This document shows, one piece after another, positions 1-64,000 of a stretch of 64,000 nt of DNA. The position numbers and the translations under genes were made by a program. The DNA is taken from assembly GCA_016285345.1 (NCBI GenBank), contig JAEEQN010000004.1, forward strand, positions 29,339 to 93,338, read 5' to 3'. The notes under the pieces were generated by a model, which saw only the letters and a program-made list of their open reading frames with translations, had not been told where the DNA came from and did no database searches. The stretch is from Victivallales bacterium (lineage in GTDB: Bacteria; Verrucomicrobiota; Lentisphaeria; Victivallales; UBA1829). How positions within the stretch are numbered: the first letter of the stretch is position 1; every line of letters starts with the position of its first letter.

Positions 1-504
1 CGCACGATGGCGCCCGGCGCGGTCGTGTTCGCCATGGCGAATCCCACGCCCGAGATCTTCCCGGACGAAGCGCTGGCCGCAGGTGCGGCGGTGGCGGGAA
101 CCGGGCGCTCCGACTACAGCAACCAGGTCAACAACGTGCTCGGTTTTCCGGGCATCTTCCGCGGCGCGCTCGACACCCGCGCGTCCGACATCAATGAGGC
201 GATGAAACTGGCGGCGTCCCGCGCTTTGGCGGACATCGTGGCGGAGCCGATGCCGGAGGACATACGCCAGCTGCTCTCCGCCGCATATCCCGAAGAGGCG
301 GCGAAAGGCATTTTCGAGGGCGAGATCCCGCTGAAGGCGTCGTTCGTGATCCCGAAGCCCTTCGATCCGCGCGTCGTGCCCCGCGTGGCGCGCATGGTCG
401 CCGAGGCCGCGATGGCCTCCGGCGTGGCGCAGATCAGGATCGACGACCTCGACGCCTACGAACGCGCCGTGGCCGCCCGCATCGCCCGCAACAACAAGCA
501 GTGA
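1..504 (+). CDS. NAD(P)-dependent malic enzyme, C-terminal part (5' truncated by window)
   Basis: Motifs FAMANPTPEI, TGRSDY, NQVNNVLGFPGIFRGAL, IPKPFDPRV. Confidence 0.9.
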   Translation, partial: RTMAPGAVVFAMANPTPEIFPDEALAAGAAVAGTGRSDYSNQVNNVLGFPGIFRGALDTRASDINEAMKLAASRALADIVAEPMPEDIRQLLSAAYPEEAAKGIFEGEIPLKASFVIPKPFDPRVVPRVARMVAEAAMASGVAQIRIDDLDAYERAVAARIARNNKQ

Positions 505-520
505 AAACCGAGGTGCAGTT

Positions 521-1375
521 ATGGCAAAGGTCATTCATTCCATTCCCGAACTCCAGCAGTGGTCCCGCGACGCGCATAAGGCCGGCAAGACCGTCGGCCT
601 CGTGCCGACCATGGGATTCCTGCACGACGGTCATCTTTCGCTCATCGACGCGGCCCGCGCGAACGGCGCGGACGCCGTGGTCATCTCCATCTTCGTGAAC
701 CCGATCCAGTTCGGCCCGAACGAGGATTTCGCGAAATATCCGCGCGACTTCGAGCGCGACCGCGCGCTCTGCGAAGCCCGGAACGTGGACGTGATCTTCG
801 CGCCCGGCGTGGAGGACATGTACCCCGAACCGCTGACCTGCCACGTTTACGAAAACACGATCTCCAAGAACCTCTGCGGCAAGTCGCGCCCGATCCACTT
901 CGAGGGCGTGACCACGGTCGTCTCGAAGCTCTTCAACGCCGCGCTGCCCGACCTGGCGGTGTTCGGCCAGAAGGATGCCCAGCAGGCGGCGATCATCCGC
1001 CGCATGGTCCGCGACCTGAATTTCCCGATCAGGATCATCACCGCGCCCATCGTGCGCGAGGCGGACGGCCTCGCCATGAGTTCGCGCAACAAATACCTCT
1101 CCGAAGACGAACACCGCCGTGCGCTGGCGATTTCGAGCAGTCTGTTCCGCGCGCAGAAGACGTTCGCCGCGCAGCCCGGCGTTTCCGCGTCGAAGCTGAT
1201 CGCCGACATCCGCGCGGAGATTACGGCGGCGGGCGGCCTGGTGGAATACGTCGAGCTGACCGATTCGGACACGATGCTGCCCGCGACGACGCTCGAACCC
1301 GGCAAATCCTTCACGATCGCGGTCGCGGCGAAGTTCGGCACGACCCGGTTGATCGACAACATCCAGCTCGGATGA
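521..1375 (+). CDS. panC: pantoate--beta-alanine ligase
   Basis: VPTMGFLHDGH, SIFVNPIQF, FGQKDAQQ, GLAMSSRN, RLIDN; GAGG RBS upstream. Confidence 0.96.
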   Translation: MAKVIHSIPELQQWSRDAHKAGKTVGLVPTMGFLHDGHLSLIDAARANGADAVVISIFVNPIQFGPNEDFAKYPRDFERDRALCEARNVDVIFAPGVEDMYPEPLTCHVYENTISKNLCGKSRPIHFEGVTTVVSKLFNAALPDLAVFGQKDAQQAAIIRRMVRDLNFPIRIITAPIVREADGLAMSSRNKYLSEDEHRRALAISSSLFRAQKTFAAQPGVSASKLIADIRAEITAAGGLVEYVELTDSDTMLPATTLEPGKSFTIAVAAKFGTTRLIDNIQLG

Positions 1376-1407
1376 GCTGACAACAACTTTCACGGACAGG
1401 ACACAGC

Positions 1408-3525
1408 ATGGCAGACGGCGTAAAACACGAGCATTGGGGCAGTTCATTCGGATTCGTCATGGCGGCGGTCGGTTCCGCCATCGGACTCGGCAACGTGTGG
1501 CGGTTCCCCTTCATCACGGGGGAGAACGGCGGCGGCGCGTTCGTCCTGATCTATCTCCTCTGCATCGCGCTGGTCGGCCTGCCGGTGATGCTGGCGGAAC
1601 TCGCCATCGGGCGCGCCTCGCAGGGCGACCCGATCAAGGCGTTCCGGCACTTCGCGATCCGTTCGCCGCGCCTGCCGAAAGTGGCCTCGGGATTCGGACT
1701 GGGGCTTGCCGCCGCGCTGGCGGGGGCCCATAATTACGGCATGGCCGTCCTGCTGGTGATCCTGAGCATCCTGATCTACCACTACGGCTGGTCCACGGTC
1801 GGATTCTCCTGCACGCTCGTGGCGGGGCTGATCCTGTCCTACTACGCGATCATCGGCGGCTGGATCTTCCTGTACGCGTGGAAATCCTTCGCGCATGAGC
1901 TCGTTTTCGCCTCGCCGGAAGAGGCCGGGGCGTACCTCGGCAGCGTGTCGTCCGACGGCTGGCTGTCGTCCGGCCTGACGCTTGCCTTCATGCTCGCGTC
2001 GGCGGGGATCTGCTGGTTCGGCGTGAAGAAGGGCATCGAAACGGTCTCGAAGATCATGATGCCGCTGCTTTTCGTGCTCGTGGTCGTGCTCGTGGTCCGC
2101 AGTGTGACGCTCCCCGGCGCATCGAGGGGCATCGAGTTCTTCCTGAAGCCCGACTTCAGCAAGATCAACGGTTCGAGCGTGCTGGACGCCCTCGGACACG
2201 CGTTCTACTCGCTGAGCCTCGGCATGGCGATCCTCATCACCTACGGCAGCTACCTGAGCAAGAAACGCAACATCCTGAAGTCCTCGCTCTGGATCGTCTT
2301 CTTCGATACCCTCATCGCCATGCTCGCCGGTCTCGCCATCTTCCCCGCGCTCTTCGCGCAGGGCGGCAATCCGGGGCAGGGGCCCGCGCTCGTGTTCAAC
2401 ACCCTGCCGATCACGTTCGAGTCCATCCCCGGCGGCCTCGGCTGGCTCTGGAACGGCCTGTTCTTCCTTCTTCTGGCGATTGCCGCGCTGACGAGCGGCC
2501 TGAGCCTGCAGGAGGCGGTCGTGTCCAGCTTCATGCAGAACCTGAAGCTGTCGCGCCGCGTCTCCGTGCTGCTCTCGACCGTGCTGATCACCGGACTCGG
2601 ATGCGTGATCTCGTTCAGCGTGAACGACTGGTCGCATCTGCCCTCGCTGCACCGACTGCTCACGGGACTGTTCGGCAGCGTGAAGGGCAGCCTCTTCGAC
2701 CTGATCGACTATGTGGCGAGCAACTGGATCCTGCTCCTGAACGGCCTCGCGGCGGCGTTCTACGCCGGCTGGGTCTGGGGCACCAACGGCGCGGCGCACG
2801 AACTCTACCGCACCGGAGCCGACACGAAGGGGCTTTCCAGGTTCCAGAAGTTCAACCGCACGCGCCTCCCGATCATCTCCTGGTCCGTGTTCATCCGCTT
2901 CATCTCGCCCGTGCTGATCTTCGTGACGTTCCTGTCCGCCGCCGGATTCTTCCAGAAAGCACAAAAGTCCGCCGAACCTGAACAGCCCGCCCAGGAAGCC
3001 GTGCAGACGCCCGTGCAGCAGGCTTCCGTGGCAATAGAACTCGAAGCCGCTCCCGCTGTCGAGCCCGCGCCGTTCCACCGCCTGAAGGGCGCGGCCTGGC
3101 GTCCGGAACAATGGTGGAATCCCGCCGACGGCGCCGGATTCGCGTTCTCGGCCAGCGTCCGCTTTGCGGCGGTCCCGGAGAGCGTAGTGCCCGTGCTGTC
3201 CGTGTGGGAAGAATTCGACCTCTCCACTTCGCCTGACTATCCCGTGATCTTTACGGTCGACGGCGTGACATACGCCGTGAGCCGTCCTGCGGGCGACGAG
3301 GCGTTCTTCCCGGCGAACCAGTGGGTGAAGCTCGGCGTGTCGTGGGATCCCGCGAAGAAACGTCTGCTGGTCAGCCGCAACGGCAGAATGTATGCGGCGA
3401 AGAAACTTGAATCCGCGCCCGAAGCCGCCGCATCCGAGACCGTTTTCGACATCTTCTGCGACCGGCTGTATCCGCATGCCGTGGAGTCGGATCAGACGGC
3501 CCGGATATCCAAACAGGGCCTGTGA
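1408..3525 (+). CDS. sodium-dependent transporter (NSS/SNF family) with C-terminal soluble extension
   Basis: GSAIGLGNVWRFP, GGGAF, FYSLSLGM..TYGSY, GPALVF; about 190 extra aa after the last TM. Confidence 0.88.
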   Translation: MADGVKHEHWGSSFGFVMAAVGSAIGLGNVWRFPFITGENGGGAFVLIYLLCIALVGLPVMLAELAIGRASQGDPIKAFRHFAIRSPRLPKVASGFGLGLAAALAGAHNYGMAVLLVILSILIYHYGWSTVGFSCTLVAGLILSYYAIIGGWIFLYAWKSFAHELVFASPEEAGAYLGSVSSDGWLSSGLTLAFMLASAGICWFGVKKGIETVSKIMMPLLFVLVVVLVVRSVTLPGASRGIEFFLKPDFSKINGSSVLDALGHAFYSLSLGMAILITYGSYLSKKRNILKSSLWIVFFDTLIAMLAGLAIFPALFAQGGNPGQGPALVFNTLPITFESIPGGLGWLWNGLFFLLLAIAALTSGLSLQEAVVSSFMQNLKLSRRVSVLLSTVLITGLGCVISFSVNDWSHLPSLHRLLTGLFGSVKGSLFDLIDYVASNWILLLNGLAAAFYAGWVWGTNGAAHELYRTGADTKGLSRFQKFNRTRLPIISWSVFIRFISPVLIFVTFLSAAGFFQKAQKSAEPEQPAQEAVQTPVQQASVAIELEAAPAVEPAPFHRLKGAAWRPEQWWNPADGAGFAFSASVRFAAVPESVVPVLSVWEEFDLSTSPDYPVIFTVDGVTYAVSRPAGDEAFFPANQWVKLGVSWDPAKKRLLVSRNGRMYAAKKLESAPEAAASETVFDIFCDRLYPHAVESDQTARISKQGL

Positions 3526-3562
3526 TTTCTCTGTGTTCTTCCATTTTTTTCGGGTTCCGCGC

Positions 3563-3590
3563 TTGAAAACGGCGGAATCCGTGGTATAGT
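3563..3590 (+). promoter_or_regulatory. sigma70-like promoter
   Basis: TTGAAA-N16-TATAGT with TG upstream of -10; GAAGGAG RBS before 3628. Confidence 0.55.
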
Positions 3591-3627
3591 TTTGAAGTAA
3601 AACAACAAATTTGAAGGAGTTGAACTT

Positions 3628-4245
3628 ATGAAACTGAAACATGCATTCATGCTCGCCGCATCCGCCATTCTGTCCGCCGTTGCGTTCTTCGGCTGCGCCA
3701 GCGAAGGAGATTCCAGCTCTTCCGCCGCCGCGCCCGCGAAGGACGCCGCGAAGGTAAAACCGCTGGTCGTGTACTGGACCTGGTCCGAGACGCACAACAC
3801 CAAGGTCGTCGCCGAAATGCTCCAGCAGAAGACCGGCGCGGACATCGCCCTGATCGAAATGGTCACGCCGTATCCGAACGATTTCGGCAGCGTCATGCAG
3901 CTCGGCCAGCGCGACCTCCAGCAGCCGAAAGCTCCGGCGATCAAGGAAATGAACCTCGATCTCTCCAAGTACAATCCGATCTACGTCGGAACCCCGATCT
4001 GGTTCTCCACCTATGCGCCGCCGGTCCGCACGTTCCTCCAGTCCTACGACTTCACGGGCAAGACTGTCGCGCTCTTCTGCACGCACGGACAGGGCAACCC
4101 CGCCACGTTCAAGTACCTCGCCGACGCGAAGACCGCGGTCCCCGCGATCAACTACTTCCCCGAAGTCTTCGCGCACAAGGGCACGGAAGCCGCGAACGCC
4201 GGTCCCGCCCTCGACGCCTGGATTCAGAAAGTTTCCGCGAAGTAA
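3628..4245 (+). CDS. flavodoxin-like lipoprotein
   Basis: Signal peptide ending FFGC; LVVYW..HNT, IYVGTPIW, DFTGKTVALFCTHG. Confidence 0.8.
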   Translation: MKLKHAFMLAASAILSAVAFFGCASEGDSSSSAAAPAKDAAKVKPLVVYWTWSETHNTKVVAEMLQQKTGADIALIEMVTPYPNDFGSVMQLGQRDLQQPKAPAIKEMNLDLSKYNPIYVGTPIWFSTYAPPVRTFLQSYDFTGKTVALFCTHGQGNPATFKYLADAKTAVPAINYFPEVFAHKGTEAANAGPALDAWIQKVSAK

Positions 4246-4276
4246 GCCGAAGCTTTTTTCCATCTGACAACCTTGA

Positions 4277-4314
4277 AGGCGGACCGGAGCATTTTCCGGC
4301 CCGCCTCTTTTCTT
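4277..4314 (+). terminator. putative intrinsic terminator
   Basis: AGGCGGACCGGA / TCCGGCCCGCCT stem followed by CTTTTCTT. Confidence 0.5.
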
Positions 4315-4347
4315 CCTTCAACCGTACCATCCGAAAGGAACCGCACC

Positions 4348-4965
4348 ATGCACGTGCTCCTGCTCAACGGCAGCCCGAACGCCGAAGGCTGCACCTTCAC
4401 CGCCCTTTCCGAGATCGCCGCCACGCTCAAAGCGGAAAACATCACGTCCGAAATCTTCCAGCTCGGCAAAAAGCCCGTGCGCGGCTGCATCGCCTGCGGA
4501 GCCTGTCAGGAACGCGGCGCATGTGCGTTCCAGGACGACGCTCTGCCCGCGTTGATCGAGGCCGCGAAGCGCGCCGACGGCATCGTGATCGGATCGCCCG
4601 TGTACTACGCCGGACCGAACGGCGCACTGTGCGCGTTGCTTGACCGGTTCTTCTTCTCCTCCGGGAATCTCCTGAAATTCAAGCCGGGCGCGGCAGTGGT
4701 CAGCTGCCGTCGCGGCGGTGCGAGCGCGGCGTTCGACCGTCTGAACAAGTATTTCACGATCAACCAGATGCCGGTCGTGTCCTCGCAGTACTGGAACTCC
4801 GTGCACGGGTTCACGCCGGACGACGTCCGCAAGGACGCCGAGGGCCTCCAGACCATGCGCACGCTGGCGCACAATCTGGCGCGGATGCTCCGCATGGAGG
4901 CCGCCACGCCGCGGCGTACGGACGAAGAGGAACACCTCTGGACGAGTTTCCACGACGGGAAATAA
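4348..4965 (+). CDS. iron-sulfur flavoprotein / NADPH-dependent FMN reductase family
   Basis: LLNGSP, CIACGAC...C cluster motif, IGSPVYY, RRGG; ATG 4348 after GAAAGGA. Confidence 0.88.
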   Translation: MHVLLLNGSPNAEGCTFTALSEIAATLKAENITSEIFQLGKKPVRGCIACGACQERGACAFQDDALPALIEAAKRADGIVIGSPVYYAGPNGALCALLDRFFFSSGNLLKFKPGAAVVSCRRGGASAAFDRLNKYFTINQMPVVSSQYWNSVHGFTPDDVRKDAEGLQTMRTLAHNLARMLRMEAATPRRTDEEEHLWTSFHDGK

Positions 4966-5000
4966 GATCATCCCGAACCGTCAACGGACAATCCCCCGGC

Positions 5001-5741
5001 ATGAAAGCACTGGACGATCTGACCTACGGCGCGGAATGCGCCCTTCGCGGCATCCGTGTTTTCTTCACGCGCCCGCGGCTGTGGCCGTATGCCCTGCCGC
5101 CGCTGCTGGTCGTCCTGCTGCTGTACGCCGGAATCCTCGCCGCACTCATTTGCTGGGCCGCTCCCGGGCTCCGGGAATGGGCCGTGGGGCTTTCCTTCCC
5201 CGAATGGCTGTCGTGGCTTCAAACGGTCCTGGACTGGTGTCTGTCGGCCTTTTTCTGGGTCGTCATCCCGCTGATCCTGCTCTATTTCATTGGAACTTTC
5301 TACGAGATGTTCGGCAATATGCTGTTCGATATCCTGGTCGACGCGTTCGAGAAGAAGGAGTATCCCGAACATCCCGGCGCGGACCAGTCGTACACAAAAA
5401 CTCTTCGCCTGACCGCGGGCTATATCCTGCTGACAATTGTGTCCTACCTCGTTTATTTCCTGCTGTTCTGGGTTCCCGTCGTCGGTTTTATTTTTCGGGG
5501 CGCGATCTGCGGGCGGTCGTATCTTCACGACAGCGCCGTCCGTCAGGGATTCCACGTGTCCGTGCTGAAAAAACAGGTCGCAAAGAACCGCATGTCCGTG
5601 CTGGGATTCGGCATCATCGCTCGTTTCGCGGAGGCGATCCCGTTCCTGATTCCGGGGCTGGTAATCGGTGGCTCGATCCTGTATCACACCAGGATATTAA
5701 ACGCAGACGACCTTTCGGCCCGGAAAAAACTCTCGGCATAA
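5001..5741 (+). CDS. EI24/CysZ-like membrane protein
   Basis: Hydrophobic helices, 'P.LWPYALPP', 'LGFG' near the C-terminus. Confidence 0.6.
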   Translation: MKALDDLTYGAECALRGIRVFFTRPRLWPYALPPLLVVLLLYAGILAALICWAAPGLREWAVGLSFPEWLSWLQTVLDWCLSAFFWVVIPLILLYFIGTFYEMFGNMLFDILVDAFEKKEYPEHPGADQSYTKTLRLTAGYILLTIVSYLVYFLLFWVPVVGFIFRGAICGRSYLHDSAVRQGFHVSVLKKQVAKNRMSVLGFGIIARFAEAIPFLIPGLVIGGSILYHTRILNADDLSARKKLSA

Positions 5742-5778
5742 AAACGCCGGATGAATCGGATTCATCCGGCATGAAAAA
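5740..5778. terminator. hairpin between convergent genes
   Basis: Perfect inverted repeat GCCGGATGAATC-G-GATTCATCCGGC flanked by A runs. Confidence 0.6.
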
Positions 5779-5810
5779 CAGAGGAGGAGGGGGATTATCC
5801 CGTTTGCTTC

Positions 5811-6467
5811 TTACTCCGAAACCGTGACGAATGTGCCTTGTTCGCTGGGCGGGAGTTCGCCGTTTTTCAGCTTGATCTGTCTGTCCTTGTCGGAATGGCA
5901 GACCGGGCAGTTTCCTTCCGGTTCCTCCATGGTGAGATGGCCGCAGACGGGGCAGAGATAAAAATCCAGGTCCGAAGCTTCCTCGGCATCGGGGTTGATC
6001 ATCAGTTCGATGTCAATATCAGCCGCAAGTACCTTGTTTGTGATTTCAAGCGCGATCAGAACTTCCCGCAGGGTCTTTTCCGGATCGGCCTTGGCCAGAA
6101 TATCCCGGTAATCCTTTACAGGAGCGAGAACGATCATCCTCGGATCCAGCTCAATCGGATAGGAGGCCGTGGAAATCTTCTCAAACTTATATTTTTTCAG
6201 AAGAATACTGATGATTGTTTCATGCCGGTCAACGAGGACCTGCTGGGAGTTCGCGAGAGCAAGGAGAATCTCTTTATCTTTGGAATCCTGTGCGGCGGAT
6301 CTGCAGCGTTCGACGCATGTCTCAAGTTCCGCCTGCGTCTTCTGCATCAGCCGGAACGTTTCCTGATCGACGGTGCGTTTCGGCTGCTTTTTCCCGCAGG
6401 AACAGAGGCAGAAAACAGCACAGCAGACAAGGATCAGAACTGTTGCGAGAGATATGATTCTTTTCAT
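5811..6467 (-). CDS. rubrerythrin-like lipoprotein with C-terminal rubredoxin-type domain
   Basis: Lipobox LCSC; helical core; YLCPVCGH...CPVC. Confidence 0.6.
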   Translation of the reverse strand: MKRIISLATVLILVCCAVFCLCSCGKKQPKRTVDQETFRLMQKTQAELETCVERCRSAAQDSKDKEILLALANSQQVLVDRHETIISILLKKYKFEKISTASYPIELDPRMIVLAPVKDYRDILAKADPEKTLREVLIALEITNKVLAADIDIELMINPDAEEASDLDFYLCPVCGHLTMEEPEGNCPVCHSDKDRQIKLKNGELPPSEQGTFVTVSE

Positions 6468-6658
6468 GAAAAACGAACTCCGTAAAAAAAGATATGAACT
6501 GAACAGGCGGGAAAGAAAAAGAAGTTTCTTTTACCGACCTTAATAAAGATACATCGTTTTTCCGAAAAGTCAACTGAAAACAAGCTTTTTTTCAGACATT
6601 TCTCCTTTTTTATCATAAGCAGGGAACGAGTGTCCGCGTTTTCTGTTTGAAAAATGGT

Positions 6659-6687
6659 TTGAAAATGCGGCTAAGGAATGCTATATT
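6659..6687 (+). promoter_or_regulatory. sigma70-like promoter
   Basis: TTGAAA-N17-TATATT with extended TG. Confidence 0.55.
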
Positions 6688-6735
6688 AGGCGCAACATAA
6701 CTTGTTAGTCCAGCATCTTCAGAAAGGCGGTTCCC

Positions 6736-7821
6736 ATGTCCCTCCCATCCGCAAAAAAAAGCATCCTTTTCCTGTTTGTCCTTTGCGTGTCCGCATTGCT
6801 TTTCTCCTGCGTTTCCTCGAAAAAAGACGCGTCGGAAGGCATCGCGTTCGTGTCCGGCATGGGATACGGCTGGAACCTCGGCAATACATTCGACGCCTGG
6901 CCGAACATCGGCGGGCGGCGCGGCGGCCTGGAAACGGAAACCTCCTGGGGCAATCCGTATACCACGCGCAAGCTGATTAAGTATATCAAGGAACAGGGAT
7001 TCGACACGATCCGCATCCCGGTGACCTGGGGACCGCACATGGGCGAGGCGCCGGAATACACGGTCGATCCCGCGTGGATGTCGCGCGTGGAGGAGGTCGT
7101 GGACTGGGCGCTGGCGGAAAAGATGTACGTGATCATCAATCTGCACCATGAAAAATCCTGGTTGGAAAAAGCCTCGAAGGACTACGAAGGGACCATGACG
7201 CAGTTCCGCGCCGCCTGGCGGCAGATCGCCGCGCGTTTCCGGGAACGCACAGATCATCTGATCTTCGAGTCGATGAACGAGATTGATTTCACGGACCTGC
7301 CGGCCGAGGAGAACGGCGCGCTGGTGAACCGCGTGAACGGCGAGTTCGTAAAGCTGATCCGCGCGTCCGGCGGGGCGAACAAAAAACGCTGGCTTCTGCT
7401 GCCCGGGATCGGGGCCGACCTCGACAAGGCATGCGACCATCTGGTCCTCCCAGACGATCCGCGCTGCATCGTGTCCGTGCATTACTATCTGCCGCCGCAG
7501 TTCGCCATCGCGACGCCCGGCACGAGCTGGGGCTACCAGTACAACTGGGGCAGCGACGAGGACCATAAGACAATGGAAGCCAACTTCGAGAAACTGAAGG
7601 AACACTATCTGGACAAGGGCATCCCGGTCATCATCGGCGAGTACGGATGCCTGCTGCGCAACAAGGACCGCGCGAGCCGCGTCGACTACTTCCGTTCCAT
7701 CGTGCGCCTGTCGCGCGCAAACGGCATCTGCCCGGTCTTCTGGGACAACGGCGAAGAACTCGACCGCCGGGCGTATGTCTGGCGTCAGGAGGGCGTCCTG
7801 TCCGCCCTGACCGGGAATTGA
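6736..7821 (+). CDS. glycoside hydrolase family 5 endoglucanase, lipoprotein
   Basis: GWNLGNTFD, IRIPVTW, INLHHE, FESMNE (acid/base), IIGEYG (nucleophile), FWDNG; lipobox LFSC. Confidence 0.92.
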   Translation: MSLPSAKKSILFLFVLCVSALLFSCVSSKKDASEGIAFVSGMGYGWNLGNTFDAWPNIGGRRGGLETETSWGNPYTTRKLIKYIKEQGFDTIRIPVTWGPHMGEAPEYTVDPAWMSRVEEVVDWALAEKMYVIINLHHEKSWLEKASKDYEGTMTQFRAAWRQIAARFRERTDHLIFESMNEIDFTDLPAEENGALVNRVNGEFVKLIRASGGANKKRWLLLPGIGADLDKACDHLVLPDDPRCIVSVHYYLPPQFAIATPGTSWGYQYNWGSDEDHKTMEANFEKLKEHYLDKGIPVIIGEYGCLLRNKDRASRVDYFRSIVRLSRANGICPVFWDNGEELDRRAYVWRQEGVLSALTGN

Positions 7822-7831
7822 GCGTGTGAAC

Positions 7832-8326
7832 ATGAAGATCGTCCCTGCCGATTTCGGGCGTCATGCTCCGTACATGCTGGCGCTGTTGAACAACGCAATC
7901 CTTCACACGACCTGGGTGTACGACTGCGACCCGCACCCGGAGTCGTACATGCGGGAGTATTTCGACGAGCATGCGGCGGGGAACTATCCCGTGCTGGCGG
8001 CGGAGTCCGGCGACGGCGCGTTCCTGGGGTTTGCCTCATGCGGCGCATACCGGCATCATCAGGGGTATCTGCACGCGGCGGAGCTGTCCGTCTATGTCGA
8101 ACCGTCCGCGCGCCGGATGGGCATTGGGATGGCGTTGCTGGCGCGTCTGGAGGATGAATGCCGGAAGATCGGCATCCATACGCTCATCGGGGTGATCGAC
8201 TCGGAGAATCTGCCGAGCATCGAGCTGCACCGGAAATGCGGCTACGAGTACGCGGGGACCGTCCGCGAGGCTGGACGGAAATTCGACCGCTGGCTTACCA
8301 TCGTGTATTACCAGAAGATCCTGTGA
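7832..8326 (+). CDS. GNAT acetyltransferase (phosphinothricin/YncA-like)
   Basis: ELSVYV, R.MGIG, N.PSI.LH.K.G, GRKFDRW. Confidence 0.85.
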   Translation: MKIVPADFGRHAPYMLALLNNAILHTTWVYDCDPHPESYMREYFDEHAAGNYPVLAAESGDGAFLGFASCGAYRHHQGYLHAAELSVYVEPSARRMGIGMALLARLEDECRKIGIHTLIGVIDSENLPSIELHRKCGYEYAGTVREAGRKFDRWLTIVYYQKIL

Positions 8327-8344
8327 CCTGAGCCGGGAACAAGC

Positions 8345-9004
8345 TCAGATGTCCATCATGCGGGCCGCCTTCACGAACGCACGGCAGAGCGCGGCGCTTT
8401 CCGTGCGGTCCGAAGACGTTTTGACCCCGGTATTGACGTCCACGGCATAAGGGCGGACACGCTCGATGGCACGCGCGACGTTGGCGGGCGTGAGTCCGCC
8501 CGCGAGGATGACCGGGAGCGGGGATTCCTGCACGAACCGGGCTGCGCGGCTCCAGTTTCCCGTGAGACCGGTGCCTCCGACCTGTCCGGTCTTCGGGTTG
8601 AGCGTGTCGATCAGGAACGCGTCGATGAACGGCACGAATTCGGCGTATTTGTAAAAGGCGTCCTGCGGTTCGGGATGGATCGCGCGCACGAGCCTGGCGC
8701 ACGGGGGCAGGGCGTCGCGGATTCTGGAGACTTCCTCCGGCGTGGATTCCCCATGGAGCTGGATGTTGTGGATCGCCGCGGCGTCGGCGAGGTCGAGGAT
8801 TTCCTCGGGGGTGGACAAATGCGTGACCAGCCACGGCTGGACGAACGGCGGCAGGGATTTCGCGAGACGCCGCGCGGTACATGCGAGGATGAAATCCGGC
8901 GAAGGATGGACCTGTCCGACCAGAAAACCGACGGCGTCCGGCGAGGCGGAGAGCGCCGCCTTCAAATCCGAGTCGTTCCTGATGCCGCAGATCTTGATCC
9001 TCAT
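8345..9004 (-). CDS. trpF: phosphoribosylanthranilate isomerase
   Basis: IKICGI, IQLHGE, GGTG, ILAGGLTPANV, VDVNTGV. Confidence 0.9.
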   Translation of the reverse strand: MRIKICGIRNDSDLKAALSASPDAVGFLVGQVHPSPDFILACTARRLAKSLPPFVQPWLVTHLSTPEEILDLADAAAIHNIQLHGESTPEEVSRIRDALPPCARLVRAIHPEPQDAFYKYAEFVPFIDAFLIDTLNPKTGQVGGTGLTGNWSRAARFVQESPLPVILAGGLTPANVARAIERVRPYAVDVNTGVKTSSDRTESAALCRAFVKAARMMDI

Positions 9005-9018
9005 AGGGCTGACATTTC

Positions 9019-9717
9019 TCAGCTGAAAAGCAGTTCGACTCCGCGCAGCGTGAAGTCGTCTCCGCCGTCCTTCATGCCGGCGAGCTCCGGCGCGCGCAGG
9101 AAAAACACGCGGTCGCCGCCGCAGGCGTAGACCGTGGGGTGGCGTCCCAATATCCTTTCGACGCGGGCGAGGAATCCCGCCACGGCGTCGATGGCGGCGG
9201 CGTCGGTGCCCATGCGGATGGCGTCGGCGGTGTTTGTGCCCGGGTTTTGCGGCAATTCGTCCGCGAGTTCGACGAACGGGAGTTTCGAGGTGTAGAGATT
9301 GAGTGCGCGGCGCGCGAGGGTGCGTCCGGGGAAGATCGCGCCGCCGAGAAAGTGTTTCTGATCGTCGACGATCTCCGCGGTGATGCAGGTGCCGAAATCA
9401 AAGGAAACAGCCGGGAGAACGGCCCTTTTGGTCAAGGAAACGGCATTTGCGACGCGGTCCTGTCCGAGCGTCGACGCATCGACAAGGGAGAAGTCCACGA
9501 TTTTCGAAGCCGCCTCCGGCGTTGCCATCCGGCATCCCCGTGCCGTTAGCGCGTCAATTTTCTCCGCCACGACACAGGCCGCGAATACCTCCGCACCGTC
9601 CGGAAGCGAGGCCGGATCGAAGCCAGCCGTCGGGACAGTGCGGACCGTACGTCCGCCGTCGGAATCGGCCGCGAGTATCTGCGTATGGGTGTTTCCGATG
9701 TTCAGATAGCAGCGCAT
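9019..9717 (-). CDS. coaX: type III pantothenate kinase
   Basis: LNIGNT, LGQDR, DFGTCIT, GGAIFPG. Confidence 0.88.
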   Translation of the reverse strand: MRCYLNIGNTHTQILAADSDGGRTVRTVPTAGFDPASLPDGAEVFAACVVAEKIDALTARGCRMATPEAASKIVDFSLVDASTLGQDRVANAVSLTKRAVLPAVSFDFGTCITAEIVDDQKHFLGGAIFPGRTLARRALNLYTSKLPFVELADELPQNPGTNTADAIRMGTDAAAIDAVAGFLARVERILGRHPTVYACGGDRVFFLRAPELAGMKDGGDDFTLRGVELLFS

Positions 9718-9733
9718 TTGCGTGCACCTCCGG

Positions 9734-9765
9734 AAAAAAGAAAAGGTCCCGCCTGAGCGGGACCT
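9734..9765 (-). terminator. intrinsic terminator downstream of pilC
   Basis: Minus strand AGGTCCCGC-TCAG-GCGGGACCT followed by TTTCTTTTTT. Confidence 0.7.
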
Positions 9766-9778
9766 GAGGTGAGGCGTA

Positions 9779-11041
9779 TCAACCGCCGCCGAGTGTCTGG
9801 ATGATGGTGATCAGCGGGCTGAACAGTGCGATAACGATACCGCCGACGATGACGGCCAGGAAGACGATCATCAACGGTTCGATCATGGACGTCAGGGCGC
9901 TGACGGCGTTGTCGACTTCTTCGTCGTAGGTGTCGGCGATCTTTTCGAGCATGTCCGGGAGCTTGCCTGTTTCCTCGCCGACCTCGATCATACTGATGAC
10001 CATGTCGGGGAATATCTTGGTGGACTGAAGCGGGGGCGCCATAGGTTCGCCTTCCTTCACGGCGTCGTGGACCTGCTGGACGGCCTTGGAGACGAGCTCG
10101 TTGCCGGCGGTGTCGCGGACGATCTGGAGAGCGTTCAGGACGGGGACGCCGGAGCCCATGAGGGTACCGAGCGTACGGGAGAACTTGGAAATGGCGTTGC
10201 GGGAGACGAGCATGCCGATGACGGGCGCGTTGTAGATGCCCTTGTCAAAGTAGAACCGCCCTTTCTCCGTTTTGAGGATGAACTTCGTGGCGATCACGAG
10301 GACGACCACGATGATGATGGCGATGATGATGTTGTTCTGCAGCCAGCGGCTGACGCCCATGACGAACTGGGTGATGGCGGGCAGCTGCGCGCCGTCGAGC
10401 ATTTCCGTGAACATGACTTCGAATTTCGGGACGATGAAGATCATGAGGAAGATGGTGATGCCGATGGCGATGGTAAGCACGATGGCCGGGTAGACCATGG
10501 CGGATTTGACCTTGCCCGCGATCTTGGCGGCCTTTTCGCGGAAGCCGGCCAGACGGGTGAGGATCAGTTCGAGCTTACCGGCGGCCTCGCCGGCGCGGAT
10601 CATGTTCAGATAGAGTTTGTCGAACGATTTCGGGTGCTGTGCGAGGGCTTCGGAGAAGGTCGAGCCGCCTTCGACGGAGTAGGCGACCTTGCCGAGAATG
10701 GTTTTGACGGCCGGGTTTTTCGCCTGTCTCTCGAGCGTCTTGAGCGAGCGGATCAGCGGGAGGCCGGCGTCGAGCAGGATGGCGAGCTGACGGGTGAAGA
10801 CGGTCAGGTCCTTGCCCTTCATGACCGTGGGGCCGAGGTTGATGTTCAGTCCTTTCGCCGCGGACGGGCCTTTGGCCTTTTCCTTCTTGGCCTTGGCCGC
10901 CTTTGCGAGCGGCTTGATGGAGGTGGGGAACATCCCCTGCTCCTTCAGGAACGATGCGACGGCTTCTTCGCTTGCGGCTTCGTGCTGTCCCTTCTGTTCC
11001 TTACCGGATGCGTCCATCGCGGTGTATTGGAAGATCGGCAT
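9779..11041 (-). CDS. pilC: type IV pilus/T2SS platform protein (PilC/GspF)
   Basis: FTRQLA, AGEAAG.L, SAMVYP, GEETG.L, IEPLMI. Confidence 0.92.
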   Translation of the reverse strand: MPIFQYTAMDASGKEQKGQHEAASEEAVASFLKEQGMFPTSIKPLAKAAKAKKEKAKGPSAAKGLNINLGPTVMKGKDLTVFTRQLAILLDAGLPLIRSLKTLERQAKNPAVKTILGKVAYSVEGGSTFSEALAQHPKSFDKLYLNMIRAGEAAGKLELILTRLAGFREKAAKIAGKVKSAMVYPAIVLTIAIGITIFLMIFIVPKFEVMFTEMLDGAQLPAITQFVMGVSRWLQNNIIIAIIIVVVLVIATKFILKTEKGRFYFDKGIYNAPVIGMLVSRNAISKFSRTLGTLMGSGVPVLNALQIVRDTAGNELVSKAVQQVHDAVKEGEPMAPPLQSTKIFPDMVISMIEVGEETGKLPDMLEKIADTYDEEVDNAVSALTSMIEPLMIVFLAVIVGGIVIALFSPLITIIQTLGGG

Positions 11042-11084
11042 TTTATGAACTCCAGGTTATGTGAATGATAAAAGAGAATCCGGA

Positions 11085-12152
11085 TCAGATGTTTGTGCCC
11101 GCGAGGGTCTGGACGATGCCTTCGGGGTCCTGCGCCTTCGTAATGACTTCGCCGTAGGAGACCATGCCCTTCTTGTAGAGGTCGACGAGGTGGGAGTCGA
11201 GGGTGTTCATGCCGTACTTCGCGCCGGTCTGGATGTCCGACGTGATGCGGAAGGTCTTGCCGTCGCGGATCAGCGCCTGAATGGAGGGCGTGGTGATCAT
11301 GATCTCGAACGCGGCGACGCGTCCGGGCTTGTCGATGCGCGGCAGGAGCACCTGGGAGATGACGCCGACGAGACCGGCGGCGAGCTGGGTGCGGATCTGC
11401 GGCTGCTGGTTGGTCGGGAAGGCGTCGACGATACGGTCGACGGTCGGGGCCGCGCCGGTGGTGTGCAGGGTGCCGAAGACCAGGTGTCCGGTTTCGGCGG
11501 CGGTGACGGCTGCTTCGATGGTGACCAGGTCGCGCAATTCGCCGACGAGGATGATGTCGGGGTCCTGGCGGAGGGCGCGGCGGAGGGCTTCGGAGAAGCT
11601 CGGGACGTCCGCGCCGACTTCACGCTGGATCACCACGCTCTTCTTGTGGTGGTGGTAGAATTCGATGGGGTCCTCGACCGTGATGATGTGCACGGCGCGC
11701 TCCTCGTTGATGACGTTGATCATCGAGGCGAGCGTGGTGGACTTGCCGGAACCGGTCGGGCCGGTCACGAGGATCATGCCGCGGGGACGGTAGAGCAGGT
11801 CCTTGATGCTCGGGGGGAGGCCGATCTTGTCGAGCGGCATCATCTCGTTCGGGATCTGGCGCAGCACGGCGCCGATGCAGCCTTTCTGTTTGAACGCGCT
11901 GACGCGGAAACGCGCGCGGTCGCCGAACGCGAAACCGAAGTCGGAACCGCCGTCCTCGGCGAGCTGCTGGAGGTGGCGCGGGGAGGCGATCGATTTGACC
12001 AGCGCTTCCGTATCCTCCGGCGTAAGCACCGGGAGGTCGAGCTGGGTCATTTCACCGTGGAGGCGGATCACGGGCGCGACGCCGACTTCGAGGTGCAGGT
12101 CGCTGCATCCTTCGGTGACGACGAGATCCAGTAATTCATCCATTTCAACCAT
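11085..12152 (-). CDS. pilT: type IV pilus retraction ATPase
   Basis: [49 protein letters not shown]. Confidence 0.93.
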
Positions 12153-12173
12153 GTTGAGGGCTCTTTATGTTGA

Positions 12174-13853
12174 TTACGTGTATTTGAGAACTTCTTCCAT
12201 CGTGGTCTCGCCGTTCAGGATGGCGCGGATGCCGTCCTCGCGCATGGTGGTCATGCCGAGTTCGCGCGCTTTATCGCGGATGACGACGGCGGGCGCGGAG
12301 TCCAGGATCAGCGAGGATATCTTGCTGCTCATGCACAGCAGTTCGGTAATGGCTTTTCGTCCCTTGTACCCGGTATTGTTGCAGGTGGGGCAACCCTTGC
12401 CGTAGTAGAACTTGTTTTCACCGATGTCCTTCCGCTGAAGCCCGAGGAGCTTCAGGTCGTCGTCTGTGGGGACGAATGCCGTGCGGCAGTGCGGACAGAT
12501 GCGGCGGAGGAGCCGCTGGCCGAGAATGGCGATCAGCGAGGCCGTGATAAGGAAGGGCTGGACGCCCATATCGATCAGACGGGTCACGGCGCCGGCGGCG
12601 TCGTTGGTGTGGAGCGTGGTGAACACGAGGTGTCCCGTAAGGGACGCCTGGACGGCCATTTCGGCGGTCTCGATATCGCGCGTTTCACCGAGCATGATGA
12701 TGTCGGGGTCCTGACGGAGGAAGGCGCGGAGGGCTCGTCCGAACGTCATGCCGATCGCGTCGTTGATCGGGAGCTGCACGATGCCTTCGAGGTCGTATTC
12801 CACAGGGTCTTCGGCCGTGAGGATCTTGTCTTCCACCTTGTTGATTTCCTTCAGGGCGGAGTACAGCGTGGTCGTTTTGCCGGAGCCGGTCGGGCCGGTG
12901 ATGATGAAGATGCCGTTCGGCATGGCGATGATCTCGCGGATTTTCTTGAGCGTGTCTTCATTGATGCCGAGGACGTCGAGGTCGAGGTTGACGACGGAGC
13001 GGTCGAGAACGCGGAGCACCACGGATTCGCCGTGGGAGGTCGGGAGCGTGGACACACGGAGGTCGATGGGGCGGCCGGCGATCTTGAGCTGGATACGGCC
13101 GTCCTGAGGCTTGCGGCGCTCGGAGATGTTCAGGCCGGAGAGGATCTTCACGCGGCTGATGACCGGGATTGCGAGGCTGCGCGGCGGCGGGGACATCTCG
13201 TAAAGCGCGCCGTCGATACGGTAGCGGATCTTGAATTCGTGTTCGAACGGCTCGAAGTGGATGTCCGACGCCTTGTCGCGGATGGCCTGGTAGAGCACGG
13301 CGTCCACGAACTTGATGATCGGGGCCTTGTTCGCGTCTTCCTCGGCGTTGGCGTAGGCGTAGTCGGAACCTTCCATGGCGTCCATCTCGGACAGGAGGTC
13401 GTTCACGCTGTTGATGTCGACGGGATAATACTTGTCGATGAACTTGTCGATCTGCTTCTCTTCGGCGAGGACGATCATCACGTCCTTGCCCAGCACGAAG
13501 CGCATTTCGTCCGCGATCTGGTAGTTCAGCGGATTGCGGACGGCGAGCGTCACGGTGGATTCGTCCGCGTCGATCGGGACGACGCCGAGCATGCGGACAT
13601 TGTCCGCGTCGATGAGGTCGATGACTTCTTTCGGGACCTCCATCATGGAGAGGTCGACGACGGTCGTGCCGAGGCTTTCCGCGATGTAGTTGAGGATTTC
13701 GTTTTCGGTCAGGATCTGGAAGTCGATCAGGATCTGCTGAAGCGGTTTCCCCGTGCGTTCGAATTCCTCTTCGGCTTCCTTCATGTTCTGGGCGGAACAC
13801 GCGTTGGCGTTCAGGAGGATGTCTTTCAGTGTTTGATTTTCGGAGTCAAGCAT
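12174..13853 (-). CDS. pilB: type IV pilus/T2SS assembly ATPase (PilB/GspE)
   Basis: ASDIHFEP, GPTGSGKTT, EDPVEY, LRQDPD, TLHTNDA, CPHC...CPTC Zn motif. Confidence 0.9.
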   Translation of the reverse strand: MLDSENQTLKDILLNANACSAQNMKEAEEEFERTGKPLQQILIDFQILTENEILNYIAESLGTTVVDLSMMEVPKEVIDLIDADNVRMLGVVPIDADESTVTLAVRNPLNYQIADEMRFVLGKDVMIVLAEEKQIDKFIDKYYPVDINSVNDLLSEMDAMEGSDYAYANAEEDANKAPIIKFVDAVLYQAIRDKASDIHFEPFEHEFKIRYRIDGALYEMSPPPRSLAIPVISRVKILSGLNISERRKPQDGRIQLKIAGRPIDLRVSTLPTSHGESVVLRVLDRSVVNLDLDVLGINEDTLKKIREIIAMPNGIFIITGPTGSGKTTTLYSALKEINKVEDKILTAEDPVEYDLEGIVQLPINDAIGMTFGRALRAFLRQDPDIIMLGETRDIETAEMAVQASLTGHLVFTTLHTNDAAGAVTRLIDMGVQPFLITASLIAILGQRLLRRICPHCRTAFVPTDDDLKLLGLQRKDIGENKFYYGKGCPTCNNTGYKGRKAITELLCMSSKISSLILDSAPAVVIRDKARELGMTTMREDGIRAILNGETTMEEVLKYT

Positions 13854-13880
13854 GATATAAGATCCGTGTGGTTGATTGCG

Positions 13881-15608
13881 TTATTCTTCGTCGCCGACGG
13901 TGACCGCGAGGACTTCGGAGACCGTGGTGGTTCCGGCGGCGGCCTTGCGGAGGCCGTCTTCGCGCAGGGTTCTCATACCGCTCTGGCGTGCCGCGGCGCG
14001 GAGTTTGTCGGAGCTTTCCTTGTTGTAGATGAGGTACTGCATGTCTTCGGTGATGAGGAAGATCTCGTAGATTCCCATACGTCCCTTGTACCCGGTGCCG
14101 CCGCAGGCGGGGCAGCCGCGTCCGTGGACGAGGTTCGCGGAGTCGAGGTAGTCCTTGTCGAGGTTAAGGAGGCGGATTTCGTCCGGGGACGGCTTGTAGG
14201 GCTCCATGCAGTTCTTGCAGACGCGGCGGACGAGTCGCTGCGCCATGATGGCGCGGACGGAGGACGCCACGAGGAAGGGCTTCACGCCCATATCGATCAG
14301 ACGTGTCACGGAACTGGGTGCGTCGTTGGTGTGCAGGGTGCTGAACACCAAGTGACCGGTGAGCGACGCGTTGATGGCGATGTCGGCGGTTTCCAGGTCG
14401 CGGATTTCACCGACCATGATGATGTTGGGCGCCTGACGGAGCATGGCTCGAAGCGCGTTCGAGAAGGTCATCTGCACGATCGGGTTCACCTGGACCTGGT
14501 TGATGCCGCTGAGCTGGTATTCGACAGGGTCTTCCACCGTGATGATCTTGCGGTTCGGCTTGTTGATGGTGTTCAGAAATGCGTAAAGGCTGGTGGTCTT
14601 GCCGGAACCGGTCGGGCCGGTGACGAGGAAGATGCCGTCAGGCATGGAGATGATGCGGTCGATCTTTTCCTGGTCGTCGGTGTAGAAGCCGAGTTTCGGA
14701 ATGTCGAGCTGGATGCTGGACTTGTCGAGGATACGCATGACGATGGATTCGCCGTGCGTGGTGGGGATGGTGGACACACGGAGGTCGAGCCCGACGCCGG
14801 AGACTTCGATCTGGATACGTCCGTCCTGCGGCACGCGCTTCTCGGAGATGTCCATCTTGGACATGATCTTGATGCGGCTGATGATGTTTGTCTGGAGGTA
14901 CTTCGGCGGGCTTTCCATTTCGCGGAGCGCGCCGTCGATGCGGTAGCGGATGCGGAATTTCTTTTCCATCGGCTCCAGGTGAATATCGGATGCTCGGAGC
15001 TTGAACGCATTGTAGATGAGCAGGGAGACGAGCTTGATGATCGGAGCGTCGTCCTCGGGATTGCTGTTCGCTGCCTTCGCCGCCTCCTTCGCGGCTTCGT
15101 CCTCGTCCGTCTGCACGACTTCGAGCTTGGACGTGTCGACGCTGCCGACGTAGGAATCCACGGTGCCTTCGAGTCCGCCGTAACTGGCTTCAAGAATTTT
15201 CTGGATCTGCTTCGCGGGGGCGATGACGGCCTCCACGTCGCGTTTCAGCAGGAAGCGGAGCGAGTCGACGGTCTCCATGTCGGTCGGATCGGACATGGCG
15301 ATGGTGAGGATGTCGTCATGCAGCATGACGGGGACGACCTGATACTGCCTGGCGGTTTCCGCCGGGAGCTCCGCGATCACTTCGTCGGGGATGACGAAGG
15401 CGGACAGATCAATGGTTTCAAGCCCGTACTGCTGGGCGAGCATGTTGATGATTTCCTGTTCGTCGACGTAGCGCAGGACCTTCAGCGCGTCAAGGATATC
15501 GAGTTCGCCGTCGGAGTCGGCGACTTTTTTCCAGCCTTCGTCGACCTGCTCTTTGGTCACGAATCCGTTTTCCTGAAGCAGCTCCAATACATAATCACTG
15601 TCAAGCAC
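13881..15608 (-). CDS. pilB: second type IV pilus/T2SS assembly ATPase (PilB/GspE)
   Basis: ASDIHLEP, GPTGSGKTT, LRQAPN, TLHTNDA, CKNC...CPAC; GTG start at 15608 after GAGG. Confidence 0.88.
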   Translation of the reverse strand: MLDSDYVLELLQENGFVTKEQVDEGWKKVADSDGELDILDALKVLRYVDEQEIINMLAQQYGLETIDLSAFVIPDEVIAELPAETARQYQVVPVMLHDDILTIAMSDPTDMETVDSLRFLLKRDVEAVIAPAKQIQKILEASYGGLEGTVDSYVGSVDTSKLEVVQTDEDEAAKEAAKAANSNPEDDAPIIKLVSLLIYNAFKLRASDIHLEPMEKKFRIRYRIDGALREMESPPKYLQTNIISRIKIMSKMDISEKRVPQDGRIQIEVSGVGLDLRVSTIPTTHGESIVMRILDKSSIQLDIPKLGFYTDDQEKIDRIISMPDGIFLVTGPTGSGKTTSLYAFLNTINKPNRKIITVEDPVEYQLSGINQVQVNPIVQMTFSNALRAMLRQAPNIIMVGEIRDLETADIAINASLTGHLVFSTLHTNDAPSSVTRLIDMGVKPFLVASSVRAIMAQRLVRRVCKNCMEPYKPSPDEIRLLNLDKDYLDSANLVHGRGCPACGGTGYKGRMGIYEIFLITEDMQYLIYNKESSDKLRAAARQSGMRTLREDGLRKAAAGTTTVSEVLAVTVGDEE

Positions 15609-15816
15609 GTTTAAACCTCGTTTGGTGGGTAGAAAAATAAATATCGCTAAAAAATACGGCATGATTGCCGATTTTTCAAGTCGAAAAGTGCGTTTTTCCA
15701 GATTTATTGAAGAAAAAACGGTTTTTTCCGCTATTTGCTCTTTAAAATCGGCATTCGGCGTGGTATATTCAATGAAATGTTTTTTGTATTCTCAAACCAT
15801 CCAAGGCTGACATCCG

Positions 15817-16629
15817 ATGAAATATGCGATCCTGAGCGACATCCACGCGAACCTCGAAGCGCTGGAGACCGTGCTTGCCCGCTGCCGCGAACTCGCGGTG
15901 GACTCCTATCTCTCCCTCGGCGACATCGTCGGCTACAACGCCAATCCGCACGAATGCCTGGAGATCATGCGGTCTCTGCCCGTCGCGGCGTTCGTCAAGG
16001 GCAACCACGATGAATATGCATCGAACGGCGACACCGTCATGGCGGGATTCAATCCCCATGCGAAAAGCGCGGTCCTGTGGACGCAGAACATGCTGAACGA
16101 GGAGGAACTTGCTTTCCTTGCCGGACTGCCGTACAAGATGCAGGTGCGCGGGACGCCTTTCACCGCGGTTCACGCGTCGCTGGACAGCCCCTCGGAATGG
16201 GGTTATATCTTTGATATTCATCAGGCGATGGACAATTTCTCCTACCAGTACACGCAGCTCTGCTTCTGCGGACATTCCCACGTGCCGATCGCGTACTGCA
16301 AGAAAATGCTCGCGCGGCCCGGCGAACTTCCCGTCGACGAGCTGAAACTCTGGACGGTCAAACCCGACGAAGAAGGCATGATGTTCCGGTCCGACGAGGC
16401 CGACGAGATCGTGCTGCCGATCCAGCCCGGATGCAAGTACCTGATCAACGTCGGCAGTGTGGGGCAGCCCCGCAACCGCGATCCGCGCGCGACGTTCGCC
16501 GTCTACGATACGGATCAGCGCACACTTACACGTTACCGTCTGCCGTACGACATCGCCGGGACGCAGGAGAAGATCCGCGCCGCCGGTCTGCCGGAATGCC
16601 TCGCCACCCGTCTTGAACATGGCATGTGA
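15817..16629 (+). CDS. metallophosphoesterase (calcineurin-like)
   Basis: SDIHAN, LGDIVGY, GNHD, GHSH, INVGSVGQPR. Confidence 0.9.
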   Translation: MKYAILSDIHANLEALETVLARCRELAVDSYLSLGDIVGYNANPHECLEIMRSLPVAAFVKGNHDEYASNGDTVMAGFNPHAKSAVLWTQNMLNEEELAFLAGLPYKMQVRGTPFTAVHASLDSPSEWGYIFDIHQAMDNFSYQYTQLCFCGHSHVPIAYCKKMLARPGELPVDELKLWTVKPDEEGMMFRSDEADEIVLPIQPGCKYLINVGSVGQPRNRDPRATFAVYDTDQRTLTRYRLPYDIAGTQEKIRAAGLPECLATRLEHGM

Positions 16630-16680
16630 CCGCCGGACGGACGCCGTCCGCCGCATGGACCGGAGGAGACGCTGCGCACC

Positions 16681-17724
16681 ATGAAGCGTTATCTGATTGT
16701 GAAACCGAGCAGCCTGGGGGATATCCTGCACGCGATGCCCGCCGTTTCCGCGCTGGCGAAAGCCTGTCCGGACGTTTCCGTCGACTGGGTCGTGAAACCT
16801 GCTTTTGCCGATCTGCCGCCGTATCTCCCGTGCGTCCGCCGCGTGATCCCGTTTCGCGACGGCAGGCTCCGCAAGCCGCTCCAGTTCCTGCCGGAGTTCA
16901 TACGGCTTTGCTCCGATCTGCGGCGTGACCCCTACGACGCCGTGATCGATCTGCAGGGGCTGGTCCGGAGCGCCGTCATCGGGCGTCTCACCGGTTGCGA
17001 ACTCCGGTGCGGTCCGGCGACCCCGCGCGAACGCCCCGCGTCAAAGTTCTACACACGATTCCTGAAAGGCCATGAACAGCCCGGTCACGCGGTCGAGATC
17101 AACAACGCTCTGATGAAGGATTTTCTCGGGCGCGAAGATCTGGATTTCAGTTTGAACCTGCCGGTGAACGAGAAGAGTGCTGCCCGCGTCCGTGATGTCG
17201 TGGCCGCCGCGTTCGGCGGGACCGTGCCGGAACGTTTCGCGGTTGTTGCGCCGGGCGCGCGCTGGGTCACAAAAAAATGGCCTGCCGATTTCTTCTTTGC
17301 CGTGATTTCCTCGCTTGCCCGCCGCGATCCGGGACTGAAATTCCTGCTCGCAGGGACGCGCGATGAAGCGGAGGACGTGAATGAAATCCTGGCGAAAAGC
17401 GAAGGGATGCCCGTCGCTTCGATCTGCGGCCGGACGAGCGTGGGCGAACTGCTGGAGGCGGTGCGTCTGTCGTCCCTGATGATCTGCAACGACAGCGGTC
17501 CGATGCACATCGCGGCGGCGCTCGGCGTACCCGTCGTCGCCATGTTCGGTCCGACGGATCCCGCCCTGACCGGGCCTTATTGCGAAAAAAAATCCGTGTT
17601 TATTCCGGAAATCGCTTGCAATCGCTGTTTTTTGCGCTACTGTAAAGATTCACGATGTCACGCGTCGGTCGACCCGGAAGCGGTCGCCGGGGCGTCTTAC
17701 AACCTTCTTATGGAAAGGAGCTGA
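16681..17724 (+). CDS. glycosyltransferase family 9 (LPS heptosyltransferase-like)
   Basis: SSLGDILH, IDLQG, PGARW..KKWP, NDSGPMHIAAA, FGPT. Confidence 0.9.
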   Translation: MKRYLIVKPSSLGDILHAMPAVSALAKACPDVSVDWVVKPAFADLPPYLPCVRRVIPFRDGRLRKPLQFLPEFIRLCSDLRRDPYDAVIDLQGLVRSAVIGRLTGCELRCGPATPRERPASKFYTRFLKGHEQPGHAVEINNALMKDFLGREDLDFSLNLPVNEKSAARVRDVVAAAFGGTVPERFAVVAPGARWVTKKWPADFFFAVISSLARRDPGLKFLLAGTRDEAEDVNEILAKSEGMPVASICGRTSVGELLEAVRLSSLMICNDSGPMHIAAALGVPVVAMFGPTDPALTGPYCEKKSVFIPEIACNRCFLRYCKDSRCHASVDPEAVAGASYNLLMERS

Positions 17725-17727
17725 GCC

Positions 17728-18819
17728 ATGTATTTCAGACTGCGTCATTTCCGGGCGGCGGTCCTTGTTCTGTTTTTGGTCCCTCTGTGCGTCCGCGCGC
17801 AGGTGGCGATCGTCGTCAAGCCGGTCCAGATCAACTATCTTCAATATGAATCCGTGTTCGTGCGCGTCGCGATGCGCAACCTCTCCGCGCATCCTCTGGC
17901 GTTCGGCGAGAACCTCGGCCTCAAGGGCAATCTCCAGTTCGAGATACGGCGTTCCGACCGCAACGATCCGTCTTTCATCCGCACCCCGAAGGACGCGCCG
18001 CTGCCCGACATGACCGGCGTGATTCTGCCGCCCGGCGGCGAGAAATCCTACATGTTCAACCTCAGCAAGCACTACGATCTGCGTTCCACCGGACGATATA
18101 CCGTCAAGGCCGTGCTGCGCCATCCCCAGATGCCGACCCCGTACCAGTCCAAGGAAGCGCATTTCAACATCGTGCGCGGCAGCGTGATCTGGTCGCGCAC
18201 GGTGGGCCTGCCGCTGCTCGACGACAGCCCGGAGGAGGCCACGGTCAACGAGGACGGCACGAAGGAGGAAAAGCACCGCATGATCAAGACGCGCGAATAC
18301 CGCATCCTGAGCTATTTCACCGGCAAGTCCAACATCTACTGCCTCACGCTTGAGGACAAGGACAACCTCTACATGCTCCGGCACATCGGCTACGACCTGG
18401 GGCCCGATCTCCGTCCGAAATGCGAGATCGACTTCCTCTCCCGCCTCAGCGTCCTGCTGCCCGCCAGCACGAAAGTGTACGCCTACTACCAGTACAATAC
18501 CGACGGCAACCTCGAAAACCGCCAGATCCTGATGAAGACCGACCGTCCGCCCCGCCTTGTGCTCGACAAGGACACCGGCATCGTGAAGGTCGTCGGCGGC
18601 CGCGAGGCGCGCAAGGACGTCGACTACGAGGAGATACAGGACATTCAGTTCCTGGAGGATATGCGCGATCCGAAAAAATCGTCCATTCTGGATGAGCCGC
18701 TTGACCGCGACGGGGACCTCATCCGCGGCCCGGAATCCCTCAATGCGAAGGACGCGGCGGAAAAGGCCTCGGAGAAAAACAAGGATCAGAACCAGAAATC
18801 CCTGCTCGAAGGTTTCTGA
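17728..18819 (+). CDS. hypothetical secreted protein
   Basis: Signal peptide (VRA-Q), GAAAGGAG RBS, host-like codon usage; no family recognised. Confidence 0.7.
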   Translation: MYFRLRHFRAAVLVLFLVPLCVRAQVAIVVKPVQINYLQYESVFVRVAMRNLSAHPLAFGENLGLKGNLQFEIRRSDRNDPSFIRTPKDAPLPDMTGVILPPGGEKSYMFNLSKHYDLRSTGRYTVKAVLRHPQMPTPYQSKEAHFNIVRGSVIWSRTVGLPLLDDSPEEATVNEDGTKEEKHRMIKTREYRILSYFTGKSNIYCLTLEDKDNLYMLRHIGYDLGPDLRPKCEIDFLSRLSVLLPASTKVYAYYQYNTDGNLENRQILMKTDRPPRLVLDKDTGIVKVVGGREARKDVDYEEIQDIQFLEDMRDPKKSSILDEPLDRDGDLIRGPESLNAKDAAEKASEKNKDQNQKSLLEGF

Positions 18820-19026
18820 GCGACTTCCGCTTCAACTGTTCGTATGCGGCATAGGTTTCTGCCTGTGCCGCTTTTTCTTGCCTCCGAGTGATTTTGTTCA
18901 AAGAAAATATGCATTCGTGCAAAAAGTATATGGGAAAACGCCCGGAACGTGCTATTGTATGTTCATCAGAAAACCGTATTCTCAAAATCATGCTCCGGCA
19001 TACGGGGCGAACAACAGGAGAAAACC

Positions 19027-20703
19027 ATGAGTCCGAGCAAGAAAAACGCCGCTAAGAAGACTGTTGCGAAGAAGTCCGAAGCGAAAAAGACTGTCGCCGC
19101 GAAGAAGTCCGCGCCGAAGAAAGCCGCCGCGAAAAAGGCTGTTCCCGAAGTCTATCCGGGCGAGACCGCGCCGGAACGCCTCATCAAGGCCGACTTCAAG
19201 GCTGTGAAGGGCGAGAGGTCCGATGTCTGGCGCGACTGCGTCGGGGCGGGGCGCATCGGCGAAGGCCTGCGCGATACATGGCGCAAGCAGCTCGCGAAAT
19301 GCAAGAAGGAACTCGGATTCCGGTATCTGCGCGCGCACGGTCTCTTCCACGACGAGATGCGCGTGTACAGCGAGGACAAGGCGGGCAATCCGGTGTACAA
19401 CTTCATGTACATCGACGATGTATTCGATTTCCTGCTCTCCATCGGCGTCAAGCCGTTCGTCGAGCTCAGCTTCATGCCCGAAAAGCTCGCCTCCGGCAAG
19501 ACCACGATCTTCTGGTGGAAGGCCAACGTGACTCCGCCGAAGAAGCACGAACGCTGGGCCGACCTCATCCGCGCGACCGTTCAGCACTGGACCGAGCGCT
19601 ACGGCGAGGACGAGGTGAAGACGTGGCGGTTCGAGGTGTGGAACGAGCCGGATCTGGACGTCTTCTGGGATCCCGGCAAGAAGACCACCATGCTCGACGC
19701 CTACCTCGAACTCTACAAGTACACGGCGCGCGCGGTCAAGTCCGTGAACAAGGCGTATCCGGTCGGCGGTCCCTCCGGCGCCGGGCTCGACTTCATCGCT
19801 CCGCTCGTGAAATACTGCCGCAGGAACCGTCTGCCGCTGGATTTCATCTCGTTCCACCAGTACGGATTCGACCCCGAAAACCCGGCCCTGCCGAAGATCG
19901 ACCGGTTCGGCGGCAACTACATCTACCTCATGAAGAACCTCCGGCACGTGGCCGACTGTTTCAACAGGAAGCTGGAGGACATCCGCAAGAACCTCCGTTG
20001 CGACGTTCCTGTTTACATCACCGAGTGGCACGCGTCGCCGTCTCCGGTCGACCCGGTGCACGATTCGTATTTCGCCGCGCCGTTCATCCTGGAACAGCTC
20101 CGCAACACGGAAAAGATGGCGTGCATGAGCTTGTGGACGTTCACGGACATCTTCGAGGAATGCGGACCCGCGCCGCGTCCGTTCCACGGCGGATTCGGCC
20201 TCATCACGTTCCAGAGCATCCCGAAGGCAGCCTACCGCGCGTATCAGTGCCTGGCGGCGCTCGGCCCGACGGAACTCGTCTCCAGCGACGCGTCGTCGTA
20301 CGTCTGCAAGGACGCGAACGGCGGCGTGCAGGCGCTCTTCTGGGACCTCAGCCATCCCACGCAGGGCGGCAGGATCAGCAACCAGGACACCTTCTTCGAT
20401 CCGCATCCGGCGAAAGATAAAGGCCATGCGCTGTTCAGCATCACCGGGCTCAAGGCCGGCGAATACGACCTGCGCGTGACCCGGATCGGCTACCGCGCGG
20501 GCGACGCGTATTCCGCGTGGCTGGAGGAGGACGGCGCGAAGACGGACATCAGCCGGGAGGAGATCGCACGCCTGACGCGCGTTTCCCAGCTCCGCCCGAT
20601 GTACCGTGCGCAGGTCACGGTCATGAAGGGCGAGGAGTTCCAGCTCGGCCTGGACATGAAACAGAACGACGTTTATTTCGTGGAGCTGATCCCGCTGAAA
20701 TAA
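19027..20703 (+). CDS. glycoside hydrolase family 39 (beta-xylosidase-like)
   Basis: FRYLRAHGLFHD, PFVELSFMP, FEVWNEPD, DFISFHQY, ITEW, FHGGFGL; CAGGAG RBS. Confidence 0.9.
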   Translation: MSPSKKNAAKKTVAKKSEAKKTVAAKKSAPKKAAAKKAVPEVYPGETAPERLIKADFKAVKGERSDVWRDCVGAGRIGEGLRDTWRKQLAKCKKELGFRYLRAHGLFHDEMRVYSEDKAGNPVYNFMYIDDVFDFLLSIGVKPFVELSFMPEKLASGKTTIFWWKANVTPPKKHERWADLIRATVQHWTERYGEDEVKTWRFEVWNEPDLDVFWDPGKKTTMLDAYLELYKYTARAVKSVNKAYPVGGPSGAGLDFIAPLVKYCRRNRLPLDFISFHQYGFDPENPALPKIDRFGGNYIYLMKNLRHVADCFNRKLEDIRKNLRCDVPVYITEWHASPSPVDPVHDSYFAAPFILEQLRNTEKMACMSLWTFTDIFEECGPAPRPFHGGFGLITFQSIPKAAYRAYQCLAALGPTELVSSDASSYVCKDANGGVQALFWDLSHPTQGGRISNQDTFFDPHPAKDKGHALFSITGLKAGEYDLRVTRIGYRAGDAYSAWLEEDGAKTDISREEIARLTRVSQLRPMYRAQVTVMKGEEFQLGLDMKQNDVYFVELIPLK

Positions 20704-20750
20704 GGAGGACAAGTCCTCCACTGAGGCAGTGCCGGGCTTCGCTCCGGCAC
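20704..20750 (+). repeat. 47-bp three-hairpin REP-like element, copy after the GH39 stop
   Basis: GGAGGACAAGTCCTCCACTGAGGCAGTGCCGGGCTTCGCTCCGGCAC; homologous to 34898-34944 and 51194-51386. Confidence 0.9.
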
Positions 20751-20761
20751 GAGACTTTTCC

Positions 20762-20808
20762 AAAAATGAATCCCGTGCCGTTTGTCGCGGTACGGGATTC
20801 TTTCTTTC
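20762..20808. terminator. bidirectional intrinsic terminator
   Basis: GAATCCCGTGCCG / CGGTACGGGATTC stem, A run before and T-rich run after, between convergent genes. Confidence 0.7.
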
Positions 20809-20827
20809 TGTTTTTTGATGGAGAAGA

Positions 20828-21664
20828 TTATTCCTCAGCGGAAGCCTGCGGCTTTGCGTCCTTTTTCTCCGCCTCGGCCTCTTCGATGGCCTCTTTTGCC
20901 TCCTCAATGATTTCCTTCGCCTCCTCGGCTTCCCTGGCTTCTTCCTTGGCTTCTTCGGCCTGATACGCCTTCAGCCATTCCTGGAAATCGCCCTCGGGAT
21001 TGAGCGGGATGCGGAGAACGCCGTTTTCATCGGGGATATTGGTATCGGCGTCCTGCGCCTTTTCAACAGGCTTTTTGTCCGGTTTCTGCGCCGGTTTCTT
21101 CGCGGGCTTCTTCGCCTCGGCTTTCTTTTCGCCGGATTTTGCCTCGGCTTTCTTCGGTTCGAGTACCGGCGGCGTGTATTTCTTCACGAAGCCGTCGAGG
21201 TATTCGGCGTAGCGTTTCGGCGGGTCGAAGTCCATGATCTCGTTGATCTTCCGGCGATGCTTCTCCGCGCTGCCGTCCGCCTTGTGAAAATCAATGTAGA
21301 TATCCCCGTTCGCATCCAGCAGCAGGGCGGTCGGCAGAATGGTGATGCCGAACTGCGTGCGGAGCTGCCTGTTCTGCTGGGAGATGTTCTTTGGCTGAAG
21401 ATGGGACGCGTTCGGGAAGTCGATTTTCAGGAGCACGAGCTTTTTGTCGGCGTAGTCCTGAAATTTTCTCTGGCTGAAAATGGTCCGTTCGAGGCTGCGG
21501 TCGGCGGCGGCGTCCGAATTTGTGAACAGGATATAGATCGGGCGCTTTGTTTTCAGCGATTCGGCTTTGGCTTTTTCAAAATCGGTGAACCACTCGCCCG
21601 CGGAGAGAGCGGGGACGAGCACGGCTGTTGTCAGGAAACAGCAAAGGGCGAAAAAGAATTTCAT
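20828..21664 (-). CDS. exported thioredoxin-fold protein lacking CxxC
   Basis: Signal peptide; W.TDFEKA, ILFTNSD, VLLKIDFP, FGITILPTALLLDANG; charged low-complexity tail. Confidence 0.7.
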   Translation of the reverse strand: MKFFFALCCFLTTAVLVPALSAGEWFTDFEKAKAESLKTKRPIYILFTNSDAAADRSLERTIFSQRKFQDYADKKLVLLKIDFPNASHLQPKNISQQNRQLRTQFGITILPTALLLDANGDIYIDFHKADGSAEKHRRKINEIMDFDPPKRYAEYLDGFVKKYTPPVLEPKKAEAKSGEKKAEAKKPAKKPAQKPDKKPVEKAQDADTNIPDENGVLRIPLNPEGDFQEWLKAYQAEEAKEEAREAEEAKEIIEEAKEAIEEAEAEKKDAKPQASAEE

Positions 21665-21766
21665 GGCATCACTCCTTTCTGTTGAGGTTTGTTTGTCGGA
21701 TTTCCTTCATACTATACCACAAAAACGCGGAAAGTCAAGCCGGAAGGGCGGTATGTTCCCTCCGGT

Positions 21767-24700
21767 TCAGCTCAAAACTTTCATGAGCGAATCCTGGGTG
21801 ACGGGTTTCATGACGATGCCGTCGAACATGCTCATGTCGAAGTTCGAGGAGTTCTCCGTATCGGCGGTGACGGCATAGATCGTGATGCCGGCTAAGTCCG
21901 GGTTTGCGCGGACGGCCGAAGCGAGCTCCATGCCGTTCATTTCCGGCATCCAGAGGTCGAACAGGGCGATGTCGGGCTTCGTGGTCTTCATCAGCTCGAG
22001 CGCTTTTGCGCCGGACGGCGCGGAGATCGGGTCGAATCCCATCTTGCGGAGCATGGCGCAGAGGACTTTCACGTTGAGCGGGACGTCGTCGACGACGAGT
22101 ATCTTCTTCGTGAGGTCGAGCTTGCCTCCGCTTGTCTGTTCATCCTGCCTGAGTTCGGCGTCTGCGCAGATCCCGATTTCCGGGAGCAGGATGGTGAACA
22201 CGCTGCCCTTGCCGGGCGTGCTTTCGACCGTGAGGGAGCCCTTCATGCAGTCGACAAGGCGTTTCGCGATGGAGAGTCCGAGTCCGGTTCCGTTTTCCGT
22301 GCGGATGCCGCGGTAGGACGACTTGTCCTGCACGAACGGCTCGAATATCTTGTTGAGGGATTCCTTCGAGATGCCGCATCCGGTGTCGGCGACGCGGATG
22401 GTGATGGCTCCGTGTTTTTCATTGAGTTTGAAGAAAGCGAGCGAGACGGTGACGGAGCCCTGTTTCGTGAACTTGACGGCGTTGCCGATGATGTTCAGGA
22501 GGACCTGGCGGAGGCGGCGTTCGTCCAGGTTGAGGACGGGGAGATCGTCCGGGACGGTCGTGATGAGGTCGATCCCCTGGGATTGCGCCTTGGCCGTGAA
22601 GACGGCTTTCAGCTCGAACATGAGTTCGCGCAGGTTGGTCGGCTCCGGCTGGATGATCATCTGGTCTGCGTCGAGTTTGGAGAGGTCGAGGATGTCGTTG
22701 ATGAGGGAGAGCAGGGCGTTGCCTGCGTAATGGATGCTGCGGAGGTATTCGCTCGCCTCGTTGCGCGGGAGGGATTCGTCCTGGAGCAGCTGGCTGAAGC
22801 CGAGGATGGCGTTAAGCGGCGTGCGGATCTCGTGGCTCATGGTGGCGAGGAAGAGGCTCTTCGCCTTTGCCGCGGATTCGGCGGCCTTGATCGCGTTGTG
22901 CAGCTCCGTGACGTCGCTGCTGCAGCCGAAGATGAGCAGGCGTCCGGATGTGTCCCTGAACGCGACGTGGGAGATCTGCGCTACGCCGAAGCCGTCGTGC
23001 GTGGGCACGTCGACGAGGTGCGTGCAGACTTCGCCGATTCGTTTGGCGGCTTCGTCGTCCATGTCCTGGAATGACTTTGCGAGCTCCGGCTCGAAAAGGC
23101 CGGCGTAGTTCGTGCCGATGATCTTTTCCTCGGTCGTGTTGAGCTGGTAGCAGTATTTCTGGTTCGCCATGAGAAGGCGGTAGCCGTCGTCGTAATCGCG
23201 CACGGTGACGGTGTTGGGCATGATGCTGAAGAGGGTCTTCAGGAAGAGCATTGCGTTCGCCGCCTCGGTTTCCAGGTCGCGGACTTTCGTGATGTCCTGG
23301 ATCATGAAGAAGAACCGCTGGTTTTTCCGGCGGGCGGATTTGTCCTTGACGGCGGTGATGCGGAAATGGCGGCGCTTGCCGAAGAAGTCGCTGCGGAAGG
23401 TGCATTCGAGCATGTCGGACTTGCCGTGGAAAAGCGCGCGCCGCTGCGTGAGGTAGTCCTGAAGGTCATCCGCGAGAATCCAGTCCTCGGCCTGAACTCG
23501 TTTCCCGTTTTCGAAGGGCCAGATGGCGTCGGAGGGCGACGGCGCGTCGAACGTGTCGGTTTCCGGCGTATAGTAGAAATAGCCGAGGCTGGCGAGGGAG
23601 GTCGCGGTCTGGAGCGCGTGCGTCTTGCGGTCGAGTTCCTCGCGGCGTTCGTATTCCTCCGTGATGTCGCGGAAGACGACGATCGCGCCGAGGAGGGCGT
23701 TTTTCGCGCCGCGGATGGGGGAGGTCGAGGTGGAAATGCGGCGCTTCGTCCCGTCCTTGGCGGTGATCGTGAGGCTGTCGCTGTTCGTGACGATGCGGTT
23801 TTCGCGGATGGCGGTCTCGACGGGAGAAAGCGTGGCGGAACCGTCGGGCGACGCGATGTTGAAGATTTCCTGGATGGTCTTGCCTTCGGCTTCCGACTGC
23901 GCGTAGCCGGTCATTTTTTCGGCGGAGTGGTTCACCATCGTGACGAATCCGAGACGGTCGGTGACGATGACGCCGTCGCCGATGGCGCGGAGCGTGAGCT
24001 GGAGTCTGGTCGCGAGGTTGAACGACTTCTCGCGGAGTTCGGCCATCTCGGTGGTGTCCTGCGCCACGACCAGAACGGCTTCATGCTTGAAGATCCGTTT
24101 GTCGAGCTTGGTCAGCGTGACCGTGTAGTTCCTGTCCCCGTGCTTGCGGTTGACGGTCATGGTCTTGCCGGAGATCGCCGTTTCCGCCATCTCGACGCGG
24201 ATCGTGTTGGTCAGTGCCGTGCGGAGGTCGTCGAGGTTCTGCGAGGCGTCCGGGTCGTTGAACGGCACGTGGGCGTAGAGGACCTCGCCGGAGGTGGAGT
24301 AGGCCGCGACGAGGAGCGGCATGTGGCCGTGGATCGCGAGGAAGCGGCTGGTCATGTGACGGTATTTCAGGAAATAGATGAGTCCGCCGAGGACGAACGC
24401 GAGGAGGACGGTGAAGAGGATCGCGAGCGTGGTGAGGAGTTCCTGGTTGCGCTCCGTCCAGGACTGCGGCCTGTTGACCCATTCTGCGTCGGCGGGGATG
24501 GCTTCCTTGTCGTATTCCCAGTAGTTGATGCGCTTGTAGTTGATGACGCAGGTTTCGTCGACGACGGCCGGCGCGATCTTCGCGGCGGGCGACGAGCCTC
24601 TGGCGTTCGCGAGCTGTCCGGTGAGGGCGGCGGTCTTCTTGCCGACTTCCTCGATGGAGGACATGTAGCCGCCGATCGCGAAGTCCAGCAGGACGCGCCG

Positions 24701-25528
24701 CCGCCCGATGATCGGGAGGTCGTCGCGCACCTGCATGAGCTGGTACCAGATGGTCGAACGGCTGCCGATGCTGGGCAGGTAGATGTCCCAGTCGTTGGCG
24801 ACGATGAACGCGTCCGCGGGGGCGGTGGCGAGCTTGCGGAAGGCGGCTTCGCGTTCCGTGTCCGAAATATAGACCGTGGTGAAGTCGCAGATGCCGGCGT
24901 ATTCATTGCGGAGCGTCATGTCCTGCCTTTCGGACCAGCCGAAGCGCGAGGCAAGCAGCACGACGTGCTTGCGTTCCGGGAAGAGTTTGAGGCCGAACTC
25001 GATGTTCGTGCGCGGGTCGATTTGGCGGATGACCGCGGTTGTATTGGGGTGCTCCTGACGCCATTCCTCGGGGAATGCCTTCATGTTGGAAAGGATGATC
25101 GCTGTCTGGTCCGGGACGGAGGAAAGCATTGTCCTGAGCGCTCTGGACGCGGGTTCGCCGAATGCGACGATCAGTTTGTATTTTCCCGCCTCGATCGCCT
25201 CTTTCCTCGGACTGAGCTTCTCTTCCCAGCTGGTCTGGTTCTGATCGTGCAGAGAATCCAGCTCGACCAGGTCGCTTTCGAACATGATGCCGAGGTTCGC
25301 CAGCTCGTTGAAGTACGAGCCGGTCAGGTCCGTGCGGATTTCGCTCGCGGTGTGCTCCGAGAAGATGAGCAGGATATTGAACTGCCGTCTGTCCTGTGCG
25401 GACAGAGGAAACACGGCAAAGCAGAAGAGGAAAAGCAGGACCGCAAGGCGGAAAAGATTCGCATACATAAACAAGCCGGAAAACGGATTCCGGCCAGTTT
25501 CGGCGGTGCAGACGGGACGGATTTTCAT
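21767..25528 (-). CDS. hybrid sensor histidine kinase (periplasmic binding domain, TM, PAS domains, HisKA, HATPase, receiver)
   Basis: IGDGVIVTD (PAS), MSHEIRTPLN, NAVKFT, DTGCGI, GTGLGL, LVVDD..FDLWMP; start uncertain (25528 after GAGGTG, or 25468). Confidence 0.9.
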   Translation of the reverse strand: MKIRPVCTAETGRNPFSGLFMYANLFRLAVLLFLFCFAVFPLSAQDRRQFNILLIFSEHTASEIRTDLTGSYFNELANLGIMFESDLVELDSLHDQNQTSWEEKLSPRKEAIEAGKYKLIVAFGEPASRALRTMLSSVPDQTAIILSNMKAFPEEWRQEHPNTTAVIRQIDPRTNIEFGLKLFPERKHVVLLASRFGWSERQDMTLRNEYAGICDFTTVYISDTEREAAFRKLATAPADAFIVANDWDIYLPSIGSRSTIWYQLMQVRDDLPIIGRRRVLLDFAIGGYMSSIEEVGKKTAALTGQLANARGSSPAAKIAPAVVDETCVINYKRINYWEYDKEAIPADAEWVNRPQSWTERNQELLTTLAILFTVLLAFVLGGLIYFLKYRHMTSRFLAIHGHMPLLVAAYSTSGEVLYAHVPFNDPDASQNLDDLRTALTNTIRVEMAETAISGKTMTVNRKHGDRNYTVTLTKLDKRIFKHEAVLVVAQDTTEMAELREKSFNLATRLQLTLRAIGDGVIVTDRLGFVTMVNHSAEKMTGYAQSEAEGKTIQEIFNIASPDGSATLSPVETAIRENRIVTNSDSLTITAKDGTKRRISTSTSPIRGAKNALLGAIVVFRDITEEYERREELDRKTHALQTATSLASLGYFYYTPETDTFDAPSPSDAIWPFENGKRVQAEDWILADDLQDYLTQRRALFHGKSDMLECTFRSDFFGKRRHFRITAVKDKSARRKNQRFFFMIQDITKVRDLETEAANAMLFLKTLFSIMPNTVTVRDYDDGYRLLMANQKYCYQLNTTEEKIIGTNYAGLFEPELAKSFQDMDDEAAKRIGEVCTHLVDVPTHDGFGVAQISHVAFRDTSGRLLIFGCSSDVTELHNAIKAAESAAKAKSLFLATMSHEIRTPLNAILGFSQLLQDESLPRNEASEYLRSIHYAGNALLSLINDILDLSKLDADQMIIQPEPTNLRELMFELKAVFTAKAQSQGIDLITTVPDDLPVLNLDERRLRQVLLNIIGNAVKFTKQGSVTVSLAFFKLNEKHGAITIRVADTGCGISKESLNKIFEPFVQDKSSYRGIRTENGTGLGLSIAKRLVDCMKGSLTVESTPGKGSVFTILLPEIGICADAELRQDEQTSGGKLDLTKKILVVDDVPLNVKVLCAMLRKMGFDPISAPSGAKALELMKTTKPDIALFDLWMPEMNGMELASAVRANPDLAGITIYAVTADTENSSNFDMSMFDGIVMKPVTQDSLMKVLS

Positions 25529-25814
25529 ATCAGAACACCTCAATTTTCGGCGGATGAAAGTCTGATCGAACGCGGAATGCGACCCCGACGGACTGCATTC
25601 CGTTCTTTCAGTACCATAACTTACATTAAAAAAAAGAGAATGCAAGCCCTGAAACAAGGAAAAAGACATTTTTTTTCGTGTCATCTTGCATTTTCCGGAT
25701 TTCGTGGTATAGTTCTGTACCTAACACTTAGCTTCATCCCCTGCACACTTCAAAACTTTTCCGCTCAGAAGAATGCCGCAATTCGCGGCGTTCCGGCGGA
25801 GCCTGTACCGAACC

Positions 25815-26771
25815 ATGCCGTCCGAAACGAAACAGAACACGCAAACCATCCGCACCGTGCGGTTCGTCACCGTCGTCGGGATGATATTGAACATTGTCCT
25901 GGCCGTCGCCAAGGCTGCGGGCGGACTGTTCTTCTACAGTCAGGCTCTGCTCGCCGACGCCGTGCACAGCTTGTCCGATCTCGTGACCGACCTGGCGGTG
26001 ATCTTCGGCGTGAAATACTGGTCCGCGCCGCCCGACCGGCAGCATCCGTACGGACACGCCCGCATCGAGACGCTCATTTCGGCGTTCATCGGCGTCGCGC
26101 TCGCCGCCGTGGCGGTCGGACTTGTCTGGGACGCCGTCGGCACGCTCCGCCGCGGCTCGGAACACGGCCCCGCCGGATTCGCGTTCGCAATCGCTGTTTT
26201 TTCCGTCGTTTCCAAGGAGGTTCTGTTCCGCTGGACCCGTGCGAAAGCCCGCGCCGTGCATTCGAGCGCGATGGAGGCCAACGCCTGGCATCACAGGAGC
26301 GACGCCATCAGCTCGATTCCCGCCGCGATCGCCATTGCGCTCGCCTACTTCTTCCCGAAACTGAGCTTCGTCGACCCGGTCGGCGCCATCATCGTGTCGG
26401 TCTTTGTCCTGTACGCGGCATGGACGATCGTGCGCCCCACCTTGCAGGAGCTTTCCGAGACGGGCGTCTCCCGCGAAGAGCAGGCGAAGATCTACCGCAT
26501 GGCGACCTCGCTCCCCGGCGTCCTCGGCGCGCATGCGCTCCGCACACGCAATACCGGCGGCGCGATCTGGGCGGACATCCATATCATCGTCAATCCTGAT
26601 ATGACCGTCCGTGAAGGGCACGACCTCTCGCATCGGGTCCGCGACTTGCTTGTGGATTCCGACCTGAACATCGTCGACGTGGTGGTCCATCTGGAACCGC
26701 CGTCTCCGTCACGTTCCAAATCCTCGTCGTCGAAGAATCAGGATCAGCCCGATCTGCCGTTCCAATCCTGA
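25815..26771 (+). CDS. cation diffusion facilitator family transporter
   Basis: ADAVHSLSD, HPYGHAR.E, AWHHRSD, VVVHLEP. Confidence 0.9.
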   Translation: MPSETKQNTQTIRTVRFVTVVGMILNIVLAVAKAAGGLFFYSQALLADAVHSLSDLVTDLAVIFGVKYWSAPPDRQHPYGHARIETLISAFIGVALAAVAVGLVWDAVGTLRRGSEHGPAGFAFAIAVFSVVSKEVLFRWTRAKARAVHSSAMEANAWHHRSDAISSIPAAIAIALAYFFPKLSFVDPVGAIIVSVFVLYAAWTIVRPTLQELSETGVSREEQAKIYRMATSLPGVLGAHALRTRNTGGAIWADIHIIVNPDMTVREGHDLSHRVRDLLVDSDLNIVDVVVHLEPPSPSRSKSSSSKNQDQPDLPFQS

Positions 26772-26953
26772 CCTATTCTAGAAATATACATGTTCTGAAA
26801 ATACTCCGGTTCGCATGGAATCCGAGCCGGTTTCAGGATTGTGTTTTGTTGCGAAAATGACTGAACTATCCGGAAACCGGAAAGGAATTGTGCGGCATGT
26901 CGAATACGCGGAGAAAAAAACGTTAGTTTTTAAGAGTTTTTACGGAAAACGAT

Positions 26954-26982
26954 TTGAAAAATCGGGGAAAATGTGGTAAATT
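26954..26982 (+). promoter_or_regulatory. sigma70-like promoter of the hydrogenase cluster
   Basis: TTGAAA-N17-TAAATT with TG extension. Confidence 0.5.
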
Positions 26983-27092
26983 ATATAATCGATAAAAAAA
27001 TATCGAATGCGTCCGCCGTTGCACCGCGACGTTCGTTTTCGGTCACCTTTCCAACATATACATTGTTTCCACCGCATACCTGGAGCCGTTTT

Positions 27093-27341
27093 ATGAAACG
27101 AAAGATCGTCATCTGTATGGGAAGCAGCTGCTTTGCCCGCGGCAACGAGGAGAATCTCCGCGTGATCGAGGATTTCCTGAAGTCGAACAACCTCCAGGCG
27201 GACGTGCTCCTGTCCGGCCGCTGCTGCGCGGGACTCTGCGCCGAGGGGCCGAACATCATCATTGACGACACGACTTACAGCCACGTGAGCAAGGAAGCCC
27301 TGATCGACATCCTGAACCGCGAGTTTCTCGCGAACAAATAA
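27093..27341 (+). CDS. thioredoxin-like [2Fe-2S] ferredoxin (HfsA-like)
   Basis: ICMGSSCF...CCAGLCAEGPN; GGAG RBS. Confidence 0.85.
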   Translation: MKRKIVICMGSSCFARGNEENLRVIEDFLKSNNLQADVLLSGRCCAGLCAEGPNIIIDDTTYSHVSKEALIDILNREFLANK

Positions 27342-27357
27342 AACCGAGGATTGAGCC

Positions 27358-29097
27358 ATGAACCAGGGATATCCGGTTTTTACCGCCGACGCCGAGTGTC
27401 AGGACTGCTTCAAATGCGTCCGGCGCTGCCCCGTGAAAGCGATCAAGGTCGAAGACGGCCATGCATCCGTCATGCCGGAACTCTGCATCGCGTGCGGCGG
27501 ATGCGTCGAGGTCTGCCCCGTTCACGCGAAGAAGATCCGCGACGATATGACGCGTGCCCGTCAGCTCATCCTCGGCCCCGATCCCGTCTATGTTTCGCTG
27601 GCTCCGTCGTGGGTGAGTGAGTTCAAAGGACTTCCCGCGAAGAACATGATCGCCTCTCTGAAGAAGCTCGGATTCGCCGGAGTGGGCGAGACCGCGATCG
27701 GCGCGCAGGCGGTCTCGGACGCGCTCGCGTTGGAACTGAAGGATTTCAAGAGCGGACTGAAGATTTCGTCCGCATGCCCCGTGGTCGACGATTTCATCTG
27801 CAAATACATGCCCGAGTTCGCGCCGTGCATCACGAAGGTGCTGTCGCCCGCGCTGACGCATGCGAAACTCCTCAAAAAGGAATTCGGCGAGAACGCGAAA
27901 GTCGTGTTCATCGGACCGTGCATCGCGAAGAAGAACGAATCCGACCGCCACGGCGACCTCATTTCGCTTGCAATGCTGTTCTCGCGTCTGCGCCAGTGGT
28001 TCAAGAGCATGCAGATCGACCCGTGGCGCGTGGAAACGACCGACGCGGACGTTTTCGTGCCGCAAGTCGCGCGCGAGGGAACGCTGTACCCGATTGAGGG
28101 CGGCATGAACGACACGATCAAACTGCATCCGGGTTGCGGCCATGTGAAATATGTCGCGGTGACCGGACTTGACAGTCTCCGCCTCACGCTCGAGGGGCTT
28201 CACCCGCGCGACATCCGCGAACCGGTCTTCCTCGAGACGCTCGCCTGCCAGGGCGGCTGCGTCCACGGACCGGGCACGGAACACGGCGCGCCGGGCCTCA
28301 TGGAACGCCTCCGCATCCTCCGCATGGCGGACGTGCCGGAGACGGTCTCCGACCGCGAGCCGGCCGTGACGCTGGACCTGGACTACAAGGAAGCGCCCGC
28401 GGCGGGGAAAGATGTTTCCCTGCACGAGATCCGTCAGGCGCTGCTCCGCGTGGGCAAGAAGGACAAGGAAGACGAACTGAACTGCGGCGGCTGCGGCTAC
28501 AATACCTGCCTCAACTTCGCCAAAGCGCTGATCGCGGGCAAGGCAGAACCGAACATGTGCGTCTCCTACATGCGCAAGCTCGCGCAGAAGAAATCCAACG
28601 CCATCCTGCGGTGCATCCCGGCGGCCGTGGTGATCGTCGACCAGAGCCTCACGCTCATTGAATCCAACCACAGGTTCGCCGAACTCTGCGGCGAATCGGC
28701 GCTCGACGTGTGGAACGTCCTGCCCGGCATGGCCGGCGCGGCGCTCGACACCTTCATCAATTTCTCCGACCTCTTCCGCGAGGTCCTGACCTCGAAAAAC
28801 GAGCTGTCGCGCGACACGATCCACGTGAACGGACGCCTTATAAGCCTGTACATCTTCAACATCGACCCCGGACAGGTCGTCGGCGCGATGATGTTCGACG
28901 TGACGCGCACGGAATTCCGCCGCGAGGAGATCGCCGCACAGGCGCGCGAAGTCATCCGCAAGAACCTGGCAACGGTGCAGGACATCGCGTGCAAGCTCGG
29001 CGAACACATGGCCGACACGGAGATCCTGCTGCGTTCCATCGCGGAAAACTACGCGGATTCGCCGGCCGACGACGAGTTCCAGAAGAAATACAAATGA
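27358..29097 (+). CDS. sensory-type [FeFe]-hydrogenase with FeS and PAS domains (HydS/HfsB-like)
   Basis: N-terminal 2x[4Fe-4S]; variant H-cluster motifs ISSACP, IGPCIAKKNE, ETLACQGGC; NCGGCGYNTC; C-terminal PAS-like region. Confidence 0.85.
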   Translation: MNQGYPVFTADAECQDCFKCVRRCPVKAIKVEDGHASVMPELCIACGGCVEVCPVHAKKIRDDMTRARQLILGPDPVYVSLAPSWVSEFKGLPAKNMIASLKKLGFAGVGETAIGAQAVSDALALELKDFKSGLKISSACPVVDDFICKYMPEFAPCITKVLSPALTHAKLLKKEFGENAKVVFIGPCIAKKNESDRHGDLISLAMLFSRLRQWFKSMQIDPWRVETTDADVFVPQVAREGTLYPIEGGMNDTIKLHPGCGHVKYVAVTGLDSLRLTLEGLHPRDIREPVFLETLACQGGCVHGPGTEHGAPGLMERLRILRMADVPETVSDREPAVTLDLDYKEAPAAGKDVSLHEIRQALLRVGKKDKEDELNCGGCGYNTCLNFAKALIAGKAEPNMCVSYMRKLAQKKSNAILRCIPAAVVIVDQSLTLIESNHRFAELCGESALDVWNVLPGMAGAALDTFINFSDLFREVLTSKNELSRDTIHVNGRLISLYIFNIDPGQVVGAMMFDVTRTEFRREEIAAQAREVIRKNLATVQDIACKLGEHMADTEILLRSIAENYADSPADDEFQKKYK

Positions 29098-29115
29098 CCC
29101 TCGGATGAACGGACG

Positions 29116-30300
29116 ATGAGCGAACCTTTCTTCATAGACCTCGGATTCAGCCAGTGCCGCAAGCACGGCGAGGATATCTGCGGCGACGCCTTCAAGTTCA
29201 TCAAGAACATGGAGGATTCGCGCGTGGTGGCCGTGCTGTCGGACGGTCTGGGCAGCGGAGTGAAGGCGAACATCCTCGCCTCCATGACCGCGACGATGGC
29301 GCTGAAGTTCGCCAACGAGCTCACCGGCCCCCGCGGCATCCTGCACGCCGCCGAGATCATGATGGACGCCCTCCCGATCTGCCAGGTCCGCAAGATCAGC
29401 TACGCCACGTTCACGATCCTGAACGCCTGGCCGGACGGCAATGTCCGCATCATCGAGATGGGCAATCCGGCGTTCGTGCTGCTCCGCAACGACAAGGTCG
29501 TCGATGTGCCGTACGACGAGCTGAACCCGTCCAAATACGACAACCGCAGCATGAAGGTGTACCACTTCAAGGTCGACATGTGGGACCGCATCGTCTTCTT
29601 CTCCGACGGCGTCACGCAGGCCGCGATCGGCTCGGATGATCTCCCGCTCGGCTGGCGCGAGAGCGGCGTGTCCGATTACCTCGTGGAGTATCTGAGCAAC
29701 AGCCTGGATGCGTCCTCCTACGAAGTCGCGGAACACGTGATCGCCGAGGCGATCAGCAAGGAGCCGCATAACATCAACAAGGATGACATGACCTGCGCCG
29801 CGCTGTATTTCCGCAATCCGCGCGAGATGCTGCTTTTCACCGGGCCTCCGTACGATTCCGCCCGCGACGCCGAATGCGCGTCGTTCCTGAAGAACTTCGT
29901 GGGCGACAAGGCGATCTGCGGCGGCACCAGCGCGGAGATCGTGTCGCGCGAACTCGGCCGTGAACTGAAGATGGATCTGTCGAGCATTTCCCCGGATATG
30001 CCGCCGATGTCCACCATGGACGGCGTCAACCTCGTGACGGAAGGCATCTTCACGCTCTCGAAGGCCGCGAGCTACCTGGAGGAAGTCGACGGAGGCCGTC
30101 ACAACGATCCGGCCGGTCTCCTGACCCGCCTGATGCTCCGCAACGACGTGATCACGTTCCTGGTCGGGACGCGCATCAACGAGGCGCACCAGGACCCGAA
30201 CCTGCCGCACGACCTGGAGCTGCGCCGCAACATCGTGCAGCGTCTGGCGCGCACGCTGGAGAACCAATATCTGAAGAAAGTCGTCATCAAATACGTTTGA
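29116..30300 (+). CDS. SpoIIE/PP2C-family serine phosphatase (HfsC-like)
   Basis: ICGD, LSDGLGSG, SDGVTQA, DDMTC, ICGGTSA. Confidence 0.88.
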   Translation: MSEPFFIDLGFSQCRKHGEDICGDAFKFIKNMEDSRVVAVLSDGLGSGVKANILASMTATMALKFANELTGPRGILHAAEIMMDALPICQVRKISYATFTILNAWPDGNVRIIEMGNPAFVLLRNDKVVDVPYDELNPSKYDNRSMKVYHFKVDMWDRIVFFSDGVTQAAIGSDDLPLGWRESGVSDYLVEYLSNSLDASSYEVAEHVIAEAISKEPHNINKDDMTCAALYFRNPREMLLFTGPPYDSARDAECASFLKNFVGDKAICGGTSAEIVSRELGRELKMDLSSISPDMPPMSTMDGVNLVTEGIFTLSKAASYLEEVDGGRHNDPAGLLTRLMLRNDVITFLVGTRINEAHQDPNLPHDLELRRNIVQRLARTLENQYLKKVVIKYV

Positions 30301-30352
30301 CATAACTTATTTGCCATACCCAAACCCTCACATCAACCCCATGGAGAAACCT

Positions 30353-30880
30353 ATGCAGGAAACCCTGGAAAAGACTCGTGCGATGGTGCACCACCTCGCG
30401 GCGGTCAACGAGATTCTCGAAAAGAACGGGAACGACCCCTCCCGGCTCATCCCGATCCTTCAGGAGGTGCAGGAAGTCTACAAGTACCTTTCGAAGGACG
30501 TCATCAGCTATGTGGCCACGTCGCTCGACGTGCCCGTGGCGCATGTGTACGGCGTTGCGACGTTCTACGCCCACTTCTCCCTGAACCCCAAGGGAAAGCA
30601 CATCTTCCGCCTCTGCGACGGCACCGCCTGCCACGTGAAGAAGTCCATGGGGCTGCTCGAGGCCATCTACAAGAAGCTCGGCCTCAGCGATGAAAAGCGC
30701 ACCACCGACGACCTGCTGTTCACCGTCGAGATCGTGAACTGCCTCGGCGCCTGCGGTCTCGCCCCCGTGATCGTCGTGGACGGCGAAGTCCACGGCCAGG
30801 CCACCCCGGAACAGGTCGAGAAGATCATCGACGAGATCACGGCCGCCGAAGCCGCCGCCGCGGAATCCGAAAACAAGTAA
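30353..30880 (+). CDS. hydC: NuoE-like [2Fe-2S] subunit of multimeric [FeFe]-hydrogenase (HydC)
   Basis: VATFY..F, CDGTACH, CLGACGLAP; start 30353 after GGAG (30341 possible). Confidence 0.88.
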   Translation: MQETLEKTRAMVHHLAAVNEILEKNGNDPSRLIPILQEVQEVYKYLSKDVISYVATSLDVPVAHVYGVATFYAHFSLNPKGKHIFRLCDGTACHVKKSMGLLEAIYKKLGLSDEKRTTDDLLFTVEIVNCLGACGLAPVIVVDGEVHGQATPEQVEKIIDEITAAEAAAAESENK

Positions 30881-30898
30881 CGAAGGGAATCACATACG

Positions 30899-32809
30899 AT
30901 GAGCACCGAAATCAAAACGCCGAATCTGGAAGAGATCGCCGCGAATTACAAGAAAGTCGTTGCCAAGCTCAAACGCCGCATCATCATCTGCGGCGGCACC
31001 GGCTGCATCGCCAACGGTTCCATGAAGGTCCGCGACGCCATCTGCGCCGAGCTCGAAAAGGCCGGCGAACACATCGAAGTCGTCCTCGACCGCCATGACT
31101 GCTCCAGGAACGAGGGCGTCACCTACTTCTCCAAGTCCGGCTGCCAGGGATTCTGCCAGATGGGCCCGATCCTCCGCATCGAACCCGAAGGGATCTTCTA
31201 CTGCCACGTGAAGCCCGAAGACGCGGCCGAGATCGTCCATGTGACGCTGATCGGCGGCGAGATCATCGACCGCCTGGTCTACGTCGACCCCGTCAGCGGC
31301 AAGCCCTGCCGCCATGAGGACGAGATCGCGTTCTACGCCCGCCAGACCCGCGTCGTGCTCGCCAACTACATGATCGAGCCCGATGATGTGGAAGAATACA
31401 TTGCCCGCGACGGCTACGTCGGCGCACGCAAGGCCGTTACCGAGATGACCCCGGAACAGGTCTGCCAGACCATGATCGACGCCGGACTCCGCGGCCGCGG
31501 CGGCGGCGGTTTTCCGACCGGCCTCAAATGGAAATTCACGCTCGCTTCCCAGAACGACAAGAAATACGTCATCTGCAACGGCGATGAAGGCGACCCGGGC
31601 GCGTTCATGGACCGCTCCGTCATGGAAGGCAACCCCCACGCCGTGCTCGAAGGCATGATGATCGCCGGTCGCGCGATCGGCGCCGATGAAGGCGTCGTGT
31701 ACGTCCGTGCCGAATACCCGCTGGCAGTCGAACGCATTCGCAAGGCGATCGCCGACGCCGAGGAATACGGCCTGCTCGGCAAGAACCTCTTCGGCACCGA
31801 TTTCAACTTCACGATCCGCGTGATGGAAGGCGCGGGCGCGTTCGTCTGCGGCGAAGAGACCGCTCTGATCGCCTCCGTGGAAGGCAAGCGCGGCATGCCG
31901 ATGCCGAAGCCGCCGTTCCCGGCGCAGAAGGGCCTCTACGGCAAGCCGACCGTGATCAACAACGTGGAAACGCTCGCCTCCGTGGCGTACATCATCCGCA
32001 ACGGCGCGGAGAAGTACCGCGAAGTCGGCCCGCAGAACTCCCCCGGCACGAAGACGTTCGCCCTCACCGGCCACGTCGCGAACACCGGCCTCATCGAAGT
32101 CCCGTTCGGCACGACGCTCCGCGAGATCGTGTACAACATCGGCGGCGGCGTGACGGACAACACCGGCAAGGTGACCGGCGAAGACTTCAAGTCCGTGCAG
32201 ATCGGCGGCCCCTCCGGCGGCTGCCTGGTCCCCGACCTCCTCGACCTTCCGCTTGATTTCGACTCCCTGAAGGGCGCGGGCGCTATGGTCGGCTCCGGCG
32301 GACTCGTGGTCATGAACAAGCAGACCTGCATGGTCCGCATCGCGCGGTTCTTCATGCAGTTCACGCAGAACGAATCCTGCGGCAAGTGCGTGCCGTGCCG
32401 CGAAGGCACGAAGCAGATGCTTGCACTGCTCGACGACATCATCGAAGGCCGCGCCACGGCCGAGACGCTCGACCTCCTCGAGAAGACCGCGAAAGCCGTC
32501 CAGCTCGGCTCCCTCTGCGGCCTCGGCAAGACCGCCCCGAACCCGGTCCTCTCCACCCTGCGCTATTTCCGCAAGGAGTACGAAGACCACGTGTTCAAGA
32601 AAATCTGCCCGACCGGCGAATGCAAGGCGCTCGCCCGTCCCGAGATCGACCCCGCGAAGTGCAAAGGCTGCACGGCCTGCGCCCGCAAGTGCCCCGTCGG
32701 CGCGATCACCGGCAAGGTGAAGACCGCGCACAGCATCGACCCCGAAAAATGCATCAAGTGCGGCGCGTGCAAGGCCGCGTGCAAGTTCGGCGCAGTCAAG
32801 GGAATCTGA
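30899..32809 (+). CDS. hydB: NuoF-like FMN/NAD-binding subunit (HydB)
   Basis: GLRGRGGGGFPTG, CNGDEGDPG, FVCGEETAL, ESCGKCVPCREG, C-terminal 2x[4Fe-4S]. Confidence 0.92.
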   Translation: MSTEIKTPNLEEIAANYKKVVAKLKRRIIICGGTGCIANGSMKVRDAICAELEKAGEHIEVVLDRHDCSRNEGVTYFSKSGCQGFCQMGPILRIEPEGIFYCHVKPEDAAEIVHVTLIGGEIIDRLVYVDPVSGKPCRHEDEIAFYARQTRVVLANYMIEPDDVEEYIARDGYVGARKAVTEMTPEQVCQTMIDAGLRGRGGGGFPTGLKWKFTLASQNDKKYVICNGDEGDPGAFMDRSVMEGNPHAVLEGMMIAGRAIGADEGVVYVRAEYPLAVERIRKAIADAEEYGLLGKNLFGTDFNFTIRVMEGAGAFVCGEETALIASVEGKRGMPMPKPPFPAQKGLYGKPTVINNVETLASVAYIIRNGAEKYREVGPQNSPGTKTFALTGHVANTGLIEVPFGTTLREIVYNIGGGVTDNTGKVTGEDFKSVQIGGPSGGCLVPDLLDLPLDFDSLKGAGAMVGSGGLVVMNKQTCMVRIARFFMQFTQNESCGKCVPCREGTKQMLALLDDIIEGRATAETLDLLEKTAKAVQLGSLCGLGKTAPNPVLSTLRYFRKEYEDHVFKKICPTGECKALARPEIDPAKCKGCTACARKCPVGAITGKVKTAHSIDPEKCIKCGACKAACKFGAVKGI

Positions 32810-32830
32810 AAACTATAAGGATCATTCATC

Positions 32831-34897
32831 ATGGCCGATACCGTTAAAACACTGACCGTCAACGGACGGGAAGTCACGTTCACGAATGAACGCAACCTCC
32901 TGGAAGTCATCCGCAAAGCCGGGATCGAGATCCCGACCTTCTGCTACCACTCCGAACTGAGCATCTACGGCGCCTGCCGCCTCTGCCTCGTCCTCGTCGA
33001 GGGCAAAGGCATCATGGCGTCCTGCTCCACCGCCCCCGCGCCCGGCATGGTCGTCCACACGGACACCAAGGAAATCCGCGACATGCGCAAGATCAGCGTG
33101 GAACTCCTGCTCGCCAACCACAACCGCGAATGCCCGACCTGCGCCCGCAACGAGAACTGCACCCTGCAGCGCATCGCCCACCAGCTCGGCGTCCAGGACA
33201 TCCGCTTCAAATCCGTGAAGAAGGACGACCCGATCGACTTCTCCTCCCCGTCGCTCGTCCGCGACCCGAACAAGTGCGTGCTCTGCGGCGACTGCGTGCG
33301 CGTCTGCTCCGAACTCCAGGGCATCGGCGCGATCGACTTCTCGAACCGCGGCTCCAACGCCCGCGTGGCCCCGGCCTTCGGCGCTTCCCTCGGCGCGGTC
33401 GAGTGCGTGAACTGCGGCCAGTGCGCCGCCGTCTGCCCCACCGGCGCGATCGTCCCGAAACAGGACCGCAACCGCGTGTGGGACGCCCTGTACGATCCCG
33501 GCAAGACCGTCGTGGTCCAGATCGCCCCGGCCGTCCGCGTGGCGCTGGGCGAATACTTCGGCGCGAAGCCGGGCGAGAACGTGGCCGGCAAGCTCGTCGC
33601 CGCCCTGAAGCTCATGGGCTTCAAACACGTCTATGACACCAGCTTCTCCGCCGATATGACCATCTTCGAGGAAGCCACCGAGCTCATCGACCGCATCGCC
33701 AACGGCGGCACGCTCCCGATGTTCACCAGCTGCTGCCCCGCCTGGGTCAAGTTCGCCGAGATCTACTACCCCGAAATGATCCCCCACATCTCCAGCTGCC
33801 GTTCCCCGCAGGCCATGTTCGGCTCCATCGCCAAGAAGGTCCTGCCCGAACAGCTCGGCTGCAAGCGCGAAGACCTTGTGGTCGTCTCCATCATGCCCTG
33901 CACGGCGAAGAAGTTCGAGGCCCAGCTTCCGAAGTTCGCCGTCGACGGCAAGCCGGAAGTCGACATCGTCGTGACCACCAGCGAAGTCCAGCGCATGATC
34001 AACTCCATGGGCATCAAGCTCAATGAGCTCCAGCCCGAAGCGTTCGACATGCCCATGGGATTCGCCACCGGCGGCGGCGTCATCTTCGGCGCGTCCGGCG
34101 GCGTCATGGAAGCCGCGCTCCGCTACGCGGTCGAAAAGCTCGACGGCAAACCGCTCGCATCCGTCGACTTCAAGGCCGTCCGCGGCATGAACACCCTCAA
34201 GGAAGCCACCGTGACCGCGGCCGGCAGGGAAATCCGCGTGGCGGTCGTCCACGGCCTCGCCAATGCCAAGCGCCTCATCAACGACGTCCGCTCCGGCAAG
34301 GCCCACTACGACTTCGTCGAAGTCATGGCTTGCCCCGGCGGCTGCATCTCCGGCGGCGGCCAGCCCGTCGGCGTCACCGACGCGATCCGCGTCCAGCGCC
34401 AGCAGGGCCTCTACGCGGCCGACAAGTCCCAGCAGGTCCAGAAGAGCCAGGACAACTTCCTGGTCGACCAGTGCTACAAGGACCACATCGGCGGCAAGCC
34501 CGGCTCCCACGAAGCGCACCACCTGCTGCACACGGTCTACCAGAACCGCAGCCAAATCTTCGACGCGAAGATTCCGATCATGCGCGGCACCGCCCGGAAC
34601 CGCTTCATGATCACCGTCACGATCTGCGCCAAGCAGGACAACTGCCCCGGCCAGCTCCTGATCGGCATGATCTCCGAATACGTCCGCAACAAGAACTACA
34701 CGGACAAGGTCGACATGGACGCCGCGTTCTCGTCCCGCCCCGAACAGGACGGCACGATCTGCGTGACCATCGGCGACGAAGTCGTCGAGCGCACGAAGTT
34801 CAGAAACGCCCTGAACACGCTGGAACAGCTCCAGAACCAGGCTGCGTTCGAGACGATCAAGAAGAAGATCGACGAAAGCGTCGCCAAGCTCGGCTGA
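32831..34897 (+). CDS. hydA: [FeFe]-hydrogenase catalytic subunit (group A3 type, HydA)
   Basis: Canonical L1 TSCCPAW, L2 MPCTAKKFE, L3 EVMACPGGCISGGGQP; N-terminal [2Fe-2S], His-ligated and 2x[4Fe-4S] domains. Confidence 0.95.
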   Translation: MADTVKTLTVNGREVTFTNERNLLEVIRKAGIEIPTFCYHSELSIYGACRLCLVLVEGKGIMASCSTAPAPGMVVHTDTKEIRDMRKISVELLLANHNRECPTCARNENCTLQRIAHQLGVQDIRFKSVKKDDPIDFSSPSLVRDPNKCVLCGDCVRVCSELQGIGAIDFSNRGSNARVAPAFGASLGAVECVNCGQCAAVCPTGAIVPKQDRNRVWDALYDPGKTVVVQIAPAVRVALGEYFGAKPGENVAGKLVAALKLMGFKHVYDTSFSADMTIFEEATELIDRIANGGTLPMFTSCCPAWVKFAEIYYPEMIPHISSCRSPQAMFGSIAKKVLPEQLGCKREDLVVVSIMPCTAKKFEAQLPKFAVDGKPEVDIVVTTSEVQRMINSMGIKLNELQPEAFDMPMGFATGGGVIFGASGGVMEAALRYAVEKLDGKPLASVDFKAVRGMNTLKEATVTAAGREIRVAVVHGLANAKRLINDVRSGKAHYDFVEVMACPGGCISGGGQPVGVTDAIRVQRQQGLYAADKSQQVQKSQDNFLVDQCYKDHIGGKPGSHEAHHLLHTVYQNRSQIFDAKIPIMRGTARNRFMITVTICAKQDNCPGQLLIGMISEYVRNKNYTDKVDMDAAFSSRPEQDGTICVTIGDEVVERTKFRNALNTLEQLQNQAAFETIKKKIDESVAKLG

Positions 34898-35027
34898 GGA
34901 GGACAAGTCCTCCACTGAAGCAGTGCGCGGCTCCGCTCGCGCACATAGCTGAAGTGCCGAATAGTGCTCTCGCGTAGCAGAGCACAGCATCGACACTGCT
35001 TGCAGTGGCCCGGCTCCGCCCGGGCAC
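34898..35027. repeat. cluster of three-hairpin REP-like elements (full copy, inverted partial, direct partial)
   Basis: 34898-34944 full copy; 34964-34985 reads GTGCTCTGCTACGCGAGAGCAC on the minus strand; 34994-35027 CACTGCTTGCAGTGGCCCGGCTCCGCCCGGGCAC. Confidence 0.85.
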
Positions 35028-35041
35028 ACACAAGTATCTTT

Positions 35042-35084
35042 TCCTCCGCTCTTTTTACAGGGGCGGAGGATTTTTTCTTTTTTT
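35042..35084 (+). terminator. intrinsic terminator of the hydrogenase operon
   Basis: TCCTCCGCTCT / AGGGGCGGAGGA stem followed by a long T run. Confidence 0.75.
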
Positions 35085-35137
35085 CTTGTATTTCGCGGAG
35101 AGTGTGCTATATTAGTGTATTATCGAGGTGTATACAT

Positions 35138-35413
35138 ATGGGAAAACTCCTGACAGGCGTCATCTATATTCTGCTGGTGCTGGTGCTGATCGTGTCCGGC
35201 ATCCTCGTGCTGCCCGCGTACCGGAAGTACAAGCGCACCGAACAGGATGTTTTTATGCTTCAGGCCGACCTCGACCGTGTGAAGACGGAATACCTCACGC
35301 TTCAGCAGGAAGTCCACGACCTCCAGCACAACGCCTCCGCCATCGAAAAAGTCGCCCGCGAGCAGTACCATCTGTCCCGCGAGGGCGAAGTGATTTATAT
35401 TTACTCCGAGTGA
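35138..35413 (+). CDS. septum formation initiator family protein (FtsB/DivIC-like)
   Basis: One N-terminal TM, coiled coil, IEKVAREQY.L...GEVIY. Confidence 0.8.
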   Translation: MGKLLTGVIYILLVLVLIVSGILVLPAYRKYKRTEQDVFMLQADLDRVKTEYLTLQQEVHDLQHNASAIEKVAREQYHLSREGEVIYIYSE

Positions 35414-35419
35414 TTTCCG

Positions 35420-36016
35420 ATGGAGCGGATTTCCAGTTCCGACGCGACCGCCGCCGCGGTCTTCCGCGATATTCTGCGGCGCGATGACGGCGTCCTGCTT
35501 GTCCCGACCGAGACCGTCTACGGACTGGTCTGCGATGCCGCGCACGAAGCCGCCCGCGCGAAAATATACGAGATGAAACGGCGTCCGGCGTCCAAACTTC
35601 TCACGCTCTTTTTCGCCTCGCGCGAAGCGGCGGAGACGGCGTTTCCCGCCATGCCGGAGACCGCGAAACGCTTTGCGGCGGCGTTCTGCCCCGGCCCCGT
35701 GACTCTGGTCGTGCCGGACGGCGACGCGTTCACCGGATTCCGCATTCCCGATCATCCCGCGCTGCTGAAACTTCTTGCGGCGTACGGGCGGCCGCTTGCC
35801 TCGACCAGTGCGAATCTTTCCGGACAGCCCCCGGCGCATACCGTGGATGAAGCTTTGAAATCGCTTGCGATTCCGCCCGACGGCGTGCTGGACGGCGGTG
35901 CGATCCCGCCGGATTCCGCGGCGTCGACCGTGATCAAGGTCGAGCGCGACGGCGCGTGGAGCATCCTGCGTCCGGGGCCGGTGTCCGAGGAAATGCTTCT
36001 GGCGGCGCTGAAGTAA
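35420..36016 (+). CDS. tsaC: L-threonylcarbamoyladenylate synthase (TsaC/YrdC family)
   Basis: PTETVYGL, K.RP, PGPVTLV, RIPDH, STSANLSG, ILRPG. Confidence 0.9.
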   Translation: MERISSSDATAAAVFRDILRRDDGVLLVPTETVYGLVCDAAHEAARAKIYEMKRRPASKLLTLFFASREAAETAFPAMPETAKRFAAAFCPGPVTLVVPDGDAFTGFRIPDHPALLKLLAAYGRPLASTSANLSGQPPAHTVDEALKSLAIPPDGVLDGGAIPPDSAASTVIKVERDGAWSILRPGPVSEEMLLAALK

Positions 36017-36161
36017 GTCATTTGGGACGTTTCCGCCTCTCGCGGATCGAGCTGGAGACTTGCATTTTCGGAAAAATGTGGTATTTTATTATGTCTGCAT
36101 TTTTCGAAAATGATTAGATAATTCTTGTGGCAGACTTCCAATCCATGAAAGGACAACGACA

Positions 36162-37073
36162 TTGAAAACAGCATTTTTATTCTCGGGGCAGGGCGCCCAG
36201 GCCGTCGGCATGGGCAAGGACCTGTATGAAGCTTCCCCTGCGGCGAAAGCGGTTTTCGACCGCGCGGACGCCGTGCTCGGACGCAGCCTGTCCAAGCTCT
36301 GCTTCGAAGGCCCGGAATCCGACCTGACCGCGACGGCGAACTGTCAGCCCGCGATCTATACCGCCAGCATGGCCTGTCTGGCCGCCTGGCTGGAAAAGAA
36401 CCCCGGCGAAGAAGCCGTGGCCGCTGGCGGCCTGAGCCTCGGCGAATACGCGGCGTTCGCGTCCGCCGGGACGTTCACGTTCGAGGACGGCCTGAAGCTC
36501 GTGGCGAAGCGCGCCGCCCTGATGGACGCGGCCTGTCACGAAGCCGAGGGCGGCATGGCCGCCATCATCGGCGGCGATCCCGCGGTGATCGCGGAGGTCT
36601 GCGCGGAATGCGGCATCGACGTGGCGAACTACAATTCGCCCGGCCAGATCGTGATCAGCGGCGTGAAGGACCTGGTCCTGAAGGCTTGCGGAATCCTGAA
36701 GGAACGCGGCGTCAAGCGCGCCCTGCCGCTGAACGTGGCGGGAGCGTTCCACAGCCGCATGATGGCTTCCGCGGGCGCGGCGCTCGCTCCAGTGCTGGAC
36801 GCAACTCCGATGAACGCGCCGAAGTTCCCCGTGCTCCAGAATTTCACGGGCGAACCCGAATCCGATCCGGCGAAGATCCGCGCGAACCTGGTCTCCCAGG
36901 TCGCGGGAAGCGTCCGCTGGGACACCTGCGTGCGCGTCATGGCGGAACGTTTCGGCGCGGAGCGCTTCGTGGAGTTCGGACCGGGCACGGTCCTGACCGG
37001 CCTCGTGCGGAAGATCCTGCCGGGCGCGGCCCTGCACAACGTCTCCGGCGTCGACGGGTTGGCGAACGCCTGA
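36162..37073 (+). CDS. fabD: malonyl-CoA:ACP transacylase
   Basis: FSGQGAQ, GLSLGEY, NYNSPGQ, GAFHS, EFGPG; TTG start after AAAGGA. Confidence 0.95.
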   Translation: MKTAFLFSGQGAQAVGMGKDLYEASPAAKAVFDRADAVLGRSLSKLCFEGPESDLTATANCQPAIYTASMACLAAWLEKNPGEEAVAAGGLSLGEYAAFASAGTFTFEDGLKLVAKRAALMDAACHEAEGGMAAIIGGDPAVIAEVCAECGIDVANYNSPGQIVISGVKDLVLKACGILKERGVKRALPLNVAGAFHSRMMASAGAALAPVLDATPMNAPKFPVLQNFTGEPESDPAKIRANLVSQVAGSVRWDTCVRVMAERFGAERFVEFGPGTVLTGLVRKILPGAALHNVSGVDGLANA

Positions 37074-37137
37074 CTTTTTCCTTGAAGAAAACAATCTTAT
37101 AACCCAATCATACTGAAACCGAATCAGGAGAAACACA

Positions 37138-37881
37138 ATGAGTCAACTCGAAAACAGAGTGGCGCTGGTGACCGGCGGAGCCCGCGGCATCGGACGCGCG
37201 ATCTGCGAACGCCTGGCACAGGAAGGCGCGAAGCTCGCCATCGTGGACATCATGCAGGAAACGGCGGACAAGACTGTGGCGGAATTCCGCGCACAGGGCA
37301 TCGACGCCATCGCCATTGCGGCGAACGTCGCGAAGTATGAAGACGCCGAAGCGTCGATCAAGACCGTCATGGAAAAATACGGCCGCCTCGACATCCTCGT
37401 GAACTGCGCCGGCATCACCAAGGACAACCTGCTCATGCGCATGAGCGAGGCCGACTGGGACGCCGTGATCGCCGTCAACCTGAAGGGCACGTACAACTTC
37501 ATCAAGGCCGCCATCCGTCCCATGATGAAAGCCCGCTACGGCAAGATCGTGAACATCTCCAGCGTGGTCGGCCGTGCCGGAAACGCCGGACAGGTCAACT
37601 ACTCCGCCTCCAAGGCCGGCGTCATCGGCGTCACGAAGTCCGTGGCAAAGGAACTCGGCAGCCGCAACATCATGGTGAACGCGGTCGCGCCCGGCTACAT
37701 CATGACCGACATGACCGAAAACCTCCCGGACGAGGCCAAGAAGTTCTTCCTGGAACTGATCCCGCTGAAGCGCGGCGGCAAGCCCCAGGATGTCGCCAAC
37801 GTCGTGGCGTTCCTCTGCGGCCCGGATTCCGACTACGTGACCGGCCAGGTGATCAACTGCTGCGGCGGCTTCCTGATGTAA
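37138..37881 (+). CDS. fabG: 3-oxoacyl-ACP reductase
   Basis: TGGARGIG, AGITKD, NYSASKAG, VAPGYI.TDM. Confidence 0.95.
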   Translation: MSQLENRVALVTGGARGIGRAICERLAQEGAKLAIVDIMQETADKTVAEFRAQGIDAIAIAANVAKYEDAEASIKTVMEKYGRLDILVNCAGITKDNLLMRMSEADWDAVIAVNLKGTYNFIKAAIRPMMKARYGKIVNISSVVGRAGNAGQVNYSASKAGVIGVTKSVAKELGSRNIMVNAVAPGYIMTDMTENLPDEAKKFFLELIPLKRGGKPQDVANVVAFLCGPDSDYVTGQVINCCGGFLM

Positions 37882-37947
37882 TTTTTCCCTTCGGGATGTA
37901 AAAAAACATCATTCGGCCATAAAAACGCAAAAAAGCGTGCATTGGAT

Positions 37948-37975
37948 TTGCAAAATCGCAAAAACGGTGTATATT
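37948..37975 (+). promoter_or_regulatory. sigma70-like promoter of acpP
   Basis: TTGCAA-N16-TATATT in an AT-rich intergenic region. Confidence 0.5.
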
Positions 37976-38039
37976 ATAATCCATACACGTTACAAAAAAA
38001 CGAAAACCAACCCTTCTCACCAATACGAAAGGATTTAAC

Positions 38040-38291
38040 ATGTCCGCTGAAATCGCACAAAAAGTCAAAGAGCTCGTCGTGAAGCAGCTCGCAGTCGCCG
38101 AAGACCAGGTTACCGATGACGCCCGTTTCGTCGAAGATCTGAACGCCGACTCCCTCGACATCGTGGAAATGATCATGGCTCTCGAAGAAGAATTCAACTC
38201 CGAGATTCCGGATGAAGACGCCGAAAATCTGAAGACCGTCGGCGATGCGATCAAGTACATCGAAAGCAAGATGGCTGCCGCCAAGGAATAA
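38040..38291 (+). CDS. acpP: acyl carrier protein
   Basis: [26 protein letters not shown]. Confidence 0.96.
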
Positions 38292-38310
38292 TTTCCTTCT
38301 TTTGCTTCCC

Positions 38311-38342
38311 GGGGTCATTCGTCTTGAGTGACCCCTTTTTTT
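38311..38342 (+). terminator. intrinsic terminator after acpP
   Basis: GGGGTCATTC-GTCTT-GAGTGACCCC followed by T7. Confidence 0.8.
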
Positions 38343-38377
38343 CTTTTTCTATCCTAAGCGACCGGAGATAAGATACC

Positions 38378-39643
38378 ATGATGAACAGACGGCGAGTTGT
38401 AATAACCGGATACGGAGCGGTTTCCTGCGTGGGGAACGATGTGAACACCATGTGGGACGCCCTGGTCAACGGGCGCTGCGGCATCGGCCGCGTGACCCAG
38501 TTCGACCCGACCGATTTTAAGACGCAGGTCGGCGGCGAGGTGAAGAACCTCGACTGGCAGAGCGTCGTGTCCGAAAAGGACTATCGCAGAGTCGACAGCT
38601 TTGTCACGTTCGCCCTGGTCGCTTTCGACGAGGCCCGGCGCGACGCCGGACTTCCGGCCGATTTCCGAGAGGAAGGCAGCGGACTCGACGTGAACCGCAT
38701 CGGCGTTGTGGTCGGCAGCGGCATCGGCGGCCTGCACACCATCGAGAGCCAGTGCGCCACGCTCCTGACCAAGGGCCCGAGCCGTGTTTCGCCCTTCATG
38801 ATCCCGTCCATCATCACGAACATGGCTTCCGGCATGATCTCCATCCGGTGCGGCGCAGGCGGCCCGAACTTCTCGGTCGTCTCCGCATGCGCCACCGCCA
38901 CGCACGCCATCGGCGCGAGTTTCGACGCGATCGCCGACGGACGCGCGGACATGATGGTCACCGGCGGCGCGGAATCCTCCATCACCCGCCTGGGCTATGC
39001 CGGATTCTGCTCCATGAAGGCCATGAGCACCCATTACAACGACACTCCCGAGGTCGCCAGCCGTCCGTTCGACCGCGACCGTGACGGTTTCGTGATGTCC
39101 GAGGGCGCCGGCATCCTCATTCTTGAAGAATATGAACACGCCGTGAAGCGCGGCGCGAAGATCCATTGCGAAGTGGTCGGCTTCGGCGCGACCGGCGACG
39201 CGTTCCACATGACCGCGCCGATGACCGGCGGTCTCGGCGGCATGCGAGCGTTCCAGATGGCGCTGGACAACGCCGGACTGAACCCGGAAGACGTGGACTA
39301 CATCAACGCGCACGGAACCAGTACGCACCTCAACGACCTCTGCGAGACGCAGGCGATCAAGGCGCTGTTCGGCGACCACGCCCGCAAGCTCGCGATCAGC
39401 AGCACCAAGGGCGCGATGGGCCACGGCCTCGGCGCCGCGGGCGGCTTCGAAACGATCATTGCCTCGAAGACCATCGAGACCGGGATCGTCCCGCCGACCA
39501 TCAACTACACCACCCCGGACCCCGAGTGCGACCTGGACTACACGCCGAACGTCGCGCGTGAACGCAAGGTCGACGTGGCGCTGAACACCAACCTCGGATT
39601 CGGCGGCCACAACGGCGTGATCGCCCTGCGCCGCTGCAAGTGA
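38378..39643 (+). CDS. fabF: 3-oxoacyl-ACP synthase II
   Basis: RRVVITG, SACAT, SRPFD..RDGFV, INAHGTST, GHGLGAAG, GFGGHN. Confidence 0.95.
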   Translation: MMNRRRVVITGYGAVSCVGNDVNTMWDALVNGRCGIGRVTQFDPTDFKTQVGGEVKNLDWQSVVSEKDYRRVDSFVTFALVAFDEARRDAGLPADFREEGSGLDVNRIGVVVGSGIGGLHTIESQCATLLTKGPSRVSPFMIPSIITNMASGMISIRCGAGGPNFSVVSACATATHAIGASFDAIADGRADMMVTGGAESSITRLGYAGFCSMKAMSTHYNDTPEVASRPFDRDRDGFVMSEGAGILILEEYEHAVKRGAKIHCEVVGFGATGDAFHMTAPMTGGLGGMRAFQMALDNAGLNPEDVDYINAHGTSTHLNDLCETQAIKALFGDHARKLAISSTKGAMGHGLGAAGGFETIIASKTIETGIVPPTINYTTPDPECDLDYTPNVARERKVDVALNTNLGFGGHNGVIALRRCK

Positions 39644-39710
39644 CCGGACCTGACTGACAACGCTTTCCATTTGATTTTTCAACTTACATAATCTTTTTCG
39701 GAGGTTCCTT

Positions 39711-40637
39711 ATGAAATCGCTTTCGTTCGCCGTTTCGTTCGCCGCTATGTTCGCTCTCGTCTCCTGCGCCTCCAACGTGCCGCCGCCGGAGGACGAAAAA
39801 GCCGAAGCCTGGACCCCCGGAATCCAGAATTCCTATCCCGACTGGCAGCCGCCGGAGGAAATGCCGGACGGAAATCCCGCCTACGCGGAAGCGTTCGGGG
39901 AACCGCGTCCGGTCGACGGCAAGGAAACTGAAACCGTCGCGGTGGTCGTGGTTGAGGAAACCGCGGAAGCCGCTCCTGTGAAGAAGGTCGACGAGACGCC
40001 GGAAGCCGCCAAGCCGAAGGCGCAGGAACAGCCGCAGCCGGTCGAGGTCAAGCCCGCAGGCCCCGCGAAATTCATGCGTGTCGACGTGTTCCCCGCCGAA
40101 GCCGGAGTCGACGGCGTGTATGCCGTCAACGGCGAACGCGTGAACACCGCTGACCTGAAAACCGCACTCAATGACGCGGCCAAACTCAACAAGGACATCG
40201 CCGTGATCGTGTACGGCCGCACGGATTCCACCGTGGAGGACCTGAACGCCGTCGTGGACTACTGCAAGGAAGCCGGCATCACCAAGCTCAACGTGATGAC
40301 CAACGACGACATCATGGCGCAGCGCCGCGCCGAAGTCCGCGCCCAGAAGGGCATCAAGGACGAGCCGGCGAAGGAACAGAAGACCGATGCGAAGGAAGCC
40401 GCCAAGCCCGCCCGTGAAGTGCTGGCCGCCGATCCCGACCAGCCCTCCACTGAGTATATCGTGAAGGACGGCGATTCCCTCTCCGCTATCGCCAAAACGC
40501 TCTACCACGACGGCACCGCGTGGGAGATCATTTTCGACGCGAACAAAGAACTCCTGAACGGGAAACCGAATTTCCTGAAGCCCAAGATGAAACTTGTCAT
40601 CCCGGCCGTGAAGAAGGTCCCCGTTTCCTCGAAGTAA
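39711..40637 (+). CDS. lipoprotein with ExbD/TolR-like domain and C-terminal LysM
   Basis: Lipobox LVSC; Pro/Glu-rich linker; YIVKDGDSLSAIAK..Y...AW..IF.AN LysM. Confidence 0.75.
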   Translation: MKSLSFAVSFAAMFALVSCASNVPPPEDEKAEAWTPGIQNSYPDWQPPEEMPDGNPAYAEAFGEPRPVDGKETETVAVVVVEETAEAAPVKKVDETPEAAKPKAQEQPQPVEVKPAGPAKFMRVDVFPAEAGVDGVYAVNGERVNTADLKTALNDAAKLNKDIAVIVYGRTDSTVEDLNAVVDYCKEAGITKLNVMTNDDIMAQRRAEVRAQKGIKDEPAKEQKTDAKEAAKPAREVLAADPDQPSTEYIVKDGDSLSAIAKTLYHDGTAWEIIFDANKELLNGKPNFLKPKMKLVIPAVKKVPVSSK

Positions 40638-40651
40638 TTTTGTTATACTCC

Positions 40652-41650
40652 ATGCAATCCACGGAACAGGATCCCGACAGCGCTTCCCCCGACAGTAAAA
40701 CCGGAGGGGGACGCGTCTATTTCGACAGTCCGGGCGCGCTGGAATCGGCGTTCGCCGGGAACTTGACCGGGAATCTCGCCGCGGCGGAATACGCCCTCGG
40801 CGTGAAGTTCGCCTCGCGCGAATCCTGGGCGATGTCCGTGGAGGATACCCCCGACAAACGCGGCGACGGGTTCCTGCGCGAACTCCGCCGCCTTCAGAAA
40901 GAACGCGGCCGCGGTCTGGACCAGTCCGAATTCGACCTGGCGCTGGATGCCTGGCGCGAGGGACGCGAACAGGACCTCGGCACGTATTTCGCCGAACGCG
41001 TCACGGTCGGCCCCGGCAAGAAAGACGTTTCCGCGCGTTCCCCGAACCAGCTTGCCTATCTGCGTGCGATTCGGAGCAAGGACCTCGTGTTCGGCGTCGG
41101 GCCCGCCGGTACCGGCAAGACCTATCTTGCCATGGCGATGGCTGTCTCCCTGCTCGTCGCGGGGAAATACAACCGCATTATCCTGACGCGTCCCGCCGTG
41201 GAGGCCGGGGAAAACCTCGGATTCCTGCCCGGCACGCTTCAGGAGAAGATCAACCCGTATCTGCGTCCGCTGCACGATGCGCTCCACGAGATGATGGACT
41301 ACGCCGCCGCCGAGGAACTGATGTCGCGCGGCGTGATCGAGGTCGCGCCGCTGGCTTTCATGCGCGGGCGCACGCTGAACCATGCGTTCGTGATCCTGGA
41401 TGAGGCGCAGAACGCCTCCCACGAACAGATGTTCATGTTTCTGACCCGCCTCGGATTCCATTCGAAGTGCGTGGTCTGCGGCGATCCCTCGCAGGCGGAC
41501 ATCCCGCACGGCCAGTCCGGGCTGCCGCACGCACTGGACTGTCTGGCGAATATCGACGGCGTGCGGATTTGCCGGTTCGATACGCGCGACGTGGTGCGGC
41601 ATCCGCTGGTGGAAAAGATCATTCGCGCCTATGAGATGAGCGGAAAATGA
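40652..41650 (+). CDS. phoH: PhoH-family ATPase (YbeZ-like)
   Basis: GPAGTGKTYLA, RPAVEAGENLGFLPG, FMRGRTL, DEAQN, VVRHPLV. Confidence 0.93.
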   Translation: MQSTEQDPDSASPDSKTGGGRVYFDSPGALESAFAGNLTGNLAAAEYALGVKFASRESWAMSVEDTPDKRGDGFLRELRRLQKERGRGLDQSEFDLALDAWREGREQDLGTYFAERVTVGPGKKDVSARSPNQLAYLRAIRSKDLVFGVGPAGTGKTYLAMAMAVSLLVAGKYNRIILTRPAVEAGENLGFLPGTLQEKINPYLRPLHDALHEMMDYAAAEELMSRGVIEVAPLAFMRGRTLNHAFVILDEAQNASHEQMFMFLTRLGFHSKCVVCGDPSQADIPHGQSGLPHALDCLANIDGVRICRFDTRDVVRHPLVEKIIRAYEMSGK

Positions 41651-41666
41651 GGAAAGGAATGAAGCA

Positions 41667-44027
41667 ATGACCGAGGAAAAGAAAAAGTCAAATGTTTTTT
41701 TTGAGCATGTCGGCGCATGGATGCAGCGTTCGCTGATCGTGTCCCTGCTGCTGATTCTGATGGTGTTCGGGGCGGCCGTGGCTTTGCTGTGGATTCCGAG
41801 CCAGAGCGACCTGCCGTCCATCGAAAAAGGTTCGCAGGCCGCGCAGGATATCGAAGCCGTCTGTGATTTCTCATATCAGAACAAAAAGGAGGCGATGCGC
41901 GTCTTTCAGACGTTCGCACTGGAGTTTCCGCGTTATTTCCGGTTCGACCCGGCGCGCTCTGAAAAAATCATAAAGGGCTATGAACTCCTGATGCAGGAGG
42001 TCCTGCGCCGGAATGCCGCCGAGGAGGAACGCAAGGCATATGTCGCGCCGGAAAACGCCGACCCGGAAACGTCCGCGATGGTGTCGTTCGTGCAGGAAAT
42101 GCCGCCGCTACTGTATTTCTTCCTCCGTCAGACCGCGCTTGACGACGCCAGGAAGGAAAAAGCCGCCGCGCAGGTGGAGGAGATCGTGTTCGGCGGCATC
42201 GCGACCGCGGACGAACGGAACAAGGCGCAGCCGTTTACCGGCAAGCTGTCCGAGGGCGAGGGCGCCCGGACGGTCAACGCGCAGATGAACGCGAAGATCC
42301 TGGATTCCGATTCGCGCGAAGTCGGTCCGTTCAAACTCAGCGACCTCCCGACGCCGGAGCTCGCCGCCGCACAGACCGTGAACTCCCTGCTGTCCACGGT
42401 GTCCTACGACCAGCGCGTACCCTACGAGGAGCCGCTCCTGCGGTTTTTCCGGGCGCTGTATGCGGACGGGAACCTGACTTACGACGCGGAACTGAGCAGG
42501 CAGCGTCTGGACGAGGAATTCGCGGAGATGCCGAAGGAAGTCCGCGAACCCGAGATATTCCACAAGAAAGGCACGATCCTGATCCACAAGAACGAGATAC
42601 TGAGCGAGGACCAGGCGGAGATGTACAAGGCGTACCAGATACGCTACAGCGAGTATCTCCGCGAACAGCGTACATGGAGCAACCTTTTCCAGAAGACGAT
42701 GCTCGTGGCGCTCCTGATCGTGCTTTCCTGCATTTACATCGTGCGAGTCCACCCCGAGCTCATCGGCAATAACCGTTCGGTGTGGCTGATCGGCTTCGTG
42801 GTCATTATTTCCCTGCTGTGCAACCGGTTTTTTATGGAGCAGTACAACTATTTCGCTTTAGGCAAGGGGTACCCGGTCGTGCCTCTGTACCTGGCGATAC
42901 CGCTGGCGTTGCCCGCGCTCGTGATCGCCGCGATCTACAGCGGGCGTTCCGCCGTGTTCGCCGGGCTGTTCGTGGCGGGCGTGTCCGCCGTGGCGCTGGA
43001 TTTCTCGTTCCCGGCATTCGCCTCGGGACTGTTCGTCTGCGCCGTCGGCACTGTCTGCGTGCGGCAGGTCTACGACTACAAGAAATTCTTCACGCGGTCG
43101 TTTTTCTCCTGCGCGGTCACGATGTGCCTGGCCTCGCTGATCTTCCAGCAGAATCCCGACTTCCTGACGAGCGTCCGCATGCAAGACTGGAACCGTCTGG
43201 GATTCAGCCTGGCCGTGCCGCTGACCGCCGGACTGCTGACTGCGATGGCCGCCTCCGCGCTGATCATCGCGCTGGAGACTGTGCTGGACGTGACGAGCAA
43301 CATGTCGTATCTGTCGCTGACCGACCGGAACCATCCTCTGCTGAAGAAGCTTCAGATGGAGGCGCCCGGCACGTATCACCACTGCGAACGCGTGGCTCTG
43401 CTGGCCGAGGAGGCGGCGAACCGCGTGGGCGGCGTCTCGCTGAAGGCGCAGGCGTACGCGCTGTTCCACGACGTCGGCAAGCTCGCCTCGCCGGAGATGT
43501 TCACGGAAAACTCCAACGGCAAGGATATGTACAAGGACCTGAACCCGGCGGAGAGCGCGGAGATCATCTGCTGCCACGTGGAATTCGGTGTACAGCTGGC
43601 GAAAAAATACAAGCTGAAAACGCCGATCCGCCGCGCCATCGAGTGCCATCACGGCAACGACTTCATCTCGTTCTTCTACGAGAAGGAGAAGCAGCGCACG
43701 GGGAAGACTCCGCCCGAAGCGCCGTTCCGTTATCCCGGCCCGCTGCCGGAGGAGAAGGAATGCGTGATCCTGATGCTGGCGGACTGCTGCGAGGCGGCTG
43801 TCTGCTCGCTGTCCGATCCGACCGAGGAAAACGTGCGCGCCCTGGTGGAAAAGATATTCAACGGCAAGCTCCAGCGCAAACAGCTGGATGCCGCGCACAT
43901 TACGCTGGAACAGCTTACGCAGATCCGCGAATCGTTCCTGAAGACGTTCAAATCCATGAACCATACGCGCGTCTCGTATTCGCGGGCGAAGGCGGAACCG
44001 TCCGGGGGGAAGGGGAAGAAATCATGA
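41667..44027 (+). CDS. 7TM-HD phosphohydrolase (PgpH-like)
   Basis: N-terminal TM, large extracytoplasmic domain, multi-TM block, EAPGTYHH, HDVGK, HHG, FRYPGP.P, MLAD..EAA. Confidence 0.88.
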   Translation: MTEEKKKSNVFFEHVGAWMQRSLIVSLLLILMVFGAAVALLWIPSQSDLPSIEKGSQAAQDIEAVCDFSYQNKKEAMRVFQTFALEFPRYFRFDPARSEKIIKGYELLMQEVLRRNAAEEERKAYVAPENADPETSAMVSFVQEMPPLLYFFLRQTALDDARKEKAAAQVEEIVFGGIATADERNKAQPFTGKLSEGEGARTVNAQMNAKILDSDSREVGPFKLSDLPTPELAAAQTVNSLLSTVSYDQRVPYEEPLLRFFRALYADGNLTYDAELSRQRLDEEFAEMPKEVREPEIFHKKGTILIHKNEILSEDQAEMYKAYQIRYSEYLREQRTWSNLFQKTMLVALLIVLSCIYIVRVHPELIGNNRSVWLIGFVVIISLLCNRFFMEQYNYFALGKGYPVVPLYLAIPLALPALVIAAIYSGRSAVFAGLFVAGVSAVALDFSFPAFASGLFVCAVGTVCVRQVYDYKKFFTRSFFSCAVTMCLASLIFQQNPDFLTSVRMQDWNRLGFSLAVPLTAGLLTAMAASALIIALETVLDVTSNMSYLSLTDRNHPLLKKLQMEAPGTYHHCERVALLAEEAANRVGGVSLKAQAYALFHDVGKLASPEMFTENSNGKDMYKDLNPAESAEIICCHVEFGVQLAKKYKLKTPIRRAIECHHGNDFISFFYEKEKQRTGKTPPEAPFRYPGPLPEEKECVILMLADCCEAAVCSLSDPTEENVRALVEKIFNGKLQRKQLDAAHITLEQLTQIRESFLKTFKSMNHTRVSYSRAKAEPSGGKGKKS

Positions 44028-44545
44028 ATGCCGTCACCGTCTGGCGCGCCGGCAAATGCTTTCCTGCCCCGTCCCGTGCACGCCTCCGCAGAATGACCGC
44101 CGCCGCGGCCGAGCTCGCCGGACTTCACGACGTCCCGGGCGGCGTCTGCGTGTCGTTCCTGTCTCCGGCGGGCATCGAACGCGTGAATGAGGATTTCCTG
44201 GGGCATCACGGCCCGACGGACGTGATCAGCTTCGATTACCGCGCGGAGGACGATCCGGGATTTGAGGACGAAACGGACGTATTGGATGAGGCGGATGACG
44301 CCGATCCCTCCATCGAGCTCATCGTGTGTCCCGCCGTGGCCTACGAACAGGCCGTGAAACGCGGGTTGCCGTATGCCGAGGAAGTGGCGCTGTACGTGGC
44401 GCACGGACTGCTCCACGCCGCCGGATACGATGACCTGAATCCGAAGGCGAAACGTGTGATGCGGCGCGCCGAGAAACGCGTGATGGCCGGACTCCGCAAG
44501 GCCGGACTGATCCCGCCGATGGAATACAAGGACTCTGCCGAATGA
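44024..44545 (+). CDS. ybeY: rRNA maturation endoribonuclease
   Basis: PTDVISF, HGLLHAAGYDD; ATGA overlap with the upstream gene. Confidence 0.88.
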   Translation: MNAVTVWRAGKCFPAPSRARLRRMTAAAAELAGLHDVPGGVCVSFLSPAGIERVNEDFLGHHGPTDVISFDYRAEDDPGFEDETDVLDEADDADPSIELIVCPAVAYEQAVKRGLPYAEEVALYVAHGLLHAAGYDDLNPKAKRVMRRAEKRVMAGLRKAGLIPPMEYKDSAE

Positions 44546-45822
44546 ATCTGATTCTCTTTATTTTCTGCTCCATCCTGTACCTGTGGATCACCGCCGCGTT
44601 CGAGGCGTTCTCCTCGCTGACCGGCGGCCGCATCCTGAAGGTGGCCGAACGCGACCGCAAGTTCGCGGAACAGCTGGAAGAATGGCACGACCGGGAGGAA
44701 TCCCTGCGCGCGCTGCTGAAGCTGATCCTGTGCGTACTGGCGGCGTTCGCGGGCGTGCTTGCGATGGAGTGGACCGGCTCCATCGCGCCGGAGTTCGCGC
44801 ATCATTGGGGCTGGCTGGTCATTATGGGCGCTGTCACGATCCTGACCGTGATCTCCGAACTCGCCGCCCGTCTCGTGATCCTGCGGATCGACCTTGCTAT
44901 CCTGAAGTTCACGGTCCCGATCGTTGCCAGTAAATTCTTCCATCCGCTCGCTACGCTGATCGAAAAGGTGACGACCGCGGGAGACGACTGGCGCCGGGCG
45001 GACGCCCCGGACGAACTGGCCTCCGCCGAAGACGAGATCATGAGCATGCTGGACGGTCCGGACGATGACGAGGACGACAGTCTGGAGGAAGAGGAAAAGC
45101 AGATGATCCGCGGTATTCTGGAACTCGGCGAGATGAAGGTGCGCGAAATCATGACGCCGCGCGTGGATCTGGAGGCAATCCCCGCTTCCGCGAGCGTCGC
45201 CGACGCGAAACGCCTCTTCGTCGAGTCCGGCCACAGCCGCATCCCCGTGTACGGCGCGAACCTGGACGACGTGAAGGGCATCCTGTACGCGAAGGACTTC
45301 ATCGACGAGCACAGTCTGGAGGGCAAGACACTGACCGAGCTGGCGCGTCCGCCGATCTTCATCCCGGAGACCAAGGAAGTGTCCGACCTGCTCCGCCAGA
45401 TCAAACGCACGAGCAACCATTTCGCCGTCATCATCGACGAATACGGCGGGACCTCGGGCGTCGTCACGTTCGAGGACATCATCGAGGAGATCGTGGGCGA
45501 GATCCACGACGAATACGATACCGCCGAGGATTTCGAGGAGCCGCCCGAACATCTGCCGGACGGGTCCGTGATTCTGGACGCCCGCACGCCCGTGGACGAC
45601 GTGAACACCGAGGCCGGGATCATGATCGAGGATTCCGAGGAGGCCGACACCATCGGCGGCTACATCTGCGCCCGCCTGGGACGCATCCCGCGCACGAGGG
45701 AGGTCTACGAGGAGCCGGGCGTATTCCGCGCCACGATCCTTGCGGCGGATTCGCGCACGGTCCGCAAGCTGAAACTTGAACCGATTCAGGAGAAAGAGGG
45801 GAACCCCGATGATGCTGAATAA
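44542..45822 (+). CDS. CNNM/CBS/CorC (hemolysin-family) transporter-associated protein
   Basis: VREIMTPR, GHSRIPVY, IDEYGGTSGVVTFEDIIEEIVGEI.DE. Confidence 0.9.
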   Translation: MNLILFIFCSILYLWITAAFEAFSSLTGGRILKVAERDRKFAEQLEEWHDREESLRALLKLILCVLAAFAGVLAMEWTGSIAPEFAHHWGWLVIMGAVTILTVISELAARLVILRIDLAILKFTVPIVASKFFHPLATLIEKVTTAGDDWRRADAPDELASAEDEIMSMLDGPDDDEDDSLEEEEKQMIRGILELGEMKVREIMTPRVDLEAIPASASVADAKRLFVESGHSRIPVYGANLDDVKGILYAKDFIDEHSLEGKTLTELARPPIFIPETKEVSDLLRQIKRTSNHFAVIIDEYGGTSGVVTFEDIIEEIVGEIHDEYDTAEDFEEPPEHLPDGSVILDARTPVDDVNTEAGIMIEDSEEADTIGGYICARLGRIPRTREVYEEPGVFRATILAADSRTVRKLKLEPIQEKEGNPDDAE

Positions 45823-46513
45823 GACCGAACCGAAAAAGAAACATTTCCAGTTCTTCCGCAACATGATCGTGACCGGTCTCCTCGTGGCGGTCCCGATCGT
45901 GCTGTCGCTCTGGGTGGCCTGGTATCTGTACTCCCGCCTCACGGGCTGGGGGCTTACGCTCGCCGATTCCCTGGGGCTGATGGCCGAGATTCCGCCCTTC
46001 TGGCGGACGCAGATCATCCGCATTCTGGCGCTGATCGTCGTGCTGGCCGTGCTGTTCTTCCTCGGCGTTCTCACGAAGATCACCCTCGGCCGCAAAGTGA
46101 TCGAAAAGGCGCAGGCCCTGCTCCTGAAACTTCCGCTCGTCAACTTCATCTACTCGACCTGCAAGCAGATCGGCGACACGATCATGTCGTCGAAATCGGG
46201 CAGTATGTTCCGGCAGGTCGTCCTGTTCGAATACCCCCGCAAGGGCTGCTGGGCGATCGGGTTCATGACCAACGAAAACACGCCCGAGAACAGCGAGGCG
46301 GCGCGCCGTCTCGGCAAGGGCGACCTGATCAGCGTCTTCATGCCGACCACGCCGAACCCGACAAGCGGATTCCTGATGCTGATCCCGCGCGAGGAGTGCA
46401 TCATGCTCGACATGAGCGTGTCCGACGCCATGCGCCTGATCGTGAGCTGCGGCGCGATCCTGCCCGGCTCCGAAAACGAGGAATCCGGGGAAAAGTCCGG
46501 CGATGTGGGGTGA
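45809..46513 (+). CDS. DUF502 family membrane protein
   Basis: GLLVAVP, LPLVNFIY, EYPRKG, VFMPTTPNPTSG. Confidence 0.88.
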   Translation: MMLNKTEPKKKHFQFFRNMIVTGLLVAVPIVLSLWVAWYLYSRLTGWGLTLADSLGLMAEIPPFWRTQIIRILALIVVLAVLFFLGVLTKITLGRKVIEKAQALLLKLPLVNFIYSTCKQIGDTIMSSKSGSMFRQVVLFEYPRKGCWAIGFMTNENTPENSEAARRLGKGDLISVFMPTTPNPTSGFLMLIPREECIMLDMSVSDAMRLIVSCGAILPGSENEESGEKSGDVG

Positions 46514-47807
46514 ACCGGAACAATCGTCCGGCGCGTTCGCCGGGGAACGCCCCTGGACCGTCACCGAACTGAACGACGCGGTCCGCACGATCCTTGAAGG
46601 CTCGTTCCGTCCGTTCTGGCTGACCGGCGAGGTCGGCTCGTACAACCCGTACCGCTCGGGGCATGTTTATCTCACGTTGAAGGACGCGGCGTCGCAGGTG
46701 CGCGCGGTTTTTTTCAGCGGGTCGGAAGTGTGCCGCAAGCTCGGACTGAAGGTCGGCGACCAGGTCGAGGTGTTCGGCTCGCTGTCGCTCTACACGCAGC
46801 GCGGCGACTTCCAGTTCTACATCAAAAAACTCCAGCTGTGCGGGGTAGGGGACCTGCACCGCCAGTTCGCGCTTCTGAAGGAAAAATTAGCGGAGGAAGG
46901 GCTTTTCGACCCCGAACACAAGAAACCCGTCCCGTTCCTGCCGAAGCGCATCGGCGTCATCAGTTCGCCCATGGGCGCCGCCGTGAAGGACTTCATGAAG
47001 ATCGCCCTCGCGCGATTCCCGAACCTCGAAATCCGCCTGTGTCCCGCCCCCGTGCAGGGCAAGGGCGCGGCGGAGAAACTTGCGCGCGCGGTCCGGTTCT
47101 TCAACCGGGCGGGCGGCGTGGACGTGATCGTGCTGACCCGCGGCGGCGGCTCGATGGAGGACCTGTGGCCGTTCAACGAAGAGGTGCTGGCGCGTGCGAT
47201 CTACGCTTCGAAGATACCCGTGGTGAGCGCGGTCGGACATGAGATCGACTTCACCATTTCGGATTTCGTCGCCGACATGCGCGCGCCGACGCCGAGCGGG
47301 GCGGCGGAACAGCTGATCCCGGAGAAACGCGTGCTGCTCGACTCGCTGGACGACCTGAAAGTGAGGATGAACACGGCAGCCGCGTACGCCGTGGAACGGT
47401 CCGCCGGACGCCTCGCGCACGTGATGGGCTCGAAGGTGTTCCGCGACTCCATGCGTCTGGCGCTGGAACGCATGCAGCGCGTGGACATGCTCATGCAGAG
47501 CGCGTCCGCTGCGCTTCTGCGCCGTGCCGACGCCGCCACGCATCGCCTGGAACGCGTCCGCGCCGAGTTCGATGCCTACGATCCGTTCAGGATTCTGAAG
47601 CGCGGCTACGTCTATCTGGCGGAACCCGGCACGGGGCGTCAGATCACGGGCGTCGGCGGGCTTCGGGCGGGACAGCACGTGCGCGCGATTCTGGCGGACG
47701 GCGCGGCGGATCTGGATGTCCGGAGCGTCCGCGAGGCCGAGGCCGCTCAGAACGGCCGCCGGGACCTGTTGCCGCTGATCACGGCGGAGCCGGAGGCAAC
47801 CAATTAA
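46503..47807 (+). CDS. xseA: exodeoxyribonuclease VII large subunit
   Basis: SGHVYLTLKD, VQGKGA, RGGGSMEDLWPFNEE, SAVGHEIDFT, APTPS. Confidence 0.95.
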   Translation: MWGEPEQSSGAFAGERPWTVTELNDAVRTILEGSFRPFWLTGEVGSYNPYRSGHVYLTLKDAASQVRAVFFSGSEVCRKLGLKVGDQVEVFGSLSLYTQRGDFQFYIKKLQLCGVGDLHRQFALLKEKLAEEGLFDPEHKKPVPFLPKRIGVISSPMGAAVKDFMKIALARFPNLEIRLCPAPVQGKGAAEKLARAVRFFNRAGGVDVIVLTRGGGSMEDLWPFNEEVLARAIYASKIPVVSAVGHEIDFTISDFVADMRAPTPSGAAEQLIPEKRVLLDSLDDLKVRMNTAAAYAVERSAGRLAHVMGSKVFRDSMRLALERMQRVDMLMQSASAALLRRADAATHRLERVRAEFDAYDPFRILKRGYVYLAEPGTGRQITGVGGLRAGQHVRAILADGAADLDVRSVREAEAAQNGRRDLLPLITAEPEATN

Positions 47808-47833
47808 ATGAACCAACGGGAAAGGAGCGTCCC

Positions 47834-48754
47834 ATGAACTTTTCTTTCAGAATGAAACCGGTTGTGCTGATGATTGCCGCGGCCGCGGCGTTGAGTTTTG
47901 TTGCCGCGCTGGATCTTTCCGGCGCGCAGGTGTCGAAGGCGGATGCCGGGGCGGAAAAGAACCTGATCCATGTGGCGACCTACAACGTGCGCGGACCGAG
48001 CGACCGTGCGCCGAACGCGTGGCGGGACCGTCTGCCGCGCATGGTGAAGACCATCCGCGACAACAGATTCGAGCTGATCGGCACGCAGGAAACGCTTTCC
48101 GGACCGATCAAGGACCTCGCCGCTTCGCTCGAGTTCAATTATTTCGGCATCGGGCGCGACAAGCACAAGGGTGACGAGCACAACGTCGTTTTCTACGATC
48201 CCGCGCGCTTCGACGTGATCTCGCAGGAGACGTTCTGGCTCTCCGACAACCCCGGAACCCCCGGTTCCTCCAGCTGGGATTCCGGGTGTCCGCGCATCTG
48301 CACGTGGGGGCTTCTGCTGGACCGCCGGACCAATCAGCGCTTCGTCATCGCGAACACGCACCTCGACAACCGGAGCGCGGTGGCGCGGATTCAGGGGATC
48401 AACGTGCTCCTCACGCGCCTCGCGCCCATGATCGAGAAATACCCGTTCATCCTCACCGGCGACTTCAATTCCACCGCCGACGACATGCCCGTGCGGCGTG
48501 TGCTCGGCGTACTGCGGAACGCCCGCGACGTGTCCGAGACCGACCACTATGGCGCGGGCGACGAGACGTTCCACGATTTTCACGAGAACCGCAGGGAGCG
48601 CACTCACCGGAAGCCGATCGACTTCATCTTCGTGAACAATCGCGTGCGCGTGCTTTCCCACGGCACGATCAACGATTTCCGCAACGGCCTCGCGTCGTCC
48701 GACCATTTCCCCGTTACCGCCGAGATCGTCCTCCTCGACGAACCGGAGAAGTAA
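47834..48754 (+). CDS. exported endonuclease/exonuclease/phosphatase family protein
   Basis: Signal peptide; TYNVR, GTQE, TFWLS, NTHLD, GDFN, IDFIF, SDHFPV. Confidence 0.9.
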   Translation: MNFSFRMKPVVLMIAAAAALSFVAALDLSGAQVSKADAGAEKNLIHVATYNVRGPSDRAPNAWRDRLPRMVKTIRDNRFELIGTQETLSGPIKDLAASLEFNYFGIGRDKHKGDEHNVVFYDPARFDVISQETFWLSDNPGTPGSSSWDSGCPRICTWGLLLDRRTNQRFVIANTHLDNRSAVARIQGINVLLTRLAPMIEKYPFILTGDFNSTADDMPVRRVLGVLRNARDVSETDHYGAGDETFHDFHENRRERTHRKPIDFIFVNNRVRVLSHGTINDFRNGLASSDHFPVTAEIVLLDEPEK

Positions 48755-48887
48755 AGCGGCGTCTTGCTTTTGCCTGAGGGTGTGTCTCCTGATAGCTGCT
48801 CCGGACAAGGTATGTACCTTCGAATAGTCTTATACACCTAGATGATATGTCTTATATGTCATATAGGACATATTTCTTTCCTCAATT

Positions 48888-49230
48888 AACCTAAGCCGTT
48901 CGCGTCTCTGCGGTGAGGGAAATCTACCTTACTGAAAAAGAAGAGGGAGGAACCATTTACTCCCCCCCCAAAAAAGGTTTTTGCCGTTCGCATTTCTACG
49001 GTGAGGTAAATCAGCCCTGTTCGCCCCATTTTTAACCTCAGCCGTTTGCGCCTCCGCGGTGAGGTGAATCCACCTCGACAATCTAAAAAACTTAGCCGTT
49101 CGCGTCTCAGCAGTGAGGTGAATCCACCTCATTCTTCTAAAAACTCAGCCGTTCGCGTCTCAGCGGTCAGAGAAGAATCAGTACCGCAATCTAAACTCTT
49201 CTGCTATTCGCGTCTCGCGGTCAAGTAATC
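48888..49230 (+). repeat. array of six degenerate direct repeats (core GCCGTTCGCGTCTCNGCGGTSAGG...AATC)
   Basis: Core copies start at 48895, 48983, 49041, 49095, 49148, 49203 (periods 88, 58, 54, 53, 55). Confidence 0.9.
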
Positions 49231-49345
49231 CTGTTGCCGAGTGTGAGCGAGGCTACCACGGCGGCGAAGCCGCCCCCAGCAACGCGGGGACGCAACGCGT
49301 CCTTTCCCCCCTTTCCGAAATGTGGAAAAAAAGCATAAAAAACGT

Positions 49346-49373
49346 TTGATTTTTCTCGGACTGAATGTACATT
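49346..49373 (+). promoter_or_regulatory. sigma70-like promoter of the SEL1 gene
   Basis: TTGATT-N16-TACATT; GGAGG RBS before 49437. Confidence 0.45.
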
Positions 49374-49436
49374 GTGCTTTAGAAATAATAGTCCGTCTGT
49401 TTTGTATTCTTGACTATGATAAACGGAGGAATCAAG

Positions 49437-49988
49437 ATGAGAGAACATGATTTTCGGGATTTGAAGGCAAAGGCCGTGGAACAGTTGTTTCAGGTCGGCA
49501 AATGCTATGAAACTGGCGATGGCGTCGACAAGGATGAGGTGGAAGCCGTCAGGTGGTACCGTATGGCGGCGGAGCAGGGTTCCGCCGATGCGATGTTCGA
49601 ACTCAGCAAGTGCTATACATTCGGCATTGGTGTGAGGCGGAACCGCGCAACGGCGTTCAAATGGCTGAGCAAGGCCGCGGAACGCGGTCATTCGAAGGCG
49701 ATGGTCCAGCTTGGCAAGAGGTGTACACACGAATACGAAGCAGATTATAATCCGCGCAAAGCCGTCAGATTGTTCCGCACGGCGGCGGAAAAAGGGGATG
49801 CGTGGGGCATGTTTCACCTCGGAGAGTGCTACGCGGACGGCATCGGTGTGAAGAAAGATTATGACGCGGCGTATTTATGGTTCTGCCGTGCCGCGCTTGC
49901 CGCCCCTGACGACGAAATGCTGTATCAATCCGTCCAAAACAAAATCTATGACCCGAACCTGAAAGAAATTCTGGGAAAGAAAAAATAG
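49437..49988 (+). CDS. SEL1-like repeat protein
   Basis: About four repeats such as G.CYETGDGVDKDEVEAVRWYRMAAEQG, LGECYADGIGVKKD; no signal peptide. Confidence 0.9.
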   Translation: MREHDFRDLKAKAVEQLFQVGKCYETGDGVDKDEVEAVRWYRMAAEQGSADAMFELSKCYTFGIGVRRNRATAFKWLSKAAERGHSKAMVQLGKRCTHEYEADYNPRKAVRLFRTAAEKGDAWGMFHLGECYADGIGVKKDYDAAYLWFCRAALAAPDDEMLYQSVQNKIYDPNLKEILGKKK

Positions 49989-50006
49989 GCTAAATCATTC
50001 TGTTTG

Positions 50007-50125
50007 CCGCTTCGCTGGGGGCGCACATCCGCGCGCCTCGGTGAACTCGTTTGCTCGAGTTCGACAGATTACTTGAACGCAGAGACGCGAACGGCGAGAG
50101 GTTATTATTATCGCGAACGGCAAAC
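50007..50125 (-). repeat. inverted copy of the array unit plus extended structured arm
   Basis: Minus strand AACCTCTCGCCGTTCGCGTCTCTGCGTTCAAGTAATC (50103-50067); second partial copy GCCGTTCGCG near 50112-50121. Confidence 0.8.
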
Positions 50126-50181
50126 GTTTTGATGGTTGCGGTGAAAGAGAGGTGGGGGGGCCATTAAAAATTTCTCGTGGG

Positions 50182-50286
50182 TCAGGATTTTTTCGGGCGC
50201 TTGATGCTGGAACGGGAGGGGGCTCGGTGCGGGAATCAGGATTTTTTCGGGCGCTTGATGCTGGAACGGGAGGGGGGCTCGGTGCG
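50182..50286. repeat. tandem duplication of the last ~50 bp of hrpB
   Basis: 50182-50231 and 50236-50286 are identical except for G5 versus G6. Confidence 0.9.
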
Positions 50287-52878
50287 CGGGTCCTCGGGCC
50301 AGTTGTGCTTGGGGTAACGGCCGCGCATGTCTTTCCGCACGAGGAAATACGAGCCGTCCCAGAATTCGTCCAGGTTGCGCGTGATCTGCACGGTGCGCAT
50401 GGCGGGCGAAAGCAGGTCGAACACGAGCGGGACGCGTCCGCCGGCGATCTTCGGCGAATGCGCGAGTCCGAAGACCTCCTGAAGCTTCACTCGCACCATG
50501 GGGGCGGCGGGGTCGGAATAGTCGATGGCGATGTGCGAGCCGCTCGGGACCTCGAAGCGTTCGGGCGCGAGCGAGTTCAGCGTGGACTGGGCTTTCGGCG
50601 GGAGCATGGCGGCGAAGATCGAACGGTAATCCAGGTCCGCGAGCTTGTCAAGGCGGCTGACGCCGCCGAGGTGCGGCGCGAGCCAGTCTTCGAGCGTGTC
50701 CAGCAGGTGCTGTTCCGAGCAGTCGGGGAAGCCCTCGCAGCCGTGCACGTGCAGGAACTGGATGCGCCGGAGAAATTTGAGCTGAGCGTGGGTGATGCCG
50801 AGCGAGGCGAACCCGCGTTTGCGGACGGCGGCGATCAGAAGGACCGCGGTGTCGTCGCCGGGGCGCAGATTGGACAGCTTGCGTTCAATCGTGAGCGAAC
50901 CGACCGCCTTCACGTTGAACACGCGGACGCACAGCGCATCGTCGTCCCAGACCGTTTCGCGGCGCGTGCGGAAGAGGTCCGGCAGGGCGGCTTCGAGCTC
51001 GGCGATGTCGAGCGGGAGCGCGAGGCGGATCGTGGGCTGTCCGGAGAGTCCGCCGGAATCCGCCACGGCGAGGTATTCCGAATCGCGGAGCGGGTCGCGT
51101 GCGCCGAGCTTCGCGGTCATGCCGTTGGAGAGCTGGTATTCGGGGCGGTCGCCGCCGGTGCGACGTCGCGCGATACGGTCGGGGTATGCCGCGGCAAGGA
51201 CAAGTCCTTGACTGATATTGTGCCGGGCTTCGCTTCCGGCACGGGGAGGCGGGGCCTCCACTGCGGTTGTGCCGGGCTTCGCTCCGGCACGGGAGGACAA
51301 GTCCTCCACTGCGGCAGTGCCCGGCTTCGCTCGGGCACGGGAGGACAAGTCCTCCACTGCGGCGGTGCCGGGCTTCGCTCCGGCACGAGGAAGGGCGGCT
51401 TCGAGTTGGGAAACGGCCTGTCGGATACGGGAAAGCGTCTGACGGTCCGCAGGCAGGGCGGACGCCTTGTCGAGCACGGCGAGGCGTTCTGCGAGGTCGG
51501 CGGTCTGCGGATTGACGAGCGGATCGCGGTCGGACAGGATTGCGGCAATCTGAAGCGCCTCCCGGCGGAGTCCGTGCTCGTCGGCGAAGAGAATGGCGTT
51601 CGCGAGGCGCGGATGCACGGGCAGACGGTGCAGGAGCTTGCCGTGCGGCGTGATCTGCCCGGTCTTTGCCGAGATCGCGCCGAGTTCGGTCAGCAGGTCG
51701 AACGCGTAGTCGAGCTTGACCTCGGGCGGCGTCGTCATCCAGGGCAGGGCGGCGGCCTTTTCGCGGACCACGCCCCAATGCGCCAGCTCCAGCGCGAGCT
51801 CGGTGAGGTCGGCATGTTCGATCTCCGGCGGGGCGAAATCCGGCATGGCGTTCTGTTCGTATTCGTGCCAGAGACGGATGCAGACGCCCGGCGCGGTGCG
51901 TCCGGCGCGCCCCCGGCGCTGTTCGGCGGACGCCTTCGATATCTTGACCGTGCGGAGCTGGTCCATGCCGGACGCGGGGGAGAAGAACGGCATGCGCGCG
52001 AGGCCGGAGTCGACGACGATGCGGATGCCGGGGATGGTGATGCTGGTCTCGGCGACGGGCGTGGCGAGGATGATGCGGCGGCGGTCCGACGGCGCGAACA
52101 CGCGGTCCTGTTCGGCGGCGGAGAGCGAGCCGTAGAGCGGGAGGACCTCGAAATCGTGGCGCATGGAGGCGAGTTCGGCGGCGGTGCGGCGGATTTCCGC
52201 CTCGCCGGGGAGAAAAACGAGCGCGTCGCCTTCGTGTTCGCGCATGGCGTCCAGCACGACCGAGGCGGCGTGCGGTTCGACGGGAGCACCGGGCTTCAGG
52301 GGCGCGTAGCTCACGCCGACCTCGAAACAGCGTCCCGAGGCGTTGACGATCTCGGTATCGTTTCCGAGCAACCCGGCGGCGGAATCCGCATCGAGCGTGG
52401 CGGACATGAGCGCGATGCGGAGGTCGTCGCGGAGGACGGAGCGCGCGTCAAGCGTGAGTGCGAGCGCGAGATCGGCGTGAATGCTGCGTTCGTGGAATTC
52501 GTCGAAAATGACGGCGGAGACGCCTTCCAGCGACGGGTCGCGCTGGAGCATGCGCGTGAGCAGCGCCTCGGTCACGACCTCGATGCGCGTGTCCGCCGAA
52601 ACGAGCGTCTCGAAGCGCGTCCGGTAGCCCACGGTCTTCCCCGGCGGTTCGTTCAGGAGCGACGCCATGCGCCGTGCCGCGGCGCGCGCGGCGATGCGGC
52701 GGGGTTCCAGCATGACGATCTTCCCCTCGGGCAGCACGCCCGGTTCGAGCAGGGCGAGCGGCACGACAGTGCTTTTGCCCGCGCCGGGTTCCGCCGTGAT
52801 GACCAGCGGACGGCAGGCGCGCGCGGCGTCCGCGATCCGCGGCAGGACGGCGTCGACGGGGAGACCGGAGCGGATCAT
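50236..52878 (-). CDS. hrpB: ATP-dependent RNA helicase HrpB
   Basis: AEPGAGKST, LEPRRIAAR, DEFHERS, MSATL, AETSITIPG, QRRGRAGR, AYPDRIA, GRYPKHNWP. Confidence 0.95.
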   Translation of the reverse strand: MIRSGLPVDAVLPRIADAARACRPLVITAEPGAGKSTVVPLALLEPGVLPEGKIVMLEPRRIAARAAARRMASLLNEPPGKTVGYRTRFETLVSADTRIEVVTEALLTRMLQRDPSLEGVSAVIFDEFHERSIHADLALALTLDARSVLRDDLRIALMSATLDADSAAGLLGNDTEIVNASGRCFEVGVSYAPLKPGAPVEPHAASVVLDAMREHEGDALVFLPGEAEIRRTAAELASMRHDFEVLPLYGSLSAAEQDRVFAPSDRRRIILATPVAETSITIPGIRIVVDSGLARMPFFSPASGMDQLRTVKISKASAEQRRGRAGRTAPGVCIRLWHEYEQNAMPDFAPPEIEHADLTELALELAHWGVVREKAAALPWMTTPPEVKLDYAFDLLTELGAISAKTGQITPHGKLLHRLPVHPRLANAILFADEHGLRREALQIAAILSDRDPLVNPQTADLAERLAVLDKASALPADRQTLSRIRQAVSQLEAALPRAGAKPGTAAVEDLSSRARAKPGTAAVEDLSSRAGAKPGTTAVEAPPPRAGSEARHNISQGLVLAAAYPDRIARRRTGGDRPEYQLSNGMTAKLGARDPLRDSEYLAVADSGGLSGQPTIRLALPLDIAELEAALPDLFRTRRETVWDDDALCVRVFNVKAVGSLTIERKLSNLRPGDDTAVLLIAAVRKRGFASLGITHAQLKFLRRIQFLHVHGCEGFPDCSEQHLLDTLEDWLAPHLGGVSRLDKLADLDYRSIFAAMLPPKAQSTLNSLAPERFEVPSGSHIAIDYSDPAAPMVRVKLQEVFGLAHSPKIAGGRVPLVFDLLSPAMRTVQITRNLDEFWDGSYFLVRKDMRGRYPKHNWPEDPRTEPPSRSSIKRPKKS
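51194..51386 (+). repeat. four tandem copies (48-bp period) of the three-hairpin element inside hrpB
   Basis: Units at 51194-51242, 51243-51290, 51291-51338, 51339-51386; translated as RAGAKPGTAAVEDLSS-type 16-aa repeats. Confidence 0.92.
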
Positions 52879-53630
52879 TCTGCGAGGCGCTTTTTGATCT
52901 CGGCGAGGAGTTGAGGCATGACCTCGCCCGCCTTGCCGCGGATGTAGATATCAGTGATGTGCCCGGTGAACGCGGATTTCTCGGGATTGACCTCGATGAC
53001 GACCGCGCCGCGGCGTTTCGCCGTGTGCGGCACCATGCAGGCGGGCATGACCTCGCCGGTGGTCCCGCTCACAAGGCACACGCTGCACGATTCGGCGTCC
53101 GCGAACGACTGGTCCATGGCGTGTTCGGGGATGCCTTCGCCGAAGAAGACGATGTCCGGCTTCAGCAGGGCGGCGCACTTCGGGCAGGACGGAGGATTCC
53201 CCGCGAGGAGGTCGGCGGTCGGCGGCCCGGAGAACGAGCACCGGGTGCAGCGGAGGCGTCCGAGCGTGCCGTGGAATTCGATCACGTTCCGCGAGCCCGC
53301 CGCCTGGTGGAGATTGTCGATGTTCTGCGTGACGAGCGAGAACGCGACCCCCATCTTTTCCAGTTCGGCGAACGCGAGGTGGGCGGCGTTCGGGGCGCAC
53401 TTGCCCCAGAGATCGTAGAAGATGGAGCGGATGCGGTTCCAGGACTCCACCGGGTGCCGCATGAAGTGGTCGATCTCGAAGAAATCCGGGTTCACCTGCT
53501 GCCAGAGGCCGCCCGCGCCCCGGAACGGCGGGATGCCGCTTTCGACCGAGACTCCGGCGCCGGTGAAGATCAGCATGTTCTTTTTTTCGGCGATGATGTC
53601 CGCCGCGGACTGGATGGGATCGGGATTCAT
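52875..53630 (-). CDS. cobB: NAD-dependent protein deacylase (sirtuin)
   Basis: FTGAGVSVESGIPPFRG, TQNIDNLH, EFHG, CxxC..CxxC, KPDIVFFGE. Confidence 0.9.
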   Translation of the reverse strand: MNPDPIQSAADIIAEKKNMLIFTGAGVSVESGIPPFRGAGGLWQQVNPDFFEIDHFMRHPVESWNRIRSIFYDLWGKCAPNAAHLAFAELEKMGVAFSLVTQNIDNLHQAAGSRNVIEFHGTLGRLRCTRCSFSGPPTADLLAGNPPSCPKCAALLKPDIVFFGEGIPEHAMDQSFADAESCSVCLVSGTTGEVMPACMVPHTAKRRGAVVIEVNPEKSAFTGHITDIYIRGKAGEVMPQLLAEIKKRLAE

Positions 53631-53750
53631 AGGGCGCAAACTCCAAAAAAAGTGAAAAAAATCCGCTTTAAAATACGTGTTGGGTTTGTATATTTCAAGA
53701 CATGCTTTATTTTTTAAAGAGAACTTTTTTCCCGAAAGGAGAACGAAACC

Positions 53751-54362
53751 ATGAAACGAATCCTCGCCGCATTGGTGCTGACGCTGACCCTCGCAGCAGC
53801 CGGGGCGCGCGCCGCCGAGCTGAAGATAGCCGTGATCGACATGCAGAAGACATTCCAGGAATACGAGAAGACCAAGACCATCGAGATCAAGCTGAACCAG
53901 CAGATGGAGGTGTTCAAGGAGTATTCCAACCAGCTGAACCAGCAGTACCAGAACCTGCGCAAGCAGTACGAGTCCGCCCGCGACGACTCGCAGAACATCG
54001 CATACTCCGCCGCCGAACGCGAGAACAAGCGCCAGAAGGCGCAGCAGCTGTACGAATCGCTGAAGCTGAAGGAGCAGGAAATGACCAGCTACACCGAGAG
54101 CCGCAAGACGCAGATACGCGACATGTACACGAAACTGCGCGGCGAGGTGGTCGACGAGATACGCAAGGCCGTCCACAACAAGGCCGTGCTCGAAGGCTAC
54201 ACCATCGTGCTCGACCAGTCCGGCGAATCCCTGAACGACGTCGGATTCGTGATCTACGTCCAGCCCGGCCTCGACATCACCGACGCCATCATCCAGGACC
54301 TGAACCGCGGCTACCGCAAGAACGCGAAGGACCCCGCCGGGGCGGCGGCGTCCGGCGAATGA
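53751..54362 (+). CDS. skp: OmpH/Skp periplasmic chaperone
   Basis: Signal peptide, KIAVIDMQK, coiled coil, GYTIVLD, DITDAII; upstream of lpxD. Confidence 0.85.
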   Translation: MKRILAALVLTLTLAAAGARAAELKIAVIDMQKTFQEYEKTKTIEIKLNQQMEVFKEYSNQLNQQYQNLRKQYESARDDSQNIAYSAAERENKRQKAQQLYESLKLKEQEMTSYTESRKTQIRDMYTKLRGEVVDEIRKAVHNKAVLEGYTIVLDQSGESLNDVGFVIYVQPGLDITDAIIQDLNRGYRKNAKDPAGAAASGE

Positions 54363-54427
54363 GCCGAACCGGACCAAAACTTGAACTTGAATCAACAACA
54401 CCCAACTTACCCATAAGAGGATTTGAA

Positions 54428-55486
54428 ATGAGCAAAGAATACAAAGCATCCGAACTTGCCGAGATCGTCAACGGCACGCTCGTCGGCAATCCGGACACCG
54501 TGGTCAACGCGGTCAATTCCCTGAAACTGGCGGAACGCAACGAAGTGTCGTTCCTCAACAACGCGAAATATCTGAAGGCGCAGCGCGAAAGCCACGCCGG
54601 GGTCGTCCTGGTCCCGAACGACTGGAAATACGAGCCCCCCGAGGGGCAGACCAACATTCACTGCGCGGACCCGGGCAAGGCCTTCTCCAAGCTCTGCACG
54701 ATCTTCGCTCCGGAACCGCTTGACTATCCCGTCGGCGTCCACCCGACCGCGTTCGTCCACCCGACCGCGAAGCTCGCCGAGGGCGTCCACGTGGGGCCGA
54801 ACGCCGTCATCATGGAGGGCGCGGAGATCGGCAAGAACACGAAGATCTGCGCCTGCGCCTACATCGGCCAGTACACGAAAGTCGGCGAGAACACGATCAT
54901 TTATCCCGGCGTGTGCATCATGCACCGCTGCATCATCGGCAACCGCGTGATCCTGCACGGCTGCGCGGTCATCGGCGCGGACGGATTCGGCTACACGCCC
55001 TCGTTCCGCGGACTCGTGAAGGTGCCGCAGAACGGCATCGTGCGCATCGATGACGACGTGGAGGTCGGCGCGTGCTCGACCATCGACCGCGCCAGATTCG
55101 GCATGACGTGGATCAAGAAGGGCGTGAAGATCGACAACCTGGTCTTCGTGGCGCACAACGTGATCGTGGGCGAATCGTCCGTCCTGATCGGCCAGTCCGG
55201 CATCGCCGGCAGCGCCGAGCTCGGACGCGGCGTGGAGCTCCAGGCCCGCGCGGGCGTGAACGGCCACATCACCCTGGGCGACGGCTCCAGGGTGCTCGGG
55301 CTCTCCGCCGCATGGAGGAGCACGTCGCCCGGCGAAAGCGTGTTCGGCGTCCCCGGCGAAGGCCAGGAAACGTACCTCGAACGTCTCGCCCTGCCGATCC
55401 GCGTCCGCAAGCTCATGGCCCGCATTGAGAAGCTCGAGGCGAAGATCGCGGAGCTCGAAGGCAAGGACGCCGGAGGCGCGAAATGA
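54428..55486 (+). CDS. lpxD: UDP-3-O-acylglucosamine N-acyltransferase
   Basis: Hexapeptide repeats, IGADGFGY, IDDDVEVGA.STIDR, KIDNLV.VAHNV. Confidence 0.93.
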   Translation: MSKEYKASELAEIVNGTLVGNPDTVVNAVNSLKLAERNEVSFLNNAKYLKAQRESHAGVVLVPNDWKYEPPEGQTNIHCADPGKAFSKLCTIFAPEPLDYPVGVHPTAFVHPTAKLAEGVHVGPNAVIMEGAEIGKNTKICACAYIGQYTKVGENTIIYPGVCIMHRCIIGNRVILHGCAVIGADGFGYTPSFRGLVKVPQNGIVRIDDDVEVGACSTIDRARFGMTWIKKGVKIDNLVFVAHNVIVGESSVLIGQSGIAGSAELGRGVELQARAGVNGHITLGDGSRVLGLSAAWRSTSPGESVFGVPGEGQETYLERLALPIRVRKLMARIEKLEAKIAELEGKDAGGAK

Positions 55487-56400
55487 AACGCGACCCCGCC
55501 GAGCTGCAGAAAGAGATACTGAAGCTCAAGGAGCAGACCGGGGCGACCATCCTCGCGCACAACTACGTGGACGGCGCGATCCAGGATGTCGCGGATTTCT
55601 GCGGCGACTCGCTGGAGCTCAGCGTCAAGGCGAAGAAATACAAGGCCGACCTCATCGTCTTCTGCGGCGTGCGCTTCATGGCCGAGACCGCGAAGATCCT
55701 CTCGCCCGAATCCCGCGTGATCCTGCCCAACTCCACCGCCGGCTGCCCCATGGCCGACATGGCGCAGGTCGACGAGGTCCGCAAGTACCGCAAGGAGCAC
55801 CCGGACGAGATCCTCGTGGCGTACGTGAACAGCACTGCCGCCGTGAAGGCGCAGGTCGACTGGTGCTGCACCTCCGGCAACGTGGAACGCGTGCTGAACG
55901 CGATCCCGGCGGACGCGAAGATCATGTTCCTGCCGGACCGCAACCTCGGCGCGAACATGACCGCCAAGCTCGGCCGCCCGATGTCCCTGTGGAGCGGCTG
56001 CTGCCCCGTGCACGACCGCATCACACTGGAGAGCATCCGCGAGGCGCGCGCTGTGCATCCCGGCGCCGAGGTGCTGGTGCACCCCGAATGCCGTCCGATG
56101 ATCATCGAGGCCGCCGACGTTGCGCTCAGCACGGGCGGCATGCTCCGCCACGTGTCCGAATCCCTCTTCAAGGAGTTCATCATCGGCACCGAGCTCGGCA
56201 TCATCCACCGCATGCAGAGGGAGAACCCGGACAAGGTGTTCCATCCGCTCCTGCCGCAGGTCGTCTGCCCGGACATGAAGAAGATCACGCTCGAAAACGT
56301 GCTGGCCGCGCTTCAGGGGAAATGCGAGGAGATCGTGCTCGACCCCGAGATCATGGACGCCGCCCGCAAGCCCATCGAACGCATGCTCGCGCTGAAATAA
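55483..56400 (+). CDS. nadA: quinolinate synthase
   Basis: ILAHNY, GDSLEL, FCGVRFMAET, AGCPMAD, YVNS, CTSGN, VHPEC, CPDMK. Confidence 0.95.
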   Translation: MKRDPAELQKEILKLKEQTGATILAHNYVDGAIQDVADFCGDSLELSVKAKKYKADLIVFCGVRFMAETAKILSPESRVILPNSTAGCPMADMAQVDEVRKYRKEHPDEILVAYVNSTAAVKAQVDWCCTSGNVERVLNAIPADAKIMFLPDRNLGANMTAKLGRPMSLWSGCCPVHDRITLESIREARAVHPGAEVLVHPECRPMIIEAADVALSTGGMLRHVSESLFKEFIIGTELGIIHRMQRENPDKVFHPLLPQVVCPDMKKITLENVLAALQGKCEEIVLDPEIMDAARKPIERMLALK

Positions 56401-56420
56401 CCTGAAGTTTTTATCCGTAA

Positions 56421-56457
56421 AGAAACGCACGCCCGAAATCCCGGACGTGCGCTTTTT
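56421..56457. terminator. bidirectional terminator
   Basis: CGCACGCCCG / CGGACGTGCG stem with flanking A and T runs between convergent genes. Confidence 0.6.
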
Positions 56458-56480
56458 GTGTTTGCAAGGACGTCTCTGTT

Positions 56481-57653
56481 TCAGGTCAATGCGTAGTACG
56501 CGGCGTTGCGGAGGCGGTGGAAGAGGTGGGAATTGTCCTGCGGGGACTGGTTCTGCGCCATGAAGAGGACGGCGAGCTCGTTTTTGAGGTCGAGCGTGAA
56601 GTTCGTCTCCAGCCAGCCGCCCCAGCCGAACGATCCGATGGCGTCTGTGGTGGAGGAGCACCCGCCGAAGGTCTTCATGAAGAGGAAATTGCCGTAGTTC
56701 TGTCCGCCGAGGTCCTGCCAGGTGAACGTGCGCGCCTGATGCGGCGTGAGCTGGGGGGAGATGAGGTAGTCGAACCCGGCGGCGGAGAGGAACTTGTGTC
56801 CGTTGTATTTGCCGCGGTTCATGAGCATCTTCACGAACTCGGCGTAGTCGCCGATGGTGGAGACGAGGCCCGCGCCGCCGGACTCGAACGCGGTGTCCTC
56901 GCGGTAGGCGTTCAGCCCGAGGTGCCAGTCGGCGTAGCCGAAGCGCTTGCGCGTGTGGTCGCGGTGGTCGTAGGCGGTGGCGAGGCGGGCGCGCTTCGCC
57001 TCGGGCACGACGAATCCGGTGTCCTTCATGCCGAGCGGGGCGAAGATCTCGTCCTGGAGGTACTGCCCGAAGCGTTTCCCGGCGGCGCATTCGATGACCG
57101 CGCCCATCACGTCGGCGGAGTAGCCGTACGCCCAGCGGTCGCCGGGCTTGAACGCGAGACGGCAGCCGCCGAGCCTGTTCGCGAACTCGACCGTGGAGAG
57201 CTGGACGCCCTGCTTGCGGAGGTCCTCCATCTCGCGCACGACCAGCGCGACGTCCGGCGAGCAGTCGGGATAGAGCAGCCCAGAGGTCATGTTCAGCAGG
57301 TCGGAGACGTACATCGGGCGGTCGCTGACGATTGCGAGGCCCTGTCCGTGCTCGGTGTCGTAGCGCTGGTTCGCGAATCCCGGCAGGAAGCGCGCGACCA
57401 TGGCGCGGGGCGACAGGATGCCGCGGTCGATGTTCATGACGGCGGCGGTGCCGGTGATCGGCTTCGACTGCGAATAGATGCGGAAGATGGTGTCGCGGGA
57501 GATCTTTCGGCCGGATTCGACGTCGGCATAGCCGCTTTCCGTGTAGTAAATCTCCTCGCCCTTGTGCAGGACCATGACGGACGCGCCGGCGTATTCGCCG
57601 CGGTCGACGGATTCGCTGAGCAGATCGGAGAGGCGGTTGAGTTCGGGATTCAT
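56481..57653 (-). CDS. serine hydrolase, beta-lactamase-related (family VIII esterase-like)
   Basis: IFRIYSQSK (SxxK), LL.MTSG, F.PG..W.YG, GGAGLVST, FGWGG. Confidence 0.85.
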   Translation of the reverse strand: MNPELNRLSDLLSESVDRGEYAGASVMVLHKGEEIYYTESGYADVESGRKISRDTIFRIYSQSKPITGTAAVMNIDRGILSPRAMVARFLPGFANQRYDTEHGQGLAIVSDRPMYVSDLLNMTSGLLYPDCSPDVALVVREMEDLRKQGVQLSTVEFANRLGGCRLAFKPGDRWAYGYSADVMGAVIECAAGKRFGQYLQDEIFAPLGMKDTGFVVPEAKRARLATAYDHRDHTRKRFGYADWHLGLNAYREDTAFESGGAGLVSTIGDYAEFVKMLMNRGKYNGHKFLSAAGFDYLISPQLTPHQARTFTWQDLGGQNYGNFLFMKTFGGCSSTTDAIGSFGWGGWLETNFTLDLKNELAVLFMAQNQSPQDNSHLFHRLRNAAYYALT

Positions 57654-57715
57654 GCTGTGTCTCCTGTCGGATATGAGGTGTGAAAATGAAATGCTTGTCT
57701 GAACAGGATTTGGGG

Positions 57716-58546
57716 TTACTTTTCGGCGATCTCCATGGGGGCGAACGTGCCGTCGCAGGTGAAGACGTTCTTTCCGTCCGGGGTGTGTCCGACCGCGCGG
57801 AAGGCGGAATCGTCGTGTTCGCCCGTGGTGACGATGGATTCGCCGAGGCGGAGCGCGAAGTTGAAGTTGACGCGGATGGAGTTCACGCGGACGGGGTATC
57901 CGAGCTTGGCGGCGAGCCAGTCCTGCGCGAACATCGGGTAATGCGCGTTGTTCACGTGGTTGTTGTAGTCGATCTTGGACTGGCCGATGTCGGTGCGGAC
58001 GGGATCGGAACCGGGCGAGGGGTCGAGCTTGCCCCAGTCCTCGAAGAAGATCGGCTTGTCGGGGTTCGAGGGGAATTTTCCGGTGACGTCGTCGGGGGAG
58101 ACGGGGCGGAGGTTGGCGAGTTTGAGCATGAGCCAGTAGCTGCTGGCGGTGGCGATGCGCTGCCCGGTGGCGGGATCGGTCAGCTCGAACTGGCGCATGG
58201 CGAAGAGACGGTGGACGCCGCTGGGCCAGGTCTTCAGGCGCACGGAATCCGCGCGCGGGGGCAGGGCGTCGAACTTGATCATGAGGCGGGAGAGGACCCA
58301 GGTGATGCCGAGACGGCGCAGGTCGTGGATGCCGACGCCGAGGAGTTCGGCGTGCGCGCCCGCGATGTCCTGCATCAGGTCGAATGCCGCGCCGAGGCGG
58401 AGCCGTCCGTCCGGGCCGATGGCGTGGAGCTGGGTCGGGTACTCGCGGGTGATGCTGGCGGGCTTGCCGTCGAAATACGGGTTGCCGTCGTGGATGACGT
58501 CGGCGGAGGTTTCAGGCGTATTGAGAGGACCGGTTGCGGTGCTCAT
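57716..58546 (-). CDS. acyl-ACP thioesterase (FatA/B-like)
   Basis: MQDIA..HA, WVLSRL, IDYNNHVNNAHY. Confidence 0.85.
   Translation of the reverse strand: MSTATGPLNTPETSADVIHDGNPYFDGKPASITREYPTQLHAIGPDGRLRLGAAFDLMQDIAGAHAELLGVGIHDLRRLGITWVLSRLMIKFDALPPRADSVRLKTWPSGVHRLFAMRQFELTDPATGQRIATASSYWLMLKLANLRPVSPDDVTGKFPSNPDKPIFFEDWGKLDPSPGSDPVRTDIGQSKIDYNNHVNNAHYPMFAQDWLAAKLGYPVRVNSIRVNFNFALRLGESIVTTGEHDDSAFRAVGHTPDGKNVFTCDGTFAPMEIAEK

Positions 58547-64000: not shown

Follow-up and report, generated by a model that had tools for sequence, protein, structure and literature searches.

The window (the whole 64,000-nucleotide stretch of Victivallales DNA that was analysed) contains a Sel1-repeat protein gene in the interval between two core genes, one for an EEP (endonuclease/exonuclease/phosphatase-like) protein and the other, hrpB, for a helicase; the EEP gene has an orthologue in 14 of the 15 other genomes of the genus. 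An earlier note on this DNA described a SEL1 gene cassette bracketed by inward-facing, structured inverted arms at 49193..50103, and re-analysis confirmed this observation (Table 1). The enclosed gene is AT-richer than its neighbours, as the note had it: the Sel1 ORF has a GC content of 0.536 (GC3 of 0.64), compared to 0.62 and 0.69 for the flanking genes (GC3 of 0.84 for EEP and 0.85 for hrpB), and in the comparison of cargo with flanks across cassettes the window figures are 0.51 vs. 0.62 and 0.69. Again in line with the note, there is no transposase or recombinase among the ORFs between the two arms.

Table 1. Features of the EEP-hrpB interval, with positions counted from the first nucleotide of the window.
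Feature	Position	Strand	Evidence or remark
EEP (endonuclease/exonuclease/phosphatase-like), left flanking core gene	47834..48754	+	ORF; reads toward cassette
AT-rich stretch, left end of inserted DNA	48756..48887	.	Missing from the empty sites of relatives; GC profile
Five tandem head-only mini-units, outside left arm	48888..49200	+	Head and short hairpin, period ~54 nt
Left, promoter-side arm	49202..49287	+	R1 91.2 bits, E = 1e-18; P2 hairpin type GAGC-GNRA-GCGA
GGACGC-N3-GCGTCC hairpin, then TTT	49288..49307	+	Conserved appendix of arm
Inferred cassette promoter, TTGATT (49346-49351), 16 nt, TACATT (49368-49373)	49346..49373	+	Alignment of cassette 5' ends
Sel1-repeat protein gene, 183 aa, sole cargo here	49437..49988	+	Pfam PF08238, E = 8.9e-38, 4 repeats
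Right, distal arm, inverted	50007..50096	-	R1 87.7 bits, E = 7e-18; P2 type GAACTCG...CGAGTTC
Partial head unit outside right arm	50112..50130	-	Inverted-repeat pairs I5, I6, I9, I13
54-bp tandem duplicate of hrpB 3' end	50182..50235	-	Repeat D4, TRF, empty-site comparison; between the true end of the gene and the cassette
hrpB (ATP-dependent helicase), right flanking core gene	50236..52878	-	ORF, tblastn synteny; reads toward cassette

In the repeat analysis of the window, the five head-only units outside the left arm span 48888-49175. The same head-only arrangement occurs in the relative G047, together with comparable duplicates of the ends of both flanking genes. Over positions 47800-51200, neither a joint nor an inversion nor a cassette passed over was seen in contigs from four DNA runs, which, as short unitigs broken at the arms, speak neither for nor against such events.

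Each arm is a unit of 86-90 nt with three hairpins, one of them in the head. Given a plain MAFFT alignment of 22 stretches with arms, RNAalifold recovered only the 4-bp hairpin of the head, and the structure was therefore set by hand for R1, a covariance model built from 13 arm copies of this genome. R1 recovers both bracketing arms at E-values of about 1e-18, which is more than chance would give, and these are the only two units in the window that continue with TCAAGTAATC, the others being head-only. Aligned with MAFFT, the two window arms are identical at 55 of 86 positions (64%), with strong agreement over the head (17/21) and the 3' strand (11/13) that drops to 8/19 and 6/13 in the two hairpins, both of which remain self-complementary in each arm. 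Across the arm alignment, 81.1% of cells are paired vs. 75.3% in shuffles, and double changes are seen at 13 of 19 pairs; the hairpins covary, which bears out the claim that the arms keep their structure while the sequence diverges. For the long-range helix P1, the share of paired cells is only 69%.

The non-Watson-Crick cells of hairpin P2 comprise 110 G-A/A-G and 36 G-U combinations, vs. 12 A-C, a pattern that fits only the strand read inward, toward the cargo. When all helices are pooled, G-U (83) and A-C (76) are balanced, and G-U pairs were rejected as a marker of the functional strand in every helix; the strand signal is confined to P2, and the argument for strand-specific folding is limited to that hairpin. 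In folds of single sequences, left-type arms did not outperform shuffles (z = -0.3 to -1.1), and right-type arms were somewhat better (z = -2.3 and -2.9); the minimum free energy fold of the right window arm is a three-way junction (z = -2.26). The arms are also mosaic, with hairpin types and 3' tails that assort independently, and some heads are fused to a second repeat, ‘module B’.

The core of the left arm runs straight into the hairpin GGGGACGC-AAC-GCGTCC (49288-49304), which the right arm lacks. This hairpin has a predicted energy of -9.6 kcal/mol (z = -1.0) and a poor U-tract, with just three T that give way to a run of C. The hairpin that follows the right arm (-2.8 kcal/mol) folds no better than shuffles and was rejected as a terminator, and a terminator scan called neither of the two. 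Of 93 arms across the family, the GGACGC hairpin is present on 47 and a T-rich tail comes after it on only 33 of those, and for this reason the sequences suggest a terminator or insulator role for the arms only weakly. Rfam covariance models had no match at E ≤ 10 on either strand of positions 48000-51000. Two other classes of repeat were considered and set aside: the head units do not form a CRISPR array, the ‘spacers’ being conserved, A-rich and 18-20 nt long with no cas genes nearby, and the tandem heads do not resemble the repeats of Type III toxin-antitoxin systems, the cargo not being ToxN-like and the repeats flanking many different cargos.

R1 has 24 matches in this genome and 321 in 14 of the 16 genomes of the genus (8-51 per genome), with none in 140 genomes from 56 other genera of the order. 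Based on these genome searches, the arm repeat is confined to one uncultured rumen genus of the Victivallales; no description of it was found in the literature searched for Lentisphaeria/Victivallales repeats, and viral contigs contained no exact match to the right-type core pattern. The earlier note had proposed a search for further arm pairs, and inverted pairs around genes proved to be the rule: among the best 150 of the 321 hits there are 61 pairs of neighbouring copies within 6 kb, with 37 inward, 1 outward and 23 tandem, and this genome alone has 7 pairs that face inward and none that faces outward. Some arms form tandem arrays of up to seven copies (L124), and others are cargo-free (those on C41 and C23 and a doublet on C43). 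A strict head motif occurs within 60 nt outside the arm for 18 of 79 arms, compared to 2 of 79 in a control stretch; a loose head pattern matched 150 times across the genome vs. 63 times in a reversed control and is uninformative in GC-rich DNA. The arms are extragenic and mostly follow gene ends. By a crude rule combining ORFs and GC3, the genes beside cassettes read toward the cassette in 42 of 53 cases; roughly one fifth read away from it, and the arms there still face inward.

The note had also placed a promoter between the arms. This part of its description holds through conservation, the element being homologous to the promoter of other cassettes in an alignment of 5' ends, and not through a simple consensus scan, which did not call it. 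Its -10 box lies 81 nt after the co-oriented arm; the corresponding distance is 85-95 nt in 17 of 17 leader-bearing cassettes. In many cassettes the promoter is followed by a 245-nt leader RNA with strong covariation, which was detected in 66 of 151 genomes of the order and had no match in Rfam. Judged by sequence and covariation, the leader is a well-supported candidate for a new class of regulatory RNA ahead of horizontally acquired operons. ORFs of 75-123 aa at the 5' ends of cassettes were rejected as genes; they overlap the non-coding leader, in whose alignment the indels are not multiples of three.

The cargo was surveyed in 28 cassettes, with 69 cargo ORF translations scanned against Pfam-type families. 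Each cassette holds one to four low-GC genes, all co-oriented with the promoter, and relative to the cargo operon the distal arm is antisense in every case. The GC content of the cargo is 0.37-0.51 in all 27 other cassettes, compared to at least 0.55 in 50 of 53 flanks. The genes encode Sel1 proteins, restriction-modification systems, nucleases, an SspH-like ATPase and many unknown proteins; listing the cargo of other arm pairs, another check that the note had put forward, thus yielded diverse accessory and defence genes. None of the 69 ORFs matched a transposase, integrase or resolvase family, and no autonomous copy occurs among the 28 cassettes. The last cargo gene is often a Sel1 gene of ~185 aa, and a paralogue of the window gene (74% identical; C38:9757-10308) ends 22 nt from an inverted arm. 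The window Sel1 unit is the minimal form of an accessory-gene cassette that occurs throughout the genus.

Nine relatives carry EEP and hrpB on one stretch, and the comparison of this interval across them, likewise suggested by the note, supports a cassette: five sites are empty and arm-free and four are filled with different cargo. A Sel1 gene that is syntenic in relatives without arms, which the note would have counted against a cassette, was found in one relative (G048), where arms are undetectable and degenerate head units occur after the gene only. The inserts of G045 and G044 at this locus also lack arms. The left end of the window insert was set against the empty sites of G043, G046, G040, G042 and G038, and no short direct repeat or target-site duplication was found at the window junctions relative to these five sites; the only junction repeat is the tandem copy of 54 bp from the end of hrpB, present on one side. 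Four different cargo sets were found at one locus (L048, L108, L109, L111, L113) and four at a second (L049, L114, L120, L121), while PD-(D/E)XK plus Sel1 cargo recurs at three loci and FtsK-like plus Sel1 cargo at two. Arms and cargo together are inserted DNA, and the hot spots that receive them lie mostly between convergent core genes. The pairing of arms around genes, the empty sites, the variable cargo and its recurrence at different loci all support the cassette reading.

The breakpoints differ between exchanges at one locus and those between loci. When G000 is compared to G037 or G046, similarity ends at the ends of the flanking genes and not in the arms; such swaps of whole intervals, broken at core-gene ends, are suggestive of homologous recombination. 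Between loci, L113 and L120 share 84.6% identity through cargo, promoter, leader and promoter-side arm, and the similarity stops at the arm head, this being the one clear cassette pair with a junction at that position.

The Y1 transposase family PF01797 has no match in this genome (83% complete) and occurs in only 5 of the 16 genomes of the genus, with just 2 of those matches full length and no R1 hit (E ≤ 0.01) within 1.5 kb of the Y1 genes. A mechanism of the REP/RAYT type, which the layout had brought to mind, is therefore not supported. All six tyrosine recombinase genes in this genome are more than 1.5 kb from the nearest arm, no serine recombinase was found in it, and its four rve-type hits and two DDE_Tnp_1 fragments are all far from any arm, a comparison made on an 83% complete genome, in assemblies of which kind IS copies are often lost. 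No transposase acting on the cassettes in trans was found. The note's idea of a non-autonomous exchange cassette stands insofar as the unit is repeat-bounded, has no mobility gene and varies in cargo; a REP/RAYT-style or transposon mechanism for it finds no support.

The explanation that we favour, with less than even confidence, is a cassette frame common to the genus that turns over by homologous recombination and has the arms as its boundaries. From outside to inside, the frame comprises optional head-only units, an arm that usually carries the GGACGC hairpin, a promoter 81-95 nt further on, often the 245-nt leader RNA, one to four cargo genes and an inverted second arm. Cassettes would be turned over by the homologous recombination of the host, with crossovers in the flanking core genes replacing whole intervals and modules moving between loci by way of common sequence (heads or arms, promoter and leader, Sel1 genes); the head-only units and duplicated core-gene ends could be scars of these events. 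Each arm is predicted to fold on the strand read from outside toward the cargo, and the arms may be RNA-level boundary modules that receive, stop or process transcripts from neighbouring genes. They could insulate tightly controlled cargo and also provide portable homology. We regard this combined role of the arms, as boundary or insulator at the RNA level and as shared homology, as a tentative proposal.

Comparable arrangements are described in Neisseria, where minimal mobile elements consist of alternative small gene sets, including restriction-modification systems, at syntenic sites without mobility genes, and where the NIME (dRS3/RS) are genus-specific intergenic arrays of variable length adjoining variable genes; in the cited account, the arrays are proposed as recombination substrates for incoming DNA, with array growth as a by-product (PMC1797815). 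The cassettes resemble the former in having alternative gene sets at syntenic core-gene sites and no mobility genes, and the latter in their genus-specific intergenic repeats beside variable genes. They differ in that the repeat is a covarying, multi-helix unit of ~90 nt, compared to RS elements flanked by the 20-bp dRS3, and in their strictly inward arms, fixed promoter distance and frequent leader RNA.

Alternatively, the arms could be recombination sites, presented as folded single strands or structured DNA to a host-encoded recombinase, with the head arrays as left-over half sites, which would make the cassettes comparable to those of integrons or to Acinetobacter dif modules; we consider this unlikely, although it accounts for several features. 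Integron cassettes are small and often low in GC, their attC sites conserve the fold while the sequence diverges, and defence genes are among their cargo; attC sites stand in one orientation, one per cassette, beside an intI-attI platform. The cassettes described here likewise are small and low in GC, keep the arm fold more than the sequence and carry defence cargo, but they have inverted site pairs, a promoter of their own in each cassette and no integrase nearby. The dif modules of Acinetobacter are closer in layout, being accessory genes (a Sel1-repeat module among them) between inverse 28-bp XerC/XerD sites, mainly plasmid-borne and in varied contexts, without a recombinase of their own (PMC6449649). 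Inversely oriented sites, the lack of a recombinase and the same cargo in different contexts are common to both systems, but the cassettes have 90-nt folded arms between chromosomal core genes, and their swaps break in the flanking genes.

The recurrence of cargo at different loci, the single junction exactly at an arm head (L113/L120), the enrichment of head-only units outside arms and the inward orientation of arms even beside genes that read away would all fit such sites. Against them stand the tyrosine recombinase genes with no arm nearby, the lack of a serine recombinase, same-locus swaps that break in core-gene ends rather than arms and, by eye only, the failure to recognise in the arms a dif-like 11-6-11 site with an ATAA...TTAT dyad. 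Moreover, the folded strand differs between paired arms, so one single strand could not present both arms folded. A related proposal, also unlikely, is that arms, fixed promoter and leader make up a standard platform on which defence and surface genes dock and are expressed, the arms being recognised by a putative dedicated recombination system, possibly host-encoded, that would act on folded nucleic acid. If true, this would be a third cassette system with its recombinase in trans, beside integrons and dif modules.

It is improbable that the arms are selfish or structural repeats, like REP/BIME or MITE elements, that accumulated in dispensable hot-spot DNA, their link to cassettes being a by-product. 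REPs are short single palindromes of 20-40 nt that number over 100 per genome and flank a RAYT gene. REP/BIME and RAYT systems are described as structured extragenic repeats (PMC2817692), and the arms share with them a structured, extragenic nature, mosaic arrays and a position mostly after gene ends; they differ in that this genome has only 24 copies of a three-helix unit and no RAYT gene, and in that the repeats flank cargo. The genus-specific, multi-copy and mosaic character of the repeats, the fusion of some heads to module B, the arrays of up to seven copies and the cargo-free arms would fit such an origin. However, neither the 37 to 1 inward bias among the best 150 hits nor the constant promoter spacing in all leader-bearing cassettes is expected of passive accumulation, and the empty sites are without arms.

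Another explanation to which we give little credence is that the cassettes are non-autonomous transposons, i.e., mobile insertion cassettes (MICs) moved in trans by a putative transposase, with the arms as terminal inverted repeats and the repeated heads as transposase-binding sites. The several direct subterminal heads on each side are comparable to the ends of Tn7- or Mu-type elements, and the arms arrive together with the cargo. The definition of MICs begins with a bracket of inverted repeats that encloses no transposase and is completed by target-site duplications and by ends that match an IS whose transposase moves them (PMC3913671). Passenger genes between two inverted repeats are thus common to MICs and the cassettes, but neither a target-site duplication nor a matching IS was found for the latter. 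The two window arms, of different subtypes, have an identity of only 64%, compensatory changes in the hairpins are unexpected for sites that a protein binds in double-stranded form, the 28 cassettes include no autonomous one, and the rve, DDE_Tnp_1, recombinase and Y1 genes are all away from arms.

Least probable is a role of the arms as small-RNA genes whose RNAs, transcribed from any locus, would pair with the complement of an arm in the 3' ends of cargo mRNAs, which would acquire it by reading through the inverted distal arm, and so co-regulate or silence all cassettes: the invariably antisense distal arm, the strand-specific folding signal and an AT-rich motif, possibly a promoter, repeated before each arm in the L124 and L116 tandem arrays are consistent with this, but no promoter was called ahead of the window arms and the terminators after arms are weak or missing. 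In a variant of the platform proposal, pairing of arm RNAs with the antisense arm that ends every cassette mRNA would place foreign cassettes under genome-wide control.

Defence genes in E. coli occupy a limited number of hot spots between core genes, with many sites empty in other strains, and ride on prophages, ICEs, satellites and transposons (PMC10121019). The cassettes similarly place variable genes at core-gene hot spots that are empty elsewhere, but all 28 are without genes of such elements and are bounded by structured repeats. While defence genes in model bacteria are mostly found on recognisable mobile elements, here they are found in cassettes with no mobility gene and with a common frame of folded inverted arms, one promoter and often one leader RNA. 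Through this frame, new accessory and defence genes can be traced in these genomes by a simple sequence feature, which is useful given that many of the cargo genes have no match among known families. The frame is also a natural system for asking how cassettes turn over without a recombinase of their own, and the leader RNA is a separate candidate regulatory RNA.

The Sel1-repeat gene of the window lies in an insert of ~1.43 kb, missing from relatives, between two convergent core genes, an endonuclease/exonuclease/phosphatase-like (EEP) gene and the ATP-dependent helicase gene hrpB. An earlier note described an AT-richer SEL1 gene bracketed by inverted, structured arms whose structure is kept as the sequence diverges. 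This is correct, based on comparison of the arms and the GC contrast between insert (0.51) and flanking genes (0.62 and 0.69). Left and right arms are identical at 55 of 86 aligned positions; the similar parts are the head (17/21) and the 3' strand (11/13), while two hairpins have diverged (8/19 and 6/13) and are still hairpins in both arms. Besides complete arms, the insert contains ‘head-only’ units (an arm head plus a short hairpin). Within hrpB there are four tandem 48-bp repeats (51197-51387), which give the helicase a recurring peptide segment (AGAKPGTAAVEDLSSR...).

Components of the window cassette, and positions of leader RNAs and ‘module B’ repeats on other locus stretches (L) and on contigs of the same genome (C)
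Feature	Position	Strand	Remark
EEP-family gene	47834-48754	+	left flank
AT-rich stretch	left end of insert		before head-only units
Five tandem head-only units	48888-49175		period ~54
Left arm	49202-49287	+	GGACGC-AAC-GCGTCC hairpin directly after
Promoter-like region	between left-arm hairpin and Sel1 gene		
Sel1-repeat gene, 183 aa	49437-49988		Pfam E = 9e-38
Right arm, inverted	50007-50096	-	
Partial inverted head	50112-50130		outside right arm
Tandem copy of hrpB 3' end, 54 bp	50182-50235		
hrpB	50236-52878	-	right flank
Leader RNA	L050:1873-2120	+	
Leader RNA	L045:4181-4430	-	
Leader RNA	L049:3448-3691	-	
Leader RNA	C20:34544-34789; C35:60446-60689		own genome
Module B	L053:1850-1915		C20
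Module B	L109		upstream of its right arm
Module B	L115		
Module B	L119		
Module B	L135:1230-1480		

By BLAST, the genome that the window comes from (2.78 Mb, 66 contigs, 83% complete) has about two dozen arm copies of two main subtypes. A covariance model (R1), built from 13 aligned full copies with a structure set by hand (head hairpin, outer helix P1, hairpins P2 and P3), finds 24 copies in this genome (E ≤ 1) and 321 across 14 of 16 genomes of the genus, with 8 to 51 per genome. With stricter filters, a sample of the order gave matches in 9 of 11 other genomes of the genus and in none of 140 genomes from 56 other genera; BLAST agrees on this restriction (12/15 in the genus vs. 0/44 outside). 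When one genome from each of 185,579 species was scanned for an exact pattern, 40 stretches matched, all from records titled rumen MAGs of Lentisphaeria/Victivallales or ‘uncultured bacterium’, except for two very short contigs binned elsewhere. The arms had no match in Rfam or in the viral collection. Full arms also occur in tandem, as many as seven of them ~150 nt apart (L124:3579-4592 in genome G040, L116:1546-1934, L120:1595-2069); in the first two arrays a repeated AT-rich motif (TTGCAAnTAGTTTCA...), possibly a promoter or protein-binding site, stands ahead of each arm. Two hairpins in succession, GTGC...GAGCGnAGC...GCAC and then GGAGG....CCTCC, make up a second repeat family, ‘module B’, which in some cases is joined to an arm head, replacing the usual 5' strand, and is present at one site otherwise free of arms.

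Inverted pairs predominate among neighboring arms. Among 150 listed of the 321 R1 matches there are 61 neighboring pairs (≤6 kb), comprising 37 inward (gaps of 217-4093 nt), 23 tandem and a single outward pair; the window's own genome has 7 inward pairs and no outward pair. The comparison set comprised 27 more cassettes with cargo, plus a doublet that has none. Cargo GC is 0.37-0.51 in 27/27 of these cassettes, flank GC is at least 0.55 in 50 of 53 measurable flanks, and GC3 is ~0.85-0.95 in host genes vs. 0.2-0.65 in cargo genes. A crude rule based on ORFs and GC3 has 42 of 53 neighboring core genes pointing toward the cassette; of its ‘away’ calls at least two are artefactual, since those flanks are the EEP gene. 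The doublet, with 25 nt between inward arms, sits amid two convergent core genes (L055:2036-2205; C43:40535-40704) and represents a landing pad or else a cassette that lost its cargo.

The sites behave as hot spots with turnover of cargo. Of 15 other genomes of the genus, 14 have the EEP gene, 9 of them with hrpB on the same stretch. Five of these nine (G043, G046, G040, G042, G038) have an empty site without an arm, the stop codons lying 13-45 bp apart, and the other four carry inserts: G047 and G039 have arms, a Sel1 gene and further cargo, while the inserts of G045 (3.7 kb) and G044 (1.2 kb) lack R1 matches. G048 has a Sel1 gene (80% identical) where synteny breaks down; no arm accompanies this gene, which is followed only by degenerate heads. 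When the genomes are ranked by EEP identity, filled and empty states are intermixed, which indicates repeated gains, losses or transfers. A second locus (L048, L108, L109, L111, L113) contains a lone Sel1 gene, PD-(D/E)XK + Sel1, or two versions of FtsK-like + Sel1, and is near-empty in G047 (284 bp, no arm); a third (L049, L114, L120, L121) has four unrelated cargo sets. The same cargo also appears across loci, with PD-(D/E)XK + Sel1 at all three and FtsK-like + Sel1 at two. The arms are part of the inserted DNA.

The expectation that arm structure is maintained is borne out by covariation. In 98 arms aligned to R1, a fit that itself favors the structure, 81.1% of cells are paired vs. 75.3% in column shuffles (0/500 shuffles reach the observed value), dropping to 32-53% when partners are slid. 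Changes on both sides occur in 13 of 19 base pairs, and the signal comes from P2 and the inner pair of P3; the head hairpin shows no covariation in these copies, and pairing of P1 is limited to 69% of cells. The two subtypes exchange two Watson-Crick pairs of P2 for tandem G-A/A-G, and non-standard P2 cells comprise 110 G-A/A-G and 36 G-U vs. 12 A-C. Because the G-A/A-G pairs would be pyrimidine clashes on the opposite strand, the fold belongs to the strand that reads inward, toward the cargo; P2 is the one helix that informs this assignment, since G-U (83) and A-C (76) are balanced over all helices together. As judged from these substitutions, the comparison demonstrates a predicted fold on the inward-read strand, as RNA or single-stranded DNA.

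The promoter-side arm is followed by a 5' platform consisting of a GGACGC-N3/4-GCGTCC hairpin, an A-rich stretch and a conserved promoter-like sequence (TTTGATTTTT ... GTGTAAATTGTG). Of 93 arms, 47 carry the hairpin, and in 33 of these a T-rich tail follows it. The -10 box lies 85-95 nt past the co-oriented arm in 17/17 leader-bearing cassettes (81 nt in the window). In cassettes with an assignable promoter or leader, the adjacent cargo genes run in its direction, making each such cassette a small operon; L120 and L122 each have one additional gene on the opposite strand. The upstream arm runs in the direction of the operon and the distal arm opposes it; arms are strictly oriented relative to the cassette, with one arm fixed to the promoter.

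Right behind the promoter begins a 245-nt leader RNA with a T-run at its end, which is absent from the window's own cassette. RNAalifold predicts 54 pairs from 17 genus copies, 21 with compensatory changes. A covariance model of the leader (R2) matches 66 of 151 genomes of the order (18/57 genera, 2/12 families, 1-8 copies per genome), and there was no match to Rfam. In 18 copies from outside the genus, in an alignment fitted to R2, 95.6% of cells are paired vs. 74.7% in shuffles and 32 of 54 pairs are double-changed. The leader precedes low-GC accessory operons with defence-like genes; elsewhere it is followed by glycosyltransferases, adhesins, a NusG paralogue with a polysaccharide gene, radical-SAM and zinc-ribbon proteins, and WYL + Hsp70-like pairs. 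The leader may serve accessory operons, perhaps in antitermination or attenuation.

Cargo was identified by Pfam and PADLOC scans of 69 translations from 28 cassettes. Sel1-repeat proteins occur in 12 of the 28, with a ~185-aa Sel1 gene often directly abutting the distal arm. Other cargo includes PD-(D/E)XK nucleases (PDDEXK_4; PADLOC candidate PDC-S26), an FtsK/SspH-like ATPase with a WYL regulator, an MmeI-type IIG restriction-modification enzyme, a methyltransferase with specificity subunit, HSDR_N nuclease-like proteins, a protein kinase similar to PD-T4-6, TM2 and zinc-ribbon membrane proteins, an Lgt paralogue and an AIDA-like adhesin; many cargo proteins have no family match in either scan. 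The WYL regulator, a 267-aa familyless protein and the FtsK/SspH-like ATPase form a module (L048:2634-5761, L094:3656-5684) that is always followed by a small Sel1 gene and looks like a candidate defence system.

The earlier note saw no transposase or recombinase in the cassette, and none of the 69 translations belongs to a transposase, integrase or resolvase family. In the window's own genome, no arm lies within 1.5 kb of the six tyrosine-recombinase genes, the four rve matches and two DDE fragments are far from arms, and neither a serine recombinase nor a Y1 transposase was found; 5 of 16 genomes of the genus have a Y1 transposase, with no arms adjoining. A dedicated recombinase acting on the folded arms is possible, as is mobilization of the cassettes in trans as transposons.

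Breakpoints of whole-interval swaps point to exchange through flanking homology. At one locus, G000 matches G037 and G046 at 92-98% identity in the core genes up to their ends, and everything between, arms included, differs, the pattern expected of double crossovers in the flanks. Compared with G045, G000 retains ~93% identity in the flanks and left arm, a 3.3-kb three-gene block is present/absent between arm hairpin and Sel1 start, and Sel1 plus right arm fall to 86%. In one clear case an inter-locus junction lies at an arm head: L113 and L120 share 84.6% identity across cargo, leader, promoter and promoter-side arm, ending at that arm's head, with only generic similarity (74%) in the distal arm. 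Hot spots also contain partial tandem duplicates of flanking core-gene 3' ends. The hrpB 3' end occurs twice in the window (54 bp, 50182-50289), the G047 cassette (L093) has the EEP end four times and the hrpB end twice, and the near-empty G047 site (L135:1300-1560) repeats the left gene end. Head-only units lie just outside arms in 18/79 cases vs. 2/79 in a control stretch, and just inside in 9/79, in part as array members. We read duplicated ends and head-only units as scars of repeated, partly illegitimate recombination, as has been proposed for Neisseria repeat arrays (PMC1797815).

Our preferred reading, drawn from sequence comparison, is that the arms would serve as boundary modules for transcripts coming in from beyond the cassette, with the conserved head and 3' strand doubling as shared homology for shuffling. 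Counting against a boundary role, evidence for termination in the arm sequences is weak, and arms still face inward where the neighboring gene reads away. That the arms are selfish repeats is possible, as is an antisense small-RNA circuit.

The likeness to REP arrays flanking RAYT genes proposed earlier is not supported as a mechanism, as the cassettes do not fit the REP/RAYT definition and Y1 transposases are absent or apart from arms; they also fall outside the integron definition. The three closest architectures are Neisseria minimal mobile elements with NIME arrays, whose dRS3 repeats are absent here, Acinetobacter dif modules, whose Xer sites were not recognised in the arms by eye, and mobile insertion cassettes, whose target duplication and cognate IS were not encountered. 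On this basis we class the elements as recombinase-less, repeat-bounded accessory cassettes at hot spots.

What the first reader, a model, noticed from the sequence alone, without database searches (positions are those of the whole stretch)
51194..51386. The intergenic hairpin element has entered hrpB in frame and expanded into 16-aa repeats
Four tandem copies (48-bp period, antisense to the mRNA) encode RAGAKPGTAAVEDLSS-RARAKPGTAAVEDLSS-RAGAKPGTTAVEAPPP-RAGSEARHNISQGLVL in a normally short linker before AYPDRIA, and all helicase motifs remain intact. The copies differ by compensatory changes. The most degenerate copy's hairpin (CAAGGACTTGTCCTTG on the coding strand) encodes native-looking QGLVL, hinting at insertion at a look-alike target. 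This parallels Rickettsia palindromic elements as a source of new protein sequence, here inside an RNA helicase gene.
Basis: partly seen in the sequence, partly recalled or inferred. Interest (0 to 1): 0.75.

Follow-up and report, generated by a model that had tools for sequence, protein, structure and literature searches.

The report
Hairpin repeat translated inside HrpB helicase
A small hairpin-forming DNA repeat that normally sits just behind genes in this rumen bacterium has landed in frame inside a helicase gene and grown to four copies, adding a floppy 64-residue loop; it is a clean example of a phenomenon already known from Rickettsia and other bacteria.

Summary
Window 51197-51387 is a 48-bp x 4 tandem array inside an 880-aa HrpB gene on the minus strand, read as four 16-residue repeats.

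Each unit is a double-hairpin, REP-like element. It has at least 114 copies in this 2.78-Mb rumen Lentisphaeria genome. Most lie just 3' of genes, and many touch the stop codon.

Among the 16 genomes of the genus, the same HrpB site carries 0, 1, 2, 3 or 4 copies. More distant HrpBs have only a short unrelated linker. The AlphaFold model is confident throughout except for a loop at residues 502-553.

A second gene, a PMT_2 glycosyltransferase, carries the element antisense and in the same reading frame, with 0, 1 or 3 copies among congeners.

The "degenerate" fourth copy is a different subfamily member read in a shifted frame. No cognate transposase was found.

REP and RPE elements inside genes are already described, including in HrpA of Opitutus terrae (PMC3733652). 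This is therefore a new member of a known kind. The scan had already noted a REP-like family in rumen Lentisphaeria on other DNA (e1-3191654).

The parts
50236..52878 (-). hrpB coding sequence (880 aa, P0001), a DEAH/RHA helicase with the HrpB C-terminal domain
   Evidence: ORF and translation. Pfam HrpB_C, Helicase_C, DEAD and HA2_C. E. coli HrpB 6eud/6heg is the best match by sequence and by fold.
51195..51243 (+). Element copy A' (49 nt, ACTGATAT spacer subtype, one extra T in the hairpin-2 loop). It is read antisense as RAG then SEARHNISQGLVL (residues 546-561). Its first hairpin encodes GLVL, the start of helix 557-564.
   Evidence: The same spacer subtype occurs at intergenic copies C35 90156, C36 42241 and C43 74726.
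51244..51291 (+). Element copy B (hairpin 1 is GGAGGCGGGGCCTCC), read as RAGAKPGTTAVEAPPP (residues 530-545)
   Evidence: The same hairpin-1 subtype occurs at intergenic C25 22434 and C30 10474.
51292..51339 (+). Element copy C, read as RARAKPGTAAVEDLSS (residues 514-529). Its hairpin-2 stem carries a compensated C/G swap relative to copy C'.
51340..51387 (+). Element copy C', read as RAGAKPGTAAVEDLSS (residues 498-513)
20704..20751 (+). Intergenic single copy of the same element. It starts directly after the TAA stop of ORF 18949-20703(+) and lies upstream of a separate terminator-like hairpin.
   Evidence: It folds as two hairpins, -25.3 kcal/mol, z -3.1.
34898..34945 (+). Intergenic copy directly after the TGA stop of ORF 32831-34897(+)
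34963..35004 (-). Weaker element copy in the opposite orientation in the same intergenic region
   Evidence: nhmmer hit C38 64301-64342(-), E 0.0031

Best explanation
A lineage-specific REP-like repeat was inserted antisense into the loop-coding linker of hrpB, between the last ratchet-domain helix and the helix that begins the next domain. The unit is about 48 nt: hairpin 1, a 9-nt spacer, then hairpin 2 (GTG-N4-GCTNCGCN-N4-CAC). Its normal home is the first bases after a stop codon, in the sense orientation of the upstream gene. In hrpB it took the place of the native linker of about 16 residues. The array then changed copy number in steps of 48 nt, which is 16 codons, most likely by replication slippage or unequal recombination, possibly with gene conversion from dispersed copies. 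This gives alleles with 1 to 4 units in different species of the genus. The insertion survives because the unit is open in all six frames, and antisense frame 1 yields a cysteine-free, hydrophilic peptide rich in Ala, Gly, Pro, Thr and Ser. That peptide is modelled as a low-confidence surface loop and leaves the helicase fold intact. Copy A' is read in another frame. There its first hairpin happens to encode GLVL, which stands in for the hydrophobic start of the following helix.

Shown: the family, its genomic context, the orthologue series, the intact domains, the low-confidence loop and a second invaded gene.

Inferred: neutrality, slippage as the expansion mechanism, and the order of events.
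For: - The array and its reading are confirmed.
- The family has 114 nhmmer hits at E<=0.01 in the genome. Hairpin 2 was parsed in 103 of the 114 and shows 27 distinct stems, with covariation at stem pairs 4-7. The unit folds as two hairpins, z about -3 on either strand.
- Context: of 108 non-genic copies, 77 have a co-oriented gene upstream, and 30 of those start within 2 nt of its stop codon, 15 at distance 0.
- The element pattern is found in 14 of 16 genomes of the genus and in 0 of 15 other genera searched. The reversed-pattern control gives 0.
- HrpB site states among the 16 genus genomes: 4 copies in G000; 3 in G004; 2 in G003, G013, G010, G006 and G015; 1 in G001, G009 and G011; 0 in G005, G014, G012, G002, G007 and G008. 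G018, from another genus, also has 0.
- The element HMM gives no hit at E<=10 in the 0-copy loci.
- Of 33 distant HrpBs, 29 showed the AYPDRIA anchor, and none of those carries the repeat.
- AlphaFold: mean pLDDT 88.4; only residues 502-553 and the last three residues fall below 50. The top fold matches are E. coli HrpB 6eud and 6heg.
- Second case: PMT_2 protein P0002 carries RAVAKQGTASEEDLSS, antisense and in the same frame. The site is empty in G014, G006, G004 and in outgroups G007 and G008. It holds one copy in nine species and three tandem copies in G002. There is an adjacent 6-residue deletion in G012 and G011.
- Independent metagenome contigs tile the hrpB array.
- In a search of 5.8 billion proteins with residues 498-561, all 14 hits are HrpBs of 848-865 aa.
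Against: - The 1-copy and 0-copy HrpB alleles are equally long, so a simple insertion does not explain the site. At least one more event is needed, such as deletion of the native linker or a templated replacement.
- Presence and absence do not follow the poorly resolved hrpB trees. G014 (0 copies) groups with 2-copy species at 96% bootstrap in the 5' nucleotide tree. Recurrent gain and loss, or allele exchange between species, must be invoked.
- No transposase for the family was found, so how it moves is unknown.
- No contig spans the whole array.
- Nothing shows that the protein is made or active.
- Two differences inside the gene keep pairing: CGAGGAC/GTCCTCG against CAAGGAC/GTCCTTG between species, and the C against C' stem. 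This leaves room for some constraint on structure.
Confidence: 0.85

Rival explanations
1. The repeats are a selected feature: a copy-number-variable flexible tether, or a nucleic-acid signal inside the mRNA, that tunes HrpB. Under this reading the same peptide was recruited in the glycosyltransferase for a function, not merely tolerated.
For: - The same orientation and reading frame are used in two unrelated genes.
- In G011 the hairpins are broken, yet 11 of 16 residues of the peptide are kept.
- The frame is preserved in all 10 element-bearing HrpB alleles and all 10 filled PMT_2 alleles.
- Two compensated stem differences lie inside the gene.
Against: - Copy number ranges from 0 to 4 among species whose HrpB is otherwise 89-96% identical.
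- The region is modelled with pLDDT below 50.
- Most orthologous changes in the genic hairpins are uncompensated, in G013, G006, G004, G011 and G002.
- Two insertion events are too few to establish a bias in orientation or frame.
Confidence: 0.1
2. The array, or its copy number, is an assembly artefact: a short-read assembler threaded dispersed repeat copies into hrpB.
For: - The genome is a metagenome bin of 66 contigs, 83% complete.
- Depth over 51274-51355 rises several-fold because the unit is multicopy, and contigs break inside the array.
- No contig spans all four copies.
Against: - Ten other species' assemblies carry in-frame copies at the identical site, with the reading frame preserved.
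- An X4 contig from another study runs without gaps from the flank through three copies into the fourth, and X9 and X3 pieces bridge the B/C and C/C' junctions.
- Public proteins of 848 and 865 aa from several sources carry 2 and 3 copies.
Confidence: 0.04
3. The direction is reversed: the repeat arose as a coding duplication in hrpB, and the dispersed copies derive from the gene.
For: The gene holds the largest perfectly phased array seen in this genome.
Against: - 109 of the 114 copies lie outside the two invaded genes, with their own stop-codon-hugging context and many stem subfamilies.
- The array is a mosaic of three subfamilies that also exist elsewhere in the genome.
- Genomes of the genus that lack the family (G007, G008) also lack the HrpB repeat.
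Confidence: 0.01

Closest known systems
Intragenic GTAG/CGTC-tagged REPs (Di Nocera et al. 2013, BMC Genomics 14:522, PMC3733652; I read passages and supplementary file 3)
   Same: - Short GC-rich palindromic repeats, mostly downstream of genes and often touching stop codons.
- Stem subfamilies with alternative complementary residues.
- Some units lie entirely inside ORFs for known proteins. Clusters encode 43-82 residues in Thauera and R. conorii.
- The PVC bacterium Opitutus terrae has the most intragenic GTAG REPs, including two in HrpA (Oter_0009, supplementary file 3).
   Different: - This unit is a two-hairpin module of about 48 nt, arrayed head to tail rather than as inverted dimers.
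- GTAG is only the commonest of several tetranucleotides (37 of 103), and it overlaps the first stem base.
- No RAYT was found.
- The host phylum is Lentisphaerota.
- A 0-to-4 copy series at one orthologous site is documented here.
Rickettsia palindromic elements (RPE), cited in PMC3733652 as its refs 13 and 14; the primary papers are recalled, not read here
   Same: Palindromic repeats inserted in frame in genes that remain functional, adding peptide segments in loops. No dedicated transposase is known.
   Different: - There is no sequence relation.
- RPE-1 is longer, and RPEs carry a CGTC tag according to PMC3733652.
- The host is an obligate intracellular alphaproteobacterium.
- Here the element also forms in-frame tandem arrays, and it is mainly a 3'-of-gene element.
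E. coli REP/BIME arrays (recalled; summarised in PMC3733652 and PMC3184786, the latter seen only as a search listing)
   Same: Hairpin repeats in the 3' untranslated regions between genes, often in arrays, thought to act on mRNA stability or termination.
   Different: BIMEs alternate inverted REPs and are linked to RAYT. Here the arrays are direct, and the units are translated in two genes.
E. coli HrpB (PDB 6eud, 6heg)
   Same: Same domain order and fold. Query residues 2-454 align to 6eud 3-452, and 550-873 to 485-808. These are the top Foldseek matches.
   Different: The stretch between those blocks is 33 residues in E. coli and 95 here. The excess is the repeat array.

Membership tests
REP / REPIN elements mobilised by RAYT | Short GC-rich imperfect palindrome present in many dispersed copies | tested here: met
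   114 copies. Hairpin 2 has a 7-9 bp stem with covarying pairs. The fold is -25.3 kcal/mol, z -3.1.
REP / REPIN elements mobilised by RAYT | Predominantly extragenic, downstream of genes or between convergent genes | tested here: met
   108 of 114 copies lie outside called genes. 77 follow a co-oriented gene and 54 lie between convergent genes (the gene calls are my own crude caller).
REP / REPIN elements mobilised by RAYT | Conserved unpaired GTAG (or CGTC) tetranucleotide at one end of the palindrome | tested here: inconclusive
   The tetranucleotide ending on the first stem base is GTAG in 37, GCAG in 24, GTTG in 12 and ACAG in 10 of 103 parsed copies. This is degenerate and overlaps the stem.
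REP / REPIN elements mobilised by RAYT | Cognate RAYT (Y1 transposase) gene flanked by the repeats | tested here: not met
   PF01797 is not found in G000, which is 83% complete. In the genus 5 of 16 genomes match. The two intact genes are IS200-type TnpA with at most one element nearby, and the other three are fragments. 'Not found in those searched' is not the same as absent.
REP / REPIN elements mobilised by RAYT | Inverted pairs (REPIN doublets) as the main arrangement | tested here: not met
   The arrays are head to tail: C41 10389-10518, C52 10905-11097, C64 29910-30043, C65 24056-24239 and the hrpB array. Only a few opposed pairs were seen.
MITE | Terminal inverted repeats and a target-site duplication | tested here: not met
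   The unit's ends (GGAGG... and ...GGCACG) are not inverted copies of each other. Comparing the filled and empty PMT_2 sites shows 46 nt replacing 1 nt, with no duplication.
Rickettsia palindromic elements | In-frame insertion in genes for known proteins | tested here: met
   HrpB and the PMT_2 protein. This is a likeness of behaviour only.
Rickettsia palindromic elements | Sequence family membership (RPE consensus, CGTC tag) | not tested
   No RPE sequence was fetched. No Rfam family matches the element.
HrpB (DEAH/RHA helicase with HrpB_C) | RecA1/RecA2 motifs, HA2 ratchet and HrpB C-terminal domain | tested here: met
   Pfam, invariant motif columns, PDB 6eud at 5.8e-158 and Foldseek at 1.5e-78.

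The most novel reading that the evidence does not exclude
The family is a REP-like element without a RAYT. It targets the base right after stop codons, and its sense strand is a working 3'-end RNA signal. Inside genes only antisense, cysteine-free-frame copies can survive. On this reading the gain, loss and 16-codon stepping at the HrpB and PMT_2 sites, which are patchy against the gene trees, reflect ongoing site-specific mobility or selected length tuning rather than passive slippage.
Probability: 0.12. Interest if true: 0.65.

Novelty: new member of a known kind. Interest (0 to 1): 0.4.

Why it matters
It gives a compact natural series: 0, 1, 2, 3 and 4 units at one orthologous site, plus a second gene with 0, 1 and 3. 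The series shows stepwise how a selfish hairpin repeat becomes protein sequence. It includes a unit read in a shifted frame whose hairpin supplies the start of a helix. It extends intragenic REP-type elements to Lentisphaerota. It also offers ready-made alleles for testing whether loop length matters in a DEAH/RHA helicase. For genome annotators it is a caution that tandem nucleotide repeats inside helicase genes of these rumen bins are real, not frameshifts. It does not open a new category.

Tried and rejected
- Rfam gave no family for the element: nothing at gathering threshold over the window, and only chance-level hits at E<=1 around 20600-20900.
- RAYT search: PF01797 is absent from G000. 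The genus hits are IS200-type TnpA or fragments and are not flanked by the element.
- Other invaded genes were sought with the 64-residue peptide across the genus. All other candidates with long open frames (L141, L143, L144, L145, L146, L147, L148, L126, L119) proved to be intergenic arrays lying in shadow frames or upstream of the true start codon. In G000, C64 63731, C52 23391, C43 38635, C40 1767, C35 90067 and C30 10474 were rejected for the same reason.
- The protein and nucleotide trees of hrpB were too poorly resolved to polarise gains and losses.
- I tested whether the native 0-copy linker is a decayed element. The element HMM gave no hit at E<=10, so I dropped the idea.
- RNA run X15 holds contigs over hrpB at 90-99% likeness and a 1-copy joint. 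This does not show transcription of this genome's 4-copy allele.
- My first two scripts for parsing hairpin 2 failed because of regex errors and were rewritten.
- In one search the two folds of the genic copy were mis-registered by 2 nt and are not used.
Full report
**Observation**

Tandem Repeats Finder reports a 48-bp period, 4.0 copies, 84% matches and score 259 at window 51197-51387. The repeat finder gives start-to-start spacings of 49, 48 and 48.

The array lies inside ORF 50236-52878 on the minus strand, 880 aa. Residues 498-561 read RAGAKPGTAAVEDLSS, RARAKPGTAAVEDLSS, RAGAKPGTTAVEAPPP, RAGSEARHNISQGLVL, followed by AAAYPDRIA.

The protein is HrpB:
- Pfam finds HrpB_C (3.4e-49), Helicase_C, DEAD and HA2_C.
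- E. coli HrpB 6eud is the best solved relative, at 5.8e-158.
- The Walker A, DEFHER, SAT and QRxGRAGR residues fall in invariant columns of a 36-sequence alignment.

Each half of the unit matches four places in the window, against 0.00 expected in shuffles.

**What the unit is**

The same 48-nt unit stands alone at 20704-20751, directly after a TAA stop. A variant sits at 34898-34945, directly after a TGA stop.

The window belongs to a 2.78-Mb, 66-contig bin with 58.9% G+C. Its nearest named relatives are rumen "Lentisphaeria bacterium" MAGs.

An HMM built from 74 regex-found seeds finds 114 copies at E<=0.01. The unit has three parts:
- Hairpin 1, mostly GGAGG-N-CCTCC, with other self-complementary variants.
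- A spacer of about 9 nt, ACTGCGGTA or similar.
- Hairpin 2, GTG-N4-GCTNCGCN-N4-CAC.

Hairpin 2 was parsed in 103 of the 114 copies. It shows 27 distinct stems. The first three pairs are invariant and pairs 4-7 covary. An intergenic unit folds as two hairpins at -25.3 kcal/mol, z -3.1, and almost as well on the other strand. No Rfam family matches.

With my own crude gene calls (1854 genes, 81% coding), the context is as follows:
- 108 of 114 copies lie outside genes.
- 77 follow a co-oriented gene.
- 30 of those 77 begin within 2 nt of its stop codon, 15 at distance 0.
- 54 lie between convergent genes.

Several intergenic arrays are head to tail, with periods of 41-50 nt.

The element pattern occurs in 14 of 16 genomes of the genus, with 7 to 52 matches each. 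It occurs in none of 15 other genera of the family and order that were searched, and the reversed-pattern control gives zero. The two genus members without it are G007 and G008, the most divergent ones.

This is a REP-like family.

**The HrpB site across relatives**

HrpB was found in all 15 congeners. I extracted the stretch from SQL to DRIA.

| Copies at the site | Genomes |
|---|---|
| 4 | G000 |
| 3 | G004 |
| 2 | G003, G013, G010, G006, G015 |
| 1 | G001, G009, G011 |
| 0 | G005, G014, G012, G002, G007, G008, and G018 (another genus) |

The 0-copy alleles carry an unrelated, more A+T-rich linker, for example RASKNSTSSNATADIAIII. The element HMM gives no hit at E<=10 in these loci.

Of 33 distant HrpBs fetched from public genomes, 29 showed the AYPDRIA anchor. 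None of these has the repeat; their consensus is G.LLA.AYPDRIA. The refutation condition "distant orthologues share this segment" therefore fails.

Searching 5.8 billion proteins with residues 498-561 returned 14 proteins. All are HrpBs of 848, 850 or 865 aa, which are the 2-copy and 3-copy forms.

**Anatomy of the array**

In element orientation the arrays are:
- G000: A'-B-C-C'
- The 2-copy species: A'-B
- G004: C-B-C
- G001 and G009: C
- G011: a diverged C with broken stems, in which 11 of 16 residues are kept

B (hairpin 1 GGAGGCGGGGCCTCC) and A' (spacer ACTGATAT) are subfamilies that also occur between genes. So the compensatory differences between neighbouring copies largely reflect variation that already existed in the family. 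That is compatible with separate insertions or with gene conversion from dispersed copies.

A' has one extra T in its loop, giving the 49-nt spacing. After RAG it is therefore read in antisense frame 3 (SEARHNISQGLVL) rather than frame 1. Its left arm overlaps the position of the two hydrophobic codons that the 1-copy alleles keep (VL, IV or VV), so the whole stays in frame.

The unit is open in all six frames. Only sense frame 2 and antisense frame 1 are free of Cys and Trp.

Among orthologous genic copies most changes break pairing (G013, G006, G004, G011). One difference keeps it: CGAGGAC/GTCCTCG against CAAGGAC/GTCCTTG.

**Insertion or replacement**

The 1-copy and 0-copy alleles have the same length, 35-36 residues between the anchors. 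The element therefore stands in place of the native linker.

The second invaded gene suggests how this can happen. There the element is a net +45 nt insertion, and in two species the six codons next to it have since been deleted. Insertion followed by adjacent deletion would give the HrpB pattern. This is inference.

The hrpB trees are poorly resolved. G014 (0 copies) groups with 2-copy species at 96% bootstrap in the 5' nucleotide tree. Recurrent gain and loss, or allele exchange between species, is therefore needed. I could not decide between them.

**Second invaded gene**

Among the 114 copies, five are truly intragenic. Four are in hrpB. One is in G000:C52:69523-71691, a 723-aa membrane protein with Pfam PMT_2 and PMT.

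There the element is again antisense and in the same frame, read as RAVAKQGTASEEDLSS. The site varies across the genus:
- Empty in G014, G006 and G004, and in the outgroups G007 and G008.
- One copy in nine species.
- Three tandem copies in G002.
- G015 has only a gene fragment and was not scored.

Comparing filled and empty sites shows no target duplication and no terminal inverted repeats.

**Structure**

AlphaFold2 on the 36-sequence alignment gives mean pLDDT 88.4 and pTM 0.77. Only residues 502-553 and the last three residues fall below 50. The loop lies between helix 479-495 and helix 557-564, which reads QGLVLAAA. The best fold matches are E. coli HrpB 6eud and 6heg.

By sequence, query residues 2-454 align to 6eud 3-452 and 550-873 to 485-808. 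The excess length therefore lies exactly at the array.

The element-encoded GLVL sits where distant HrpBs have G.LL. Whether it guided the insertion or was selected afterwards cannot be told.

**Read support**

Only Logan contigs were available, and no contig spans all four units.
- In X4, from another study, a 5301-nt contig covers 50702-51363 without gaps. That is the flank, three units and 24 nt of the fourth. Another contig covers 51367-51900.
- X9 and X3 pieces bridge the A'/B, B/C and C/C' junctions.
- A joint that skips 51193-51291, with nine other letters in between, corresponds to the 1-copy allele of a relative. It appears in X3 and in the RNA library X15.

**Mobilisation**

No Y1 transposase was found in G000. 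In the genus 5 of 16 genomes match PF01797. The two intact genes are IS200-type TnpA and are not flanked by the element. The tetranucleotide before hairpin 2 is GTAG in only 37 of 103 copies. Membership in the RAYT-mobilised REP family is therefore not shown, although the behaviour is REP-like.

**Comparison with what is known**

I read passages and supplementary file 3 of Di Nocera et al. 2013 (PMC3733652). The paper describes:
- REPs located inside genes in several species.
- Clusters encoding 43-82 residues in Thauera and R. conorii.
- The in-frame Rickettsia RPEs, as its references 13 and 14.

The primary RPE papers are recalled, not read. PMC3184786 and PMC10969869 were seen only as search listings.

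The finding is therefore a new member of a known kind. Its particular merits are the copy-number series at one orthologous site, the shared frame in two genes, the frame-shifted unit that contributes a helix start, and the strong stop-codon adjacency of the family.

**Verdict**

Interest is moderate (0.4). This is a textbook-quality example rather than a new principle.

Noticed in passing
G000:C52:69523-71691 (L149 523-2691), outside the window: A PMT_2-family membrane glycosyltransferase carries one copy of the same element, antisense and in the same reading frame (RAVAKQGTASEEDLSS). Congeners have an empty site, one copy, one copy plus an adjacent 6-residue deletion, or three tandem copies.
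   Followed up: yes
Genome-wide; in the window at 20704 and 34898: The element tends to start on the base right after a stop codon (TAA or TGA followed by GGAGG) of a co-oriented upstream gene: 30 of 77 such copies lie within 2 nt. Hairpin 1 pairs a Shine-Dalgarno-like GGAGG with CCTCC. Whether this reflects target choice or a 3'-end RNA function is open.
   Followed up: partly
window 50182-50289: A 54-bp tandem duplication (1.9 copies, 98% matches) duplicates the last 17 codons and the stop codon of hrpB immediately downstream of the gene. The second copy lies beyond the stop and differs by one G in a G-run.
   Followed up: no
window 48980-49220 and 50060-50125: A different repeat with a 54-bp period (2.4 copies, 84% matches) has the core GCCGTTCGCGTCTCAGC and a GTGAGGTGAATCCACCTC hairpin. 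Related pieces occur in opposite orientation on the other side of the small gene at 49438-49988. It is unexplained.
   Followed up: no
window 50152-52914 (+): A 920-aa open frame runs antisense across the whole of hrpB. It is a shadow frame of this G+C-rich gene, not a gene. Such frames made several intergenic element arrays look intragenic.
   Followed up: yes
L167 (G009:C99) and L168 (G015:C9): Intact IS200-type TnpA genes are present in only 2 of the 16 genomes of the genus, with fragments in three others.
   Followed up: partly
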